Part shown: positions 1-64,000 of the stretch, piece after piece
Numbering within the stretch: the first letter of the stretch is position 1
Layout: the number at the start of each line of letters is the position of its first letter
Assembly (NCBI GenBank): GCA_965645245.1
Contig: OZ287078.1
Location: 682,001-746,000 of the forward strand
Direction of reading: 5' to 3'
Length of the DNA stretch: 64,000 nucleotides
Source of the DNA: Massalongia carnosa
Taxonomy: Eukaryota
Position numbers and translations under genes: made by a program
The notes under the pieces: model-generated
What the model was told of the DNA's origin: nothing
The model's database searches: none
The model's input: the letters and a program-made list of their open reading frames with translations, nothing else

Positions 1-751
1 GGCTTCCGCGCAAGCTTGGCCACGTTTGTCACCAGCGCCGTCTGGCACGGTTTCTACCCCGGCTATTATCTCTCCTTCGTCCTCGCCGCTTTCTTGCAAA
101 CAGTCGCCAAAAGTACATCCCTCTAGACCGTCTCATGATCCACTCCATACACGTGCTAACCATGAATGACCCTGAGCCCTAGATTTCCGCCGCCATGTGC
201 GCCCCTTCTTCCTCACCCCCGACGGCCAGAACCCTACACAGTACAAAGTCTACTACGACATCCTCTCCTACATCACCACGCAACTGGCGTTCTGCTTCAC
301 CACTGCGCCCTTCGTGCTGCTCGCCCTGCCCGCTTCCCTGCTCGTTTGGTCGCGTGTCTACTTCTATGCCGTGCTCGGCACCGCCGCCTCCATGGCTCTG
401 TTCGCCTCCCCCGTCAGATCCTACCTCACCCACAAACTCAAGGCGAGGAATACCGCTCGTCCCGCGGTAGTGATGCAACAGCGAGCGAACGCTGCTGCTG
501 CTGCTGCTGCTACTACGGCGATGGAGGCCAACGCGCCAAACGAACGGTATGCAATGCACGTGGATATAGACGAGCATCCACTCATGGGCCTACCGAGCGA
601 CCCAGGCCGGGACGTGGAGGAAGCGGTAAGAGAGATTCGGGAAGAGGTTGAAGCACGAAGGCGGAAAGGTGGTGGTGGTAATGCGGTGAAGGTGCCCACG
701 GGCGCGGAGCTCAAGGCTGCGGTCGAGGAGCGGCTGGGGAAATCGCTATGA
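1..751 (+). CDS. ALE1: MBOAT-family lysophospholipid acyltransferase, 3' part (5' end outside window); intron 113-182
   Basis: Frame 1 reads GFRASLATFVTSAVWHGFYPGYYLSF (MBOAT catalytic WHG motif); splices at gtacat..ctag into FRRHVRPFFL...; stop TGA 749-751; (GCT)n poly-Ala near 491-511. Confidence 0.9.
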
Positions 752-1341
752 GGGAGGCGGCGGGATGTCGATGTCGGTGGTCAATTTCCACAAAAGCACG
801 CGCGGGATGAATGAATCGATGGATAGATAGCATGAGCGAGCGATGAAATCTGTCTGCCTTTCTGCCTGCCTGCCCGCCTATCTATCTATCTACTTATTGA
901 TCAGGGGGGGGGGGGTGGGGGGGGTGGAACAAAAAGAACTCCCTTGGCCCGCTTTGTACTCCAGAAGCCAGCCAGCCATCCAGACAGATGAAGAAGAGCC
1001 TAACCAACCAACCAACTAACCAGGCCTGCCTGCCTGCCTGCAGCGGGATAAGGTTCCGCACATGTACCTAGATAGAATAGTATAGCATAGCATAGAACAG
1101 AACTTGTTTTCGCATCAATCTGGAGCAATGTGAGGACAATAGTTACTTGCTGTATCAAGTGGAACCCGGAGGAACGTCGTTATTTATGCATGTATGTATG
1201 TACATTATCCACTCACCCACCCACCCAATCCTAACCAACCAACTAGATGCATATTCCTATAGATTTATATCTTTAAAGCTTCTCTACCTCCCCTGCCTTA
1301 CCAACCTGTACCACGGTTGTGTATGTATCTATATATGTATG

Positions 1342-1381
1342 TACACACACACACACACACATACACCCACACACACGCACA
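1342..1381. repeat. (CA)n microsatellite, imperfect
   Basis: tacacacacacacacacacatacacccacacacacgcaca. Confidence 0.85.
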
Positions 1382-1971
1382 CTTCAGACATGAGTAATCA
1401 ATCTACAATCTACGGGGGCAGAGGGCGGGGGATTAAAGAGTGTAGATAGATATGGGATACAAGAAGAAGAAACGCCGAGTCTAGGGCTCCTCCTCTTTCC
1501 CCTTTCCCCCCCCCGGAAAAAAAGGGATATACAGTTGCATATGCGATTTGCAGCAAAAAAGTGCATCCTCATGTGATATATAAGATAGATTGACAGCTCG
1601 ATAGATGGGGGACGGATAGGTAGAAACGGGTAGGTTTGTTTCATTTGATTATAATAAAATATGATTTGTAGGATATCGAAATCGTAGCACGAGAGGGAAA
1701 AACTTCTCCGTCCTCGCTTTGGGGGAAGAAAATCAGAAAAAATAGGGTTGGTAGCTAACGTAACTTGAGTCATCCATAGATCGGATCAGCCATGAACAAA
1801 TCGCACTCGATAGATCTCGTCATCGTCAGAACAAGAAAAATAGAAAATATGAAAACACTCGTGACTGAGTAGGTAGGTTAGTAGGTCTAGTAAGCAACCG
1901 TTCAGTAAACAAAATCACCGCTATATAAAAACCACCACCGGATACGTCCAAGCCATAACTTGCTAGATGGT

Positions 1972-4231
1972 TCAATTCTTCATGCGCACGGCCAAGACCG
2001 CGAGAACGATCTACATCGTTACTATTAGCCGGTTATACCTTGATGGAAAAGAAATAGCGATGGAAAAAAAAAACAACTTACGATCGCAACAATCACCAGC
2101 ACGCCAAGAATGGACATGAGCCGATTCAGCGTGCGCCACCATCTCGCGTTCTCATAGCGCGCTTCATCCACCTGACCAAGCGCCTTCTCGAGGTCGCGCG
2201 CAAGATCTAAGCGGCTAAGGCGGCGCTCCGGGGATTTGGAGGCGGGGTTGGAAATGGGTTTGGGGGGAAGGGGAAGGAACGAGGCGATGAACCAGGCTAG
2301 AAAGAACCACGTCTATCATCAGCTCTACGGTCTCTTGGCCAACGCTAAACGCTACAAGAAAAACACCCATAGAGTACATACCGAAAGGAAAGATAAACCC
2401 AAAGGCGAAGAGGAGAATTTGTACATTCCGCCGGTTGAGCGCCGGGCCTTCGGCTTGCTCATCGACGCTCGGGGCTTGGTACATGCTCCGCCGCTTGCCC
2501 ATGCATCGTCGGTCGTGCCAGAGGTGTGGGGACCATACTTGCGAACCTTTCCTCCGGGGCGAGCCGTGGATTTCGGCAATTATGGTTCCGTCTCCACCGA
2601 CTGGGGTGATGGCAAGGGAATCGCGTTCGTCATGGTGGGTGTCACATGGACCGGGGTTTTTCCGAGGATGAGAGGCTCCGATGAAGTGGTGTTCGGTGGC
2701 GACCGAGGCACTGGTGGCTGGGCGGCTGATTTCGAAGGAGGAGCCGTGTCGAGCGTAGTACGTTCTAGAGTACCATGAGCGAATGCTTTTCTGTCATGGG
2801 GTTATGACCCTCTACGTACCTTGCCCATGCGGGTATGCTATCCCGAAGAAAACTTCCCCTTGAACTCGGTCGGGCCTGCAGGGTATTTCTTCGATTTTCC
2901 CGAACCGAGCTCCGGGAGATTACGCTGTACAAGCCTGAGCCCCTGGAACCTGGGATGGGGGGGAGAGCGGTCAGATTGTCATCCTTTTCCTTCACCACGC
3001 GGATGGTGGAGCCGGTCAAATCCCTCGAACGACGCCCGTGAGCTAGGCGCAGTGGGGCTGGCACGTCCGGATCCGACATAGAGTGGTGAGGAAACAACGA
3101 GCGTCCGCTCCCGCCCGCAGAGTCGGGAAGCCACATGGTGCCGCTGTGTCTATCGTCCGTATCCTCCGAGTGCACGGTGGAAAGATGTGGATTCCAGCGG
3201 TCTGTGTGATCGTGGTGGGTCGCACGCGGTGGTCGGGTGGGCGCGGAGGGGATTGATTCTGCCCACGATCCCGATGCCGTCGGGGCGCGAAGAACCGGAT
3301 ACTGAACGTTCACCCCACTTTCCACAGCGGCTTGCAGGCGCGCAGTGGACTGGACCGAAGGAGCACGGAGCGGATTCGAAGCCAAAAATGCGGACAGGGC
3401 GGGAGATATCGGAGATCGCGAGGAGGTCGGGGAGCTGTCTTCGTCGGAAATGCTCGCGACGGCTTTGGGAGGCGTGGAGGCTGATCCGGCCGATCTGGAG
3501 GAAGCCGGTCGGTTGGCGATAGGAAAAGCGGAGTACGACCCACGAGAAGGTTGGCCTCGGGGTCTTGTCCGTATGACGGTCCCCGTCGATCCGCTCGACG
3601 AGAGCGAGGTTTCCGAAGACTTGGTTGGCATGGGTTGTTGCATGGGGACACGACTGAAATCGTGGGTCAAACGGTGCGAACCCAACGCTTCGCCTCTTCC
3701 AGGCACGCTGGGAAGCTGGACGATTTCGTCCGAGACATGTTCATGGCCATCTATGCCCTTGCCCATGGCCGCCAGAGAAGCTATCGCTACCTCCAGGTCT
3801 GGCGCATTCGAGTATGTTAAGTGATCGGCAGCCGTCAAGGTGGGTGATGAGGATAGAAACGAATGGGCCGGTTCGACCGAGGGAAATCGAGTCTCTGATT
3901 CATAGTCATCCTCTACCGCGGCAAAGTCCTCGCCCTTGATTGTCCTTGTATCTGGTGATGGAAGAAATTCATGCCCCGGCCCATTCATCGGGCCGCCCTC
4001 ATCTGAAACGGCCTCCTCATCCTCAAACACCAGCCCCTGACTTCTCCCGATGTTCTTAGGCGGTAGAATGTGCGACGGTAGCGTGGGAAAGGGACTGCTG
4101 CTATAGATATTGGCTTGAGGCTCTCCGACCAGGCGGATGCTTGGTGATGTGATTTCATTAGTGTGGGATTCGGATCGTTCGTGAAGCGGCTTCCGTGGTG
4201 GCGAAGGTCTCGAGAAACGTGGAGATGTCAT
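1972..4231 (-). CDS. Conserved fungal Ser/Pro-rich protein with C-terminal transmembrane segments (multi-exon)
   Basis: 488-aa ORF 2765-4231 continues through introns into ILLFAFGFIFPF|AWFIASFLPLPP...RYENARWWRTLNRLMSILGVLVIVAI|IVLAVLAVRMKN*; stop at 1972-1974. Confidence 0.75.
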
Positions 4232-5061
4232 TATCGATGCTCATAAATTTGCATCACGTCGCAAAACACAAGGAAAGGTAAATTTGATGTGTGTATACAG
4301 TGCTGTGTGGGGGGAGAAGAAATGATTTAGGGCTTCTGTACAGTTTGTGCCCTCTCTCGCTCGATTAACGTCTCTCGGGTCTCTCTCTCTGGTGTCTCTC
4401 TCTCTCTCGCTCACTTGGATTAAACAACAGGGTTCTAAATATTAAAATGAGTAAGCATTCAAAAGGAATGAACGAGTGACTGGGAAACGAAATGAACGCA
4501 ACGCAAATTAATGAGCGTCTAGAGGTGAGTAAGAAAATACATGCGATGGATGAGAATACAAAATACATGAATAGGGAAAGAAAAAAAGGATATGGTGAAT
4601 GGCCAGCCACTCCATAAGGGATGAGGAGGTGAGGGGTGGGGGGGGTAAGGGGTTGAATCACACCGTCAGTTGAGCTGGGCGTGGGCAAGGAAGGAAGAGA
4701 AGCTGAGCGAGTGAGGTAAGCGAGTGAGCGGCGTGCGGGCGTGCAGGCGTGCGGGAAGCTCCGTGATCCGTGGCTTGTAACTGGTAAAGTCGTCGAGGGC
4801 GTTCCCTGCATTCGCGTGATCTTCGGCCCGGCAGGTACCGAGTACCTAGTTACTCCTAGAGTAAAAAGAGTAGGCGAAGAGTTGAATCCAGAGCAAAAGG
4901 AAGGAGAAGAAAAAGGGAGGAAGGGAGAAGAGTCATATTGCATATAGGTATATATCTACAGAACATGGAACATGGAACGCTCAACACTCAATCCTCAATA
5001 CTGAATACTAAACACTGTCCTCGGTAATTATAACTCGACGCAAAGAAACACGGAAAGTCAA

Positions 5062-5075
5062 ACTCACTCACTCAC

Positions 5076-5124
<49 letters not shown>
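5062..5124. repeat. Compound (ACTC)n-(AATC)n microsatellite
   Basis: actcactcactcactc followed by about 11 aatc units. Confidence 0.9.
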
Positions 5125-5397
5125 TCAGTCTATCGTTCTATCGATTAGATTAGTGATTCGAGTCCATCCCCCAATCCGTATCATCCTATGCAATCCCAAC
5201 CTCCGTGTCATAGTAATTTCCGTCTCAATCTTATCGATACGCGATTGCAGGCATTATGGGACGATTATCGACGCGCCGATCGTTCGTCTCCTTCTTTTCC
5301 GGCTTCTTTGAGGCCCAACGACTGGCTTCTATTTTCGAATTTCCCCTCGAAACCCGCGAAATTCACCCGATGACCCCTGCAATTCCCCCAAATGGAT

Positions 5398-5442
5398 GAC
5401 ACGCGAGACACGTCAGACACGTCAAACACGTCAGACACGTCT
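5398..5442. repeat. 9-bp tandem repeat GACACGTCA x5 (imperfect)
   Basis: gacacgcga gacacgtca gacacgtca aacacgtca gacacgtct. Confidence 0.85.
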
Positions 5443-5725
5443 CGGAAATTCTTAGGTACTAATAATGGTCCTCGATGTGGTTTAGCGTTCTTCGTCACGC
5501 GTAATACGGCATTCCCTCGGTATGGCTACTCTGTATTGTACTGACTGTACATGAACGACAACGATCAACGTCCGGTTTGCCAATCATCGACAGAACATGA
5601 TCAAAACCACGATGAAACCCAAACGGCTCGGTTGACGACTCAGTGGACGACTCAGTGGACGACTCGATTGACGACATCGTCTATGACTATTTATGCTTAT
5701 GATCACGGAATAACGCACTGCGCTC

Positions 5726-7214
5726 ATGGCTCCAGTCAATCGACTCTATCAACGGCTCTCGAGTTACATGGGCAACAATGCAGGTACGTGTTGTTCGTGT
5801 TGTTCGTTTAGCCCCCCGTGCTCTGAGAGCCACCAATTACCCGATGACGTTGGCAGCCACTGCAATCTCCCGATCCACACAAGCCTCAAACGAGGGTACA
5901 GAGTTACCGACGTCGTTGTACGCGGAGTGCACCACGGGAGTACATAATGTCCCGTTCAAGAACTCGTGGACACCCCTTCCCTGGAGCCGGGAACCCTAAC
6001 CCTAACATCTTACAATCCTAACCGGCGGCTGATCCAACTTCAATGCTTCCAGACAAAGAGAACTTCCCTGTACTCTCCGCCACGACTGCCGCTGTTCTCT
6101 CAGTACGTGACCCTCGTCCGCGATGATCACGTGAATCATATGACGGTCCTGCGTGCACGACTCGTGCCATGCTCCATCCAGACGTGTGGATTCTGCACGA
6201 TCTTTGTGCGCTGATGCTCATATCTCGTTTTAGATCTCCTTTACCCTCCTCTATGTCCTCCCATTGTACCTGTCGCCCACCACTCGCCCGTCTCCCGCCC
6301 TCTCCCGCGATGCCCCCTCGGTGGTTCGCTCCCGTATCCGCTTCGTGACGATGTCCGTCACCCTCTCCTCGTCCGCGACCGTCTACATCCTCTTCACTTA
6401 CGCTCACGCTCCTGTACTTGAGATTCTCCGTCTCCTGGGCTGGTATCCGGTCTCCCTGCTGGACGTGGTAAAGGTGCTTCTCCTCACCGCGCTCCTCTTC
6501 TCCGGCCCGCTGTTCGAAAAAGGCATCGTGGAATCCCAATGGAAGGAGTGGATTCGGGGCCGTAGCGTCCATGAGAGCCTTAGTAGTTGGATCGGCTGGC
6601 GTAACTATGTGGCCGTCGGTGTCTCCCTCCCGCTTGCATCTTTGACCCTTGGAGGATTTTCGCCAATCTCATTGTCTGAACAGGGCCCCATAACCGAAGA
6701 AGTCGTCTTCCGCTCCCTCCTTACCCTCCTGCACCTCCTCAGCCTCCTCTCCCCCACCCGCATCATCTTCTTCACCCCGTTGTATTTCGGGATCGCCCAC
6801 ATCCATCATTTCTACGAGTACACCCTCACCCACCCGCACACGCCCCTGCTGCCCGCCCTGCTACGCTCGCTGCTGCAATTCGCCTACACGACGCTGTTCG
6901 GGTGGTACGCCACGTTTGTGTTCTTGCGCACGGGCAGCTTGCCAGCGGTGGTGTTGGCGCACACGTTTTGCAACTGGTGCGGGCTACCACGACTGTGGGG
7001 AAGGGTTGGGCGCGGGGGGCACCAAGCGCCAATGGAGGATAAGAAACGCAAGGAGGATGGGAATGGGAACGGATCGGGAGGGGCTGCAAGGCGGGGATCA
7101 TGGGTGGGATGGTCGGTGGCCTATTACGCAATTCTTGTCGCCGGCGCGGTGGCATTTCGCCAGGGCTTGTGGCCGCTGACGGAGTCGGGACGGGCCCTGG
7201 CGAAAGTGGGGTGA
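5726..7214 (+). CDS. RCE1: CAAX prenyl protease 2 (Rce1/Abi family); introns 5784-6052, 6103-6233, 6615-6683
   Basis: Spliced: MAPVNRLYQRLSSYMGNNA|DKENFPVLSATTAAVLS|ISFTLLYVLPLYLSPTTRPSP...WRNYVA|GPITEEVVFR...YFGIAHIHH...AHTFCNWCGLP (EExxFR, FxxxH and HxxxN motifs). Confidence 0.92.
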
Positions 7215-7777
7215 TGGGCTGGATGAGAGGAACATGAGAATGGGTGTAGCAACCACGATGCAAGCGGAGAATGTACATCGGATGGGAAACATGGCAACGA
7301 GGGCTGGTTTGGTGGTTGGTTTGCTTTTTGCATTTTCTGCTTTTGGGAAGGGACAGTATGATACCCATTGTGGCGCTTTCCGGCGCACCCGACGGCGAGG
7401 AGATGCGGACGGCAGAGTGGAAATACATATTTAGCCATTCGCATTCTTTCGCCCCGCTCGCTCGGACGGGACGGCGAGAGCTCGCTTGCGTCCGGAAAAG
7501 GTGTCTTGATGACTATGGGAAATTCCCATGTTCTTCGTTCTTCCCTGGCGTCGCTCGAGAAGTGCTTGCTTGATTTCCTCCCTTGTCCGTCCTGGCTTCA
7601 CGTGCATTCACCGTTTCACTCGAGGGGAGGGAAATGTGCCACCATGACTATCCGTCATCGTCGTCATCATCATCATCACCACCCGACTCCATCTCTCTCA
7701 TGCCCTGTTCTTCCCCCCCTCCACCCCCCCGGGCTACAAACCACCTAAAGGAGAAATAACCACCAGCGACATGAACA

Positions 7778-9111
7778 TCACGGCGGCACAAACAGGCCCG
7801 GCTTCATGTTGACCCGACACAAGCGCGCCACGCAGCCGCCTAGCTGCACGAGCGTCTGCACCCCCTCCAACACGCGCATGTGGCAGAAGCCAATCTCGCG
7901 GATGAACTCCAGGCGCGCCTGCTCGCTCAGGCCGTCCATGGACTTGGTGACGCGGAACATGGTGCTGACGATGTCGTGGCAGCTGTAGCCCAAGCGCCAC
8001 AGGTCGTCGAGCCCCTCGACGGCCGCCTCGACGCGGCCCTCCCAGCACGCCTTCAGCACCGCCTGCACCTTGACCGGGTGCGGGCTGTCCACGACGCGAA
8101 ACACGTTCTCGCCGCTGACGAGCCCGAACCCGGCCGCCGTCGACTGCAGGTTGTTGATCGCCTGCCGCATGTCGCCCTCGGCGCTGAACACCAGCGCCGC
8201 GAGCCCGTCGTCGCTGTGCGTGACCCCCTCCGCCGCGCTGATCTGCAGGAGCCGCGCCACCACCTGCGCGTCCGTCAGCCGCGCGTACCGCAGGATCGCG
8301 CACCGGGACTGCAGCGGCTCGATAATCTTGTTGGACGCGTTGCAGGCGAAGGCGAAGCGCGTGGTGGCGCTGTAGATTTCCATCGTGCGCCGGAGGGCTT
8401 GTTGCGCTCCGGATGTCATGCTGGGAGGAGGATTAGTTTTGGGGTTTTAGGCGGGGGGTTCACTAGGGAAGGGGAAGGATGGTGGTTTACCTGTCGGCTT
8501 CGTCGAGGATGACCAGTTTCTGCCGCCCGGGCGGGAGGGTGACTTTTTTCTGCGCGAACCCCTTGATGCGGTTGCGGACTACGTCGATGCCTGTTACGCG
8601 TCGATGGAGAGTTAGGTTGGTTTTGGTTGGTTATTGATATATTGATATTGAATTTGAGCGCCTCGTGGATGGGGTAGCAGGGGGGAACATATTATATATA
8701 CACATATATGCGTACCTCGCTCGTCACTCGCGTTGAGCTCCAACACGGCCTCCTTGTACGCATCGCCCAGCAGCTGCCGCGCTAGACACAGAATCGACGT
8801 CGTCTTCCCGATGCCTGGCATGCCGGAGATGATCACATGCGGCATGTTCCCATCGCGGGCGATGATCTTGAGCCGCTCAATGGTTTCCGTGTTGCCGACT
8901 ATGTCGTCCAGATAGACCGGCCGGTATTTCTCCACCCTTTATTGTGGCATGTGTCTCGTCAGGGGTTCTGTGGGGGGAGGGAGGGGGGGGGGGGAAGGGG
9001 GGAAGAAGGGACGAGACGAGACACACACCATGGTAGATCGTACGTAGCTGCGTTCGGGATGGCTTTGATCCCATTGCGAACTCCGGCGGCGGAGGATTCG
9101 GCTTTTGACAT
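7778..9111 (-). CDS. RFC4: Replication factor C small subunit (yeast Rfc4 / human RFC2), 4 exons
   Basis: [19 protein letters not shown] (Walker A)..[48 protein letters not shown] (SRC motif). Confidence 0.95.
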
Positions 9112-10032
9112 TTGAAGAGGGAGGCAGAGAGCACGTGATGCGGAGTTGAGATTGGGGGGGTGGGGGTGGGGGTGGGGATAGGTATGAGGGAGTTTGATAT
9201 CTTTCAGTCAGTCTTTCAGTCAATCAATCAATCACTTCAATTCGAGAAAAGACCGGTTTCAAGATGCATTGAACGCGACAGGGGTAGTAGCTCACTAGAC
9301 CTAAAGGGGGAAGTGAATGCTTAGCGAGAGTCCGAGTTCGGCATTTGGCATTTGCCGGCTTCGGACTAAAAATATCATGTTTTCACCTGCATTCGTCGGG
9401 ACTCGTCTCTTCCTCTCTCACCTCCACCCACCTCTCCTTCGCTCCCTGCTTTCTTAGCTTCTTCATCCCTTCCAATCGATTTGCTGCGCGTCTGCCTAGC
9501 CATCTTCCCTAACCCATGCCAGATTCCTTCGTTTGTGGACCTGATTGTTGCTTGTTTCAATGAAGAACCCCGTCGTGACTGGCTTTGCTCATGGCCCCTT
9601 TCCTTCAACGGGGTCGCCAAGGTCGCCAAGTTCGCCCAGGCTCGCTGATTTTCCAGCATCGCTCAGTGCTGATACACCGGGAGGAGTTACAGAGTAGGTA
9701 TTTCGAGGACAGAGTACCTTGCATAAGTTGCATGTCAAGACTCTCTCCCGCAGGAGCGTACTTGTTGTACCAAGCTCTCTGGTAAAGGGTGAAAAGTCTG
9801 GCGGCAATGGGTGCCTATGCTCTGTTAATTACTATTGGCGATTCGTAGCCACAGGTTCATCGTCATCATCACATTGCTTTCATCGCCTTTCTTAATACTT
9901 CTCCCCCCAACCCTCCCCTCATATCGTTCATATAATGCCGCGAACACACGGCCTTCCTTTTCATCTATATATCGCCGATCGTTCATGCTATTTGCAATAT
10001 CTTTCGTTCTTCTTTAGCGTTTTCGGTCCGAA

Positions 10033-11578
10033 ATGAAAATAGAGGTGTACGCTGCATTTGCAGCTGTGTGCTTGGCCAAGGTCTCGGACGCTGTCGAACT
10101 GGTTACGAGAACCGGGCGCCCTGCGGTGTTTAAACTTCCGATACAGAGGGATTCTACCCCGAGTACTGGCTTACTGCCACGGGTCATATCAAAGAAATTG
10201 AGCCAAACAATTGATAACAATGTGAGGCGGATAGCTTCCCTCGTTTGAGCAGGCAATTGACCGGTTATAGGTGCTTCGTTATTATGCCAATGTAACCATT
10301 GGTACCCCTCCGCAGAAGCTTAGGCTCGGGGTCGACACCGGTAGCAGCGATCTCTGGGTAAATGTACCCACATCGGATTATTGCCAGGAATACGACTGCT
10401 CCGGGTCAGGCACCTTCGACCCGACACTCTCCACCACCAATAAGCTCGTCAACCATAATTTTCACATTCGCTATATTGATGCAACAGGGGCGTCCGGGGA
10501 CTTTGTCGCGGATACCTTTAACATCGCTGGCCAGAACCTAAGTAACCTCCAATTTGGTCTTGGGTTTTATTCCACCTCGCTGAAAGGGCTCATTGGTCTC
10601 GGTTATGCGCTCAATGAAGGCTCGGTGGGTAATGATGGGAATCCGTACCCGAATCTGCCACAACGCCTTTTGGACGGAGGTCTGATCAACACCAACGCGT
10701 ACAGCTTGTGGCTTAATGACCGCGAAGCCAGTTCCGGAACTCTTTTGTTTGGTGGTGTCGATACCGAAAAATATCACGGAACCCTCACCACTCTTCCGGT
10801 GCAAAAGGAAAATGGAGGCTATGAAGAATTTCTCATCACCCTGAGCGATCTTCGACTTTCGACCACTACCGGAAGCAATGGCTTCCCGTCAGGCCCGGCA
10901 ACGTCCCCGATGCCGGTGTTGCTCGACTCTGGGTCCACGTCCATCAGTCTGCCCAAGAATCTTGTGGATGAGATCTACGATAAGCTCCACGTCGTCCGCT
11001 ACATATCCGACACGCGAGAGGCCTTTGTCAATTGCAGTTTCGGTCGAGACCCTTCAACCCTGGATTTTACCTTCGCTACCGCCAAGATTTCCGTTCCGAT
11101 GGATGAACTGGTAAGAGACCCAACCCTCGACGCGAACGGGGACCAAGTGCTGTGGCTCAACTCCCCCATCTGCCGCCTGGGCATCAGCCCCACGCGGCAA
11201 GCCGGAGCACCGTCGGTTCTGGGCGACACGTTCCTCCGCAGCGCGTACGTCGTGTATGATCTCAGCAACAACCAAATTTCCATCGCGCAGGCGAAGTTCA
11301 ACGCCACGACCAGTAATATCGTCGAGCTTGGTGCGTCAGGTGGCACCAGCACCGTTCCCCAAGCGTTGCAAGCTGCAAACCTTACCCAACCGCAGTCTTC
11401 CAACGCCCCATCGTCCATATCTACCACGGGCGGCTCCTCCGCTCCTCCTGCTTCGCCACCACCCTTGGCCACTGGCGCCGCAGCGGGCGACGCGAACGAT
11501 GTTTCGGCGGCGATGCAGCTGTCTAGGAACTTTCTATCAATGCTTGGGTGGGTTCTAGCGGTGATTGCGCTTTCATGA
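10033..11578 (+). CDS. Secreted, probably GPI-anchored aspartic protease (yapsin/OpsB-like, peptidase A1); intron 10222-10270
   Basis: Signal-peptide-like N-terminus; catalytic VDTGSSDLWV and LLDSGST; VLGDTFLRSAYVVYD; Ser/Thr-rich tail and hydrophobic C-terminus. Confidence 0.92.
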
Positions 11579-12280
11579 GGGGGAAACCAATATACCTTGA
11601 TTGCATTAGCGTTGGGGCTTGTTCTAGAATGGGAAGTATAACGATTGATGATGAGAGGTCACGTATTTCTTCGATTTAAATGATTTTCGCTTCAGCGATG
11701 CCGTTGCTGGAGGGAGCGCTTGCTCGACGTGAATCCTCGTCCATTACTCCAACCTCCCCACAATCAGGTAGCCCGCCTATTTGTTTATTCATTTATCCAT
11801 CAAGCCCGCACCCCTCCCTTCGGCCTCGGCCTCGACCTTATCCATAACCCTATACTATACCTCTCCAGGTACCTTCCTACCTTCCTATCCTAACCCCATT
11901 AGCCTAGGCAGCGAACTATTTACCTACCTACCTACCTACTTACCTATTCGGTTAAATCCCCTTCTCCTAGCTTCAAAATCCGTCCGTCCCCGTTTTCCCA
12001 TTTTCCATTGCCCACTTTCCCCCAGTCTCATTTTTTCTCGAAGTTTTCCACGTCTCTATTTCTCGATCGAATATCTTTTTCATTCGGGTTTTTCAAGATC
12101 CGTCCCTTTCTTGTATACATTCGGGGTTTTCAGGCTCAATTTTGATCTCAATCTCTTCTTTTTCCGCGTATTCGAGTTTGATTTCTCGACTTTAGGTATT
12201 TGTTTTTTCGATTACTTGAAATGATTTTTGGTTGATTTGGGGCGGTTGGTTTAATTTATTGATTGGTTGGTTGATTGCTT

Positions 12281-12306
12281 GGGTATGGGTATGGGTATGG
12301 GTATGG
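12281..12306. repeat. (GGGTAT)n repeat inside a long low-complexity intergenic tract (about 11760-12900)
   Basis: gggtatgggtatgggtatgggtatgg; surrounding degenerate G/T-rich repeats. Confidence 0.8.
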
Positions 12307-13029
12307 AAGGGGTTGGGTAGATGGGTATAGGTATGGATATGGATGGGTGGGTTGAGTAGATGGGTAGGTAGTTGGGTATGAGTATGATAGATGAGTATAT
12401 AGGAGTTTCTAGGTATGAGTACGAGTAAGTATGCCAAAAAGGGGGTTGGGGGGTGTATGTAAATATGAATAAGGACATGAGTATGAGCAACGGGATGAAT
12501 AAAGGTATATATATAAGAAGATGTAAGAATACTGGTAAGAGCAGTATGATATACTCTCTTTTTTCCAGAATAGGAAATATGGGGTAGTATATACATACAT
12601 ACATACACAAACAGATAGTGTGATTAAAAAAAAAAACACGTAGGAAAATACGGAGGGGAAAGACGTATTCATTTCGAGAAACTCAGGAGGGGGGTTTCGG
12701 GGTCCGGAACGATGAATATAAATCCTTCAGGTTTCAGTTTTCGGTTTTTAGGGGGGGGGGGAAGGGGAATAAGGCTAGGAGAAGAGAGTTAGGATTGCAG
12801 CTTGGTGGTTGGTGGCGGAAGGGAAGCAGAGAAAACAGGTAGGTAAAGGGGTACTTGGATTAATGGAGATGGTCTAGAAAGGGGGTTGTGGATCTGGATC
12901 TCTCTGCTCGATGGAAGAGAGAGAGAGAGTATATACGACATATTGGAAAAATGCGCTGGCCATGAGGCTTTTTTTTGTTTTTTGGAGACAGCGGATACAG
13001 GGCACTTTTTTTTAAAAACATGCCTTGTT

Positions 13030-14464
13030 TCAAGCCGTTTCGTTCTTCCCGACTCTCTCCGGATACAGAGCCCGCCAATCCTTCCGCGGCTTGACCGCGC
13101 TCTGGTGCTTCCTCCCTTTGACGTGCCCGATCCACTCGCCCTCCGACATCATGGTCTTGTCGCAGACGCTGCAGCGCCGGGCGTACAGCTCCGGCCTTTC
13201 CGTCGTGGCCAGCATGGTCTCTGCCGCGGCGGAGATGGAGTTGGGCAAGGGTAAGTCGTCGCCGTGCAGAAACCCCCGGGTGAGATCGTGGGCGGGAGCG
13301 TCGACGTTGCAGGCTCGTTGCGCGTCGTTGGTGGCGTCTAAAAGGAAGATCCGGGGCTTGGGATAGTGCTCCTCGAGCGCTCGGAGCAGCTTGTGCCGGA
13401 TCCATTGGATCTGGCGACGGGCGTAGTGCCTGGTTTCGATCTTCGTGCGCTCAATTGCTTCCTGCCTCATGTCCTCCAGCGTCTTGGTATCGCTGGTGGT
13501 CGGGCACGCTGTGAGATAGGGGAGAAACTCCTTGTACCCGATTGCCACCCAGATGCCGGTGCTTTGATCGATGACTTCTCCTGAAGACTCCAGCTCTTGG
13601 AGATACGTGAATAATGACTGGGCTTCGGCAATCAGCCCGTTGCTTACCATTGCGTCCACGCGCGCATCGAGCCTAGGTTTGAGCACGCTAGGGTCTACAT
13701 GTGCCCAGAGGATGAGCAGGTCAGAGGGCAGCGATGGCGCTCTATCACCGGTATTTGAAGCTGTTTCATGATCTCTACCTTTTGGATCATTGGATTCACC
13801 GGATTGATTCACAGGAGGGCTGCTTCTGCGCTTGCGCTGCTCCTCGTAAATTGCAGATGCCTGCTTGCCAGCGATGAGATATATCTCTAGGCTGCGCCGG
13901 ATTTTTCGCCGCTCATTGGGATGCCATCGCGCGGCCATATGTGGATCGACCTTGCGGAGCTCCTCCAGCATCTCTTCCGTGCTCGCCCCTAATATTGGCC
14001 ACGTATACTCCCGGTTCTCCTTAGCCACGGGTGCGTGCGCATTCTCCTCTAAAACACCGTCTTGGAACAGCACCGCCTGAGTGTAGTAATGCGATCCGCC
14101 AACCAGAATGGGCAGTTTGCCTCGGGACCGAATTTCCTCCACCACCTTCACGGCATTGTGCTTGAATGTTGCAACCTCCCACGGCCGATCCTTCAGGGAA
14201 ATACATCCAAGGAGATGATGCGGAATCGACTTCCGCTCCTGGAGGGAGATCTTGTTGGTTGCAATCGGGAGGCCATCATACATTTGGATCGCGTCGCCGT
14301 TGATGATCTCGCCATTGAAGCGCTCAGCCAAGGACACAGCAAGCTTTCCTACAAGATCAGCGCGGTCCCCATGGAATTACAAGTAGCCCACGAACTTGAG
14401 ATTTGCCTGTGCCTGTGGCCCCGATAATCGCAATTAGTGGTCGCCGCGAACACTTGATGGACAT
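13030..14464 (-). CDS. MOD5: tRNA dimethylallyltransferase (i6A37), 2 exons
   Basis: MSIKCSRRPLIAIIGATGTGKSQ|LAVSLAERFNGEIINGDAIQMYDGLPIATNK...VGGSHYY...IGYKEF...YARRQIQW; C-terminal C2H2 finger CSVC..HVKGRKH. Confidence 0.95.
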
Positions 14465-15487
14465 GAAATCGCCTGTAGAAATATGAAAAAAGGTGAGGAC
14501 GATTGTTTAAAGCTCGGTTTTCTACAGTGGTTTCCGTCGGACCCTTACACCCCTATTTGCGTCAACACCAAGGTAAATCGAGGAACTATTTAGGGTAGAT
14601 GCGAAACCTCAGCCCAATCGCAGGCTATCTGCTTAGTAACTAGTGGCATCTCAGAAGGAGGTGAACATATTATTGTTCAGTTTTTCAGTCATCTTATCAG
14701 CCATTCTGTTCGGGCAATGTGGCTCTCGAGATTACGTTTGAGTAATTATGTCTATGTACATCTTCTCTAAGTTAACTTTCAAAGCGGATGGATAAGTAGC
14801 CGATTAAAGCAGTAGATAGAAAGGTAGATAGGGATACCTGGGCAGGTAGCTAGGTGTGGGTAGGACCTTAAAGGAGTTCTCATCCCACTTTTTGGTAAAA
14901 GGAGATGAAATCAGCTAGGAGTCCAGGAAATCAGGGCTGGGTTTGGTTTCTTTTGACACGCATACAAAGTTGTAGAGCCAAATAATCATGTAGAGCTTCA
15001 CTACATAATTAAAGGGTGTTCAAGCGAGGCTATGTTCTCTTCCACCTAAAATTTTCATTAAGAAAAGACTGATTCAGCGGGAGAAAACCGTTGTTGTAGT
15101 AAGATGACAATACTGTTTCAGTATGCATCTTAAACATATCAACATCAGCTCTGAAGCTAATTCTCTACACTGCGCAGCTGCTCCTCATGCTTTCTTTCTT
15201 GAACTTCCCAAATCCTTGATAGTCGATAGTATTGAATATAGTAGCAAATGAGCAGTAGATTAAGTATATATTGAATCACTAGATGGAGCAGATAGTAGCA
15301 ACAATCCTTGAGATGCGAAAGGGGTAAGATGACAAAAAGAACCTCAAAGAGCGAGCGGGAAAACCATAAGGGAAATTTCGAGTTAAGTTTTTAACAGGGT
15401 ATTTCGATGACACCCCAGTATAACTATCTGAGCTTATGCTTACAAAAGGTGGAGGTAGATGATTACCTACCTACCTTCCTCTTTTAT

Positions 15488-17159
15488 TTAATAAAGCAAA
15501 CGCGTTAGAATGCAAGCTAACATTCATTAGCAAAAGATATTGAAATTAAGGGTATCACGTACAGCTTAAGTTCTCTAGGCGTTGATACAAGTCTTTTATA
15601 ACGGGTATATCGACATTGCTGATATCAGCCATGAGATACGCAACCTAGACCGTGGTCTTCAGCAATATTTTCGGAAGTTGGCTCGGGGGCGATTCATACT
15701 TCACCCCTGCTATCTGTCATTTGCTTGTCCACATTGTGATCCCCGAGGATCTCGTTGACTAACTTCGTGAATACATTTCCCATATGTGTTACTTGCCACG
15801 GAGCTTACCTTCTCTCAAAACGCCTGGAACGTTACGGTGGATGTAGACAAGACGAGCATGGTTTGGCTCCTCCATTGTCACCGACCGAAGACTGACTTCT
15901 GGCATATTCACTGCACCGATTGTGGTTCCCTCGTTTACATATCGTACGAGCGCTTCGCTTACTTCAATACCAATAGCAACTTGAGCCTCCTCTGTACTTC
16001 CTCCAATGTGTGGGGTTAGTATAATATTCCTCAGACTTCGAAGGTCCTCTGCCCATGCATTGAGTTTGTTTTTGAAATAATCTCCGTTGCCAGCAGGCTC
16101 CGCTGGAAAGACGTCCAGAGCGGCACCAGCGACTTTGCCAGTCCGCATAGCATTTATCAGAGCGGGGATATCTACAACACTCCCACGGCTGGCGTTTATC
16201 AGGTAGCTACCGTCTTTCATACTATTAAACTGCTCTTCACTTATCATCTTCTTGGTTTCTGGAAGTTCAGGCACATGGCAAGTGACAAAATCAGCAGTTT
16301 GTAGGAGCACCCCCAGACTGGGCACTTGTTTAGCAGTGCCCAAGGCCATCAAGTTAACTGTATCATAGAAGATAACAGACATTCCCATTGCTTCGGCAAG
16401 CACGGATAGCTGAGACCCAATATGGCCATAACCAATGATCCCTAGAGTTGTTGTTAGGGACAAGAACCTCGAAAAAGCCCTTTGCTAAAATACCAAGTGT
16501 CTTGCCCCGTATTTCCCAGCATCCGCTACTTATCTTGTTCCAAGTTCCCCGATGTAACTCGTTGGAACGGTCGCCTAGCTGTCGCGCAAGCATAACTATT
16601 TCCCCAATGACAAGCTCAGCAACGCTCCGAGAGTTGCTGAAAGGTGAGTTGAAGACGGCAATTCCATGTTGTGCTGCGTACTGCGTGTCGACTTGATTTG
16701 TTCCTATGCAAAAACAACCAATGACAATCAGATTCTTAGCCTCGCGAAGAACCCGGGCAGTGAGCATTGTCTTCGAACGTATGCCAATGACGTGCACCTC
16801 GCTGGAAACTCTTAGTCCAGGACCTGCGAATGAAGAGAGAAGGCGAACGCCCACCGTATTCTCTGAATGAGCTCATCCTCGGACAAGGAAGTCTTCAAGA
16901 AATCAACCTGGTAGCCTTGCTGGGCTAAAACATCGCGGCCTGTTTGATTGACATTTTCCAACAACAGTATCTTGATGTCTTCGGTAGCAAAAGGTTTGAG
17001 GTGCTTCGCCCTTGCAGCAATCCCTGCACGGCTTCGCGGCAATGAACCCCCAAACAGTCCAGGAGGAGAATCGGAGAGTCCGAGACTCGAAGATACACGA
17101 CTGAGGTTGGACGGCGCAAGTCTCTCTGGAAGGCTCCGAGGATCTGTCGTAGTGTCCAT
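15488..17159 (-). CDS. SER3: D-3-phosphoglycerate dehydrogenase, multi-exon
   Basis: LKPFATEDIKILLLENVN..GIRSKT..GCFCIGTNQVD..GIIGYGHIGSQLS..LINASRG..LTPHIGGSTEEAQ; C-terminal ACT domain ending CILTRLLY*. Confidence 0.95.
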
Positions 17160-17302
17160 AGCTGAAGACAATCTTACTTCACTGGCTGATAGAAGCCGTT
17201 CAAGTCCCGGCCAAGAAGCGTTGAACCTGAGTAACAAGCTCTGTGCGCGGAATATATCATTGCAATGGAGGAGAGGGGGGCGAACAATATGTGCTCAATA
17301 AA

Positions 17303-17346
17303 TGACTCTCTCATGCACAAATAATCCGCACTCATTTATTGACTCA
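17303..17346. promoter_or_regulatory. Gcn4/CpcA-type response elements upstream of SER3
   Basis: ATGACTC at 17302-17308 and TTGACTCAT at 17339-17347, about 145-185 bp upstream of the SER3 ATG. Confidence 0.6.
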
Positions 17347-17779
17347 TTCATATTGTGGGAAGCATGTGCTGGAGTACAGAGTAAGTTAGCCCTAATTTCA
17401 TATTCTTAGCTTTATTTTCAAGGAATTCCGACAGAATTGACACTTCACATTAATCAAAACGCAAATCCACTCGTTTTGTTTTTGATAAGATTTTATTATT
17501 AATTATTTGACATTTAATTCACCAGTCATATTAATTCCAAACAATCTCATGAAATATTGACGTGTTGATCCATGGAGCTGTCACCGTATTTGTGAGTTCA
17601 AATGTTCGTTTAAATCCCTCAGTCATTAAACTAGGGCTAACATACAGAGTACGGATACATAACTTAATTACCCATCTGGAATGGTAAGCTTTATATGTAT
17701 ATCATTTCTCGCCAAGGTATTGGTGTTAGTAAAATCTTCGACTCCAATCGTAATACCTAAACCCCTCCCACTCCCGCCA

Positions 17780-18743
17780 ATGTCAGCCACCAACGGTGTT
17801 CCGACTGAGCTTGCCCCCTCCATCGCCGTGCAAAACCTCAGCTATTCGTTCGCGGATGGCTCTTCCGGGCTGCGAAACGTGGTTCTGGACCTTCCGCCGG
17901 GCAGCCGCACTCTACTAATTGGCGGTACCCATCACCATTCCTCATCCCGCCCCACCCTTACCCCATCCCATCCCTTCCCATCCCTTCGTTGGCATCCCCA
18001 AGCACACCCCTCACCCTAACGAACGTTCCTTCCAAGCCAACGGGGCCGGCAAAACCACCCTTCTTCGCCTTCTCTCTGGCAAGCGCCTTGCGCCCACCAA
18101 TACGGTCAGCATCGCCGGCGTCGACCCGTTCAAAGATGGTCTCGAAGGAGTCACCTATCTCGGCCTCGAATGGGTGCTCAACCCTATCGTGCGTACCGAT
18201 ATCGACGTTCCCACGCTGCTCGCGTCTGTGGGGGGGGATTACTACTCCGAGCGACGGGATGAACTGGTGCGGATCCTTGACATTGATGTAGGCTGGCGCA
18301 TGCACGCCGTCAGCGATGGGGAACGGCGGCGCGTGCAGTTGGCCATAGGCCTGTTGCGGCCGTGGCGCATCCTGCTGCTTGACGAAATCACTGTCGATCT
18401 GGATCTGCTGAGTCGCAGCGATTTTTTAGCCTTTTTGAAACGCGAGACCGAGATACGGCCGTGTACGATTGTGTATGCGACGCATATTCTGGACAATTTG
18501 GCGCAGTGGCCGACTCATTTAGTGCATATGTATTTGGGGATGGTGAAGGAATGGGGGAGCCTGAGCGAGTTCGCGGTGGACGAGCAGCTGAGGAGCGGGA
18601 ACAGCCAGCTCGGTGAGCTGGTTCTCGGTTGGCTGAAGGATGATCGGAGCGAGAGGGGACCTAGAGGTGGCATGGGAAATGAGGGAAAATCGTACGAAAG
18701 CAATGAGGGTAAGGGTGGGTACGGGAATGAAAAGAGAATATAA
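17780..18743 (+). CDS. CAF16: Soluble ABC ATPase, CCR4-associated factor 16-like; one intron about 17925-18036
   Basis: [17 protein letters not shown] (Walker A), [13 protein letters not shown] (signature), [12 protein letters not shown] (Walker B), YATHILD. Confidence 0.9.
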
Positions 18744-18842
18744 AGAACCAGATACGCCAATCACTATGTTGGGAGTCATTTAGCATGAGCTTCGTTAGCG
18801 CAGCGGCCTATCTCGAGAATCTAGATTAAGCATGCCTGTTCC

Positions 18843-21403
18843 TTAGGTTGATGGTAAAGATAGGCTACTAATCGAGAAAAGCCGTAGAGAACCATCTTCA
18901 CTCGCAACGGCTAATTGCCCCTTCCCGCCATACTCCTCTTGCTCAAATATTTCGCCAATGCCATTCTCCAACAAAATCGGTCGCCATGCGAGCCGTGTAA
19001 TAGGCTGTGAAGGACGTAACCTGTGAACGTCAGTCTCTGTTTAGTGACTCATATCCAGAATTCCAACTTACAGATCATCCAAGCTGGATAACACCCTGAT
19101 TTGAAAGGAATGTAGGTCTAATGTGTAAATTGACACGTCACAGTTTTCACTCCCAACTGCAACAATGATGGCATCCTGAATACATCTAGGAAGAATATCG
19201 ACTGCCGTGACTGGAGATAAAGCTGTAATGGTCGTCAAACATTCGACTCCGTCCTGCTGTATCTTCCAGATCCGGACAGCTTTGTCTCTTCCGGCAGTAG
19301 CAAAAATCCGTTCAACGTCCAATGGAGTCCAACTCGCACTCAGAATCATCCGTGAATGCCCCTTGGGATTGGTGTACTTTAGCATGTATACCTCCGACCA
19401 AAAATCTTCTCGCTCAAAAACGGCCCACCGCCTATCTCGACCAACACTCAGGAGGTATCTGTCATCCTTGGAGAAGCGTAGACAGGTAACAGTCAGTGAA
19501 TGGGCTGTCAGCGAGGGTTTGATTTCTCGCCAGTCCTTAGTTGAGTATAACCGCACAACCGCGTGCTCTATTGAACTTGCTTTGCACCCTGTAGCGATCA
19601 CAGTACCCTTATGGCTGCTTGCAACTGCGGAAATTTCATATCCATGGCCATAAAGCTTTTCTCTTTCGGGCCATAGTGTGTGCCTCGCCAATTGATCTTC
19701 AATAGGGGGTCTGTCGAGACCAAGTGATATAGGTGCTGTACTTGTTGTTTCCGGGTCTAAATGCTGATGCTCTTCTATATAGGGTTCGGCATTAGACTTC
19801 TCGGCCTCTATATACTCTATCACTTTGTTTGATAGTCCCAGAACTGGAATACTGGCCGCATCCGGCAGGTCTTGCTCAGCCCCTGGACTGACTCCACACA
19901 GCGAATATAGCAAGTCGGCTGTATTACGAGGCTCATCAAAAACCCTTAGTAACTTCTCATCTGCTCCTGATATGAATTGAGTTCGACCTGTGGAATCCAG
20001 ACAATTCAGATCATATCCATGAATTTGAGGTCTTGCAAGCTCATGCCATGTCGTCCAAGCTCCACGCTCCCATTGAGCATGCAGTCGCGTAGTCTGGTCT
20101 GATCCGGTTGAGAGTAAATAAGTACCATCTTTTGCCCAAGCTAAATCTGTCAATGGCTTCGTGTGACCACTGATTCCGACACCTTGAACCCAGCGGTCGT
20201 GTTCTCTATCGTAATCCCATAACCTCCAACTTCCAGCTCTCCCAAGGCTCACTACACTTTTCCCACTAGGAGACCACAATCCATTCCAGAAGCCTCCGGC
20301 ACTACCTGTTGCTGTTGTTGATCCTTTTTGTGCACTCATTTCCCCCAAGCGCGTCGTACAAACCCATACTCCCGAGCTGACTTCGGGCTCCCAAAACGCT
20401 AGGGAACTGTCTGCTGACGCCGAGAGCAACTGCAACCGTTTACCATCAGTGCGCCATGATACTGTGTATACCCAGTCTTCATGGCCGAGCAGAAGGGCTT
20501 CGAAGGTGAGTGAATATGATTTATGCAAAGCCTCAAGCCGATGGGCCTTGTTGGACAACGCTCGCTCCCCGCGTACCAAAAAATTTTTTCTGATTCCGCC
20601 TCCTTCTAGAACTTCTTCGCCCTCCCGAATACGCCAAAGCCGAATGTACTTATCTTGGCTTGCAGATGCCAACAAAAGATCGTCGTTTGACATATTTCGC
20701 TCTCTAACAACCGCCAAAGACCGTATCCAGCCTTCGTGGCCCATTAACGTAGCTTGCAAATAGAACACCTTCTGATTTTCGGTCACATATATCTGCACAA
20801 ACCCTTTAGTCCCTGCTACAGCAAGCATCAGGGACCCGGATGTTCCAAGCTCACTCATTGCTAAAGCCAAAGGAAAAAATCTAGGGTTGGTGTGAATTGA
20901 TTGTAAAAGATCAATATCCACATGACCATCCTTCAATCTTGAGCCCCACACTTTGATCGTAGCATCCGCAGATCCAGATGCAAAGATACTTGTCCCACTA
21001 GCTACAGCTAGGCAGTTGACTGAGCCAGTATGGCTCTTTAGCGTCTCCACCTCTTCGAAGCCCACAGACGATGTTACTAGAGCTCTCCATACTCGCACTG
21101 ATTGGTCAACAGATCCACTCAGTAAAGTCAGGGGTTGACCCTTCAAAGGTGAGCAGAATTTGACGGCGTTGACTTTGCCAGAATGACCACGAAGTAGCGC
21201 ATGCACGCCCTGGTTGTTCTCGTTCTGTCCATTGAATGAGTCAAGCTTGAATCCAATGGTGGCACATGTACTACCACAGGCTTCCAAAGTGCAACGTTAC
21301 GGTCGGTGCCATAAGCAAGGACACCACTCGTAACATCCCAATCAGCAGCAGCAGGATGCTTGTTGCCACCTGCAGCGAGATATTCTGGTTTAAATTCGAT
21401 CAT
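18843..21403 (-). CDS. ELP2: Elongator complex subunit 2 (WD40), 3 exons
   Basis: AGGNKHPAAADW; LLASASQDKYIRLW; FEALLLGHEDWV; WHELARPQIHGYDL; TLWPEREKLYGHGYE; last exon ends ASEDGSLRLFSISSLSLPST*. Confidence 0.95.
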
Positions 21404-21578
21404 CCCGCTAGTTGCGCCTAAAGCTCACTGGGAGAGTTATGTAATAAGGAATCTGTTTCTAGAGTAAGGATCTGCGGCTGGCGCTTAACTCAATGCTTAG
21501 TACTTACCTAGTTTAATATTAACTAACTTTAGGCTCTCCCAGAATTCCTCACGCTCAATCATTCGCCACTTTGTTGCC

Positions 21579-22033
21579 ATGGAAAATGGATCTAGTGTTT
21601 TCAGTGGTCAAGACCTTATTCCGGTTATCGTCGAGTTTACGTAGAGAATCCAGCTTTCGGGGATTAGCTACGTGCTTACCATCTCTAGTGGTGGCCTCGA
21701 GATGCTTTTTTCAAATCAGCGCAAACACCATCTCACTTTGCCCGCTACAGATGAAAAGGGGCAAACGGCTACCTTGGGTTTTCTCGTCCGATATATTTGC
21801 CAGCACCTAATAACAGACCAGAGGATGGAGCTCTTTGTTGTGGATAATACTATGTAAGTAACAACTTCCATCAGAAGCGAGACTTAAACCTGCTTTCGAG
21901 CTTAGAGGTTTACAGAAGGCCAGGGATCCTCGTTTTAATCAATGACGCCGATTGGGAGTTAGAAGGTGAAGAAGGCTATGAGCTGAAGAAGTCAGACAAC
22001 GTGCTTTTTGTTTCTACGCTCCACGGAGGTTGA
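21579..22033 (+). CDS. URM1: Ubiquitin-related modifier 1 (sulfur carrier for tRNA U34 thiolation), 3 exons
   Basis: Spliced: ..[21 protein letters not shown]...[46 protein letters not shown]. Confidence 0.95.
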
Positions 22034-22153
22034 TCATTTTTGATGAATGAGCAATACAGTTTAACTTTCCTCTTATAGCTTTAAAATATAGAAAGGCGAG
22101 TTTGGTAGCAGAAATCACTAGACGCAGGCGCTCGACATTTTACTGCTAACAAT

Positions 22154-24318
22154 TTATACTCCGCTCTTCTCGCGGAGTGATCTCTCAACCAGCAATAGAG
22201 ACCCTATCCCCGGTTCCTGAGCCGTCAAGACACCGTTTTGTGGCGAGCTCGGATTTAAGCGTGGAGTGTATGCGCCAACCTGCGGGGAACCTAAGCGCAT
22301 TGGCGTTACAACGCCGCTTGGAGGTTGGCTTGGGGAAACAGGGATCTTCAGGTCTTCGGGTGAGCTTCGAATTGTCTCTTCGGGGAGACCAGGAATTAAT
22401 ATCCTTGTGGCTTCGTTGTTGTAGCTGGCCGGAATTATCTCGACTATCTCATTGCGTGGAAACGAAAGACCTGGGATATCCGTAGCATTGCAAGCCATAA
22501 GATAACCGTAAAGGACCCGAAGTACACTCTCGTGAGCAATAATCAACAGATCGTCCTGTTCACGTTCGAGCTCCAAAATGATAGGTTCAAGCCGTACAGC
22601 CAAATCATGATATGACTAAAGGTGGTGAGCGTCACATGCTTCGATAGATTTGCACGGACTAAGGAATTACCTCTGCTCTTGGATAACGGTGGTGGTAAGG
22701 GTCAGCTTCATGCTTTGCAACTTCATCAGGGTACTCTTGTCTGATTCGTCTTTCCGACATCTTCTCACAAACCCCTGGATTGAGTTGACTCATTTGGGAC
22801 CTCTGGCGCACTCTATAGCCAGCCTCGTACAAGTACTGGGATGTCTCAACAGTTCTGCGGCGTGTCGAAGTCCAAACAGTTAATTCTTTCAGAGGAATAT
22901 CGGGCCCCCCACGGTCTAACAAGGCTTGCCGTTCGCTTTCACGATGGCGAAGAAGAGCATCTCCCATCTTTTGCGCATACTCAACCCCTTGTTCGGAAAG
23001 AGAAGCATCAGCTTTGTACGAATCGACTTCGCTAGAAGTGCCAGCCTGTAGAATTTTTAGTATACCCTGAGGATGACCCAAAGATTAGTCTAACCCTTGC
23101 AAAATAGGTGTGCCTTGACTTAATGTGCAGATTGAGAAGGTAGAACACTATCCTATGTGGCAGGTAGCCGAAAGTACAGTTGTTGACAGTGATTCTTTCC
23201 CCTGCATTAATCATCTGGGTGCTCTCATCGTCAGTGCGGCTTCTTTGCCAGAAGGTCCCGCCACAAAATATAGACCACCTGCCTTAATGTAGTTAAGCTC
23301 AGATTCTTCCATGGTCTCAAAATGTGGGATTTTGGCGTTCATTCGAGCAAGATAGTGTTTTACGGCATCATCCGCTGACCACCCAATGTACTTGAAGAAT
23401 CAGCCTATGTTTCATACCATGAGAAGCATCAAACATACATCAGGCGATGAGATCTTCACATTGCGAACGTTTTCCTCGATGATTCGTTGGTCATCACAAG
23501 CTGATTCGATGAACAGAGTCTTCAGTAATAGGGCAAAAATTAGCTTACTCAAGGTCGAGATGCTAAAGGTTATACCTGCACATCATAATTTGCAAACTCT
23601 TTTGCGAGAGCCCTCCGGCCCGCGGCAAGAGCGTTAACAGCATCGTATATTGCGACCTGACCATTTTCATGGTTCAGAAAATGATATATGTCATCCCGGC
23701 ATTTCTTCAGAATCTTCTGTCGAAGAAGCACTGTGCTCGCGGATGCTAAGGGTGGCCATTTCTTAGCCGACCGCCTCCAAATATCAATCAACCCATACTC
23801 ACCGTTGACAAAGAAGTAATCATCTGGGACCTCTTGACCAAGTCCAAGATGTGCTCTCCTGTAGTCTCCAAGGTGGAAGACGCGGGTTTTCACGCCAAGC
23901 CTAGTGAAATGGATCAGTCTCCAGGCAGTAGCGCGTATAATTGCATTGACTAACCACCGTAGATATCTAGCTAAAGCAACAGATATATGACTAATCTCTC
24001 CATGATTCTTATTATTAAAATTCGGCTTGACCATTGTTTTGTACAGTGGACATACGTCTTGCCCCTTGCTGGTAATCCAACCGTTGCTATTGCTATTCGC
24101 CCAGAGTGAAATAGACGTCCTGATTCTGTGCTGTAGAGTTGAGCTGGGGCTAATTCACCCCTTTCTGGTAGATCATGAATGGCATCAACAAAGGTACTCG
24201 ATTTTCGTCGAAATCGGGGAGATTTGGTAATATCGGCAGTACTGATAGGTAGTATGATCATGATCAGTAAGGAAGAACCCCCATAAGTATGGATGAAGAC
24301 CCACAGCAAGGTATCCAT
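22154..24318 (-). CDS. 6-phosphofructo-2-kinase/fructose-2,6-bisphosphatase-like protein (YLR345W-type), many introns
   Basis: MDTLL|TADITKSPRFRRKSS..PAQLYSTESGRLFHSGRIAIATVGLPARGKT; VWTSTRRRT; RYPRAE; LEPIILELERE..LLIIAHESVLRVLYGY. Confidence 0.9.
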
Positions 24319-24701
24319 AGTAATAAGCGTCCTAGCAGCAGTATGAATAGTTTACATACCGAGCGAGCGCAAGTCCATGAAATAGAGGAAGCTTTCGAGC
24401 AAAGCCATAGTTGCTTATCGATAAGAGTAGTTAAGATAGGGCTGGAGCAATCAGGTAAGTTACAAGAGGGGTTTAGTTCGAAGTATTATGAGCTAACAGA
24501 TGAAGTTAGCCCTTGACGGAATAGAGTAGTCGCAGGGGACCTTCCTGGAAAATAAAATCTAGATTTGATATGATAAAAGCTCAGTGAAGTTTATCACCCA
24601 TTCCATTGCATACCAGGCATTCACATCGATCATTTTCTGACCCCCAAAGTAATTATCACCCTTTTTTGGAAACTTGCCCCCTCAGCCTAGAGGGTTGAAC
24701 C

Positions 24702-25930
24702 ATGACAATAACAGATGAGAAACTCTTGTCGAGCGAGACAGGTGTTCTAATGAACAATGCGGTTGTGGTAGCGCTTCGCGATACATATTCATCCTTTTCG
24801 AGACGGAGAGAAGCGCTGGGACTGTCTAATCCTGGAACGGTGGAAAATATTGCCCGTGAAGTTCAGAAGGATGTCTTCCTCACGAACTCCATGTTCACAG
24901 GTCTACGTGCCGACTTGACTAAACCTTTTAGTGTTAACCCACTCTTTCAAGTTTCGCATGCTTTCGCCATGGGTTCTCAGGGCCTTCCACCCTACACATT
25001 TGCAGCGCTCTATGGAACTTCCAAAGTGCGCGACCTCCTGAAGCTAGAATAGAAAGAGTCTCTGCTGATCGGATGTATAGGTCTTTCTCCAAGGAAATGT
25101 CGACAATGATGGTCAGCTGATTGCACGAGCAAATTACAGATGGAATAGCAGCTTTGTCACAAAAACAAATGTTCAGATGGCTCCTGGAGCCGGTCAACCA
25201 GTGCTGGCCGTGGATAATGATTATACTGGTCAAGATTTCACAGCCTCCCTTAAATCCATAAATCCGTCAATCCTCGAAGGTGGCTTGACTGGTGTTTTTG
25301 TGGGTAGCTACCTTCAGTCACTCACGCCAAGCCTTGCAGTAGGCTTAGAGGCGATGTGGCAACGAGTGGCAGTAAACAGCGGCCCGGAGACCGCAATTTC
25401 TTACTGTGCAAAATACAAGGGCTCGGACTGGATCTTCAGTGCGCAGGTGCAAGAGCACGGCGCTCTCAGCACATCATACTGGCGGAGGTTGACAGATAAG
25501 GTGGAAGCTGGAGTGGATCTTAATCTTCAATTTGCCCCTGGTTTGGGACAAGGTGGATTGATGGGGGCCGGGTCTCGGAAAGAAGGTACTACGACGCTAG
25601 GCGCAAAGTATGATTTCAGAAACTCGAGTTTCCGTGCTCAAGTGGATAGCTCGGGCCGGCTGAGCTGTTTGCTGGAAAAAAGGGTTCTTCCTCCAGTACA
25701 GTTGACATTTGCGGGAGAAATGGATCATTTCAAGGTACGCCTAGTTATTAACTTTCCTAGTCTTTGTGTGTAATTGCACTGGATGTCTCCCGAAAGGCAT
25801 TTGCTGACGGAGAATTTGGTGAATGTAGCAACAAGCTAAGGTTGGAATTGCTGTCTCTATTGAAGCCGCGAGCGAGGATCTATTAGAGAAACAAGGAAGA
25901 GGCGTAACCACACCGGCCGTACCGTTCTAG
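24702..25930 (+). CDS. TOM40: Mitochondrial outer-membrane import channel Tom40, 3 exons
   Basis: [62 protein letters not shown]; final exon [14 protein letters not shown]. Confidence 0.95.
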
Positions 25931-28900
25931 TTATTCCGCTTCTCATCGCCATACAACATTGTCGTCTACCACATATTCTCTTCCCAGCTCCCTTCCGAAC
26001 ATCGGCGCGTTCACATCTACTCCCATTGTTCATCCTTGTCTGTCTTATTAAAGATTCACCTTTAGCGATGCTTGACACGTCAAGTCCCAGCGCTATACAT
26101 GACATCTGCTATGTGTCAGGTTGTACGGCATAGATAGCGCATTTGGGCCATTTTCTTCACGGGTACATTACCAGGATGAAGGCGGCCTGGAAACGCCGCT
26201 GGCTTGATCCTTTTATAGCATTTTGTACAAAATGTCAAATCAAAGCTAGCTTCTACTTTTGATGTTGGTGTATGGGTATGCCCACATGAAGGTAGTTTTT
26301 TTGTTTCCGCCACATGCGTTGAAATCTAGACCTCGGCATCAAGATGTGCAGCATGTACTCTGTAAAGAGATGTTGATCTAACTGTCGTGTTCGCCCCAAC
26401 GGGTATCCGAACGTTGAAAGCGGTGGAGCAAAGAAGTGGATACACATGCATTCTTTTATTTTTTTGATGCACAATATACATCTTGTCATCCATCCATTTA
26501 TCCACCCTTCTACGGAGATGTTTCCCAATTACAGATCCATTGAGCCGTGCAGCCAATAGCCACACAGCCGTAATATTTTTCCTTCGGCTCTCTCCGCTAT
26601 CTAACATTCAATACATTCCATCACTAGCTAGTCAGCTATCACTACCCTAAATAGCTGAAGGCTATTTTCCATTTGGATATAATAAAAACAGGCCGAAGGG
26701 TTTCTGAATGAACTAAACAGGTTTCAGAGGTGGGATATGAGGATAGCTGAGGAACCAGTGTAGTATTAGGTTATTCTATCCGCTGTTTTTCATATTTTTT
26801 CATATTTTTTCATCCTATTTCATATCTTTTCATCTCAATATGGCTTTTGCTGTCAACGATTTGCTTTCGCATATCAGGTCTTTAGTTGCATAATAGCTAG
26901 GTCATGGGCACTAGCTAGATGAGGAGCGAAATAGGTAGCAGGATATATGTGAGTTTCGGTAACATAATAGCTGTATTCGTCTGACCTTGCCTGCACCAAT
27001 AGACCGTATATGATCTTCTTATGGCGAGACGAAATGAAGGGACTCAAGGACACTCTTCGTAATAGCAACGCGTGGAGTAACAATGATTCGTCATTTCATC
27101 GAAACCACCCGATGGATATTGGCCACCCTCCTAGTAGTTGCCCAGCGAGAAAATTCGTATTCGGCGGTCGACGTGTAGATTGAAAAGAGGGCACTGGTGA
27201 GAGTTCAAAAAGCACCCGCAGCGCACAAATGAGAAGAACCTCTGGGGTTATACTCTGGACATAAAGGTAAGGTAGATGCTCGAGTTTAACAAGCATTGTT
27301 GCCTGCAGCGGAAGGAATCTTCCCTCGACGTTCTGCATGCTGCATGAACCGTCACTCGACCTGGATGACTGTTGGGTTTTCTTACAATGACGGATGTTGC
27401 CTAACCCCTAAAATAATAGTATTCCGGATGATATCACAGGGTAAACCTGGTAGAAAGCGGTTACCCGCCAGCCTGTTGTAGCCATCCACGCAACCAAACA
27501 AGGTCACCAGTGCAGTTACTTCCGTGCAGTTGGAGTTATATATGCCAGGTATGTGATTAGGCAATAACGTCGCCTTGAAGCGTTGTTCTGAAGTCAGATG
27601 AGCCTCTAACTTCAGGAACGGTCACGGATGTATTGGTCGTGCATCCTAGCCGCCGCGTGGTGGGTGCAGAAGATTCTGGGCCGACCACTTACAATGAGCC
27701 AAAACAGCGCTTTTCCTTTCTCCGCTGGACCCATTCGTACAGCTCCAAAGGGCTTCATGGTTTCCTTTGGCCAATTGGCCCTGCATACGGTCCGTACAGA
27801 GTGAAAAGGAAAGCGTAAGCTGCAGATGCTGCAGATGCAGCAGGTGAGGGAGAAAGGAATGCAATACATAGTGCTCTGTACAGATTACAGATCATCGAAG
27901 CACGCACGGATGCTGAATGACGAGCAAGATAGGGACAGCTCGACGGCGTGGTTAGCCTGGCCCATACTGGGTACACTGTACAGCAGCACAGCCATTTTGA
28001 TTCGAGCACAGCTGCCACAGCATCGAACCAAAGTGGATGTGGATGGTGCTGGGATTTGTCACGGCGCCACGACTAAGGCACACTTCGCTGGGTTACACGC
28101 TTCGCTACAGAACACGAGCATGATGTGCGCTACTTGCCCTATTTCCCTATGTGACTTCAAATTCTCCAGCTCGCATCAGATTTACAGCATCATGAAGTGC
28201 AGTACAGGATCTAGCATACCAGCATCAAGTTATTTTTGTATGGTTTGCTCACGGCTGTACCTTTGTGATGAGCGGTTCCGAGGCCTTCCCAGTGCGAAGC
28301 CTCCGAGATGCACGACATCGAATTATGGGTCTCGTCTACTCTAGCCTCGTCAAGTCACGCACTCTGCAAAGTGGAGTCGTTAAACGACTGATTGGACAGA
28401 AATGTGAGATTGATGCGAAGAAGTTTAACCGCGGTTGTCACGGGATGCGCCATCATCGAGAAAGCGTACAGAGTACGGTAACCTTAAGAGTTAGGGCGGA
28501 GCGGAGCGCAAGGTTAGTACTTAGTTACGGCAAGCTAACGGAAGCAGTACCTTGTACCAACGTACTCTGTACAGTGCAACTTTCAACGACTCAGTCCGAT
28601 ATCCTTAGGCCAAACGCCTCCGTCTTCCATGAAGCACAGAGCAGCGGACATACAACTTGACGGACGCATCGTCTGATTGTTCGAGAGGAATCGACGAATA
28701 ACACAAGGCTAGTCTAACACTTTTTAACGGTGGGCGTTCAAGGGGTTTGGCCGATCATTCGGAAATCTGTACCGATCCGCACCCACTGCTGTTCTTTGCC
28801 TTCCTATGCTGTTGTCATGTCGATACGAACACCGATGATCTAGGGAGGTATCTGACTTTCATCTCTAAGTACATGCATTACCTTATCGTTTCATCTGGAC

Positions 28901-30310
28901 TTCTCTTGCCCTGCTTAGACAAGATCGTATCGTATCGAATATACTGTATCATATCGTATTGTCGTATTGAGGAACTGTCTTCCCAGCTTTTTAATTCCAG
29001 ATTTCCAGGAGACAAGTTTGTTGTTCCTGCGCCCGCTGACTTCCTAGCCCCATCCAGACAAGGACATTTGCATCTCATGACCAGATCCATGCCCCTAAAC
29101 ACGCTAAACTACCAACCGAGAAACCCCCCTTCAAGAGTCAAAGCTTCCTGATCCCAAAATGCCTATTCGTAGAATTCTTTGAACCACTCCCCCCAAAACT
29201 CCAAAATTATTTCTCCCCTTCTCTCCATATTTCCGTTCACATTAAGATTCGAAACCTTTTGAAAAGGGAAGAGAGAGTCAAGTCACATGAGCTCTCCCCT
29301 TTCGCTTCCTTTTTCCGACTTCAAATCCTGCAGTGCTACAGAATTGCTACAACAATTCACGATCATCCTCATCCTCCTCCTATCTCCAGTCTCAATTTGT
29401 CCTAACGCAAAGTGCTACCACATCCGTTCCGCAACGCAACTCTTGAATTCTTGCCATCCGCACAGTAAATAAGAACCCTCCATTGGACCCAGCCTGCATG
29501 ATTGTGGCTTACCGCCGGCGCCCGCAATCCCCTCTCGTTCTGTTAGCAGGGCGCTATCGTTTGCCTGTAGAGCTTCCTGCAGTGTTGTGGTGATCTCTGG
29601 CCTCGACGCTCGACTCTCACGAACATTGTTACCACATCCAGCCTCTTGTCACCGTCTGCGTTATTCAATCGGGTTCCCTTCTCCTGCCTTGAATCATCGC
29701 TATCTTCTATCCGTCGTTGTCTGGGACGCCATAAAAAGAAAAAGTCGCAGCACGGACCAGTGATTAGATCGTCCGCTATTTAATCGCCTGTCAGGCGACC
29801 TTCCAGTGACCCACCCGGCGTCTCTTCACCACCTTCCTTCATCCGTCTGAGTATTCTTTGTTTCCAAGGGTGAACCGTCCGTCTTGGAATATTTTAGAAT
29901 AGGGAGAGAGTGTTAGAATATTTCCTGGTCAAGAGTTTTTGGAGTGATTGCAATTTGCGAAATAGATATCTCCTTGGCGCTCTCCACCGGAGCGATTCAG
30001 CGAACGACTCAGCAAAGGACGACTCAGCGAACGACTAGCACGAATCGACTGACCACTTAACCGCTAGAACCGAACGACTAAGCGCAGAATCGCACCATTT
30101 TGAATCGACGCCTGTACATCCCTTGCTACCTTGCCTGACCTCGTCAACTTTACACGCATCCACTTCCATACCGCGTCAACCATCCTCGAAGCAAGTTGCC
30201 TAGAACGGACTTCACCACAGACCTTGCATTGTCTCGTCATCAACTCTTGAACCTCAGCCCTCCATACTCTCGATAGTTACAGGAACGCTGCCTGTTTTGG
30301 CTAAGTTGAG

Positions 30311-31834
30311 ATGTCTTCCCAAAACCGCCCTGCAGGGTTCTCGAGCTTGCGTATGGGAGGTAAGTGTACGAAGTTACTTCCTGCACTGCTATGGCTGATA
30401 ATTGCAACAGAGGTCATACGTGAGAAAGTTCAAGATGGCCTCACTGGTGAAACTAGGGAGATGCAGTACACCCAATGCAAGATCGTAGGGAACGGCTCAT
30501 TTGGTGTGGTCTTTCAAACAAAGCTTGCTCCGAACGGAGAGGACGCGGCTATCAAGAGAGTTTTGCAGGATAAACGTTTCAAGGTGAGATTATAGAAAGG
30601 AGACCTCCACACGTCATATAATACTAAACGTCACAGAACCGAGAGTTGCAAATCATGAGAATTGTGAGACATCCGAATATTGTTGAACTCAAGGCTTTCT
30701 ACTACTCCAATGGAGAGCGTGTAAGTGGAATGGAAAAGGAAGACAAGAAATATGATAGAAAGGTTCGCTAACGTCTTGTGACGCAGAAAGATGAGGTGTA
30801 CCTTAATTTGGTGCTCGAGTTTGTGCCTGAGACGGTGTACCGCGCGTCGCGCTTTTTCAATAAGATGAAGACGACCATGCCTATCCTCGAGATAAAGATC
30901 TACATTTATCAACTTTTTCGTTCGCTGGCGTACATCCATTCCCAAGGTATATGCCATAGAGATATCAAGCCGCAGAATCTCCTGCTTGATCCAAACACCG
31001 GTGTGTTGAAACTTTGCGACTTTGGTAGCGCAAAGATCTTGGTTGAAAACGAACCTAATGTGTCATACATTTGCTCACGGTACTACCGCGCACCCGAGCT
31101 AATCTTTGGCGCGACAAACTACACAACGAAAATTGGTAAGTCTTTGCATAAACAAACGCAACAGTCAGAGAGATCTCGCTGAACCTCATTAGATGTCTGG
31201 TCGACTGGGTGTGTCATGGCAGAGCTGATGCTGGGCCAACCTCTATTTCCAGGTGAGTCAGGCATCGACCAGCTAGTCGAAATCATCAAGGTGCTTGGGA
31301 CACCGACGAGAGAGCAAATCCGCACCATGAATCCAAATTACATGGAGCATAAATTTCCTCAAATCAAGCCACATCCGTTCAACAAGGTCGGTACCAAACA
31401 CTAAAGTATACATTACAGTATTGATCTCATCTGTTTGTTAGGTATTCCGTAAAGCTTCTACCGATGCTATCGAATTAATATCTGCGCTACTCGAGTATAC
31501 ACCTACCCAGCGTCTCTCCGCTATCGAGGCAATGTGCCATCCTTTCTTCGATGAACTTCGCGATCCCATGTGTCGTTTCCCTGATTCCAGGCATCCCAAT
31601 GGTGCTTCTAAAGAAATGCCCCGACTCTTTGACTTCTCCAAGCACGGTAGGCTTTCAGACCTCGGTGTTTCCGAGCAAAATTTGCTAATTAAATCATCAG
31701 AACTATCTATTGCACCGGAGAAGAATACTCGTCTAGTTCCTCCACACGCTCGCCGGGACCTGGCTCTACGAGGTCTCGACCTTGAGGGGTTTGTGCCTCT
31801 TTCAAAAGAGGAAATGATGGCCCGGCTCGACTAG
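30311..31834 (+). CDS. GSK3: Glycogen synthase kinase 3 homolog, multi-exon
   Basis: [91 protein letters not shown]. Confidence 0.97.
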
Positions 31835-32965
31835 ATCGTCGCTACGAGATACGCATAATGAACTGAATGTCATCAGCGTGCAAGCGCATGTATAATGAGC
31901 CTAGTGCTATCTTCACTTGCCCCCGACGTGTCGGCTTCTTGCCAGAGCAGTAGTTTACAGATCGGCTGTTGGGGCAAAGATTGACTGAATTGGAATAAAA
32001 GCATGCGGGGCTGCTTCAACCAGGCGATGCCAGGATTTCGTCTGGCAAAGGTCGAGGGCAAAAGCATGATCAAGGGGCTTTTCTGTTCACGGCAGAATAT
32101 TTCATGAAGGATCGCGAAGACGGACTCTGGTGGGGAAGGGCCAATACGAACAGAGAGCTTCGGCTGCACAGTTTATTAAGGCGAAAGATGGAGAAGATGT
32201 CACTCAGGACCAATAGCTAATGCGCTTGCGTCCGTGTTAGTAAATGAATTCTTTCCACTCAACCAACATAAATACTTTCCTTCCTCATTACTTTCATTGC
32301 GCGTGTATGTAAACCCGCCCTGAATGTTTTCGATGCGGTGTAGGATTGAAGACAAGCGGCTAATCCACCTGGATAAAAACACGCAAACCTAGTGCGGCAG
32401 ACTCGCTCAATCTTGGTGTGTATTTGTGATTACCTGTCAAGACCTTGCTATGGGGCCAATCAATCTACAAAAATAATCGTGCATTTTGTTGACAGCGATT
32501 ATTGAAGATCGACTCGCAGGCAAACCAGATACTAGATTTCCAAATCCAAGTCATAACGCCGATCAATATACTGGAGATCCTTATGACCTTTCTGAGCTCG
32601 GAGATCATCGATATACCGTTATATTAGAAGGTAACTACTATCGATTGAATAATGAAACTTTAATTCCTAGTAGTTTTCGTGAGTAGTTTCACCTGAAGGA
32701 GCATATGGATACATCAAGTAGCTTGGTCTCAGAGGTCGATAATGTTACTTTTTGTTCTGGAGGCCTCTCGTAATAGGGGGTGGTCTACGGAGTAGTAGGC
32801 ATCTGGTGCAGACAATTTAGCTCCGAAACCGCGCCACTTACGTTAGGTTACTTACGTTCCTCGAAATAAGAGCCGCTTTACTTAGCGTTTTTCCGATTCA
32901 GTGAGCTTCATTGAATCTTGACCCAAAGTCAGCACTTATCATAGCCTATTTCGACTGCTAAAACA

Positions 32966-35828
32966 ATGACGGACTATGACAGAAGGAATGGTTCAGCGCG
33001 AGGAGGTTATAATAATCGCAAGCGGAGGTTTCGAGGTAACAACCTAGGCGCTTCCTTCTTTTACACGCTAATCTTGCTCAATAGATGAAGATGACTATGA
33101 CCGTCGCCCGCAGCGCAGACGATATGAGGAGCCATTAGGTGTGAAAGTACGGAAGCAGCTTCTTGCTATTGCTGAGTCGGTATAAATTCACGTCCGAAGA
33201 GTCGTCAGTTCTAATATGCTAATGCTGGAACAGCCGCTAAAGAGAACGGACGACGAAATCGCCAGCATCGCCAAAATAGTTGCTGAGAGCTATGACAATG
33301 ACGAACTTCGAAACACATTTGTGGATCTATTGTTGCAACTGTTGGTTCATTCCTGCCTGCTATGGCCTCGATTATCACTAACGATGCATCAGTGTGGTTG
33401 AGCAGCCTTTTAAGATTCCCTTTGCCGCCGCTATTATAATAGTTGTAAACCCTCAAAACTCAAAACCTACCCAAGAAATTATAGCAAGAGCGGCCGCGGC
33501 TTTGCAAAAATACCTATACAATGGGGCTTGGCGTGAGGTCAAGCTGCTGCTACGATTCTTGGGCTGCTTGCAAGGAGTTTTGGAGGGTGATGGCGTGTTT
33601 CCCATCTTGGAGGAGTTATTCTCACGAGCAGTTGACTTACAGACTGCTTCATCTGAAGACGTAAGTTTCGCGTTCACAAAGTGTGTACAATGCTAACCTT
33701 TCTACTATTAGAGCTTAGGATTAGAGCTTGTAAAGATCATTCTACTTACGATTCCTTATGTAATGGCTTCCTCCGCGACGGACTTTGAAGAGCACGCCAA
33801 TGTCCTACTGGACAAGACAGATATCATTGCTTCAACACCTCATGCTCTTGAAGCTCTAGTGGATCCTTATCCAGGAAACGGGGAAGATACTGCACACGAA
33901 CCGCAAAGCATTATTGGCCTCTTACAAAAGCAGCTACAAGGCGAGGCTAGCAACTCTTGGGAGTTGGCATGTATTCCTCGTGCATGGAAGTTACCCGAGG
34001 CCGGAGATGGAGTGGATAACCCAATGGTTAATTTAAAGCATGCCTTACCGCCGCTTACTGTCCCTTCCCCGGCGTCGCCAGGCTCTCGCCCTCGATTGCC
34101 AGAGATTTATTTTTCTGTGTACGCGGACCAAGACATTGAGACGGTACCATCGACCGCTAATGTAGCATCTTCTATATTGCGAGATTCCCTTGTTGATACT
34201 ATCAACATACTTGACTTCAATCGAAATGCAACAGCCAGGTTTCTGATCGATCTAGATTGTTACTTCTCACCTGACACTTTTGTGAAAAGGGCTACGCCTT
34301 TTGACCGCTTACGAGACGTTGAGGGTAACCGATCAACATGGAAACCAGAAGATGTTGCAGTGGACGCGGTGTTCTCTCAGCTTCTACAGCTGCCCGCGCC
34401 AGAGCATAAGCTGGTGTATTATCATTCCGTACTCACCGAGGCTTGCAAGATTGCACCGGCAGCAATAGCACCAAGTCTAGGTCGGGCAATCCGCTACCTA
34501 TACAAAAACGTCGATGTTATGGACCTTGAACTAGAATATAGATTTATGGATTGGTTCTCGCATCATTTGAGCAACTTTGGTTTCACCTGGAAATGGACCG
34601 AATGGTAACTTCCGTCAAGCGCGCTAATTGCGTCCATCGCTGATTATTCATAGGGTTGATGACGTGGAGCTACCATTAGTACATCCCAAAAAAGCTTTTA
34701 TGGTGGGGGCCTTGGAGAAAGAGATTCGCCTTAGTTTTGCCCAAAGAATACGAGGGACTCTTCCGGAGCCTTACCAACCCCTAATCTCCAAAGCCAAAGA
34801 AGAAGATACGCCCAGCTTCAAATACAACTCCGACCGTAAGCTTTTGCAGAATCCATCGACTTTGCGAAGCATGATGACTAACAAATTGCCGTTCAGAAAC
34901 CCCCTATGCGCCTGCAGCCCTCGAGATTCTCCGTCTCCTCCGGACCAAAGCTCCTGACTCCGAAATCCTTATTCACCTTACGGCTATCGAAACCGAAGCT
35001 GCTGCCTTGGGAGTTGGTGACCCACTCGTCCCATCCACAGACGCCTATGTAACCTCCATCTGCTACATTGGATCCAAATCACTATCCCATGTACTCTCCT
35101 GCATTGAGCGCTGTAAAGAGCGCCTTCTGGCCATCGGCCCTCAATCAGAGTCCGCTAGGCGCCAGATAATCACTTCGGTGATGGAGTACTGGCGTGAGAA
35201 ACCGGGCGTCGGCGTGAACGTCGTAGACAAGCTCCTGAACTACACCATCCTCACCCCCATAAGTGTCATCACCTGGGCACTTGTTGACCACATTGGCAAG
35301 GGAGAGAGCCTTACCCACGCACACGTCTACGAGATGGTCGCATCAACGATGCACAAGGTTACTAACCGTGTACGGCAGATCGTGCTGGCACGCAATCAAC
35401 GCGAGCTGCCAATTGTGCAGGTGGCTCTGCTGGACGAGACACTCGCAAAGGAGCGAAGGGATATGGAGCAGTTGTTTGCCGTTGTTGAGGACGCTCTGGT
35501 GGGAGTGGCGACCGGGGTGGTGGACGAGATGGCGGAGTCGGCGGACCAGGATGGGAGTGGGGCGGCGCTGTTGAGAGCTTGGGGTGGGCGATGGTTAAGG
35601 GTGTTTAGGCGAAAGATAGCGATTGAGGAGGCGTGGGTAGGAGAAATGCTGCTGCTGATTGAGGGGGGCCAAGATGGTCTTGATGGGGTCGACGATCAGG
35701 GCGATGGAGATGGTGATGATGATGAAGTGGCAATGGACGGGATAGCGAACGGGGGGCACGGCAACTTGAGCGGAATTGCTAATGGACTTGATATCATGGG
35801 CCAGGAGGGCGAGGACGAGATGCTGTGA
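32966..35828 (+). CDS. CBP80: Nuclear cap-binding complex large subunit (Cbp80/Sto1/NCBP1), multi-exon
   Basis: N-terminal NLS-like NRKRRFR; VEQPFKIPF; FMDWFSHHLSNFGFTWKWTEW; EIRLSFAQRIRGTLP; IGSKSLSHVLS. Confidence 0.92.
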
Positions 35829-36040
35829 GTTGCGAGATGGTTCGCCCTTGGGAGGGAGGGCCGAGTTTTTCTTTGGTGTTCCGTGTGGCTTGTAAAGCTA
35901 CGGTTTGCGGGAATTCGGTTCATGTATGTTCATTTCATCGTAGGGGGAGGTTACCTATCTGTGTGTTTATCTACGGTAGCTAGCTCTCTAGCTACCTATT
36001 ACGGATCTTGCACTACCGCATCGTGGCGCTGCGGTTAGGG

Positions 36041-36105
36041 GTGGTGGTAGTGGTGGTGGTGGTGGTGGTGGTGGTGTTGTGGTTGGTAGTGGTAGTGATA
36101 GTGGT
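36041..36105. repeat. (GTG)n microsatellite, degenerate at the right end
   Basis: gtggtggtagtggtggtggtggtggtggtggtggtg... Confidence 0.85.
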
Positions 36106-36440
36106 ACAGAGTAGTGGCAAACAATTCTCTAGACAGACGGAACGGGACGTGGAAGGAGGGGGGGAGATATTGGGGGAGATGCGATGTCAGCTACCTACAT
36201 ACACATAGATCTATGTACATAGTTACCCACGCACCTTCCTGTCAAGTTTAATGCTGCATTGTCGGGTATGCATATAGGTAGATACTCTGTATGTTGTGTA
36301 AATATGTAGGTAGTGATTGTGTACCGACGTAGGTACTCCGTACCGACGTACCCCATGTATGAATGCCAAGCTCTGTATGTCTGACAGGTTGCCAGGGGGT
36401 TTTTTGAGGGGAGGTTTAGCGGCTTGGCTGGTACGTCCAT

Positions 36441-37081
36441 TTTATTATTATTATTAATTCATTAAGCGTATGCATCCTAAGGATATGACGCTGTGACTGC
36501 TATTTATGTACATAAACAACAGTCAGGAAGTGGAAACCTGGCCCCCAGGGTAAAACCACTCCCTTGTTCCATGTTGAACGCAACGAGACCGTCCTTCTAC
36601 CACGCGGTGCATACACCCAGATCTTCAAGCGCTAGGAATCCTATAGACTCGATGAACTAGACAGTGTATTTTCACACGTTCGACGAACGTTCTCTCTCTT
36701 TAAACGTTTTGATTCAATGGAGGAAAGACTGGCCGTGATCGAGGGCAGATCGTGGTGTCGTATAAATGAAGGTGTGTAAGTGTGGCCATTCTAAATGAAT
36801 GGGCTTTTTCGATGTGGTGAAAGGCTTCCGCCTGAGGGGTGTGGCCATTCCGAATGAATGGGCTTTTTTGATGAGGTGAAAGGCTTCCGCCTGAGGGGTG
36901 TGGCCATTCCGAATGAATGGGCTTTGTATGCGTGCCTTCGAGGTGACGAATGATCAGTAGAGACGTTGATCGTTCAAATGGCCACCGAGGTGGACTTCCG
37001 CGTTGGCGATGATCAGATATTGGCCACCTCCGAGGAGGTGTTGATAGCCTGCACCACGTAGAGGTTTCTGACCCAGCAGGC
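36441..37081 (-). mobile_element. Non-autonomous non-LTR retroposon (SINE/SIDE-like), 641 bp, with 13-bp TSD and (TAA)n tail
   Basis: Direct repeat CTGGTACGTCCAT at 36428-36440 and 37082-37094; minus-strand 3' end ...gcttaatgaattaataataataataaa; three 3' hairpins; no ORF of 60 aa or more in the track. Confidence 0.85.
36780..36925. repeat. 59-bp tandem repeat, about 2.5 copies, inside the retroposon
   Basis: Units start at 36780, 36839, 36898: gtgtggccattccgaatgaatgggcttttttgatgaggtgaaaggcttccgcctgaggg. Confidence 0.92.
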
Positions 37082-37082
37082 C
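37011..37082 (-). ncRNA. HDV-like self-cleaving ribozyme fold at the 5' end of the retroposon
   Basis: GGCCUGC UG GGUCAGA A ACC UCUACGU GGU GCAGGCU AU CAA CACCUC CUCG GAGGUG G C CAA UA UCUGAUC = P1 (7 bp, G1-U wobble), P2, P3 with 7-nt L3, CAA, P4, catalytic-C-like position at 37023. Confidence 0.8.
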
Positions 37083-37320
37083 TGGTACGTCCATGCTAGC
37101 ATGAAGAGCCCTACCAGCCAATCGGTCAGCCTCAGCAAGCCAGTTCAGTTAGTCAGTCAGTCATCAGCAAAGTCGAGTCATGGATTGGTTGGTATGCATT
37201 GATTGGATTAGATTGGACTATTTGATTGATTGGTTGACTGGTTTACGGAAAGTGATTGGTTAACTGAGTTAAACCGATTAGCCGGTTGAGATAATTGATA
37301 GATTGATTGATTACTCTGTA

Positions 37321-38800
37321 CGGAGGATGACACAAAAAGTCTTTGGATGCGCTAAGAATGGCACTAAGGATTTAGCGCTGCATCAATGCCCCTTTTCCAT
37401 ATTTGATTTATCATCTTTATTTTTCACATCAACCTCATTTTCAAACGATATAATGCATTGAAAATCAGGTCTATATGCAGACTTATGACATGATTAGTCT
37501 ACATCACTGCTATCAGATATAATGTCTTTGCGATAGCGAATGCGACGATCTTCGGAATTATATGGCCGGACCACACCATTGTCTCGACCCTCTCGATACT
37601 CGTTTCCTCCATTCAAAGCGATGACTTCTTCTATATGTCGTGGAATTCGTTCTATCCATTGCTGAATTTTTTTTTGTTTCAGAGTTTTTGTCCAGCACCG
37701 AGTCCATGCTTTGATAGCCGTAATGCGATTTCGAGGTGCTCCTTTTCGTGTGGTTTGCCTTTTCATCCAAGGCCAACATTGCTCGATCATGTTCAAATCA
37801 GGAGAATTACCTGGCCACAATAAACGCAAGACTTCTGCATCCATAAAGACCAGGTCTTGATGTTTGGAAGCATGACCAGGGGCCTTGTCCTCCTGCACAA
37901 TAGTATCGGGACGATCTTTTATACATTCTTTTGCAAACGGAAGAAGTTTGGGAAGAAGAATAGTTTTTTGATAACGATACCAGTCGCTGCCCCCTTTGCC
38001 TTTTCGAGCCACTTTTCCATGCTTTTCATCCCATTTCCAGACCGGTTTTCGACCTCCTTCGGTACGCAGTCCCATTCGTTTCATGCCTATTTCCAATTCC
38101 CAATTTTCTTTCGCTAGAGGCTCCAATGCCTTATTGATTTGTCGATTTCTCCTTGAGCGGCATGTTTTTCTGCCGCTGTCTCCGGCTTCCATATATGAAA
38201 AGGACCTTTCTTTTCATACGAAAAACAACCCCAAAACATGAATTCGGAACATCCTTTCCATCTACGTCGAATGCACGTTTGAGCATATCTTTCTTTTGGA
38301 GTTCGCCACTAGAGTCTTCGTCCTCTTCGAGAGCCTAATACAACACTAGTTTCATCGCTCCATATGACATTCTTCCAGTCATCGAGAGTCCAATGACGAT
38401 AACGCAAACAGAATTGCAATCGAGCCTCTTTCATTGCTGAATCAAGGCCTGGTTTCATGGTAGATTTGCAGGGACGAAAGTTATTGCGTCGAAGAATATT
38501 GAGAATAGTTGTAGATGAGACTCCGTGCTCATATCCCAAAACGGCTGAGGATTTTTCTCTATCATTTCGATCATGACGAACGTTGTCTAAAATGGCCTGT
38601 TCTAGCTCAGACGTCACTTTAGGAGGACGTCCTGAACGACATGCATCTTCTACGTATTCTACATTCAATATTCGCGAAACAGTGGGATCATATCTTCGAT
38701 CTCGTGCCTTGCGCTTGATATAACTGATAGACTGAGTTGAGACTCCGGTGACTGCTTGAACGACTTTGACTGCTATGCCCCAACTGACAGACACAAGGAT
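37321..38800 (-). mobile_element. Tc1-like (DD34E) DNA transposon, 5'-truncated, with pseudogenized transposase
   Basis: SGRPPK, WKNVIWSDET, VQEDKAPGH, WPGNSPDLNMIEQCW (34 aa between D and E); in-frame TAG at 38309-38311 and a 1-nt frameshift near 38140; putative terminus TA|CGGAGGATGACACAAAAAG at 37321; matching TIR not found. Confidence 0.85.
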
Positions 38801-38806
38801 TAGCTA

Positions 38807-40185
38807 CAGGGGGGGAGGGGGGGGGGGCGGAAGAAGCGGGAAGATAGAAAGTGGGGAAAAGATACTTTATTTTGTTAGCAATTTGCGTACAATTTTATGT
38901 ATCTCCTACTCTACTAGCTAGGTGTTTATCCAAGCTCTCGTCGCATCACCAAATATCGTTTGACTCGCCGGTCTTTTCGATGATGACATGGACGTATCAG
39001 ATAAAGAGATCTCTTCTTGTAGTAGTCTATCCTCCATCTCACAAAGATCCGTCTCATTGATGTCGATGCTAGCAAACTGAAGCTTGCTTTTGAAATCTGT
39101 TGGCCGATTAAGAGTACGCTCATTCATGTAAATAAACATGAGTTTATCGACATTGATGGAATGTAGAGAGTTCCGACTTTTGGTCATGATCAAATTCATG
39201 ACCGACCAATTTCTTTCTGCCAGCACCGAATTAGCAGGCAGCATTATTACCTTTCTAGCTATGTTGCTGAGATCAAAAGCAAAGCTTCTGGAAAAGTTCC
39301 AAAACAGCTCCGAATCCGTTTGATATGTCCAGCATTCGGAGGCAGGATAAAAACCGTCTTCTTGATTTCGAAAAGAAAGCCATTGCTTCATTGCCGACTT
39401 TGCTTCTTCAACGTTCAGATATTCAGCAAAGAATCTATGCATGATAGAGAAAAATGCCTGCGACGTGGATACTCCAATCACCTGAATGTTATGATTCTGA
39501 GGAACCAACAGAGCTGCTACCACATGAAGTTCAGTTATTTGACTGAGATATCGATCTTCCCAAACTATCTCTGCAATGTGATGCAAATCCATCTCAGAAT
39601 CTTCATCCTCTTTGGCCATTGTATATAGGTGAGATCGAAGCCTGTTCCAATTGGCAGTCACCGCGTACAGTTTATGCCCCTCGGCCTCGGACATGTATTG
39701 TGCTTTATGTATGGGATCAAGAATTTTCTGTACGATGGCCAGCTTTTTCCAAAACGAGAAGTCGTTGACGAATGTTCCTAAAGGATGACTTCTGCCCTGA
39801 TCAATGCCCGGAGCATTTTGCTGAAAATAATCCAAAATTGCCTGCTTGCTTTTTAGCACCGAGTTCAAAAGGCCTACAGTCGTACCCCATCTGGTCAAAA
39901 CGTTGAGAATCAGTGATTGACGTTGATTGTATGCCTTTGAAAGTTATAAATTAGCAATGAAGTTTTGATGCCGCATTGAAATTTCATTCCTACTTACCTT
40001 CATCTGAAAATTCCATAGAATGGCCAATTCTTTATTCGATCCACGAAAAGCTACCACTATCGACTGAGCTTTTTGCATGATGTCTGCAAAAAAAGGAAGC
40101 TTCAAAATGTCTCCCAAAAGAAGCTGTAAACCGTGACTGTCGAAAAAGACGTGTCTCATCTCAGGAAACTTTCGAATTTCAGACC
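38807..40185 (-). mobile_element. hAT-superfamily transposon fragment (3' half of transposase, intron 39935-39997)
   Basis: HVFF-DSHGLQLLLGDIL; FQMK|AYNQRQSLILNVLTRWGTT; C-terminal dimerization-like MLPANSVLAERNWSVMNLIMTKSRNSL..DKLMFIYMN; stop 38918; G-rich CAGGGG.. putative terminus at 38807. Confidence 0.85.
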
Positions 40186-40222
40186 ACACGAGTATCTACG
40201 GAGGCTCCGTAGATACTCGTGT
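40186..40222. repeat. Perfect 18-bp inverted repeat with 1-nt spacer
   Basis: acacgagtatctacggag-g-ctccgtagatactcgtgt. Confidence 0.95.
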
Positions 40223-40946
40223 TTCACCCCTTTTTGCACTAGTACTAAAACGGAAAAGATTAGTGAAAAAAGTAAATCTTTGTATAATTGCTTCAAACTT
40301 TTTAGTATCATCAACTCATATAAATCATATACTTAACTACATGTTTTCTTCAAAATGAGAAATTTTCTTCGCTAGCGTAATGATTTTTGATTTTGTGATT
40401 ATTAAATCCTAAAGCTAATTTAGCGGCAACGTTTAACAGTGATGAACATTAGTGTCTAGCTGGATTTAATTGAATCGATATAATTGGATTGGATTGGGAT
40501 TAATTAGATAAACTGAAAAGGAGTAGTACTCTAAGTTAGATCTGATTAAGTGAATCGTCGATTTTAGTTAAGCTGAATTTACATCTGATTGACTGATTGA
40601 TTGATTGAATAATAAAAAAGACGAAGAAAAGGAACCAAGCCAAACCACCAATTAGACCGGGGAGTTACTTACTACCCAAAAATAACGTGATTATTAGATA
40701 TCTAGGTGGGTTCGCGCTCGAGTATACTCCAAGCGAAGGGGAGGGAGGCCAGCCATCCGATTATCAGAACGGTCGCTACGTTACAACTTTTTTTTAAAGT
40801 GAACGGGGCGGGGCGGGGCAACCTGTCTATCTATAACCCGCTATTCCATTTTCCCCCATGCCCGATCGAGAGACAAAGTCCTTCCAATGGTCATAGGCAC
40901 ACCCAGTCCTCCCGGGACTGGTTTTATTTACGATTTGCCACGCCTC

Positions 40947-42200
40947 TTACAGTAGCTTTTTCTGCAGCGATTTCGTCTCCTGTCCGTACTGCCTGTCGTC
41001 GTCGCCCTCCACCGCCTTCAGGACGGTTTCCATTTCCCGGCACTGCCGCTCCCACTCCGCCTTGCTCATCTTGCTTTCGCGCCGGAAGAGCTCTTCATTG
41101 GGTCGGCGGTAGGAGCCCCCAAGGCGGTCCCATAGCGTGGTGAATTGGCCGTAGTTGTAATTGAAATAAAGGTGATGCATTGTGTGGCACGCGGCACCGT
41201 TGATTATGGGGGAGTTGGCGACATATTCGCCATCGTCTAGTCGAAGAATTAAGGTTATGGTTGATTGTAGGAGGGCGAAGGGAAGGATAGGGGAAGGGGT
41301 AGTTGGGGGGTGTGATATGGAGCAGAGGAAAGAGAGACATACGAATGAAGACGGTCCATATATTGATGAAGATGAAGAGGACGATGTACGCAAACTTCTG
41401 GAGCGGAAAGATGTAGGGAAAGACGTGATAGGGCACGCTCTGAGCGAACCCGTCTAGTGGATGAAAGGCGTGGCTAGCGTAAGGTGTGGGCATGATCCAC
41501 TTGTGATGGGGTTTATGGAGTGTCTTGTAGATCTTCGGGTGGTGCAGGCCCCGGTGAATCCAGTAAATGAAGAAGTCGGTAAAAGCGATGAAAAAGGGGA
41601 ATTGTAAAAAACTATAGAGCGCAAACGGAGCGTCCGCGGGGATATCGTAGAGTTTGGCGTAGCCACGCACTTCGCCGAGAAAGAGGGGTGCGGTGAAGAT
41701 GGCCATGATGGGCAGGGCGATCATGGTTTGGCGGATCTCCAGAGAGACTTGGTTTTTAAGATATTTCGGGTGCGTGAAGGTCGCGTGGTCGAAGATGAAG
41801 ACATAGGAGAGGGAAGCGCAGATAAAATATATCACAAGGCCAAACAGCCTGACGAAGGAGAGTTAGCAACGAAGATAGCGACGCCCATATATCAATTGTC
41901 CTCCATCCGCTTAGAAAAGGAGGTAATTGGGAGGTTTCACCATGCTATTAGGTATAGACTTAAGCCCTGCCTCCAAGGACTATCGCGCGGCCAAACGCTC
42001 ATGAAAGCGTACCGAGTAGGCTCCAACTGGAAGAACTGATTGGAGGCGGGCAAGGTGGCAAATATCTTGTGTCCTGTCGAGAGAGTGAAGGTATCGTTCT
42101 GGACGGCATTGCCGCTGTGACCAATTGACGATACTGGAAGGACGGCGGCATATAAGCGATCAAAAATGAATGTATCGAACACTTCGAGGATGATGTCCAT
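40947..42200 (-). CDS. ERG3: C-5 sterol desaturase, 3 exons
   Basis: MDIILEVFDT..; His boxes IHRGLHH, LHKPHHKW, HTMHH; ASHAFHPLDG; FNYNYGQFTTLWDRLGGSYR. Confidence 0.96.
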
Positions 42201-42433
42201 GTTTGGGAGAAGATTGATGAGCGAAAGTTCGCAAACGAGAAGGGAAAAGAAAACACCGCCGTCTTACTCTATATCGTTCACCTTTCTATTCTTCCTCATC
42301 TGACAGTAAGCTCTAAATTCTAGTCACACCCGAACAGGCTTAGCTCAGCATCCCGATGCGTGCTAATTGTGCTTTACCTCAGTACCTCAGACATGTCTAA
42401 GCCCCTCAGGGTTAGCCTATTTTGTTAAGCTCC

Positions 42434-43760
42434 CACGCGGGTGACAAAATAAATTGCAACGTGTAAGCGAATTTACCCCTGAATGCCCCATCAAAACACC
42501 CTCCTTTTTTTCAACTTTTTATCTCATCATCAATGTCTCGACCCAAAAAGCCTCATTATGATACTCCCACAAAGGCCAAAGTTCAAGGAGCTTATCAATT
42601 TCTCATCTCACATGCAATTCCATTCGATCCACGGGCCATTTTTCAGGAATTTGGCGTGGCCGAGCGCGCGGGCTATAACATCATCAAAAGCGGAGCTTCT
42701 TCTCGCACACGTCACAATTCTTCTCTCGTTGAGACTCGGGGTCGAAAGCGAAATATTAGTGATGATCAGCTGAAGGAGGCAGATCAAATTCTACAGGATC
42801 AAGAGCTACAATTGGAAGGAAAACGCTACACATGGGATGCTTTAGCACAGGAGATTGGGGCCGACGTGATGGGACGTACAATGAAGAGAACTCTTACAGC
42901 TGCCTTGAATTATCACAAATGTCTAGCCTGTGTCAAAGGGTGGCTGGCAATGGCATCAGAAGAAAGAAGAGAAGAATTTGCTACAGTTATGTTAAATAAA
43001 TATCCTCGGTTCGAAGACTGGCATCGCGTACGATTCAGCGATGAGATTCATTTTGGCTACGGGCCTGAAGGACAGTTACGAATCATTCGTAAGCCCGGAA
43101 CAAGATATCGTTGGGATTGTATTCAGCATCGTGATGCACCACCTGAGAAAGATCGTAAAAGAAAGCACTGCTGGGCAGCAGTTGGTTACAATTTCAAGTC
43201 GGATATCTACTTCTACGATGTGCCCAGCAATAGCAATGGAAAAATGACTCATCAGGTGTATATTGACGCTATTCTTGATCCCGTTGTCAAGCCCTGGTTG
43301 GAGCGTGGAGATGACTTCGTACTTGAAGAAGATGGAGACTCTGGTCATGGCACGGGCAAGACACGAAACGCGGTCAAAAAGTGGAAGTTAGATCACGATT
43401 TAGAGCACTATTTCAATTGTGCTTCATCTCCTGATCTAGCCTCCATTGAAAATTGCTGGCAGCCCGCAAAGCAGCATGTTCGTAAATTTCCTCATTGGGA
43501 CGATGCAAGTTTGGAGCAGCTGATTAGGGAGGGATGGGCTCGAGTCAGTCAGGAATTTATCAATGAAAGGGTGTTATCCATGCCCAAAAGATTGAAAGAG
43601 GTAAAAGATGCAAAGGGGGCGATGACTGGTTATTGATCTCATGTAATTTATATGAATTTTATTAGCTATGCAGATGATGGTTGATGATGAGATGAAAATT
43701 TGAATAAAAAAGGGGGGGTAAATTCGCTTACACGTTGCAATTTATTTTGTCACCCGCGTG
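42434..43760 (+). mobile_element. Intact IS630-Tc1-mariner-type DNA transposon, 1327 bp, perfect 46-bp TIRs, non-TA flanking direct repeat
   Basis: TIR cacgcgggtgacaaaataaattgcaacgtgtaagcgaatttacccc at 42434-42479 and inverted at 43715-43760; GCTCC at 42429-42433 and 43761-43765. Confidence 0.93.
42533..43636 (+). CDS. Tc1-like DDE transposase, 367 aa, uninterrupted
   Basis: RGRKR; VRFSDEIHF; LEEDGDSGH; SSPDLASIENCW (38 aa between second D and E by manual count). Confidence 0.92.
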   Translation: MSRPKKPHYDTPTKAKVQGAYQFLISHAIPFDPRAIFQEFGVAERAGYNIIKSGASSRTRHNSSLVETRGRKRNISDDQLKEADQILQDQELQLEGKRYTWDALAQEIGADVMGRTMKRTLTAALNYHKCLACVKGWLAMASEERREEFATVMLNKYPRFEDWHRVRFSDEIHFGYGPEGQLRIIRKPGTRYRWDCIQHRDAPPEKDRKRKHCWAAVGYNFKSDIYFYDVPSNSNGKMTHQVYIDAILDPVVKPWLERGDDFVLEEDGDSGHGTGKTRNAVKKWKLDHDLEHYFNCASSPDLASIENCWQPAKQHVRKFPHWDDASLEQLIREGWARVSQEFINERVLSMPKRLKEVKDAKGAMTGY

Positions 43761-44333
43761 GCTCCTTCTGATTAGCGTCCCAGCTGACTAACGATAGCAC
43801 AAAAGCCCGCATAGTCAGCCTTAGCCGGCACGTCCGAGGTACTGAGACAAATTATGCTAAACCACTTTGGGAAGGAACCGGCATGCTGGTGGACTCAACG
43901 TCCTTCGTTCAACTTCCCCTATGAACATGCAGAGTACAGCTCTCAATGCTCTCGAAGCTCTAGATGTTCGCTTCACCTGCCAGGAGGTCAAAACTCAGTA
44001 GATCCATGATAGTGATAATTTTGATTACCTAATAACCTTTTAAATAGCTACTCGTATCAAGAACTAACCATAACTCAATCCTGTCTACATTTGTTGTACC
44101 ATAGAGCTGGTGGAAATATTGATATGGTATACAGTAAAGACTGGCTGTCGTGAAGTCTGATGTGCGCACGCTAAACAGGCGTAAAACCAAGTGACCACCC
44201 TTCACCCACCTGTTATCCAGTCGGGGGTTTTTTCTCTAAACCATAAACACCCCTTTCCCACGTACCCGGCCTGTGAATACCTGAACAGCATCCTGGCCGA
44301 CTGATATCGAAGAGATTTGCACGCCAATGACTG

Positions 44334-45801
44334 CTATCCGCTAGCCGAGCCCTCAATCTCATGATCAGCGCCAATCTCGGACGAAAATTGTGGGTCCTGA
44401 TCATCATTCTCGACCCCGCTGGAACAGCTGGAGTCGTCCTTGTCTTTGCCAGCATCCGAGATCTCGGACGTATCGTGGCTGCAGACATCGCTGCTACAGC
44501 TCCGGCTGCGTTGGTCCCCTTTCGAATCGTCATCGTCCTCCCTCAAGGTGGCAAATATTCGCCGATCCTTTCCGCGCCCTTTGATGCCTTTGTTGCTGTT
44601 CTTGTACAACGTGGCGAAATATTCCCACAGATCTTTGTCCATAGCTGACACCGAGTCCCCTTCTCTCATCGACGCGAACCTCAGGGTCAAGTTCCGTAGC
44701 GTATCGGAATGAAACTTGTTTTGATGAGACTAGGGCTATGTCAGCCATTGTGTTGGAAGCACGCCTTGGCAATCAGCATTCACCTTGAGATTTCCTAGCT
44801 GAGTGAATTGTTTGCCACAGCCCTCGAGCTTACACAAAAACGGCTTGACCTGCTCGTGCACAATCTTATGAGCGCGGACATTTCCTCGTTGGGCAAAGCG
44901 TTTGCCACAGCTATCGCAAGAATAGGGGCGTTCGCCGGTGTGGCGCCGCTCGTGAGTCTATGATAGATTAAACCCCTCGTCTTCCCTAGGATGCGGATTT
45001 AGTACCTTGAGATTTCCAAGCTGGGAGAAACGTTGACCGCAAGAAGCCTCCTTGCAAAGCTATCATGATATTAGCAACGGTTGATCAAGCCTTGTTTGAT
45101 CATTGAGAAGCACTGACGAATGGTTTGGATCCTGTATGCGCGCGTTCGTGGATCTCGAGATGGGTCTTTTGGAAAAACACCTTAGAGCAAGACGGGACTG
45201 TGCATTGATATTGCTTTCTCGATCTCCCAAATCCTTGGTTGGAATCATTGTAGCAATCACGGCCAATATGTGTGTCAGATCCAATCCTTACACTGCGTTC
45301 CACGGGATTATTCATGTCCGGAATTGGAGCTGCGGGCCGCCGGTTTCCGGATTTAGTTTGTATAGTTCGCATCAAAGTATCCACATCGGTACCGAAGTTA
45401 ATCTCACCGGCCGTCCTTAGCGATTGTTGCTGTTGTAGGGACATGTCATAAAACATGTAGGCTTCTTCGTCCAAAGCCTTAGTCTCGGGTTTCACCATCG
45501 GAGGATGACCCATGTTGACCGCTGGTCCTTGGATTTGTCTGACTTGGGAAATGTTCTGACTAGTAGGGTAAGAGGGTGTTAAATAGAGCGACTGCGGAGG
45601 GAAAATTCCGCAGTATGCATTCACAGAGGTGGCGGCCGCAGGTCCCGTATGATAGCCAACATTAGAAGGGGCATAGGACAAAGGGTATCCCAGCGCTGGG
45701 TTGGCGATCATCATGCTTCCATCGTATGCGGACACGGGGGCACGCCGAGGTGCGATTGAGTGGTTTTCAAATTCCTGCGCCAGCATCTGCGAAGTATCCA
45801 T
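44334..45801 (-). CDS. AZF1: C2H2 zinc-finger transcription factor, Azf1-like, 4 exons
   Basis: Four fingers CTVPSC..HERAH, CKEASC..HERRH, CDSC..HKIVH, CKLEGC..HQNKFH followed by [18 protein letters not shown]. Confidence 0.88.
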
Positions 45802-48547
45802 GCTGGCGATTTTTCTTGCTGGAGAGTCGACTGTTATTACAGAGTGCTAGATAAGAATGCTCTTTGGAACGAAGGGCTGGCTACCTCTGCGGCAGGAGAA
45901 AGATATCGAATCGGTGTAGTTGTGCTGGATGATAAGAACAAGAGGGATTACATAGGCTTCAACTCCCCACTACATGAATAAGATATAAACCGAAGCAGAT
46001 ATAGGTGGTACAGCAGAAGCATCAGCAACGCTTGGAACATGGATAATGGGATGCTGATGACGGATGCAGCTTTGGATTTAACAAGATTGGTCGAGTATAC
46101 TATAAACATAATTTTACTTAGACACCCAAAAGAAACTATGTTTCGTTTAATATTTAGACGCTTCCTCAAGTGCCACAAACTCACTTGAAACACATTTGAA
46201 AGGAGAGAGCGGGCGAACCCCCCACTACTCTGCGGGGGAGTTGAGGAAAGACAGCAACGAATTGGGGTTGTAGACTCATAGCGGAACGGGACGCATCTAA
46301 AAAGGTCAGAACGAGGAAAATCAAACACCTTCCTTAGCCAAGTAGGTACTTAATCCTACAGATGTCGATTGAAACTGGCGGACTGTTTCCCGCCACCGCT
46401 TGCACAAGCTGTTACCCTCAAGCCAGAGAGCGGGAAGGGAATTTGGAGTCGTGGAGCTAACAGCTGGCCTTTGCCGTAGGCGTTCTTTGCCCCTCCCTTC
46501 CTTTCCCCCAATGCACCCCCACTCAGGGCGCCACATTAGACCGGTACTTGCAACGATCTCCACCTATGAGCTTCCACCTATGAGCTACTGGTTGGGGTCT
46601 CCCAGCCTTAACGATGAGCGTGTGCCTCGTTACCATCACGGGCGTCTTAGGCCCGATCAGGCAAGAGGGATATAAGAGGGATATTAGGTAAACAAAGAAC
46701 ATGGCGCTGGGGTCTTATCACCCCCCTCAGTGTGAGCATCGTCTTCCCACCGACCAGTGTTGTTTTTACTTTAGTAGTTTGTAGACCCTACCGCGGGCAA
46801 ACTGAATGATCGAGATATGCTGTAGATAGTGATGCCAAAGCCACAGGTCAAATCGTAACTTTATGATAATGCGGGGAGGACGTTTGCAAATACGATATGA
46901 AGCGGAGTTCGCTAGTTAACGCAAATCCTCGGAGCTTGAGCACTGATTGAATATGCATGACTCGGTCAAGTCAGCGTTCTCCTACTCCTTCGTACTGCTG
47001 CTCTTCCCACTAATGGAGCGACAATGGATTTTAATGTCAATAGGACCCCAGCATCCGGCAAACGAAACCGGTATTAATCCAACCGTTAGACTTGACGGCG
47101 ATTTGGGTTCTTTGCCGATTTCGATACGATTTGGCAGCTTGGCGTGATCGTAGAATCGAGTCGGACGGTAGATGGAGATTAGACTTCCTCTGTATAGCAT
47201 AGCTCAACTCATGAGATATCCTTTGGGTAGACCATTTTCGGTCGGTACATCTGTACTCTGTAGGGGTTTGGCGGTACTTCTGTACCTTGCACCAGAATGG
47301 TACAGGGATGAGGGAAGCTTCCAAAACGTTCTATTCTTCCTTGCCAAATCCTTCTGTCGTCACTTTGCACTCGTCATTCGTTACTCGAACAGGTTATTGG
47401 GCCACTTTCTACTGTTCGCAGCGGATCTTCATTGCGCTACGGGCCGGACGGGATGATGTGAACATTCGATGGTGATAGGTCCAGTTAAGGGGAAGAGGGG
47501 TTCTTTAGTAAGTTTCAGAGTCAAGCCATTGCCCTCTTCCCCCCTCCCCTTACTCATACATAGATGACAGTTGTCAAGCCTCATCAAATTTCCATCAGAA
47601 ATTCTCCGTACCAGAATGCGGTACGATCCATATACGATGTATCGAATATGGATACAGAGTGCTCTACTACGTACGCCACAAGGTAATCCTAAGCCCATTC
47701 TTGTATGTATCCCTAACCACAGAATGTTCTGAGAAGGGAATTAAACAAGACCAACAGTATGTCCAAGTCAAATGATGCTCAAGTAGACCGGGTAATCGGA
47801 CAATTTGTAACGCAACTCGTCAAATGAATTGCAGATCGAGTTCTCGTGCCTGTCTCTGGTTGTTCTACGTCCAGAGCAACTAATGTCAAGACTAAGCCGG
47901 TTGGTACTTCACTTGCCGCCATTTGGCTGCACATGCTCCTCCTGCAAATCGCTTTCATCTCGTTATAGATGGTTATCAACTCCTCCGTGCTGTACGGACT
48001 CCCATCGTCACTTGACACATACAACTATCATCGTGCATGACTATCGTTCGTTCATCTCGTTTTGAAGGAATCAACGGGTCTATCGTTAACGCCCTACCGT
48101 TAATCCCTCATGCTCCGCGTAAACATACGTGCAAGATAAGGCTTGCTCACAATCGGCGTTACCTTACCTCGCAGTGCCCTAACGAACTATCTTTGATTCA
48201 TCCAATACTCGTAGCCATACATCAAAGACACGGTCATGCTTCACTATCCCCTTTGAAAGATTCATGGCAGCCCTTGCATCGCCCCAAAATGACTCCTTCC
48301 TCGTCCCTGCCGCTGTCCTTCGTCCCATTCAAGCGCAAACCCTCACTCACTAGCCGATGACAGAAATCTAAGTGCAATGTTGGAAACGAACAAGCAGTGG
48401 CTTACAATAGCGGGAAAGTCTTCACGTTCCACCACCTGACTACGGCCACATTGCCCTAGCTATTAGCATTAGATACCTGTCAAGTGAACTGTGCAGTAAG
48501 CCATTTGATGCCTAAATAGGCCGTTTAGAACCTAGTAGCGTATTTTT

Positions 48548-50959
48548 TTATTGAAGATACGGTCCATATCTGTTCATAGTATCGTAATTAGCATCACCTG
48601 GCACGCGAGGATTAACAGGTTGACGAACCTCCAAATTCGAGCACGCATGTCACCACTGCCTGTGGCAAAAAGTTCGCCCTGCGGGCTGGGGGCTACAGAA
48701 ATCACTATATTTCGCACGGTATTTGTGAGCAACATGGTCCATTCACCTCCACCACTGCCGTCGATCTCGACCCTTTGGATTGGGGTAAAGCAGCATACCT
48801 GAGTTCTTGTGGCCTTGGAGCATGAGTTGTGTATCGCCTGTATGGGGGTCCCAGAATTGTACACCCCTATCTTTGGATCCGCTGAGCACCCATTCACCGT
48901 CGGGTGTAAGCGCAACGCTAAGAACAAAATCCTGTATATCCTCATCAGAATTTTCTCCCTCGTTCGGCTCACTTGCCACACGAACGATCTCACTCACTTT
49001 ATGGCCCTCGAACGTCCTCAGGCATTTGGCGCTTCTTGGCGGGGGACCTGCCATCATTGGTCGGTTATCCGCCAATTCCCACATCTTGATAGACTTATCC
49101 AGGCTTCCGCTAACAAGAGATCGTCCATTGGGTGCAAAAGCCACGGAATATACACTATCTTTGTGGCCGTCAATTCCATCTAGTCGCTCGATCAAGAATC
49201 CAGTTCGAGCGTCCCAAACTCTCACACTTTTGTCGAGAGACCCAGCTGCAACATATTCTCCACCAGGTGAAATAGCTACAGTCGTGACGCCATCTTCAAT
49301 GCTTAGGTTCAATACTTCCTGGCCGCTTTCAATGTCCCACACACGAACTGTCCGATCACCGCTGCCAGATGCGATATGTTTACCATTCCGAGCAAAATCT
49401 AGAGAATAGATGTCCTGCTCATGCCCGGAAAAGGTGTGTCTGATGGTGCGTGATTGTATATCCCAAACCTGCAAACATATTGTCAGCTGAATAGTTCAAA
49501 AAGTTGAATTGAACCAGACTTAAAAGTAAGAACGCACTCTGATTTGCTTGTCTTCGGCACCTGTTGCCAAGTATTTCCCATCGGGGCTGAAGCAGACGCT
49601 GCGAATATACAAGTCTCCATCCTTGTCAACCGTTTCATCCTGTAGTTTAGTCACCTGATTACCAGTGGAAACTTCGAAGATTTGCGCCGACCGATTGCAT
49701 CCGGTAGCAACGTATCTACCATCAAGACTAAACCTAACACAGCATACGACACTTTCATGGGGCAGATTATGCACAAGATCGACGTCGAGGACTCGTCGGA
49801 TACGAGGATTGAACACTGCAAACCAATCAAGCCCCTCGCGCTTCTGGTCTGGGCGTAGCTGTTCAGGATCTAGATCGGCAAGCTGATTGCCGACATTGGG
49901 AATCTGCGGTTGTTGTTGCTGTGTTGGCGGACTTTGTCTTCCTAGCTGCGGTGATCTTGGATCCTGATATGGAATTGTATGATTTTGCTGAGGAGTGGCG
50001 GGTCCTGGTCCAGGCTGTACCCGATTGCTCCGACCCTTGCCTGGACCAGGAGAAGCGATCGGTTGCTGGGTTTGGGGGGTGTATCCTAATCGAAAAATTA
50101 GCGGAGGGTTTCGCTTTCCTTTTCAGTATATAACCTGTGACACGTGGCCTAAAAAGCTTAAGAAAATCATGAACACAGTTTAAATGGAGGATTTACCATT
50201 ATTCATGCTAGAAGGCTGTGGGTAGCCCTGGTATGGTGGCTGCTGCAGCCCGGGTGGTGGCTGGGGCATTTGATGCTGCTGGGGAGCTTGAGGCTGTTGC
50301 TGATCCTGAGAGGGAGGTACAAGGCCTGGATTGCCCTGGCCCGGTGGATTAGCCATGATGCCACCAAATAGGTTGCTGGGACCATGGCCAATAGCGGGAG
50401 GCTGAGGCTGCGAGACTCCATGAGGAGGCAGCCCACTTATACCCACATGGGATGGCGGTCCCCCCCGAGCTTCGATCTCATGGCGCAAACGAGCAATATC
50501 TTCTTCATATCTGAGCCATGGTTAGTAGGTTGGGAAAATGTGACTAAGCATATAGTATCTGGATATACCTTTGCTTGATAGCTATTTGTGTTTGTTCAAG
50601 ATTGTACACTTTTTGTCTTACCATCTCCATTTCTTGCAGCTGAGATGCCACTGAAGAATTCACGTTCATTAGCAGTCATTAAATCTAGCTTCAGCGTGGT
50701 TGTTTCGATTTCGAAAAATTCAGATTGTAGATCTTTCTGGTGAAATGAAATCTCTCCTGCACTTAACATGCGAAGTATGTAGCAAATCATGCAGCAGAGC
50801 AGTGTAATCACGAATTGATAGGAAAGAAGCAAACGTACTGTTCTGCTCATATTCGCCATTCCGACTTTGTTGGCTTTCGAATTCCGCTCGTACCTGGTCC
50901 AACAATTCTGTCAAGCGATTGTTGGGTGCAGGCACCATACCACGATGCGCGTTATACAT
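48548..50959 (-). CDS. TUP1: General transcriptional corepressor Tup1 (RcoA/Rco-1), multi-exon
   Basis: [14 protein letters not shown] (Tup_N); [65 protein letters not shown]. Confidence 0.95.
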
Positions 50960-51621
50960 TATCAATGCGAGTGCCAAATAGTCGCTGAAAAATATTCTCG
51001 AGTTGATATGTAGTCTCACAGGCTAGCTTAGGAGGCGCAATGTTGTAACGTTTTGCAAACAACACAGGAGAGTAGACCTGGGTGATTGCTTGAAAGGAGT
51101 ATTCGAGTGATGCTAATCCGGAGCAAAAACTATAAGTTAATTTGGGGCTTCGCTGTCGTTGGCTATCTATGAGAAATGGATAGTGATGAGGGTCTAACGT
51201 AGGTTATGTATGATAAAGATCGTTTCGACGGAGTAAGTTAAATCGGGTAGTCGCACGGATGGATCCATATCGTGAGACTTAGTTAAGCATGGATTATTGA
51301 GCTTAATTGTGACCACTCGTCCGATACATGGTTTTACATATACAGTACAGAGTACACACACCCCTGTTTACAAAGCACTCTATACTGATTACACTGTACG
51401 GTACAAATAACAAGTAACAACAGATTTCCTAACCTCCGGAAATGAAAGAGTCCAAGCCGTATGTAGGTATCCGATCATAAGATACCTAGGCAATGTTTCT
51501 CTGTTCTCTACGGAGTAATGATTGTATATCTCCAGAGTATACGGAGTATGTATGTATCTGTAATTTATGTTTCTCCTTGATCTTTTCTTCTCGGTGCCAA
51601 AGATAACTGTAGTTTTGAGCT

Positions 51622-52649
51622 TCAAACTTCGTTTGCACTGCCCATATGTTTTTTTGTCTTCTCGTATACTAGAAATGTTACCCAAGTCCCTGGTAGCACC
51701 CTCGTTAAGTTTGGCCCCAGTCCTTTGTAGAAGCCTGCTACACTCTCATGCCGCCATATCTGGGAAATAACATCGCGTACACCAATGTACGTGTTACCTG
51801 CGTTGTACATTTGCAATCTTGACCTTACAACCTGGGATGGATAAGTAACGATTCCTGCGAACAATTTGGCTAGCCCACTGAGAAGCAGGAAGTCAGAAAT
51901 GCTCAGCTCCCGGGTCTGCTTGGTTGTGTTCATTCGATACAGTTTCAACTTTTCGTAAGCCATAAACTGTAAAGCACCATGGGAAACACCAAGAAGGGAA
52001 GGTATCAGACCACGATAAAAGCCCTGCAGTCCTTCCGATCGGATTATCTGCATTGTGCCGTCTGCGATGGAGCTGTAAGCACCAGGGTGTTTGGATGATG
52101 TGGATAGCATGCGAGTTTTAAGCACCCAGATCGGATTTGTGCAAAAAGCAGTGAATGTTCCTAGTTTTCAAAGATCAGATAGAGCTTTGGCATCATCTTG
52201 AAAATTTTTCTATGAAGCCCTACCTGCGGCACCAGAAGCCAGGAGGTAGTCATAGTATAAAAGTCCCGATTCTCGCCTGTGATACTGTTGGAGGCCTCGT
52301 TTAAGCTGATCATAGCATAAAAAGTAGATGGCCCAGCTCAAAGAATTTCCAATGACATTGGGCGTTAATCCACGATAAAACGCCTTTACCGCGCCCTCAG
52401 GTGACTTAAAGATAATCCGTGCAATGCGGATTGAGCTGCCTATTTGGGGCGAAGATGAGCGATCAACTGGGAAGGTTAACGGAAACCTCCCAAGTGATTT
52501 CACGATGTCCAGCGGTTTTACTTCTTACCTTGCAAGCGGGTTTTTATAACATCTAGAGGATGTGTAGTAAGAGTTGATGCGATTCCAGCTACGAATCCAG
52601 CAACTGGCTCAATGGCAGACTGCGGAAGAACATAGACCTTGTCGGCCAT
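51622..52649 (-). CDS. FLX1: Mitochondrial carrier, FAD/folate type, 3 exons
   Basis: THPLDVIKTRLQ; FYRGLTPN; TNPIWVLKTRM; GVSHGALQFMAYE; TYPSQVVRSRLQ; GFYKGLGPNL. Confidence 0.85.
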
Positions 52650-53051
52650 GTAGTGCGAGGGACGAGAACCAAATGTACAAGATTCATGAATAGGTAAATT
52701 CTTTGCTGCTACGCTATGTAAATAAGGAAGTCTGATGTAGCCAAAGTTCTATTAATGTTTCATCGACCAAAACGAATATCCCTATATATCATTTAGAAGA
52801 ACATTAACACTGCTTACCGCTGCTAATTGCTAATTTTGCTAATGGCTATGCAAGATTTGAAAGAAACATAAAAAAGCAAAGAATGGTACTATCATCACTG
52901 TGCATGAGTTTGATATACAACGGAGCTGGAAGTTTGCATTGATTCCTCTAAAATCCATCCAAGCGCTCCAACCCTCAAGGTTTGCTTCTGAAAGCATAGG
53001 TGTTTATCATCGTACAGGTGGCGCCCCAGCTTAAGATATGGACAACGATGC

Positions 53052-53419
53052 TTATACCGCGAATGGGGAAAGCAGTCTGCTACCACATTAGCGAGGCAGT
53101 CACCCACATAGAAGGGTCCACATACCGTATGAGTGGAGGTTTAGGGTCGCTTCGAGTGTAACCTAACAGAATCAGCGCCTGCTTGTTGATCAAGCATGGA
53201 TCTAGAATACCAAGGTAAACTATTAAAGGGAGATAGCCACTTCCACAGAGTCAGCATTCTATAGTATCATTCGTCCCATACATCCTACTAATGTATTGCC
53301 ACTCTAGATATATCTATTATTTTCGTAATCCTCTCCTAAAGTAGGTTAGTTCCTGGTGCGTTGAATCTTGCCATGTACAGAATACAATTTACCTTTGTTT
53401 CCTCTGACAGTTGCAACAT
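53052..53419 (-). CDS. TOM7: Mitochondrial import receptor small subunit Tom7, 5 short exons (not recovered by the ORF track)
   Basis: Spliced: MLQLSEETK|ERITKIIDISRVAIHY|GYLPLIVYLG|YTRSDPKPPLIR|LLSPFAV*. Confidence 0.92.
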
Positions 53420-53824
53420 ATCTTTATAGATTTGAGGCGTTGCTTTGAGCTTGAACTGGCACAGGAGCTGATGATGATCAAGGAGGGATTTCGTTACATA
53501 AAGCAAGTGAATTATTAACAGAGTATTAGTATTTGAGCTAAGAGCTATAATGTAACAAAACGGTAAATTATGGAGCACTCTAACAGAGTAAAGCCTACCG
53601 AATGAAGTACATAGTACAGTGCACTAACCCAAAGTACTCCGTAATCTGCACTTCCACTTACTAGCTCATCTATGGAGCTCTACTACCCAACTAGTACTTA
53701 TTCAAATATCCAATTTGTATGATTAAGGAATTCAGTTTTCTACCCTCTGTTGTGCCTGACTAAGCTGTAGCAAGCTGTATACTTTATTTCTTCATACTGT
53801 GAAAACAAGACACCCATTTTCATC

Positions 53825-54979
53825 ATGTCCGGTGCCCGCCATTGGTATGCTCAAACCCTGTCGATGTGAAATTCTATCTAACAATAGTTAGGGAGCAAGA
53901 CAAGGAAGCAACAGTATACATTGGAAACCTTGATGAACGAGTCTCTGATAGCTTGGTATGGGAACTTATGCTTCAGGCAGGACGCATCGTCAACGTACAC
54001 TTGCCGAAAGACCGTGTGACTCAAAGTCATCAGGGATATGGTTTTGTTGAGTTTATTAGTGAAGAAGATGCAGAATACGCTGCTAGAATCATGAACCAGG
54101 TCCGCTTATATGGCAAACCTATAAGGGTTAACAAAGCCTCTGCCGATAAGCAAAAAACGGTCGAGGTTGGTGCAGAGCTGTTCATTGGCAATCTAGATCC
54201 AATTGTATCTGAGCAGACTCTATACGACACTTTTGGCCGGTTTGGCAGTCTAATATCTGCTCCAAAGGTACTACTCTTACCTTCAAGTAATAACTGGGAT
54301 TAATGGGTGCTTTTAGGTTGCTCGCGACGATGCCAATCTTTCCAAAGGCTATGGCTTTGTATCTTTCTCAAACTTTGAGGCTTCGGACGAAGCTATAGCG
54401 AACATGAATGGGCAATATCTTATGAATAAAGAGATATCAGTACAGTACGCATACAAAAAGGACGGCAAAGGAGAGCGCCACGGGGATCAAGCAGAAAGGA
54501 TGTTAGCAGCTCAGGCGAGGAAACACAACGTCCAACCATCAAGTCAACCGCTACCTGTGGGCCTTTTCTCTGGTGGTGCTCCTAGTGCTCCGGCAGCAAT
54601 GCTCGATATCGAACGGGTGAATGGTATCTCTCAAAATAGTGCAGTGGGGTTCATAGCTGGACGAGCGCCTCCAAGCGGCAATTACTCGATCGGCCCTCCC
54701 CTCCCGCAGGCACGCCCTGGACCTCCTTCTCAGTCCCTTCCAGCACCGCCATCAGGATTGCCTGCGCGACCCCCCCCTTCGCAGGCTGGTTATGGGGGCC
54801 CGCAAGGCTTTCTACCACCGGGATTCAACCCTCAACAGACGCAAGTATTCCCACCACCGGGGGCTGGACCCCCATCTGGGTTTGGGCCACCACCGGGATT
54901 TGGTCCACCTCCAGGCCAAGGTCCTCCGCCTGGAATGGCTCCAGGTTTTCAACAGCTGGGTTATGGGAGAGCTCGGTAA
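53825..54979 (+). CDS. HSH49: U2 snRNP SF3b subunit 4 (SAP49), two RRMs plus Pro/Gly tail, 3 exons
   Basis: [73 protein letters not shown]. Confidence 0.95.
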
Positions 54980-55439
54980 CGGCCGAGTTAACCGAGGATA
55001 TTTGGTAGTTGACTCGTAAGAATTCTTTACAAGTTGCCATCCGCGTATATGCCTTGTGTTTACGAGAATATTCTGACCAGCTCGAGGACAGTAAATTTGT
55101 ACATCGTCAAAACCCACTTAGTTACCTTGATATAAGAACCAGGCAATCTTCAAGGAAATAATCTGATGTTGCTCATACCTTGTTGGATATATCGGGCTTC
55201 TTGCATGGACAATTATCTTCTAGGAACAGATAGAAGCCGACCACTTTCATCGACTTCATGATGCAATGCCGATAAATCATCGGTAAAATGCTGTTCAAAA
55301 AGATGATAAGGAAACTAAGCTAAACAAGCCCCTTATAGAGCCATCAGCACGAATGATTCCTCCAGCTCAAGCATGATCTCAATATTCCAGCCCATATATT
55401 AGACGAAGAAAGAGTGGATTCCATAGTCTCCTGGATTCC

Positions 55440-55867
55440 TCAAGAAAATGAAATAAATTTCGGATCCCGCGGTCTGCCATCTGGTCCAATACCGTTTTTT
55501 GCAAACTTCTGCTCTGTAAAAACTCTCCTGGCTTCGTCAAATCCAACCTTTCTGCTCCTCATGATCCTTTGGACCTCCGCCTTGCCTTGTTGATCCAGAC
55601 CTGCGCGAGTATCTCCAGCGGCAATGTTCGAGGTAAGGTCGAATTCGCTAGATGTGAACCCAGACTCGATGTCATTCGAGAAGGATGAGGGAAGCTGATG
55701 GTATAGATAGTCGGGTATTGATACAAGCGGAAGCCAGCGGCTGCGAGTAAAGTATAGAGCTTTGTATCAATGGTCAACTTAAGGCAAATTATGAGAGGAT
55801 GATAAAGCTACGTACCAGTTGCAAATATTAGAAACAAGAACGTAAAAGCGTATAAAATATAACCCAT
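55440..55867 (-). CDS. UPF0357/DUF2015-like small membrane protein, 2 exons
   Basis: MGYILYAFTFLFLIFAT|ALYFTRSRWL..SFSNDIESGFTSSEFDL..DTRAGLD..VGFDEARR..NGIGPDGRPRDPKFISFS*. Confidence 0.85.
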
Positions 55868-56095
55868 TGCTGTTGATCTTGGTTGTCTTGTAAATTGCTC
55901 TAAACACTTTTGGAGTCTAGAACAAGGAAACTTTTGATTTACCTAGGTATTACTTACGCTAAACTAGAGTGAGCATTTTCTTAGTCAGCTTAAGCGAGAC
56001 TTGGTATCCTTGTACCCACAAAATACTCGGTTATCAAAGGAATGGATTTTCATATCGCAAATCAGCAGAGAGTTACGAAGTGATATTCTCAGGGC

Positions 56096-56724
56096 ATGGC
56101 GCATCACGCAAATGTATCTCCGGACCTAATATGGGAAATCTCTAGTAAGTAACCCACAAACCCCCTGAACTTAGTTGGCTGAGAAACTCTGGTAGGGGCA
56201 AACAATTCTTACCTTGTAAAACGCAACACTGGAGGCGGCGTGCAATTCTCCAAGGATCCCTTAAATCTGACAAACAAGCATGCAAGAAAGGTTTCTCATC
56301 AATCAGAATTTCTGCATGTTCCACCACGCTAATAGTATCTCTAGTACTCAGGTTTTGTCAACGACAAGGCAGTTGGCATCCACCCAGCTAAAAATGGGGG
56401 CATAACCTTGACAACTAAGAAAACGAAACACGTTAACCGTCCCGCATCTAATAAGAACGAAGTAACGTGGAGCGCCAACAAATCAGGACCAAGGTTTGTG
56501 GTCACATCACGACTGACTTCGATTTTTGGAGTCTGCTAAACAGGACTCATAGAATATACAAAGGCATCGTCAATTACACGGCAAAGCAGGGCTATAGAGC
56601 GGACCTCCGCCAGGAAGCCGTGGCTCGAGCAAGTGCAATCCGTCAGTCCCAGCGCCCGAAGAAGGATCTTCCTGTAAAAAAAGCTCGCGGGAAGCGTGCT
56701 CAAACAGCACCGGACAACGAATAG
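56096..56724 (+). CDS. RPL28: 60S ribosomal protein eL28, 4 exons
   Basis: VSPDLIWEIS|RANNSYLVKR..FSKDPLNLTNKHARK|YSGFVNDKAVGI..YRADLRQEAVARASAI. Confidence 0.92.
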
Positions 56725-57206
56725 TGTTCGGTTTTTGTTCTTTTAAGCAGGTCCGAGATCATGAGTTGGTGCCATTTGATTTTCAGCAATCGATACACAG
56801 GTCCCCGAAGAAGAGGGAGTCCTCGAAAAAGGGATATCGAAGAAGGGGTATTACTACAGAGACTAGAATGAGGTAGACCAATCAAACCTTCCCTGGCTAC
56901 ATGCCCTTGCTCCTGTGGTGAATTGTTTGTGCTGCATAATTACATTCATAAGCTGAGTGAAAATACGAATCACGCATACATACGTCAGGAAGGCTTGCAA
57001 GGTTACCCCGCCATGCCCGCTTAGGATTGTAGCGGGGTGAAACTACCGCTATCTCCCTCTTAAGATCGCCTGCGAATGATTTCTCACAACCCATTTCAAC
57101 CTTGACAGTGGAATATATCACCTATAAACTACTGCCATTGAGAGCCCACTAGATCATCATCAACCTCATTTTTGTACGTAGACGAAAGTAGACGGAACTA
57201 GAAATA

Positions 57207-58576
57207 ATGGTGAAAGCAGGTATTGACCACATTGATTCTTAACTTGGCCTTGATTAATGTCTCTGCAGTTGTGTTAGGTGCCTCCGGCGGGATTGGTCAG
57301 GTTAGTGATATATTGTCAAATTGCTCGATCGATGGGAGAAAAACTAAGAGCTTCGATCTAGCCGCTTTCCCTTTTGCTTAAGGCCTGTCCTCTTATCGAT
57401 GAACTCTCCCTATACGACGTCGTCAATACTCCTGGGGTGACAGCGGATTTGTCTCACATATCATCTATTGCCGTAAGAAAACTCCAAATTTCTCGGGCCT
57501 GATAGCACTGACACTATAGAAAATCACTGGTTATCTTCCTACAGACGATGGGTTGAAGCAAGCTTTGAAGGGAGCTGACATTGTACTCATCCCTGCTGGC
57601 ATCCCGCGTAAGTGTCCTGAAGATGAACCAGGAACATAGGTAATTGACACTAGGCAGGCAAGCCAGGAATGACCCGTGATGACCTGTTCAAAATAAATGC
57701 TGGGATTGTGCGCGATCTTGTTACAGGCATTGCAGAACATAGCCCAAAGGCTTATGTTCTTGTTATCTCTAATCCTGTCAACTCGACTGTCCCGATTGCC
57801 GCGGAAATTATGAAGCAGGCTGGCGTTTTCGATCCCAAACGCCTTTTTGGGGTGACCACCCTCGATGTTGTTCGCGCGGAAACATTTGTTCAGGAGCTCA
57901 CGGGAGAGAAAGACCCGTCAAAGACTGTCATTCCAGTGATTGGTGGTCATTCAGGCGAAACGATTGTTCCCCTATTCAGCCTGGCGAAACCTAAAGTTGA
58001 GATTCCGGCCGAGAAGCTTGCCCCATTGATCCATAGTAGGCTGTTACCTGGAGGTTAAACCACTGAGGGATGTTGGATTAATATTTAATCTCACAGGAGT
58101 CCAGTTTGGCGGTGACGAGGTTGTACAAGCAAAGAACGGCTCGGGTTCTGCTACGCTTTCCATGGCATACGCAGGTTTTCGGTAGGGCTCACCGCTCCAT
58201 CGAGTCTTATCGCTCCACCAAAGCTGACCGAATTCAAAGATTTGCGGAAAAACTCATCAAAGCCAGCAAAGGTGAGAAGGGCATTGTTGAGCCTACCTTT
58301 GTGTACCTTCCAGGGGTGCCAGGTGGCGATGAGATTGTTAAAGAGACTGGTGTTGACTTTTTCTCGGTACCAGTCGAACTTGGGGTAAGAAGCAACCGTT
58401 CCAACCCTGACTATGCGAAGCTAAAAACAAGACAGCCTTCAGGAGTAGAGAAGGCTACAAACCCAATCCCCAATATCAGCGCGGATGAAAAGCAGCTTCT
58501 TGAAGCTGCTAAGACCGAGCTAAAGGGAAATGTTGAGAAGGGCATTGAATTCGTGCGAAATCCACCACCAAAGTGA
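57207..58576 (+). CDS. MDH: NAD malate dehydrogenase without mitochondrial presequence (cytosolic/peroxisomal type), many introns
   Basis: [70 protein letters not shown]; ends NPPPK*. Confidence 0.95.
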
Positions 58577-58963
58577 TTCACCCGCTCGGGCCTCTTCATT
58601 TGTCTCAACCCCCTATCCTCTCGACTTCCAGATTTCACATTAAAGCCAGATGAACGCTGCGGTTCCGCCATGTCTTATCTGCTGTCATGTGCAAGATGAT
58701 CATTCTGACTGATAGTGTTTGCTGGATAGGCTTTGAGCGTCGTGACATTAGAAATCAGTTATAGGTGGCTTGAGCAATGAGGATTTTTGCTTCGGGGTTT
58801 AATAGATTAGAACGTGTTCACAAGATCAGAATGAAAACACATCTTTCTAAAAAGAAGAAAGGCCAAATTATAGTTCGCCGCCGCCTGATGACGCCTTATC
58901 AGTAAATCGCATAGAAAACATGCCCAAAGCTAACAGTGCCACAGTCCTATCCCCTACATCTCG

Positions 58964-60329
58964 CTAACCCGCTATACTTTTAGGAGGAACGGTCTTGATA
59001 TGAAACACAGCAGCCGGAAGATCAACAATTTCCGCCTGCACCGTCGCGTTGATCCCCATGCTCGCCAAAGCCCCCCGAACAACACCGGAAGGAAACCAAA
59101 GGAACTTTGGCGCAAAAAGCGCAGTTGGTTAGCTATAAAACAGCGAGAGAGTTCGAACTGCTTCCACCGAAAAAAAAAAAAAAAAAAAACCGGGGGCATG
59201 CATACCGATTGCGCCCGAATGACCGCTTCAGCCGGCACCGCCATGCTCATCCGCGCAAACGGCCTGAAGCTATTATCCGTAAGAACGTAAACTCCCTGCG
59301 CGAAAAATTTGCATCAGCCCCCATTCTTCCCCCTTCTCTCTGTGTCTATGTGTGTGTGTGTGTTCAGTTCATGCCTGCCTGCCTGCCTGCCCCCTTCCCT
59401 TCTCCCCGAACGAGGCCCCCGCACCCAGGCAAAAAAAAAGGGGGCGGAACGCACACATATATACATACCCGGTGATTCGTCTTCAGATTGTCGATCTGCT
59501 TGCGGAACACCAGCGTCCACAGGTCCTTGCAGAGGAATTTGATCGCGTCCAGTGTGTCCGTGAAGCGTGGTCGATCCCTCGAGAACCTGCCCTCCAGCCG
59601 CCCGTAAAAACAGGAAAGTGTTAAAAAAGTCTCTCTGTTTGTATGTGTGTGTGTATGTGTGCGTATGTGTGGGTGTGTATGTGTGTGTATGTGTGTGTAT
59701 GTGTGTGTATATGTGTTTGTGTGTGTGTGTGGAGAGAGAGAGGTGTGAAGAGACCACCCCCGGGAGGTAGGCATGTAAATATAATGTCCCGAGAAGAAAA
59801 GAGTGCTCTGCTCGCAGTGTGTAGAAGGACGTAGTAAACCCCCCCCTCCTACTACCTCAGCCTTCGAGGCGGAAATTTTATATAGCTCGCTCGCTCGAGT
59901 CTATGCGTAATTGGCAATGTGCACTACCCACTATAATCCCACCAACCAAAAAAAAGAGCGCCTAGGGTGGGTTGTGGATGAGGAAAGGTTTTCTCCTTCT
60001 ACCAGAACCCCGGGGATTCTCAATCTCACACTCTCACACTCTCTCACCTACCTCTCAACCAATCCCTGACCAACACGATACCCCAAAGTCTCCAGACGGC
60101 GGAAAGCCGATTCCCGCCGCCGCTCGTCCGCCGTCAGAGCGCCTGTCGGGGACTTGACGCCATCATCGTCGCCGTCATCGTCGGCGGCTTGGGCGAGGTC
60201 GAGGTCGGTGACGAGCCGGTAGGACATGGGCACCATTTCGATCAGGAGGAGGTCGAAGCAGGTGGAGTTGAGAAAGGTGGCATGGGGGTCGGAGGCGTTG
60301 TAAGGGGGGAAGGGGGTCTCGAAGGACAT
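58964..60329 (-). CDS. TRS33: TRAPP complex subunit Trs33 (Bet3 family), 4 exons; intron 1 is 59587-60051
   Basis: LETLGYRVGQGLVER|FSRDRPRFTDTLDAIKFLCKDLW..KQIDNLKTNHR|GVYVLTDN..|FLWFPSGVVRGALASMG. Confidence 0.92.
59641..59740. repeat. (GT)n/(GTAT)-interrupted and (GA)n microsatellite in TRS33 intron 1
   Basis: gtatgtgtgtgtgtatgtgtgcgtatgtgt...gagagagag. Confidence 0.9.
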
Positions 60330-60825
60330 AGGGGAGTGTTGGGGAAGGTAGGGTAGTAAATTAGGTAGATAGAGGTACGACGGGCGCGGATGAGATCTGG
60401 TTCGGGGATAGGCGTGGGCTCCATTAGCCCCGTCGCGATTTTGGTTTCGATGTTAGACATTCGTTGAATCCCAATGAGGCCTGGTGAGTCGTCTACTTCT
60501 CGTAGTGAATGATAAGATTTGAGGAATTATAAAATATGGATCAACTTGCGAAGAATCGCAGTTCTTTATTGGGAGCAAATCTGAACTATATACAAGAATT
60601 CTAGTTGAATGAAGGGACCAATGCAAGTACGCCACGAAAATCGCCTTGATTATCTTCCCTCTGTCCTCGCCTCCAGCGGAAAATGTTTGGATATGCATAA
60701 CCACCCTCCGCCGATACTCCATGCACCCTTTGATCCCCATTTGCTGCTGAAACCGGAAAAACTTCAACGTTTGATGGGTATCAAATTACAAATCAAATAT
60801 TGGATATTCCAATTTGAACACATAA

Positions 60826-62808
60826 TTAAGGAAGAGTGGAATGTTTTTGTGCCGAGTAGTTTGATGAGGTCAGAGGCTTGACATGTGAACAGTCGGAAAG
60901 GCCATTTAAATTCGATTGGGTGGCTTGCCTTTTGGGAGCTCTCGGAGGCTCATCAGAGTCGTTATCACTGCTATTAGTCAAGTCTATAACCTGACCCTGC
61001 GGTCTCTTGAGATTTCCCGCCGGAGCTGCAGTTGAAGCCCTTGATATGTTGGGTGGCGTTCGTACGGTAGAGTCGTTTGGATAGTTCAGTTCGTTCCTAA
61101 CTGCTCCAACTCGTGGCATGTCCTTTAGTTCGACTAAATCATCGTCATCCCCGCTGCCCATTTGATCCCTGCCACGTCTTGAATTTGCCTCAGGTTCAGA
61201 AGTTGGAGCCCAATGACCATTGGGCTCAATTGTGACCTGATCGACATCTTTCGGGGTTTTTTCAAGTATGTCGGCTACATATCTTAGGGTTTTTCGTAAT
61301 TAGCAACATCCCTAAAACATAAAGTGCACTATACTTACTGGTCAACCTGAAGAGCCTCGAAACTAACACTTTTGTTACAGACTGGACAAGTCCACGTTGG
61401 AGCCTGCTCCTGTAGCTGGAGGAATGATAAAGCATCGAAACATTGATTGTGAGTACAGACCGTGGAACGGCAGGGAACGTTGATTCGCAACGTTGAAAGT
61501 GGGCATTTTAGGGACATGATGGAGGATGTGGCAATAATATCGCTGTCTTGGGCTTTCGTAATCACTAACAGTCATATTTTAGCATTATAAATATATCTGC
61601 ATATACTAGAACGCTTACTCTCGCGGACAACCTGATCTATCGATATGGTCTTGCCTGACTTGAGTTTCGTAACAAGCTCTTCGGCAGCGGATTGCTTGAC
61701 AAGATTTACAACCATATAATGTTTCTGAATGCAGTTAGTCTCCAAACCCCTTGTGCATACCCATCAAGTAAGACGCAGAAGAATCTCAAAATAAAAGAGG
61801 GAAAAAGCTTTTTAAGGTAGCTTACCTTATTAGTAAGTGCATACATCACAGTAAGAGAGTTCTCGTATCCTGCCCTTTTCCGCAGCAGGTTAGTGATATC
61901 GGCCGGCCTCGTTGATCCTGGCTTGTTTTTGAGGCCTCGCAAATTTGCCTTTACTTCGTCCTGGTTGACTTTGATCTCCACTTGATAGGGAAAATTGATT
62001 TCAACCTTTGAAAATGTAGATATGGGATCGGAAGCACAGTAAATCATAGCCTTAACAGAGGGATCCTCAATAAGTTTTTCCACTGCACCAGCTCGAAGGG
62101 CGATCTTCACGTCGAATTGGTCTCTTGTAGCTTCTCGGACTACCGCTTCAGTGATTAATCACGGATGTCAAAGAATGAAACCTTTATATGGGTGATTGCA
62201 AGTAGAACCAACCTTTGCATTCCATTACCGATGTCAGCGGTTCGAGTATAGAGTAGAACGGACTGTCCTTAAACAAAATGTGTGCTGGATCCTGTCAGTC
62301 TAATGATAACCGGTGTACAAGCAAAGAATCATACGTGGTCCATAAGCCGGGGATGTTACCGTTGCTGCCAAGACTGACGGCCGTGCAAGACCTTTTGGTA
62401 ACGTATATTGGGGCTGATTTGAACGTGATGACATGCTTTTGGGTAGATTTTGCTGGTTTGCGGGCGATATTGGAACCTGACCGTCCGGATTGTTGATTAG
62501 AGCTCTGAGGTAAGTGTAGCCTCCGATATTCCTATCATTTACGTATTGCTCAATTTCTGCGGTCCCAAGGATATATTAGCCCACATGCCCGAAAGTGGCA
62601 GAAGAGATAGAGCAATGCTTAATTTGGTAAATATCACAGCAGATTTCTAAAAAGAGGACTTACGTGTAATGATACGCTCTTGCATGGCAGCCTTCACTCC
62701 AGAAACCGCGAGCCCTTCTTTTTTCAGGACAGACTTGAGTTGTGCATTGATAAGAATTTTCACCTTTGCGATTACAGTAGGGGCGTCATGGAATCCGGGT
62801 GAAGCCAT
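60826..62808 (-). CDS. SIZ1: SP-RING (MIZ) SUMO E3 ligase, Siz/PIAS family, multi-exon
   Basis: SAP-like N-terminus (LKSVLKKEGLAVSGVKA); PINIT-like LRGLKNKPGSTRPADIT; SP-RING LKCPLS..PCRSTVCTHNQCFDA..WTCPVC; SIM-like VIDLT. Confidence 0.9.
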
Positions 62809-63384
62809 CTCTTTAAAATTCTTGGAAGGTCTTAAATGTTCTTCTCGGAAAGAACCAAAAAGTGTTTAGGGGACCTTAATAGGCTTGAGAAATCGCCTTG
62901 ATGTCGAGTAGAAACATATACTGGATGCGATCACAATTCCAGTTCTGAAACATTGAGTTTGATACAGTACTTAGATCCATGTGATGTTGGGCGCATTTTG
63001 AGCGTAATACGAAGAAGAGAACCTAGCAGGTGAAGCAGCGACCTCGGAAGCCTGCTAATACGCATTAAATGGCCGTGTGATAGACGAATCTAATCGTCAC
63101 GTTTGCTGATCACAGAATTACCAAAAAGACGACAGATTTGTAGAGGGGGAGGAATTTATGGGGTTATCTATGCGGTTGCTAAAATTGACAGCTCTGTACT
63201 CCGTATATATTATGTGACGTCAGCATGATCTAGGTGTAGAGTATTGAACTCATTTATAGACTGTAAATTTATGTTTTAGTGTTCGTTTTGACACTTAAAT
63301 CTTAAAACATATCAACTCTTGCCCGTCTCTCAATGTGAGTAGGATTTTTACGACCTTCCTTCCGCAAATCCTCTTTAGCTCAGG

Positions 63385-63902
63385 ATGGCGAAAGGTCTAC
63401 GATCGAGCAAGAAGAAGGTCAACAAGTTGGCTCTACGGCATAGGGTTTTTGGTCCCGTAGAAGATGCAAGGAAAGAGAGACTCTCCACAAAACTGCTAGA
63501 ACTGGCTTCGAAGCCAAAAGCAAGGATTGCAGAAGAAGAACAAGAAGAAGAGGACATGAAGGTGGTCAATAGTGATCAAGGTTGGGGAAAATCATTTTTT
63601 GTTAAAGACTGTTCCGAAACTAAATACTATTGAATAGAATCTACAGAGCAGAAGACAAAGGATACCCACACGTTAGCTACAATTTCTGGTGAAGGTTTGT
63701 CTTGTTGTGTGGATCTCATTCTAGTCGGATCGTGCGAGTTATGCTAATTAAGACCTTGGTTTGTCATACAGACATGGAGGTTGATGAACCTAGAAATGCT
63801 GCTGCTTCGGCACTGAAGAAGTCAGGACGACTACAAAAACGGGGGCGTATGAAAGCAAGGGTTAGCGTGGTGTTTCCTCGCTACAAAAAGGGAAAGAAAT
63901 GA
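63385..63902 (+). CDS. DUF2423/UPF0642 (YBL028C-like) basic nucleolar-type protein, probably 3 exons
   Basis: MAKGLRSSKKKVNKLALRHRVFGPVEDARKERLSTKL; final exon DMEVD...FPRYKKGKK*. Confidence 0.75.
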
Positions 63903-64000
63903 GATCAAGTTGAAAGCACTGGAAACAACAACAAGTTTCGTCACCCTACAACGATTCCAAGAATCCTGTTCCTTCTACTAGCGGCAGCCATTGAGTTGGT

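Follow-up and report, generated by a model that had tools for sequence, protein, structure and literature searches.

In Drosophila, R2 SIDEs, along with R2/R1 hybrid SIDEs, have been described as short, ORF-less elements with a 5′-terminal HDV-like ribozyme and the 3′ end of a LINE, which insert by target-primed reverse transcription (TPRT) in trans, the R1-type ones with 14-bp duplications (Eickbush and Eickbush, 2012, PMC3414825). In trypanosomatids, L1Tc, NARTc and SIDER are dispersed autonomous and non-autonomous non-LTR elements that bear the Pr77 hallmark; their first ~77 nt are reported to form an HDV-like ribozyme by which the RNA of the element is released from co-transcripts, and the elements often lie in 3′ UTRs (PMC3185411, PMC3383444, PMC4035085), and in L1Tc one 77-nt stretch is described as serving as promoter and ribozyme alike (PMC3383444). 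That fungi have HDV-type ribozymes is not in itself new: 230 examples from 26 ascomycete species have been reported to show “widely variable gene associations” and to cleave in vitro (Li and Breaker, 2017, PMC5640933); 11 fungal examples came, according to the same paper, from Webb 2009, and its main text contains 0 occurrences of the word stem “retrotranspos”. Theta ribozymes, as described, belong to phages, are linked to tRNAs (within ~5 nt of the phage tRNA) and have no P4 (PMC10879173).

The locus described here is an ORF-less insert at 36441–37082, minus strand, of the window, by which we mean the whole 64,000-nucleotide stretch of DNA that was analysed. Like the R2 SIDEs as published, it is short, lacks an ORF and has an HDV-like ribozyme at its 5′ end; unlike them (fixed rDNA sites, rare, co-transcribed with rRNA), it occupies varying sites, is present in high copy and has a fungal host (PMC3414825). 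Instead of the 28S rDNA site and R2 origin that define R2 SIDEs, we found three copies in three targets, and no rRNA match in the window. It is also dispersed and headed by an HDV-like ribozyme as L1Tc, NARTc and SIDER are, but in the trypanosomatid accounts Pr77 is an internal promoter as well, transcription is polycistronic and the lineage is another; the likeness drawn here is one of architecture. By analogy, the window element may have an internal promoter. The kind of element is thus already known from R2 SIDEs and NARTc/SIDER, and what is new is this element, in a fungus. The sequence-only reading knew of no described fungal family with this architecture, and a literature search, whose scope lay outside Ruminski 2011, Webb 2009 and Webb and Luptak 2011, likewise found none.

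We consider the insert, with a probability of about 80%, to be a high-copy non-autonomous non-LTR (TPRT) retroposon of an ascomycete-like fungus from lichen samples, whose 5′ end is produced by ribozyme cleavage. It is built of three modules: a 5′-terminal 72-nt HDV-like ribozyme, a non-coding body with variable 59-nt repeats, and a 3′ domain of three hairpins that leads into a (UAA)n tail. The features, all on the minus strand and in the direction of the element, are as follows.

37082 to 37094, minus strand: upstream (5′) copy of the target-site duplication (exact 13-mer repeat; 37082/37083 is also where the contigs of other copies cease to align)
37011 to 37082, minus strand: HDV-like ribozyme, 72 nt, predicted to cut 5′ of 37082
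37082–37076 with 37052–37046, minus strand: predicted helix P1, 7 bp, with G1.U37 (sequence and alignment)
37073–37067 with 37017–37011, minus strand: predicted helix P2, 7 bp (sequence and alignment)
37065–37063 with 37055–37053, minus strand: predicted helix P3, 3 bp (sequence and alignment)
37062–37056, minus strand: loop L3, 7 nt (sequence)
37045–37044, minus strand: J1/4, AU (sequence)
37039–37026, minus strand: predicted helix P4, 5 bp plus a closing C-G pair (sequence and alignment)
37023, minus strand: presumed catalytic C in J4/2 (homology)
36581 to 37010, minus strand: non-coding body with a 59-bp tandem repeat, ~2.5 units at 36780–36925 and a degenerate third unit to 36956
36465 to 36564, minus strand: structured 3′ domain, with predicted hairpins at 36564–36525, 36524–36495 and 36492–36465
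36441 to 36464, minus strand: A/U-rich unstructured tail ending (TAA)n A (sequence, tandem-repeat call and folding)
36428 to 36440, minus strand: downstream (3′) copy of the target-site duplication (13-mer repeat; an X1 contig, record 2, spans flank and tail with 0 differences)

The perfect 13-bp direct repeats that had been reported around this minus-strand insert were confirmed: the 13-mer CTGGTACGTCCAT has exactly two exact occurrences in the window, at 36428–36440 and 37082–37094, and at no more than one mismatch 0.06 matches are expected, with at least three found in 0 of 100 shuffles. Since G1 (37082) is both the last base of the repeat and the first base of the ribozyme, we refined the duplication to 12 bp plus one ambiguous G, which makes the insert 641 or 642 bp long. 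Between the repeats, the insert has TTAATGAATTAATAATAATAATAAA at its end when read on the minus strand, and Tandem Repeats Finder called (TTA)5 at 36442–36456, which bears out the (TAA)n terminus. The neighbouring ORFs are rich in DNA transposons (DDE_3, HTH_Tnp_Tc3_2 and hAT), with a Tc1/mariner transposase ORF ~410 nt upstream of this copy in the same orientation, and a third match to CTGGTACGTCCAT, with one mismatch, lies in inverted orientation (12/13) at 38988–39000, minus strand. Such surroundings might suggest that the insert is a MITE or other DNA transposon, or else a duplicated segment with a chance 13-bp flanking repeat, but we regard this as scarcely credible: no terminal inverted repeats were found on the insert, which has a simple-repeat tail, and the duplications at other copies differ in sequence and length (11–14 bp). 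The inverted match was discarded as a transposon end and attributed to chance, as the similarity does not extend beyond it and it lies within a hAT-like ORF.

At the other end of the element, the first 72 nt are predicted to form a nested double pseudoknot of HDV type, as had been proposed, with the helices in canonical order, P3 adjoining the 3′ strand of P1, and all pairs of P1 (7/7), P2 (7/7) and P3 (3/3) formed; sub-threshold Rfam matches, a structural descriptor and covariation all agree with this fold. Both Rfam HDV models aligned end to end at 37009–37084, RF02682 with 26.0 bits (gathering threshold 44; model positions 1–74 of 74) and RF00094 with 22.9 bits (gathering threshold 50; model positions 1–89 of 89), and no Rfam family reached its gathering score anywhere in the window. 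The E-value of the RF02682 match was 0.016 over 4227 families in a 951-nt search, or ~4e-6 for RF02682 alone by our own arithmetic, and 1.1 on the scale of the whole window and all families. P2 is an additional 7-bp pseudoknot helix that lies outside the covariance model, with a chance of ~1e-3 per register by a hand estimate. A strict descriptor, drafted after the candidate was already known, matched one site in the 128 kb of window strands, namely the ribozyme at 37082, and none in 40 dinucleotide shuffles; it replaced a looser HDV descriptor whose 59 plus-strand and 44 minus-strand matches in the window were uninformative. The minimum free energy (MFE) fold of 75 nt taken for the ribozyme alone was not unusual (z = -1.68; 13 of 200 shuffles as good), pseudoknots being outside the MFE model.

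A scan of the metagenome for the ribozyme core yielded 43 loci, of which the 28 with AU before CAAC (24 distinct sequences) had an HDV-like fold and the 15 without AU had none. The core ACC-UCUACGU-GGU ... AUCAAC ... GGCYAA is identical between the window and these environmental ribozymes. When the window sequence was aligned with 21 same-core ribozymes, 94.2% of cells paired, as against 27–40% with slid partners, and compensatory changes were seen at 6/7 pairs of P1, 7/7 of P2 and 5/6 of P4. The relatives had been retrieved with a pattern derived from the candidate and the 21 rows chosen using P1, so only the covariation of P2 and P4 is unbiased. On this comparative evidence, the predicted fold of the window belongs to a covarying group of ribozymes. 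Among nine same-core loci scanned, six matched RF02682 with 28.9–43.6 bits, all below 44, so that falling short of the threshold is usual in this group. The GGC in alignment columns 70–72 was invariant in 22/22 rows, and its C in the window, at 37023, is presumed to be the catalytic cytosine. For P1.1, in HDV-like ribozymes a helix of two base pairs between L3 and J1/4, a single A-U pair can be drawn; the AU of J1/4 is common to the 21 aligned relatives, but was also a criterion for their selection.

With respect to described types, the window ribozyme has an extra nucleotide between P2 and P3 (A at 37066), as do the fungal variants of Li and Breaker, but those variants are described as marked out by C-G pairing at the cut site and by loop E replacing part of P4, where the window ribozyme pairs G.U and its 5-bp P4 is a plain tetraloop hairpin; the ribozyme is set apart from them by the published description (PMC5640933) rather than by alignment. 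Its best Rfam match is the drz-Fpra type (RF02682). This type and theta are, as described, prokaryotic or phage RNA-processing signals, whereas the window ribozyme heads a eukaryotic retroposon; it also has a P4, and ARAGORN found no tRNA gene in the window, which places it outside the theta ribozymes (PMC10879173).

The expectation that the element would occur in multiple copies was borne out in public sequencing runs. In run X1, from which 2592 contigs aligned, the unique flank had a depth of 857–879, while the six bins lying wholly in the element summed to 400,309–627,918, or ~460–720 times the single-copy flank; depths summed over contigs do not equal real copy numbers, and the contigs also cover a repeated transposase stretch. 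Copies of the element thus number roughly in the hundreds in an ascomycete-like fungus from lichen samples, and the family might make up perhaps several hundred kb of one genome (~600 copy-equivalents × 642 bp, a crude estimate). The contig comparison leaves aside runs X9–X20, which hold small shares. Copies from runs labelled as different organisms were ~99% identical, which, if ribozyme-headed retroposons form the general class conjectured below, would reflect either activity in the very recent past or spread among lichen-associated fungi.

The copies had been expected to start at GGCCTGC and to carry different duplications, and both were observed. Loose contig ends pile up at 36440/36451 and, in 13 contigs, at 37082, and agreement with the flank is low at these ends (0.43–0.63), and the alignments of other copies end at 37082/37083, so that the 5′ boundary of the element coincides with the predicted cut site at G1. 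At the other end, contigs of other copies begin to align at 36440–36453, and tail length is therefore variable. Three copies were resolved at both ends: that of the window, with a duplication of 12–13 bp; one in X4, with CTATTGTGAATA (plus-strand spelling; 12–14 bp); and one in X5, with GCCGATGTAAT (plus-strand spelling; 11–12 bp). These are three different target sequences. In all three the base after the downstream duplication is G, meaning that G1 could be derived from the target and not from the RNA. No contig joined across the insert; X4, X5 and X8 have a depth of only 2–5, so that their absent cover of the flanks at 35400–36400 says nothing about an empty site. Dispersed copies, duplications of unlike sequence and length and a variable simple-repeat tail are the marks of a TPRT retroposon.

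One X1 contig joins 37083 to 36453, a head-to-tail tandem of two units, at a depth (828.7) corresponding to a single copy. Such a joint would be expected of a retrozyme-like circular RNA, in which tandems are cut at two ribozymes and the resulting 5′-OH and 2′,3′-cyclic phosphate ends are ligated, but it was the only one among the 15 joints listed out of 33, dispersed single copies with duplications predominate, and each unit has one ribozyme and no LTR-like repeats. We therefore think it very improbable that the element spreads in this way, and favour a retroposon that inserts by TPRT.

Between its two ends, the element varies. Tandem Repeats Finder called a 59-bp unit, 2.5 times, at 36780–36925; the X4 and X5 copies are without one such unit (36816–36874), and several X1 contigs have other internal deletions. 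The 3′ domain, by comparison with shuffled sequence, is strongly structured: 36441–36580 folds with an MFE of -46.6 kcal/mol (z = -4.76), equalled by 0 of 200 shuffles, and a palindrome (I5) lies within the domain at 36494–36525. The stretch 36480–36572 was free of variants among the 40 best-supported variants listed, as were both it and the ribozyme among the 25 in-element variants listed. We presume, from the modelled fold, that the three-hairpin domain may be the recognition site of a reverse transcriptase.

That the two ends are the least variable parts among the variants listed would fit an internally deleted autonomous LINE, similar to a SIDE, that kept its own 5′ ribozyme and 3′ UTR, as opposed to a chimera with an independently acquired ribozyme. 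R2 SIDEs are reported to have arisen by such deletion (PMC3414825), and NARTc likewise from L1Tc (PMC3383444). Against this, no LINE with this head or tail was found, a scan of the metagenome contigs for the tail-hairpin pattern gave 0 loci, the window contains neither a reverse transcriptase ORF nor a LINE, nor a second copy of the element, and element depth is equal at the 5′ and 3′ ends, without the extra depth at the 3′ domain to be expected from a LINE sharing the tail and present in many copies. We hold derivation from a LINE to be a serious candidate, at somewhat less than even odds; it concerns origin only, and is compatible with a ribozyme-headed retroposon that moves by TPRT.

The window element does not stand alone among the environmental loci. 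In L003, the 16 nt directly before the ribozyme G1 are found again 665 nt downstream, where they follow immediately on a (TCA)n tail. Outside the ribozyme, L003 and the window element show no relationship, with identity in 267 of 643 aligned columns. Judged by its sequence, this 665-nt element, with a 16-bp duplication abutting the first base of the ribozyme, is an independent replicate of the same build. A faint tRNA-like stretch lies just 3′ of the L003 ribozyme (tRNA-Sec model, 18.3 bits, E = 1.3). No convincing target duplications or tails were found at six further ribozyme loci with GC ~0.5 (L001, L012, L027, L028, L040 and L041). The L009 family (13 loci) was rejected as a ribozyme-headed repeat, as its upstream sequence is also conserved and the ribozyme is not at the repeat boundary.

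The insert had been described as having no ORF and no obvious tRNA-type B box, and both descriptions hold: the longest ATG ORF overlapping it is of 46 aa and starts in the flank, and the sole B-box-like match within it has two mismatches and is located inside the ribozyme, such matches being at chance frequency across the window (162, against 161.6 expected). An Rfam search of 36300–37250 gave no tRNA, 5S or 7SL match at E ≤ 10, so that neither ARAGORN, Rfam nor the B-box scan detected a Pol III-type head, a feature that would have spoken against the sequence-only reading. A SINE in the strict sense has a tRNA, 5S, 7SL or snRNA head and an internal Pol III promoter, and the element lies outside that definition. 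These results also bear on the view that the ribozyme-like fold is inactive or incidental and that transcription from an internal Pol II or Pol III promoter, of the sort found in ordinary SINEs or in the Pr77 of L1Tc, fixes the uniform 5′ end. The ribozyme is known from predicted structure, its Rfam scores are sub-threshold, P1.1 is weak and L003 has its tRNA-like stretch, all of which lend that view some weight. We nonetheless judge it unlikely, given the lack of Pol III-type matches, the full HDV architecture in register with covarying relatives, the descriptor result in window and shuffles, and the fact that two unrelated elements, that of the window and L003, both start where their ribozymes are predicted to cut.

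On the reading that we prefer, a ribozyme-headed retroposon, a copy would owe its transcription to an adjacent gene or transposon whose transcript reads through into it, the element probably having no promoter of its own. The ribozyme, which its structure suggests would self-cleave, would then cut 5′ of G1 and remove the host sequence, so that each RNA template is proposed to begin GGCCUGC. The reverse transcriptase and endonuclease, presumably those of a LINE, would bind the 3′ domain and tail and prime cDNA synthesis at a staggered nick; the footprint observed is one of 11–14-bp target duplications and a 5′ junction at G1. LINEs of the I-factor and Tad1 types have (TAA)n 3′ ends and target duplications in the low teens of bp. 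The window element resembles them in its trinucleotide (TAA)n tail and low-teens duplications; a relation to them is a guess, and the mobilising enzyme may have been Tad1-like. The interpretation first offered for the insert is thus supported overall, with its anatomy, its many copies, their differing duplications and their uniform 5′ end at the predicted cut site all observed.

If correct, this adds fungi to the animals and trypanosomatids in which retrotransposition is ribozyme-defined. We suggest, more tentatively than for the element itself and as a conjecture that could well fail, that promoter-less short retroposons headed by a ribozyme form a general and as yet undescribed class in fungi and other microbial eukaryotes, in which the module that sets the 5′ end is an HDV-like ribozyme in place of a Pol III head. 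Such a class would explain the varied gene associations of the hundreds of fungal HDV-type ribozymes in the catalogue, and offers a testable account of their scatter. The element would also provide a rule for annotation, by which a repeat whose 5′ end is the G1 of an HDV-like ribozyme counts as a retroposon even where a Pol III head is lacking. Since every copy brings with it a predicted self-cleaving RNA, host transcripts with a copy in a 3′ UTR or intron could be cut, as has been proposed for the SIDERs of Leishmania (PMC4035085). The ribozyme core of the window is letter for letter that of phage and bacterial ribozymes, which raises the question of convergence versus common descent. Several of the same-core environmental ribozymes (L002, L014, L031, L037 and L042) adjoin tRNA genes in tRNA arrays.

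The retroposon that the sequence-only reading had picked out was confirmed as an observation, and its parts were placed as follows.

36441–37082, minus strand: element, 642 nt between two exact 13-mer copies
37094–37082 and 36440–36428, minus strand: 13-mer direct repeat, exact, ATGGACGTACCAG in element sense
36442–36456, plus strand: (TTA)5 (Tandem Repeats Finder)
36780–36925: 59-bp unit, 2.5 copies (Tandem Repeats Finder)

A search of the window for the 13-mer at up to one mismatch returned the two exact copies and one 12/13 match, with 0.06 matches expected and three matches reached in 0 of 100 shuffles. The element's 3′ terminus reads TTAATGAATTAATAATAATAATAAA, and its last 140 nt were predicted to form three hairpins and, beyond them, an unpaired tail (MFE −46.6 kcal/mol, z = −4.76; equalled in 0 of 200 shuffles). 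The repeat search and Tandem Repeats Finder thus bore out the claim of an insert flanked by 13-bp direct repeats and ending in a simple-repeat tail, and the further claims that it lacks an ORF and a tRNA-type B box also held: the longest ATG ORF overlapping it encodes 46 aa and starts in the flank, while its sole B-box-like site carries two mismatches and lies within the ribozyme, such sites being at chance level window-wide (162 vs. 161.6 expected). ARAGORN found no tRNA in the whole window, and tRNA, 5S, 7SL and snRNA were absent among the four matches of a permissive Rfam scan of 36300–37250, so that no Pol III-type head was recognised in the element. Separately, the 12/13 match is an inverted copy of the duplication word at 38988–39000 (minus strand), within a hAT-like ORF; similarity stops there, and we judged it to be due to chance.

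The 5′ end of the element could be folded as an HDV-like ribozyme, numbered here from G1 = 37082.

P1, 1–7 with 31–37: GGCCUGC with GCAGGCU, including G1·U37
P2, 10–16 with 66–72: GGUCAGA with UCUGAUC
P3, 18–20 with 28–30: ACC with GGU
L3, 21–27: UCUACGU
P4, 43–58: 5-bp hairpin and tetraloop, closed by C43-G58
J4/2, from 59: GCCAA, in which C60 (37023) is predicted to occupy the place of the catalytic cytosine

At gathering thresholds, Rfam gave no match in the window. In permissive mode, both HDV models aligned over their full length, RF02682 at 37011–37081 (model 1–74 of 74; 26.0 bits vs. a threshold of 44) and RF00094 at 37009–37084 (model 1–89 of 89; 22.9 bits vs. a threshold of 50). When the search space is the entire window with all 4227 families, the RF02682 match has E = 1.1, and its score is therefore unconvincing by itself. 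The P2 pseudoknot, which the covariance model does not see, pairs at 7/7 positions. Our own HDV descriptor, built from generic HDV constraints but composed after the candidate was known, had 37082 (minus) as its sole match on the two window strands and no match in 40 dinucleotide shuffles; a looser first descriptor, which matched 103 window sites, was discarded as uninformative. P1.1 is limited to a single A-U pair, which is the weak point of the ribozyme assignment.

Scanning metagenome contigs for the core pattern ACCTCTACGTGGT-N9-CAAC-N(10-40)-GGCNAA yielded 43 loci, 28 of which (24 distinct sequences) carry AT before CAAC, like the window; these have a P1 of 6–7 bp, a P2 of 6–8 bp and a P4. 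The remaining 15 lack both the AT and a ribozyme fold, and several of these, judged by their common letters, may be coding sequence for an NLYVVD-type repeat. Of the 24 distinct AT-bearing sequences, 21 were aligned to the window sequence; L022, L035 and L039 were left out because they have no 6/7 P1 within 24 nt upstream. Standard pairs occurred in 94.2% of 501 cells, compared with 27–40% pairing when partners were slid by 1–3 columns, and compensatory changes were present at 6/7 pairs of P1, 7/7 of P2 and 5/6 of P4. Because P1 was used to choose rows and the pattern fixed the core, this covariation is unbiased for P2 and P4 only; P3 is invariant since the search pattern fixed it. The window ribozyme pairs fully in register with these relatives, which, together with the descriptor and the full-length, below-threshold Rfam alignments, upheld the claim that the first 72 nt form an HDV-like fold. 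Among nine same-core loci scanned, six gave an RF02682 match, each below threshold (28.9–43.6 bits), indicating that a below-threshold score is usual for this subgroup.

By sequence, the nearest ribozymes are those of the RF02682 type and tRNA-adjacent ones in environmental tRNA arrays. At L002, L014, L031/L032, L037 and L042, full-size, P4-bearing HDV-like ribozymes with the window's core lie directly 3′ of tRNA genes in dense tRNA arrays, and at L002 the end of tRNA-Leu coincides with the start of P1 (6982). In setting these resemble phage theta ribozymes, and they have a P4, unlike minimal theta (PMC10879173). Another single ribozyme family occupies thirteen AT-rich loci (GC 0.24–0.31; L009, L010, L018, L019, L024–L026, L030, L033, L036, L038, L039, L043), preceded by a conserved T-run/A-run leader and located away from any repeat boundary; hAT and Transposase_21 domains are among those encoded nearby, which points to a probably eukaryotic host. 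On the minus strand of L022 (parts at 229–285 and 1058–1241), a eukaryotic 28S rRNA match (76.4 bits) is followed ~770 nt downstream by the same ribozyme core without a nearby P1; this core may belong to an element inserted in rDNA whose ribozyme has a large J1/2.

One same-core locus, L003 (a 1172-nt metagenome contig, GC 0.49; RF02682 38.7 bits), holds a second ribozyme-headed, ORF-less retroposon.

About 42–707 of 1–1172, minus strand: L003 element, ~665 nt

Here the 16 nt CCCTGTACCTAAAACA directly precede G1 and recur 665 nt downstream, right after a (TCA)n tail, with no ATG ORF of at least 80 aa following the ribozyme. Outside the ribozyme the two elements are not alignable (267/643 columns identical), and just 3′ of its ribozyme L003 has a faint tRNA-like stretch (tRNA-Sec model, 18.3 bits, E = 1.3). 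In common with the window element, it has a trinucleotide-repeat tail, no ORF in ATG-ORF scans and a perfect duplication abutting the predicted cleavage site. The sharing of four features by two unrelated elements is difficult to account for if the ribozyme does not generate the 5′ end.

The window contains one copy of the element. A k-mer index of public sequencing runs returned 20 rows from 13 studies with all or part of it; eight of these rows, from 6 studies, contain at least half of its words. The source is probably among these 6 studies, and one row is labelled lichen metagenome. We compared contigs of four runs (X1, X4, X5 and X8) with 35400–38100 at 80% likeness. X1 probably represents the source organism, its flanks being identical to the window. 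In this run, where unique sequence has a depth of 857–879, the six bins wholly within the element reached a summed depth of 400,309–627,918, about 460–720 times the flank, which is readable only as hundreds of copy-equivalents and not as a copy number. Depth does not fall from the 3′ end towards the 5′ end, which suggests that the majority of copies are full length. Alignments stopped at 37082 in 13 X1 contigs, one X5 contig and two X8 contigs, and at 37083 in X4; breaks on the tail side fell at 36440–36453, and the sequence beyond the breaks differed from contig to contig (agreement 0.43–0.63). Two copies beyond the window had both ends resolved, one on a 7074-nt X4 contig flanked by CTATTGTGAATA and one on a 2051-nt X5 contig flanked by GCCGATGTAAT (both in plus-strand spelling). 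Each lacks one 59-bp unit, and a comparison with the window copy over ~580 aligned bases shows 4 changed letters in X4 and 5 changed letters plus one gap in X5. Depth, contig breaks and these two copies agree with the prediction of many copies with unlike duplications, all starting GGCCTGC.

In all three resolved copies a G also follows the downstream duplication, so G1 is formally common to element and target. Microhomology of 1 nt is common at the 5′ junctions of target-primed insertions, and the shared G1 looks like such a case. Of the best-supported 40 of 96 differences, 25 lay within the element; none of these 40 fell in 36995–37082 (the ribozyme and 16 nt) or 36480–36572 (the 3′ hairpins), an absence that may partly reflect the tool ignoring differences close to contig ends. 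Across 36441–38100 in X1, most of the 59 places that differ among copies are transitions (12 C>T, 16 G>A, 12 A>G, 10 T>C), which could be ordinary decay or RIP-like mutation. One X1 contig of single-copy depth joins 36453 to 37083, the 5′ end of one unit onto another's tail, and represents two units standing in tandem, head to tail, at some genomic site. The X4 and X5 copies, from runs with other organism labels, are ~99% identical to the window copy, with unique flanks uncovered and a depth of only 2–5; this fungus or a close one, present at low abundance, could account for them, as could recent spread.

HDV-like ribozymes are established at the 5′ ends of R2, L1Tc, RTE and baggins (PMC6765202), and likewise head some non-autonomous non-LTR derivatives, namely R2 SIDEs (PMC3414825), which are closest in design to the window element, and NARTc and SIDER (PMC4035085), which are the closest dispersed cases. 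Li and Breaker reported 230 HDV-class ribozymes in 26 fungal species, active in vitro and with "widely variable gene associations"; their main text makes no mention of retrotransposons (PMC5640933). Their fungal variant has a C-G pair at the cut site and loop E as its hallmarks (PMC5640933), whereas the window ribozyme has G·U and lacks loop E. This kind of element is therefore already known, and it is the fungal kingdom that is new for it: in agreement with the sequence-only reading, our literature search, conducted outside the key Luptak-lab work, found no description of a fungal or lichen ribozyme-headed retroposon.

We propose that the element would be transcribed from outside, as no promoter was recognised in it, an internal promoter being a possible alternative. 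Judging from the structure and the 5′-end positions, the ribozyme would then cleave itself 5′ of G1, such that only element RNA is copied; a LINE-encoded protein would recognise the 3′ hairpins and (UAA)n tail, and target-primed reverse transcription would proceed at a staggered nick. The 11–14-bp duplications, variable tail and variable internal repeat number are the footprint of this last step. Where testable, the initial interpretation was supported; cleavage, outside transcription and LINE mobilisation we infer.

The surroundings of the element include the following.

Ends 35828, plus strand: cap-binding-complex-like gene (MIF4G_like, MIF4G_like_2)
37494–38803, minus strand: Tc1/mariner-type ORFs (DDE_3, HTH_Tnp_Tc3_2), upstream of the element in the same orientation
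38918–39943: hAT fragment

In the Atlas, the clusters closest to the cap-binding-like protein come mostly from Ascomycota. Of the 56 listed ORFs of at least 150 aa, 45 were scanned, and none of these encodes a recognisable reverse transcriptase. A (GGT)n-type microsatellite (36033–36105), at which X1 contigs break, separates the cap-binding-like gene from the element, and the Tc1/mariner-like region 37311–38100 is also repeated in X1 (summed depth 28,000–107,000 vs. ~870 for unique sequence). Sub-threshold miRNA-family matches at 1312–1387 (mir-297, 44.2 bits vs. a threshold of 90) are probably a simple-repeat hairpin. Lastly, a compact 1.33-kb element at 42433–43761, with perfect 47-bp terminal inverted repeats around a 389-aa DDE_3 ORF, looks like an intact Tc1/mariner-type transposon.

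What the first reader, a model, noticed from the sequence alone, without database searches (positions are those of the whole stretch)
37011..37082. Compact 72-nt HDV-like ribozyme with genomic-HDV-style CAA junction but weakened P1.1
Seen (minus strand): P1 GGCCUGC/GCAGGCU with the canonical G1-U wobble; P2 GGUCAGA/UCUGAUC; P3 ACC/GGU; L3 UCUACGU; CAA before P4 CACCUC-CUCG-GAGGUG; J4/2 G-C-C-A-A with the catalytic-C equivalent at 37023. The order and lengths parallel the HDV genomic ribozyme (G-CAA-P4-G-C75-G-A-A). Deviations: only AU lies between P1 and CAA, so P1.1 has at most one pair (U-A), and an A is bulged at the top of P2. Established: CPEB3 is an active HDV-like ribozyme with a single-pair P1.1. 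Inference: this is either a slow variant or a slightly decayed copy.
Basis: partly seen in the sequence, partly recalled or inferred. Interest (0 to 1): 0.85.

Follow-up and report, generated by a model that had tools for sequence, protein, structure and literature searches.

The report
HDV-like ribozyme heading a fungal retroelement
A 72-base RNA fold of the hepatitis-delta self-cleaving type sits at the very first base of a roughly 640-base, protein-less mobile retroelement that is highly repeated in an ascomycete fungus, which is the known way such elements trim their own RNA: real, but a familiar kind of thing.

Summary
My HDV-type descriptor hits only this site in the window. About 3.5e-4 hits are expected per shuffled window. 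Rfam alone is not decisive: the F. prausnitzii HDV model scores 26 bits against a cut-off of 44, with E=1.1 for the whole window.

The context decides it. G1 (37082) is the first base of a ~641-nt element. This element has no ORF, carries a 59-nt tandem repeat and 3' hairpins, ends in a (TAA)n tail, and is flanked by a 13-nt target-site duplication. Public contigs show it is a high-copy repeat. Its edge falls at 37082/37083, and copies in other organisms have their own 11-13-nt duplications.

So this is the 5' processing ribozyme of a non-autonomous non-LTR retroelement, like NARTc/L1Tc or the R2 SIDEs. No well-supported variant lies inside the ribozyme, so the single-pair P1.1 looks like a family trait and not decay. 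Cleavage itself is untested, and no covariation could be obtained. Verdict: a new member of a known kind, of moderate interest.

The parts
37083..37094 (-). 5' copy of the target-site duplication (ATGGACGTACCA; the 13th repeated base, G, is 37082 = ribozyme G1)
   Evidence: Exact 13-nt direct repeat at 37094..37082 and 36440..36428.
37011..37082 (-). HDV-like ribozyme, 72 nt. Predicted cleavage is 5' of G37082. P1 37082-37076/37052-37046; P2 37073-37067/37017-37011; P3 37065-37063/37055-37053; L3 37062-37056; P1.1 partners 37045 (A38) with 37060 (U23); P4 37040-37025; J4/2 37024-37020.
37023..37023 (-). Candidate catalytic cytosine (C60), aligned to the conserved C of 'GGCuAA' in both Rfam HDV models
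   Evidence: Alignments.
36441..37082 (-). Whole non-autonomous retroelement (about 641-642 nt): ribozyme, short hairpin, 59-nt tandem repeats, structured 3' region, (TAA)n tail
   Evidence: Repeat edges and depth. No Pfam family on its only open frame, 36700-37095. No tRNA. No Rfam match in 36380-37010.
36981..36992 (-). Small hairpin CCAC-CUCG-GUGG just 3' of the ribozyme, with the same CUCG loop as P4
   Evidence: Read; it pairs in the fold.
36780..36956 (-). 59-nt tandem repeat: 2.5 good copies plus a degenerate third. One unit (36816-36874) is absent from the copies in runs X5 and X6.
   Evidence: table 8.
36494..36525 (-). Long hairpin (about 13 pairs) near the 3' end, a candidate recognition structure for the partner's reverse transcriptase (inference)
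   Evidence: Self-inverted blast match; 13-pair stem in the fold.
36441..36457 (-). 3' tail TTAATAATAATAATAAA, i.e. (TAA)n plus A. Its length differs between copies.
   Evidence: Loose ends at 36440, 36451 and 36457 in X1 and at 36448 in X5.
36428..36440 (-). 3' copy of the target-site duplication (ATGGACGTACCAG)
   Evidence: A 419-nt X1 contig spans 36112-36469 with 0 differences (table 8).

Best explanation
The 72 nt at 37082..37011 (minus strand) are the 5'-terminal HDV-like self-cleaving ribozyme of a short, ORF-less non-LTR retroelement (about 641 nt). The host is an ascomycete whose DNA also turns up in lichen metagenome runs. The proposed mechanism runs as follows. The element has no recognisable promoter of its own and is transcribed as part of a longer RNA, either from upstream DNA or from a preceding tandem copy. 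The nested double pseudoknot folds, and C60 (37023) in J4/2 catalyses cleavage 5' of G1 (37082). This releases an RNA whose first base is the element's first base. A reverse transcriptase supplied in trans by an autonomous LINE, not present in this window, recognises the structured 3' end and (TAA)n tail. It copies the RNA into a new site by target-primed reverse transcription, creating an 11-13-nt duplication. P1.1 has a single A-U pair in the family's majority sequence. Shown: the fold, the element's anatomy, its mobility, and the coincidence of its 5' end with G1. Inferred: catalysis, co-transcription, and the partner LINE.
For: 1. All HDV helices and conserved single-stranded motifs are present in the right order. 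This is the only descriptor hit in the window, against about 3.5e-4 expected per shuffled window.

2. Two independent Rfam HDV models align end to end on the same coordinates, though below their cut-offs. P3 plus L3 (ACCUCUACGUGGU) matches the RF02682 consensus at all 13 positions, and the same 13-mer occurs in 12 viral-contig loci, 8 of which I read as HDV-like folds.

3. A 13-nt direct repeat ends exactly at G1 and restarts exactly after the (TAA)n tail.

4. In run X1, summed word depth is 134,704-714,288 over 36413-37096, against 857-879 in the flank 35900-36412, with 2196 pieces laid. Similarity stops 'behind' 37082 in 13 contigs and 37083 in 5. The letters beyond disagree between contigs (agreement 0.43-0.5), which indicates many different insertion sites.

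5. Contigs from two other organism labels carry the element at other sites with their own duplications, read from the loose-end letters. X5 has TATTCACAATAGA (13 nt) and X6 has ATTACATCGGC (11 nt), each followed by a G that overlaps G1.

6. 0 of the 40 shown variant rows lie in 37000-37082, while 36 lie in 36479-36999. If variants were spread evenly, P would be about 0.007.

7. One X1 contig joins 37083 back to 36453, a head-to-tail pair of copies. This gives a ready-made co-transcript.

8. Precedent: HDV-like ribozymes define the 5' ends of L1Tc and its non-autonomous NARTc, and of R2 and its SIDEs. L1TcRz has a single-pair P1.1 and is described as fast (passages of PMC3185411 and PMC3414825).
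Against: - No cleavage assay exists, and no RNA run was listed, so catalysis is unproven.
- P1.1 has only one A-U pair next to a C.U mismatch. This is weaker than the single G-C pair plus U-U reported for CPEB3 (PMC4836649).
- No covariation could be tested. No copy sequences could be fetched, and the copies seen through one search are nearly identical in the ribozyme.
- Rfam scores are far below gathering (26 vs 44; 22.9 vs 50), and the whole-window E-value is 1.1.
- The nested MFE fold is only modestly better than shuffles (z -1.73; 9 of 200 shuffles fold as well).
- A precise common 5' end could also come from an internal promoter starting at G1, as in L1Tc, where promoter and ribozyme share the same 77 nt.
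- The conservation argument rests on a truncated table (54 rows not shown). It may also be biased near repeat edges, where contigs break.
- X1 may be the sample the window was assembled from, so it is not independent.
Confidence: 0.72

Rival explanations
1. The fold is real and belongs to the retroelement, but it is catalytically dead or very slow. The uniform 5' end would come from an internal promoter that starts transcription at G1. The structure would then serve another role, such as protecting the 5' end or binding the reverse transcriptase.
For: P1.1 is reduced to one A-U pair. In L1Tc the same 77 nt are both internal promoter and ribozyme (abstract of PMC3383444), so a precise 5' end does not by itself prove cleavage. 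No RNA data are available.
Against: Every other catalytic-core feature is intact: G.U at the cleavage site, L3 U...CG, CAA, and GC.AA with the C. No well-supported variant is listed in that core among many copies, which is hard to explain without selection on the ribozyme core. A single-pair P1.1 is compatible with fast cleavage in L1TcRz. No tRNA-like part that could carry a Pol III promoter was found.
Confidence: 0.17
2. This particular copy is a decayed member of a family whose active consensus has a two-pair P1.1 (AG or GG after P1).
For: Related bacterial and phage ribozymes with the same L3 have AG or GG at this place.
Against: In X1, the sites where the window copy is in the minority (36672, 36869, 36931) are all outside the ribozyme, and no variant row is shown for 37044-37045. 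X5 and X6 list no difference inside the ribozyme either. One difference in each of those contigs could not be placed: table 8 gives X5 4 and X6 5, while table 3 lists 3 and 4.
Confidence: 0.06
3. Chance resemblance: the helices are accidental, and the repeat's 5' end coincides with them by luck.
For: The Rfam whole-window E-value is 1.1, and the MFE z-score is only -1.73.
Against: About 3.5e-4 full descriptor hits are expected per window. The hit also has to fall exactly on the first base of a mobile element. The 13-nt P3/L3 core is identical to a known ribozyme family's consensus.
Confidence: 0.03

Closest known systems
L1TcRz of Trypanosoma cruzi L1Tc and its non-autonomous derivative NARTc (PMC3185411, passages; PMC3383444, abstract)
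   Same: HDV-like ribozyme in the first ~77 nt of a dispersed non-LTR element, and of a short ORF-less derivative. Cleavage is at element position +1. P1.1 has a single pair. Copies occur both dispersed and in tandem. The proposed role is release from longer transcripts.
   Different: Host kingdom (a kinetoplastid versus an ascomycete). No sequence relationship was tested. L1Tc's 77 nt are also a proven internal promoter, which is unknown here. The partner LINE of the present element was not found.
R2 ribozyme and R2 or R2/R1 SIDEs of Drosophila (PMC3414825, passages)
   Same: Short internally deleted elements made of a 5' HDV-like ribozyme plus a 3' end used by a LINE's machinery. They are flanked by target duplications and recently active. 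The ribozyme processes a co-transcript.
   Different: R2 and its SIDEs insert site-specifically in 28S rDNA and have large J1/2 or P4 elaborations. This element is compact (72 nt) and inserts at varied sites (3 different duplications seen).
Rfam RF02682, the HDV ribozyme of F. prausnitzii, and look-alikes on phage contigs (L001, L003, L004, L005, L007, L009, L010, L011)
   Same: Identical P3+L3 13-mer, CAAC after P1.1, a GGCNAA J4/2, one extra base between P2 and P3, and compact size.
   Different: Scores 26 bits against a cut-off of 44. P1.1 is AU instead of AG or GG, and one base is missing before CAAC. It has G.U, not G-C, at the cleavage site. The context is a eukaryotic retroelement rather than bacterial or phage DNA.
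Variant HDV ribozymes of fungi (Li and Breaker group 2017, PMC5640933, passages)
   Same: HDV-class ribozymes in ascomycete genomes, many copies per genome, with an extra base between P2 and P3.
   Different: Those have a C-G pair at the cleavage site and an E-loop replacing part of P4. This one has G.U and a plain 6-bp P4 with a CUCG loop, so it fits the classical consensus. The paper says only 11 fungal examples of the classical type were known. A retroelement context is not mentioned in the passages I read. Its alignments were not among the 3 supplementary files held.
Mammalian CPEB3 ribozyme (PMC4836649, passages)
   Same: Compact HDV-like fold with a 7-nt L3 of the U..ACGU type and a P1.1 with one Watson-Crick pair next to a pyrimidine-pyrimidine mismatch.
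   Different: CPEB3's single pair is G-C, it is intronic and single-copy, and it is not part of a mobile element.

Membership tests
HDV-like self-cleaving ribozymes (class) | Nested double pseudoknot: P1, P2, P3, P4 in the canonical order, with P1' directly after P3' | tested here: met
   P1 7 bp, P2 7 bp, P3 3 bp, P4 6 bp. It is the only such site in the window.
HDV-like self-cleaving ribozymes (class) | Purine-pyrimidine (typically G.U) pair at the base of P1 at the cleavage site | tested here: met
   G1 (37082) with U37 (37046).
HDV-like self-cleaving ribozymes (class) | Catalytic cytosine in J4/2 directly after P4 (G-C-N-A-A) | tested here: met
   GCCAA at 37024-37020. C37023 aligns with the conserved C in both Rfam models. 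Presence by sequence only.
HDV-like self-cleaving ribozymes (class) | L3 with the U and G of the reverse wobble (U20.G25 of HDV) | tested here: met
   L3 is UCUACGU; U21 and G26 are in the equivalent places. The equivalence to HDV numbering is my own reading.
HDV-like self-cleaving ribozymes (class) | P1.1 between L3 and the two bases after P1 (two pairs in HDV; one pair in the accepted members CPEB3 and L1TcRz) | tested here: inconclusive
   Only A38-U23 can pair; U39 faces C22. One pair is enough in L1TcRz and CPEB3, but here it is A-U.
HDV-like self-cleaving ribozymes (class) | Mg2+-dependent self-cleavage giving 2',3'-cyclic phosphate and 5'-OH ends | not testable with these tools
   No RNA run was listed. 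The indirect support is that the 5' end of the DNA copies lies at G1.
HDV-like self-cleaving ribozymes (class) | Compensatory changes in P1, P2 and P4 among relatives | not tested
   No copy sequences could be fetched. Searches found no copies, and one search gives only tables, with no listed variation in the ribozyme.
Rfam RF02682 (HDV-F-prausnitzii) and RF00094 (HDV_ribozyme) | Score at or above the family's gathering cut-off | tested here: not met
   26.0 vs 44 and 22.9 vs 50. It is therefore not filed under either Rfam family.
Variant fungal HDV ribozymes (PMC5640933) | C-G pair at the cleavage site, and an E-loop replacing part of P4 | tested here: not met
   G.U at the cleavage site and a plain 6-bp P4 hairpin. 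Features taken from passages.
Non-autonomous non-LTR retroelement (SINE/SIDE-like) | Target-site duplications of variable length and sequence flanking each copy | tested here: met
   Window 13 nt. X5 13 nt and X6 11 nt, each plus the overlapping G, read from loose ends. 3 of 3 readable copies.
Non-autonomous non-LTR retroelement (SINE/SIDE-like) | A-rich or simple-repeat 3' tail of variable length, and no terminal inverted or long terminal repeats | tested here: met
   (TAA)n A tail at 36457-36441. Variable end points at 36440, 36448, 36451 and 36457. No terminal repeats reported.
Non-autonomous non-LTR retroelement (SINE/SIDE-like) | Many dispersed copies with a common 5' end | tested here: met
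   2196 pieces laid in X1; depth 150- to 830-fold that of the flank (the tool warns this is not a copy number); edges at 37082/37083.
Non-autonomous non-LTR retroelement (SINE/SIDE-like) | No coding capacity of its own | tested here: met
   The only open frame (36700-37095, 131 codons, no early ATG) has no Pfam family.
Non-autonomous non-LTR retroelement (SINE/SIDE-like) | An autonomous LINE in the same genome sharing the 3' end or the ribozyme | not testable with these tools
   No genome is held. No reverse-transcriptase or endonuclease domain in the 54 window ORFs scanned.

The most novel reading that the evidence does not exclude
The element may be spreading between different lichen-associated fungi. 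Contigs labelled as other organisms (X5, X6) carry copies about 99% identical to the window's: 4 differences in 577 nt, and 5 differences plus 1 gap in 584 nt. They sit at different insertion sites, and those runs show no cover of the window's unique flank at 80% likeness. Together with a catalytic core identical over 13 nt to a bacterial/phage HDV-like type, this would point to horizontal movement of a ribozyme-headed retroelement within the lichen community. It would also be a working natural HDV-like ribozyme whose P1.1 is a lone A-U pair.
Probability: 0.1. Interest if true: 0.7.

Novelty: new member of a known kind. Interest (0 to 1): 0.45.

Why it matters
- It adds a compact, classical-consensus HDV-like ribozyme to fungi. 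The literature I could read reports mainly a different variant type there, without a stated retroelement link.
- It shows the ribozyme-plus-3'-end design of short retroelements (NARTc, R2 SIDEs) in a third eukaryotic lineage, apparently at very high copy number.
- For ribozyme specialists, it offers a natural test of how little P1.1 the HDV fold needs.
- For annotators of lichen-fungus genomes, it defines a repeat family with exact ends.

Tried and rejected
- No RNA holder was listed among the 24 runs, so expression and the RNA 5' end could not be examined.
- The window's genome is not held.
- Earlier-findings look-ups by place, sequence and words returned nothing.
- Blast of the element against the window found no second copy.
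- A core-pattern scan of metagenome contigs gave 16 loci, none matching the element by blast. Thirteen look like coding-sequence chance matches and 3 like minimal HDV-like motifs.
- The same pattern in prokaryote genome contigs gave 17 bacterial MAG loci, which I did not examine further.
- Because of the above, no alignment, covariance model or pair count was possible.
- The supplement search of PMC5640933 for the L3 motif found 0 occurrences in the 3 files held. Its Stockholm alignments were not among them.
- Two reviews (PMC3256349, PMC3159031) are not held.
- Protein-coding reading rejected: no Pfam family and no early start codon.
- tRNA-derived SINE rejected.
- No other Rfam family matches the rest of the element.
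- The bacterial promoter/terminator scan is not meaningful for a fungus.
- DNA transposon or MITE rejected: no terminal inverted repeats, and a variable A-rich tail.
- A shifted register with G37081 as +1 (as in the RF02682 alignment) was rejected. It leaves no P1.1 pair, and 13 + 5 X1 contigs keep similarity through 37082.

Full report
**Observation.** On the minus strand, 37082..37011 reads GGCCUGC-UG-GGUCAGA-A-ACC-UCUACGU-GGU-GCAGGCU-AU-CAA-CACCUC-CUCG-GAGGUG-GCCAA-UA-UCUGAUC.
- P1 has 7 pairs, with G1.U37 at its base.
- P2 has 7 pairs, one of them G.U.
- P3 has 3 pairs.
- L3 has 7 nt.
- P4 has 6 pairs with a CUCG loop.
- J4/2 is GCCAA, with the C at 37023.

After P1 come only A38 and U39 before CAA. 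A38 can pair with U23 of L3, but U39 faces C22, so P1.1 has a single A-U pair.

**Is it more than chance?** Rfam at gathering scores reports nothing in the window.
- With permissive filters on 501 nt, the F. prausnitzii HDV model (RF02682) aligns over its whole length at 37081..37011. It scores 26.0 bits against a cut-off of 44, with E 0.0086.
- The HDV model (RF00094) aligns over its whole length at 37084..37009. It scores 22.9 bits against a cut-off of 50, with E 0.41.
- Searched over the whole window, the first match has E=1.1. Rfam alone therefore does not establish the motif. These models also ignore P2 and P1.1.

I wrote a descriptor with the published architecture: P1 7 bp starting with G, P3 3 bp, L3 U-NNN-CG-N(N), P1' directly after P3', a P4 hairpin, GC.AA, and P2 of at least 5 bp.
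- It finds one site on both strands of the window, with G1=37082.
- In 300 dinucleotide-preserving shuffles, the P1/P3/L3 core occurred 177 times (0.59 per window) and the full motif 0 times.
- The remaining requirements were met at 142 of 240,000 random placements.
- This gives about 3.5e-4 full motifs expected per window.
- The descriptor was written after I had seen the candidate, so this is somewhat generous.

The nested MFE fold of the 72 nt gives P1 and P4 at -25.3 kcal/mol. The z-score is -1.73, and 9 of 200 shuffles fold as well, which is unremarkable for a pseudoknotted RNA.

**What it belongs to.** The window is eukaryotic and looks ascomycete. It has intron-split genes for nuclear cap-binding protein (MIF4G_like domains, 33712-35828 on the plus strand), an aspartyl protease, IPP transferase, a porin, WD40 proteins and others, plus Tc1/mariner and hAT debris. 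The nearest Atlas clusters are mostly Ascomycota. No genome is held for it.

Reading on from the ribozyme, the sequence runs through:
- a small CCAC-CUCG-GUGG hairpin;
- a 59-nt tandem repeat (2.5 copies at 95% matches);
- a structured 3' region with a stem of about 13 pairs at 36494-36525;
- the tail TTAATAATAATAATAAA, ending at 36441.

Immediately after the tail comes ATGGACGTACCAG (36440..36428). The same 13 nt lie at 37094..37082, ending on G1. Fourteen exact direct repeats of 13 nt or more, spaced 100-3000 nt apart, exist in the window, several of them low-complexity. For one to sit at a given position has a chance of about 4.5e-5.

The stretch has no second copy in the window and no tRNA. 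There is no other Rfam match and no Pfam family on its only open frame. This is the anatomy of a non-autonomous non-LTR retroelement of about 641 nt whose first base is the ribozyme's cleavage-site G.

**Evidence from public runs.** Twenty of the 24 listed runs, from 13 studies, hold part of 36380-37140. They include several labelled 'lichen metagenome', and none is on record as RNA. I laid the contigs of four runs on 35900-37600 at 80% likeness.

In X1, which is possibly the window's own source:
- Summed word depth is 857-879 over the flank 35900-36412 (lower, about 240-247, over the GGT-repeat bins 36014-36127). It is 134,704-714,288 over 36413-37096, and 0 over 37097-37267.
- 2196 pieces were laid. 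The tool warns that summed depth is not a copy number, but the element is clearly a high-copy repeat.
- Similarity to the window stops 'behind' 37082 in 13 contigs and 'behind' 37083 in 5. The letters beyond disagree with each other (agreement 0.43 and 0.5).
- At the other end, similarity stops 'before' 36440, 36451 and 36457 (4, 6 and 5 contigs). A further 114 loose-end rows were not shown.
- A 419-nt contig covers 36112-36469 with 0 differences, confirming this copy's 3' junction.

So the family's 5' edge is G37082. It is not 37081, the start of the Rfam alignment.

Other runs:
- A 7074-nt contig of X5 holds 36448-36815 and 36875-37083, with one 59-nt unit missing and 4 other letters.
- A 2051-nt contig of X6 holds 36440-36815 and 36875-37082, with 5 other letters and 1 gap.
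- From their loose-end letters, each has its own duplication. In sense orientation these are TATTCACAATAGA in X5 and ATTACATCGGC in X6.
- In both, as in the window, the next base of the 3' flank is a G that overlaps G1. That is a 1-nt overlap in 3 of 3 readable copies. I read it as microhomology at the 5' junction, though a target preference is possible.
- X8 carries 26 pieces, including more diverged ones.
- None of X5, X6 or X8 covers the window's unique flank.

**Family consensus or decay?** Of the 40 'other letter' rows shown, 36 lie at 36479-36999, 4 at 37361-37569, and 0 at 37000-37082. Another 54 rows were not shown. With even spread, P is about 0.007 for the 83 nt and about 0.014 for the 72 nt.

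The sites where the window's base is the minority in X1 (36672, 36869, 36931) are all outside the ribozyme. The only listed change inside it is a one-base insertion behind 37022 in one X8 contig, at depth 2 of 14.4.

Caveats:
- The table is truncated.
- Contigs break at repeat edges.
- One difference in each of the X5 and X6 contigs is not placed by the tables.

With those limits, the window's ribozyme, including AU at P1.1, looks like the majority form. The 'decayed copy' reading is not supported. No covariation could be assessed.

**Search for relatives.**
- The core pattern (P3/L3 13-mer, 9-10 nt, CAAC) gave 12 viral-contig loci. By my reading, 8 are HDV-like folds of the F. prausnitzii type, with AG or GG at P1.1 and a C between P2 and P3.
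- With a two-A prefix, the pattern gave 16 metagenome loci. None matched the element by blast. Three look like P4-less minimal HDV-like motifs, and the rest look like coding matches.
- It also gave 17 bacterial MAG loci, which I did not examine.

No further copies of the fungal element were obtained.

**Mechanism.** Known systems work this way:
- L1Tc and its ORF-less NARTc share an HDV-like ribozyme in their first 77 nt that cleaves at +1. Its P1.1 is a single pair, yet it is described as faster than CPEB3. Copies occur dispersed and in tandem (passages of PMC3185411).
- R2 SIDEs are a 5' ribozyme joined to a LINE 3' end. They self-cleave in vitro and are flanked by target duplications (passages of PMC3414825).
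- A review summarises the same role for RTE, baggins and some SINEs (passages of PMC6765202).
- CPEB3's P1.1 is one G-C pair plus a U-U (PMC4836649).

By analogy, I propose the following sequence. Read-through or tandem-copy transcripts are made; one X1 contig joins 37083 back to 36453, a head-to-tail pair. These transcripts are cut 5' of G37082. The released RNA is then copied into new sites by a partner LINE's enzyme, which recognises the 3' hairpins and tail. Catalysis, co-transcription and the partner are inferred. No reverse transcriptase is encoded in the window.

The main rival is an internal promoter firing at G1, with a dead or slow ribozyme. In L1Tc, promoter and ribozyme coincide (abstract of PMC3383444).

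**Comparison and novelty.**
- The fold fits the classical HDV consensus. It does not fit the fungal variant type of PMC5640933, which has C-G at the cleavage site and an E-loop in P4. That paper reports 230 examples in 26 species, and says only 11 classical fungal examples were known before (passages).
- It misses both Rfam cut-offs, so I do not file it under RF02682 or RF00094.
- Searches of the held library for HDV-like ribozymes with fungi, fungal genomes, non-autonomous elements or lichens found no report of this element. The library lacks most subscription papers, and two key reviews were not held.

Verdict: a real feature and a new member of a known kind. The points of interest are the lone A-U P1.1 and the near-identical copies under different organism labels.

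Noticed in passing
window 42433-43761: An apparently intact Tc1/mariner-type transposon. It has perfect 47-nt terminal inverted repeats (42433-42479 and 43715-43761) around a 389-codon open frame with a DDE_3 domain (42467-43636, plus strand).
   Followed up: partly
window 37494-39943 (minus strand): Transposon debris just upstream of the retroelement: a split Tc1/mariner transposase (HTH_Tnp_Tc3_2 at 38309-38803, DDE_3 at 37494-38213) and a hAT dimerisation-domain fragment (38918-39943). 37268-37600 also has raised depth in run X1 (3,420-51,095 against about 860), so it is repeated too.
   Followed up: partly
L001, L003, L004, L005, L007, L009, L010, L011 (viral contigs): Eight of 12 phage-contig matches to the P3/L3 core look like complete F. 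prausnitzii-type HDV-like ribozymes, with P1, P2, P4, AG or GG at P1.1, and GGCUAAG or GGCAGAAG in J4/2. The genes around them were not examined.
   Followed up: no
L013, L017, L026 (metagenome contigs): Three related contigs carry what looks like a P4-less minimal HDV-like motif (…GGGUAC…ACCUCUACGUGGU GUACCC…AG GCAAC…GGCUAAU UUUUCC). L013 has an imperfect P1.
   Followed up: no
run X1, joints within 36468-37043: Many contigs skip or replace internal parts of the element, for example 36486 to 37043, or 36759 to 36963 with 136 other letters between. This suggests subfamilies with a shared head and tail but different middles. 17 further joints were not shown.
   Followed up: no
window 1318-1382: The best sub-threshold Rfam match in the window (mir-297, 44 bits against a cut-off of 90) is a TG/CA microsatellite, not a microRNA.
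   Followed up: yes
window 19068-21296 and 48743-50122 (minus strand): Long WD40-repeat open frames (742 codons; 250 + 200 codons). Possibly the repeat-rich WD40 genes common in filamentous ascomycetes; that link is from recall and was not tested.
   Followed up: no
window 36040-36105: A (GGT)22 microsatellite lies between the cap-binding-protein gene and the retroelement. Contigs of X1 are cut there.
   Followed up: no

Follow-up and report, generated by a model that had tools for sequence, protein, structure and literature searches.

A putative Tc1-type transposon from an ascomycete in lichen samples, flanked by a 5-bp GC-rich repeat in place of TA

The element at positions 42434-43760 of the window (the whole 64,000-nucleotide stretch of Massalongia carnosa contig OZ287078.1 analysed here) is, with high probability, an autonomous and probably active cut-and-paste transposon of the Tc1 branch, belonging to an ascomycete in lichen samples and inserting with a 5-bp stagger without TA. 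The original prediction, made from the letters alone, had postulated a Tc1-like lineage in which target recognition no longer involves TA and the stagger is altered, and this proposal now draws support from 5-bp repeats at 17 of 30 insertions, from an empty site and from the fold of the transposase. Judging from the sequences of its relatives, the 5-bp trait appears to be a property of the whole fungal family and not of the window copy alone. Duplication of TA counts as a defining mark of the IS630-Tc1-mariner group in the extracts of PMC8533490 and PMC7325037 drawn on here, and it is also used by tools that classify transposons.

The element is 1327 bp long and contains one open frame only, 42533-43636 on the plus strand, encoding 367 aa. 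A repeat finder placed its terminal arms at 42433-42479 and 43715-43761, where they are 100% complementary over 47 nt, or over 46 nt when counted from CACGCGG, and it found a subterminal inverted pair at 42505-42533 and 43681-43709 (29 nt, 90%). These arms and this frame bear out the perfect 46-bp terminal inverted repeats and the uninterrupted 367-aa frame that had been predicted. The junctions read ...gttaaGCTCC/CACGCGGG...CCCGCGTG/GCTCCttctg, and the stretch 42429-43765 with its surroundings reads ...gttaa GCTCC / CACGCGGGTGACAAAATAAATTGC ... / GCTCC ttctg. There is no TA at either window junction, as the flank letters confirm, and GCTCC stands on both sides instead. The features are as follows.

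42373..42428, no strand: host repeat, left half (inverted-repeat arm 42373-42395; depth rises here)
42429..42433, no strand: left copy of the putative 5-bp target-site duplication GCTCC (flank letters; present once only at the empty site of the lichen metagenome X1)
42434..42479, plus strand: left terminal inverted repeat, 46 bp, beginning CACGCGGGTGACAAAATAA (100% complementary)
42505..42533, plus strand: left subterminal inverted repeat, 29 nt, 90%, its end meeting the start codon (repeat finder)
42533..43636, plus strand: putative transposase gene, 367 aa (frame, Pfam, structure matches, family alignment, model)
43040-43042, 43331-43333 and 43448-43450, plus strand: predicted catalytic codons D170, D267 and E306, respectively
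aa 67-71 of the transposase, plus strand: GRPR-like motif TRGRK
43681..43709, minus strand: right subterminal inverted repeat (repeat finder)
43715..43760, minus strand: right terminal inverted repeat, 46 bp (100% complementary)
43761..43765, no strand: right copy of the putative 5-bp target-site duplication GCTCC (flank letters; X1 empty site)
43766..43851, no strand: host repeat, right half (inverted-repeat arm 43829-43851)

The arms of the host repeat (42373-42395 and 43829-43851) match over 23 nt at 83%, and no further copy of this repeat was found elsewhere in the window. A 28-nt word of the inverted end matched the window only in the two arms (0 expected, from 100 shuffles), and a BLAST search found no second copy of the element inside the window. 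A separate, frameshifted Tc1 lies at about 37494-38794 on the minus strand; it has the D-to-E distance of 34 residues that had been given for this neighbour.

Because GCTCC starts with G and ends with C, a base can be added to each end of the element at the cost of two bases of the repeat. The original prediction had accordingly offered two lengths, 5 bp (GCTCC) or 3 bp (CTC), and the second of these, with 47-bp ends (CCACGCGG...) and a 3-bp duplication of the Tc4/Tc5 or CACTA type, is in our view very unlikely, although the arms are complementary over 47 nt. We took the matter to the relatives of the element. Relatives at 35-63% protein identity are coded at 80 metagenome loci, drawn from a few sample series and obtained from 591 pattern matches with 113 confirmed. 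At each locus the arms were found by matching the upstream DNA with the reverse complement of the downstream DNA, the frame serving as divider, and arms scoring at least 45 were obtained at 36 loci, the window included. The ends were anchored on their first C, blind to the flanks, and the dropping of three duplicate loci left 31 insertions, 28 of which (27 metagenome loci and the window) had 12 nt or more of flanking sequence at either end.

An exact direct repeat of five letters adjoins the ends in 16 of these 28 insertions. Exact repeats of 4, 6, 7 or 8 letters occur in 0 of 28 each, a repeat of 3 occurs once, and repeats of 2 occur in five insertions, four of them inside a 5-mer repeat; none of the 28 has TA on both sides. 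As a control, the left flanks were set against the right flanks of other loci, where a 5-mer match was seen in only 6 of 756 comparisons. The outer ends of the family have a common form, C followed by A or T and then mostly by CG or AG (CACGCGG, CAAGCGG, CTCGCGG), with an A-rich word (GACAAAAWAA or ACAAAAWAA-like) a few bases inside the termini of the relatives. Against ends of 47 bp, this conserved terminus begins at the C of CACG, CAAG or CTCG, and the bases immediately outside it are complementary in 8 of the 28 insertions; among the 16 with a repeat the number is 4. Both figures are about the one in four expected by chance, so the ends are generally not one base longer. The extra C/G pair of the window arises solely because GCTCC happens to begin with G and finish with C. 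In 12 of the 16 repeat-carrying insertions a 3-bp reading is impossible, since the repeat cannot be shrunk to 3 bp by longer ends.

Three loci were re-anchored by hand, two that had been missed and one that had been mis-anchored by the motif rule, and they gave GTACG (5 bp, L015), CCCAGGT (7 bp, L027) and no repeat (L016). The final tally, which is the table of flanks that the original prediction had called for, here compiled from relatives, covers 30 distinct insertions including the window: 17 have a 5-bp repeat, one has a 7-bp repeat, 12 have none, and TA is found in none. The ends of L002 and L005 differ by one mismatch in their first 20 nt, yet their repeats are ACCCC and CCTGC, a pattern that looks like a duplication created anew at each insertion. 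The 5-bp duplication with 46-bp ends appears from these comparisons to be right and the 3-bp duplication with 47-bp ends wrong, a call that leans for the window element itself on relatives 35-63% identical to it, one copy of the element being readable with both flanks.

The insertions that lack a repeat bear on whether the stagger is fixed. It is conceivable, but improbable, that the duplications of the family run from 5 to 7 or 8 bp or are often missing altogether, with 5 bp merely the commonest length. The exact 7-bp repeat CCCAGGT of L027 would fit such a range, as would the GAAGGC found on both sides of L026 with a 2-nt offset from its left end, and the 12 repeat-less insertions of the 30 are clustered in four clades. 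The clades that contain the window, on the other hand, give exactly 5 bp in 17 cases, with no case of 4, 6 or 8, and the 5-mers next to the ends of the repeat-less insertions have a GC fraction of 0.60 against 0.50 farther out, as expected of mixed 5-bp events. Most repeat-less cases probably pair flanks from separate insertions, joined by recombination or when the assembly crossed a 1.3-kb repeat, or else are decayed copies; one of them, L060, is probably a false arm pair round a truncated copy.

In a quick tree of 42 rows with SH-aLRT support (duplicates and matches under 280 aa excluded), elements with 5-bp repeats are scattered over most of the branches, including L044 and L045, two of the unresolved basal branches; the outgroup was the neighbouring frameshifted Tc1, whose branch is very long, and the root is accordingly unsure. 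Four well-supported clades have no 5-bp insertion; the 7-bp element L027 falls in one of them, together with L031 and L035, and L026 in a further group of this kind. Some clades may have another or a looser stagger. At two loci, L014 and L022, a TA can be read beside the ends, and they were considered as relatives of the TA type and set aside: the quick tree gives either locus a 5-bp element as its sister, and by our reading of the ends the TA falls on bases one and two of the family terminus.

The 16 sites with repeats, a small sample, share a preference. G or C makes up 54 of the 64 bases at the four non-central positions of the duplication (1, 2, 4 and 5), the second base before the duplication is A or T at 15 of the 16 sites and the second base after it is A or T at 13; CCACC or its complement accounts for four. 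The resulting pattern, W-N-SSNSS-N-W, is symmetric round the middle base of the 5-mer, and such symmetry in the target sequences is as expected of a two-fold complex that would cut at points 5 bp from each other. The pattern also holds for the window site, aa GCTCC tt.

The empty site was sought in four runs, which were compared over 41933-44261 by means of Logan contigs at least 90% alike; the runs containing the stretch include a lichen metagenome (X1) plus four organisms. In X1 a 2257-nt contig follows the unique left flank, 41933-42428, with one mismatch and resumes at 43761 for 27 letters. This joint from 42428 to 43761 skips 1332 bases, shares 5 letters and has a depth of 25.1, equal to that of the flank, and further X1 contigs extend the right flank. 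The X1 joint is the orthologous site without the element and holds one GCTCC, the single copy that had been predicted for an empty site. It is compatible with 5 bp and 46-bp ends and with 3 bp and 47-bp ends alike, since both skip 1332 bases. The filled junction is seen in X4, where a 2201-nt contig matches with no mismatch from 41933 across the junction and on to 42460, inside the end of the element. A like joint is present in X5 at a depth well above that of the flank, and in X4 with 3-4 shared letters, and variant copies of the flank run straight across, with loose ends, in seven contigs of X4 and four of X1. The straight-across variant copies and the joints together place the insertion in a short repeat of which many copies are empty. 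Logan contigs stop at the repeat, and among the best-supported loose ends the flanks of other copies amount to one left flank in X6, from one diverged copy of the element whose right end is unlike the window's from 43707 onward.

Insertion into a multi-copy short repeat might suggest that the flanking GCTCC is a chance match or a feature of the host repeat and not an insertion duplication, and a random 5-mer match is to be expected about once in 1000. We regard this as scarcely credible. GCTCC is single at the X1 empty site and in host-repeat variants from X4, X5 and X1, and sixteen more insertions of relatives have 5-bp repeats of other sequence.

The element is multi-copy in related organisms. 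Contig depth, which indicates many copies but does not equal copy number, sums in X4 to about 1e5 for the element against about 830 for the flanks, and in X5 to about 130 against about 6. Among the 809 matching contigs of X4, 473 are at least 99% alike. Internal joints in X4 (42609 to 42806, 42804 to 43635, 43280 to 43635 and 43394 to 43635) and in X1 (42603 to 43013) are signs of derivatives with internal deletions. The window letter differs from that of nearly all other copies at seven or more positions (42754, 42787, 42793, 42805, 43011, 43651 and 43663), so the window copy is not the master copy. The insertion is polymorphic, filled in one sample and empty in another, and the element is probably still active, to judge from its open frame, perfect ends, insertion polymorphism and copies.

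The window protein appears, from its sequence and predicted structure, to be a Tc1-type transposase of ordinary build. Its one Pfam assignment at E <= 0.1 is DDE_3 (E 2.6e-09, over the curated cut-off), so that no helix-turn-helix family is matched in the window protein at that threshold; many relatives, for example P0008 and P0009 (55-56% identity), carry PF01498. A phmmer search of solved structures gave a single convincing sequence match, 5cr4, which is the catalytic domain of Sleeping Beauty, at E 2e-10, in an alignment that covers residues 255-367 and places the second catalytic D at D267 and the catalytic E at E306. In an alignment of 35 family sequences D170, D267 and E306 are invariant or nearly so, as R69 and G70 of the TRGRK motif (67-71) nearly are, and the motif SPDL..IEN surrounds the catalytic E. 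An AlphaFold model built on the family alignment (mean pLDDT 77.8, pTM 0.58) has as its top Foldseek match 5cr4_A (E 3.7e-10, TM by target 0.75, 27% identity). Behind it rank full-length chains of the Mos1 transposase, over about 375 columns with a high rmsd of 13 A, and then the transposase domain of SETMAR; retroviral integrases rank far lower. The model has helices throughout residues 11-125, and a clamp-like conserved stretch at aa 177-212 is poorly predicted.

Set against the features by which a Tc1-type element is recognised, the protein has a DDE_3, RNase-H-like catalytic domain with an intact triad, and the PF01498 of its relatives, the helices of the model, the Mos1 alignment and TRGRK point to an N-terminal bipartite helix-turn-helix with a GRPR-like motif. 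Short terminal inverted repeats (46 bp) enclose one transposase gene within the usual total of 1-2 kb (1327 bp). Insertion at TA with duplication of TA is the feature that is absent: GCTCC stands at both ends, and TA is found on both sides in 0 of 28 insertions.

Between the second D and the E there are 38 residues, by structure alignment and by direct count, and relative to Sleeping Beauty this is explained by a 4-residue insertion behind a conserved H (34 + 4 = 38). In 12 family frames of at least 300 aa the spacing is 37 in eight, one of which has N for the second D; the window has 38, and single frames have 39, 41 and 43. The 5-bp repeats are seen with spacings of 37, 38, 39, 41 and 43. 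The value of 38 is thus a change of one residue in a loop that is variable across the family, and by these sequences it is unlinked to the change of target. The DD38E of the original prediction holds as a count, but as the mark of a lineage it does not, since the family spans 37-43.

In its build the element resembles the Tc1 family and impala: it has DDE_3 with Sleeping Beauty as best match, SPDL..IEN, one frame within about 1.3 kb, short inverted ends beginning CA and a GRPR-like motif. Its relatives are mostly 37-spaced, as is impala, with which kinship was compared by spacing and end pattern alone. Impala duplicates TA. The element differs from the Tc1 family in a duplication of 5 bp that is variable and GC-rich, with neither a TA target nor a 2-bp duplication. 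Other members of the same group depart from a plain TA duplication, for Tc4 and Tc5 duplicate TNA and the ciliate element TBE1 duplicates ANT, but there the duplication is of 3 bp with a conserved T and A, whereas here it is of 5 bp with no fixed base. According to the cited extract of PMC8533490, all members of IS630-Tc1-mariner recognise and duplicate TA, Sailor having TATA; the extract of PMC7325037 counts the TA target as one of the group's unifying features and assigns impala to DD37E, and a 2026 review likewise has Tc1/mariner integrating at TA, in the portion cited (PMC13728883). The window-family end pattern CACGCGG..ACAAAAWAA is loosely like the mimp/impala pattern CAGTRRG..GCAAWAA given in the cited part of PMC5579170.

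Intruder, a DD38E family described from animals in the cited portion of PMC7731502 and counted among the TA-duplicating families in that of PMC8533490, has in common with the window element, when compared by description only, a D-to-E spacing of 38. Here, however, 38 is a variant within a mostly 37-spaced fungal family, in which a constant 38 was not found, and we rejected the spacing as evidence of kinship with Intruder, given its variation from 37 to 43 within the family.

In its duplication the family is like Transib, which the extract of PMC1131882 describes as the sole eukaryotic superfamily with 5-bp duplications, having GC-rich targets, a CAC.. heptamer and an A-rich nonamer, and which the extract of PMC5751038 reports as absent from fungi. 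Going by that description, the window family shares with the Transib/RAG1 type the 5-bp duplication, the GC-rich targets, ends in CAC and an ACAAAAA-like A-rich word, but this word lies 3-4 nt behind the terminus, not 12 or 23. Membership of Transib was rejected: no RAG1-core-like transposase was found, the protein matching DDE_3 only and having a Tc1/mariner fold. The resemblance to Transib is convergence and not membership.

A mechanism of the ordinary kind can be proposed. DDE transposases pair the ends of the element and cut it out, the 3' hydroxyls then attack both strands of the target, and the spacing of the attacks gives rise to the duplication after repair. By analogy with Tc1 and Sleeping Beauty, the protein would bind the 46-bp inverted ends, excise the element and join its 3' ends to the target. 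The two joining events would fall 5 bp apart, with TA presumably unnecessary, as against 2 bp in the described members, and repair of the gaps would leave five duplicated bases, GC-rich and variable in sequence, which here are GCTCC. Candidate seats of the change are the clamp-like stretch (aa 177-212) and the variable loop that follows the second D, in which the family has 3-9 residues more than Sleeping Beauty. We infer the chemistry, the role of the stagger as cause of the duplication, and present-day activity.

If these observations are extended, a large and widespread clade of ascomycete Tc1-type elements may have dropped TA for a 5-bp stagger at GC-rich, weakly palindromic W-N-SSNSS-N-W sites, converging on Transib/RAG, with the window element as a recently mobile member and a potential TA-independent tool and with the trait undescribed until now; we put the chances of this whole picture at about even. 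A search of the published literature found no printed report of a fungal Tc1-like element with a 5-bp duplication, and novelty is tempered by the possibility that curated repeat libraries such as Repbase and Dfam may already contain 5-bp Tc1-like entries. The spacing of strand transfer would be seen to change within the Tc1 fold, giving a handle on what determines the stagger, and the family, if the reading is true, would be a natural experiment on how stagger is set in DDE transposases. Annotation by duplication length or end shape would mis-sort such elements, for example as Transib. Use as a non-TA insertional tool is plausible: a compact one-gene element might reach GC-rich sites that are avoided by Sleeping Beauty, Mos1 and impala, and the window copy, with its open frame, perfect ends and insertion polymorphism, is a reasonable starting point for an assay.

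The family is large and its named members span several ascomycete orders. A word-indexed search gave 299 relatives at E <= 0.001 among 1646 candidates, including one protein cluster, 97% identical, with 43 members, and an exhaustive search of cluster representatives gave 3306 at E <= 0.001, 958 at 1e-10 and 230 at 1e-30. Pleosporales, Helotiales, Orbiliales and Pseudogymnoascus are the sources of the named relatives, which are 46-50% identical to the window protein.

At their ends, the window element and its relatives at the metagenome loci L001-L078 share a CAC-type terminus, with an ACAAAAWAA-like word 3-4 nt further in. In this Tc1-type family the combination is reminiscent of the heptamer and nonamer found in Transib ends and in V(D)J signals. 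Because the family protein is Tc1, convergence is favoured as the most likely source of the likeness. The Transib-like end shape coincides with 5-bp GC-rich duplications in the window element and its relatives.

The 16 insertion sites that have an exact 5-bp direct repeat (among 28 insertions, the window included) display the target pattern W-N-SSNSS-N-W, which is symmetric about the midpoint of the duplication, and CCACC or GGTGG was seen in them 4 times. Other flanking repeats occur among the relatives. For example, an exact repeat of 7 bp rather than 5 bp, CCCAGGT, borders the relative at L027:667-2024 (~43% identity), whose ends read CAAGGCCTGG; a flanking repeat is absent from L031 and L035, two loci of the same clade. 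At L026:1341-2712, GAAGGC is found on either side, with its left copy 2 nt off the element end (GAAGGCgt to the left, GAAGGCaa to the right). These flanks could stem from an 8-bp duplication that has undergone two changes, or they could have another origin.

The window element is itself held in a host repeat:

42373-42433 and 43761-43851: short repeat split by the window element, with 23-nt inverted arms (83%)

This repeat, which is ~150 bp without the element, is multi-copy in the sequencing runs X4, X5 and X1 (the last a lichen metagenome), where some variants lack the element; no further copy was found in the window. It may be a MITE from a different family.

Contigs in X4 and X1 leave out stretches of 196 to 830 bases inside the element, within 42603-43635 (e.g. 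42804 to 43635 and 42609 to 42806), and these joints suggest that internally deleted, non-autonomous copies exist in related genomes. At 42754, 42787, 42793, 42805, 43011, 43651 and 43663 the window copy differs from almost every other copy in X4 and X5; the differences mix transitions with transversions, and show no sign of C-to-T repeat-induced mutation at these seven places.

To the left of the element lie the following features:

37494-38794, (-) strand: degenerate Tc1-like element, two ORFs in different frames
38918-39898, (-) strand: 326-aa ORF carrying a hAT C-terminal dimerisation domain (E 3.5e-07)
41095-41835, (-) strand: ORF carrying a fatty acid hydroxylase domain (E 1.2e-13)

In the Tc1-like remnant, DDE_3 falls on ORF 37494-38192 and HTH_Tnp_Tc3_2 on ORF 38309-38794, and the D-to-E spacing is 34 residues (VQEDKAPGH...SPDLNMIEQCW). 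A search for inverted ends around it gave nothing convincing, the top arm score being 25. The hAT-domain ORF adjoins this remnant, and transposon debris is abundant in this region. The window element is placed on the start side of the fatty acid hydroxylase ORF, with ~600 bp between the ORF and the insertion.
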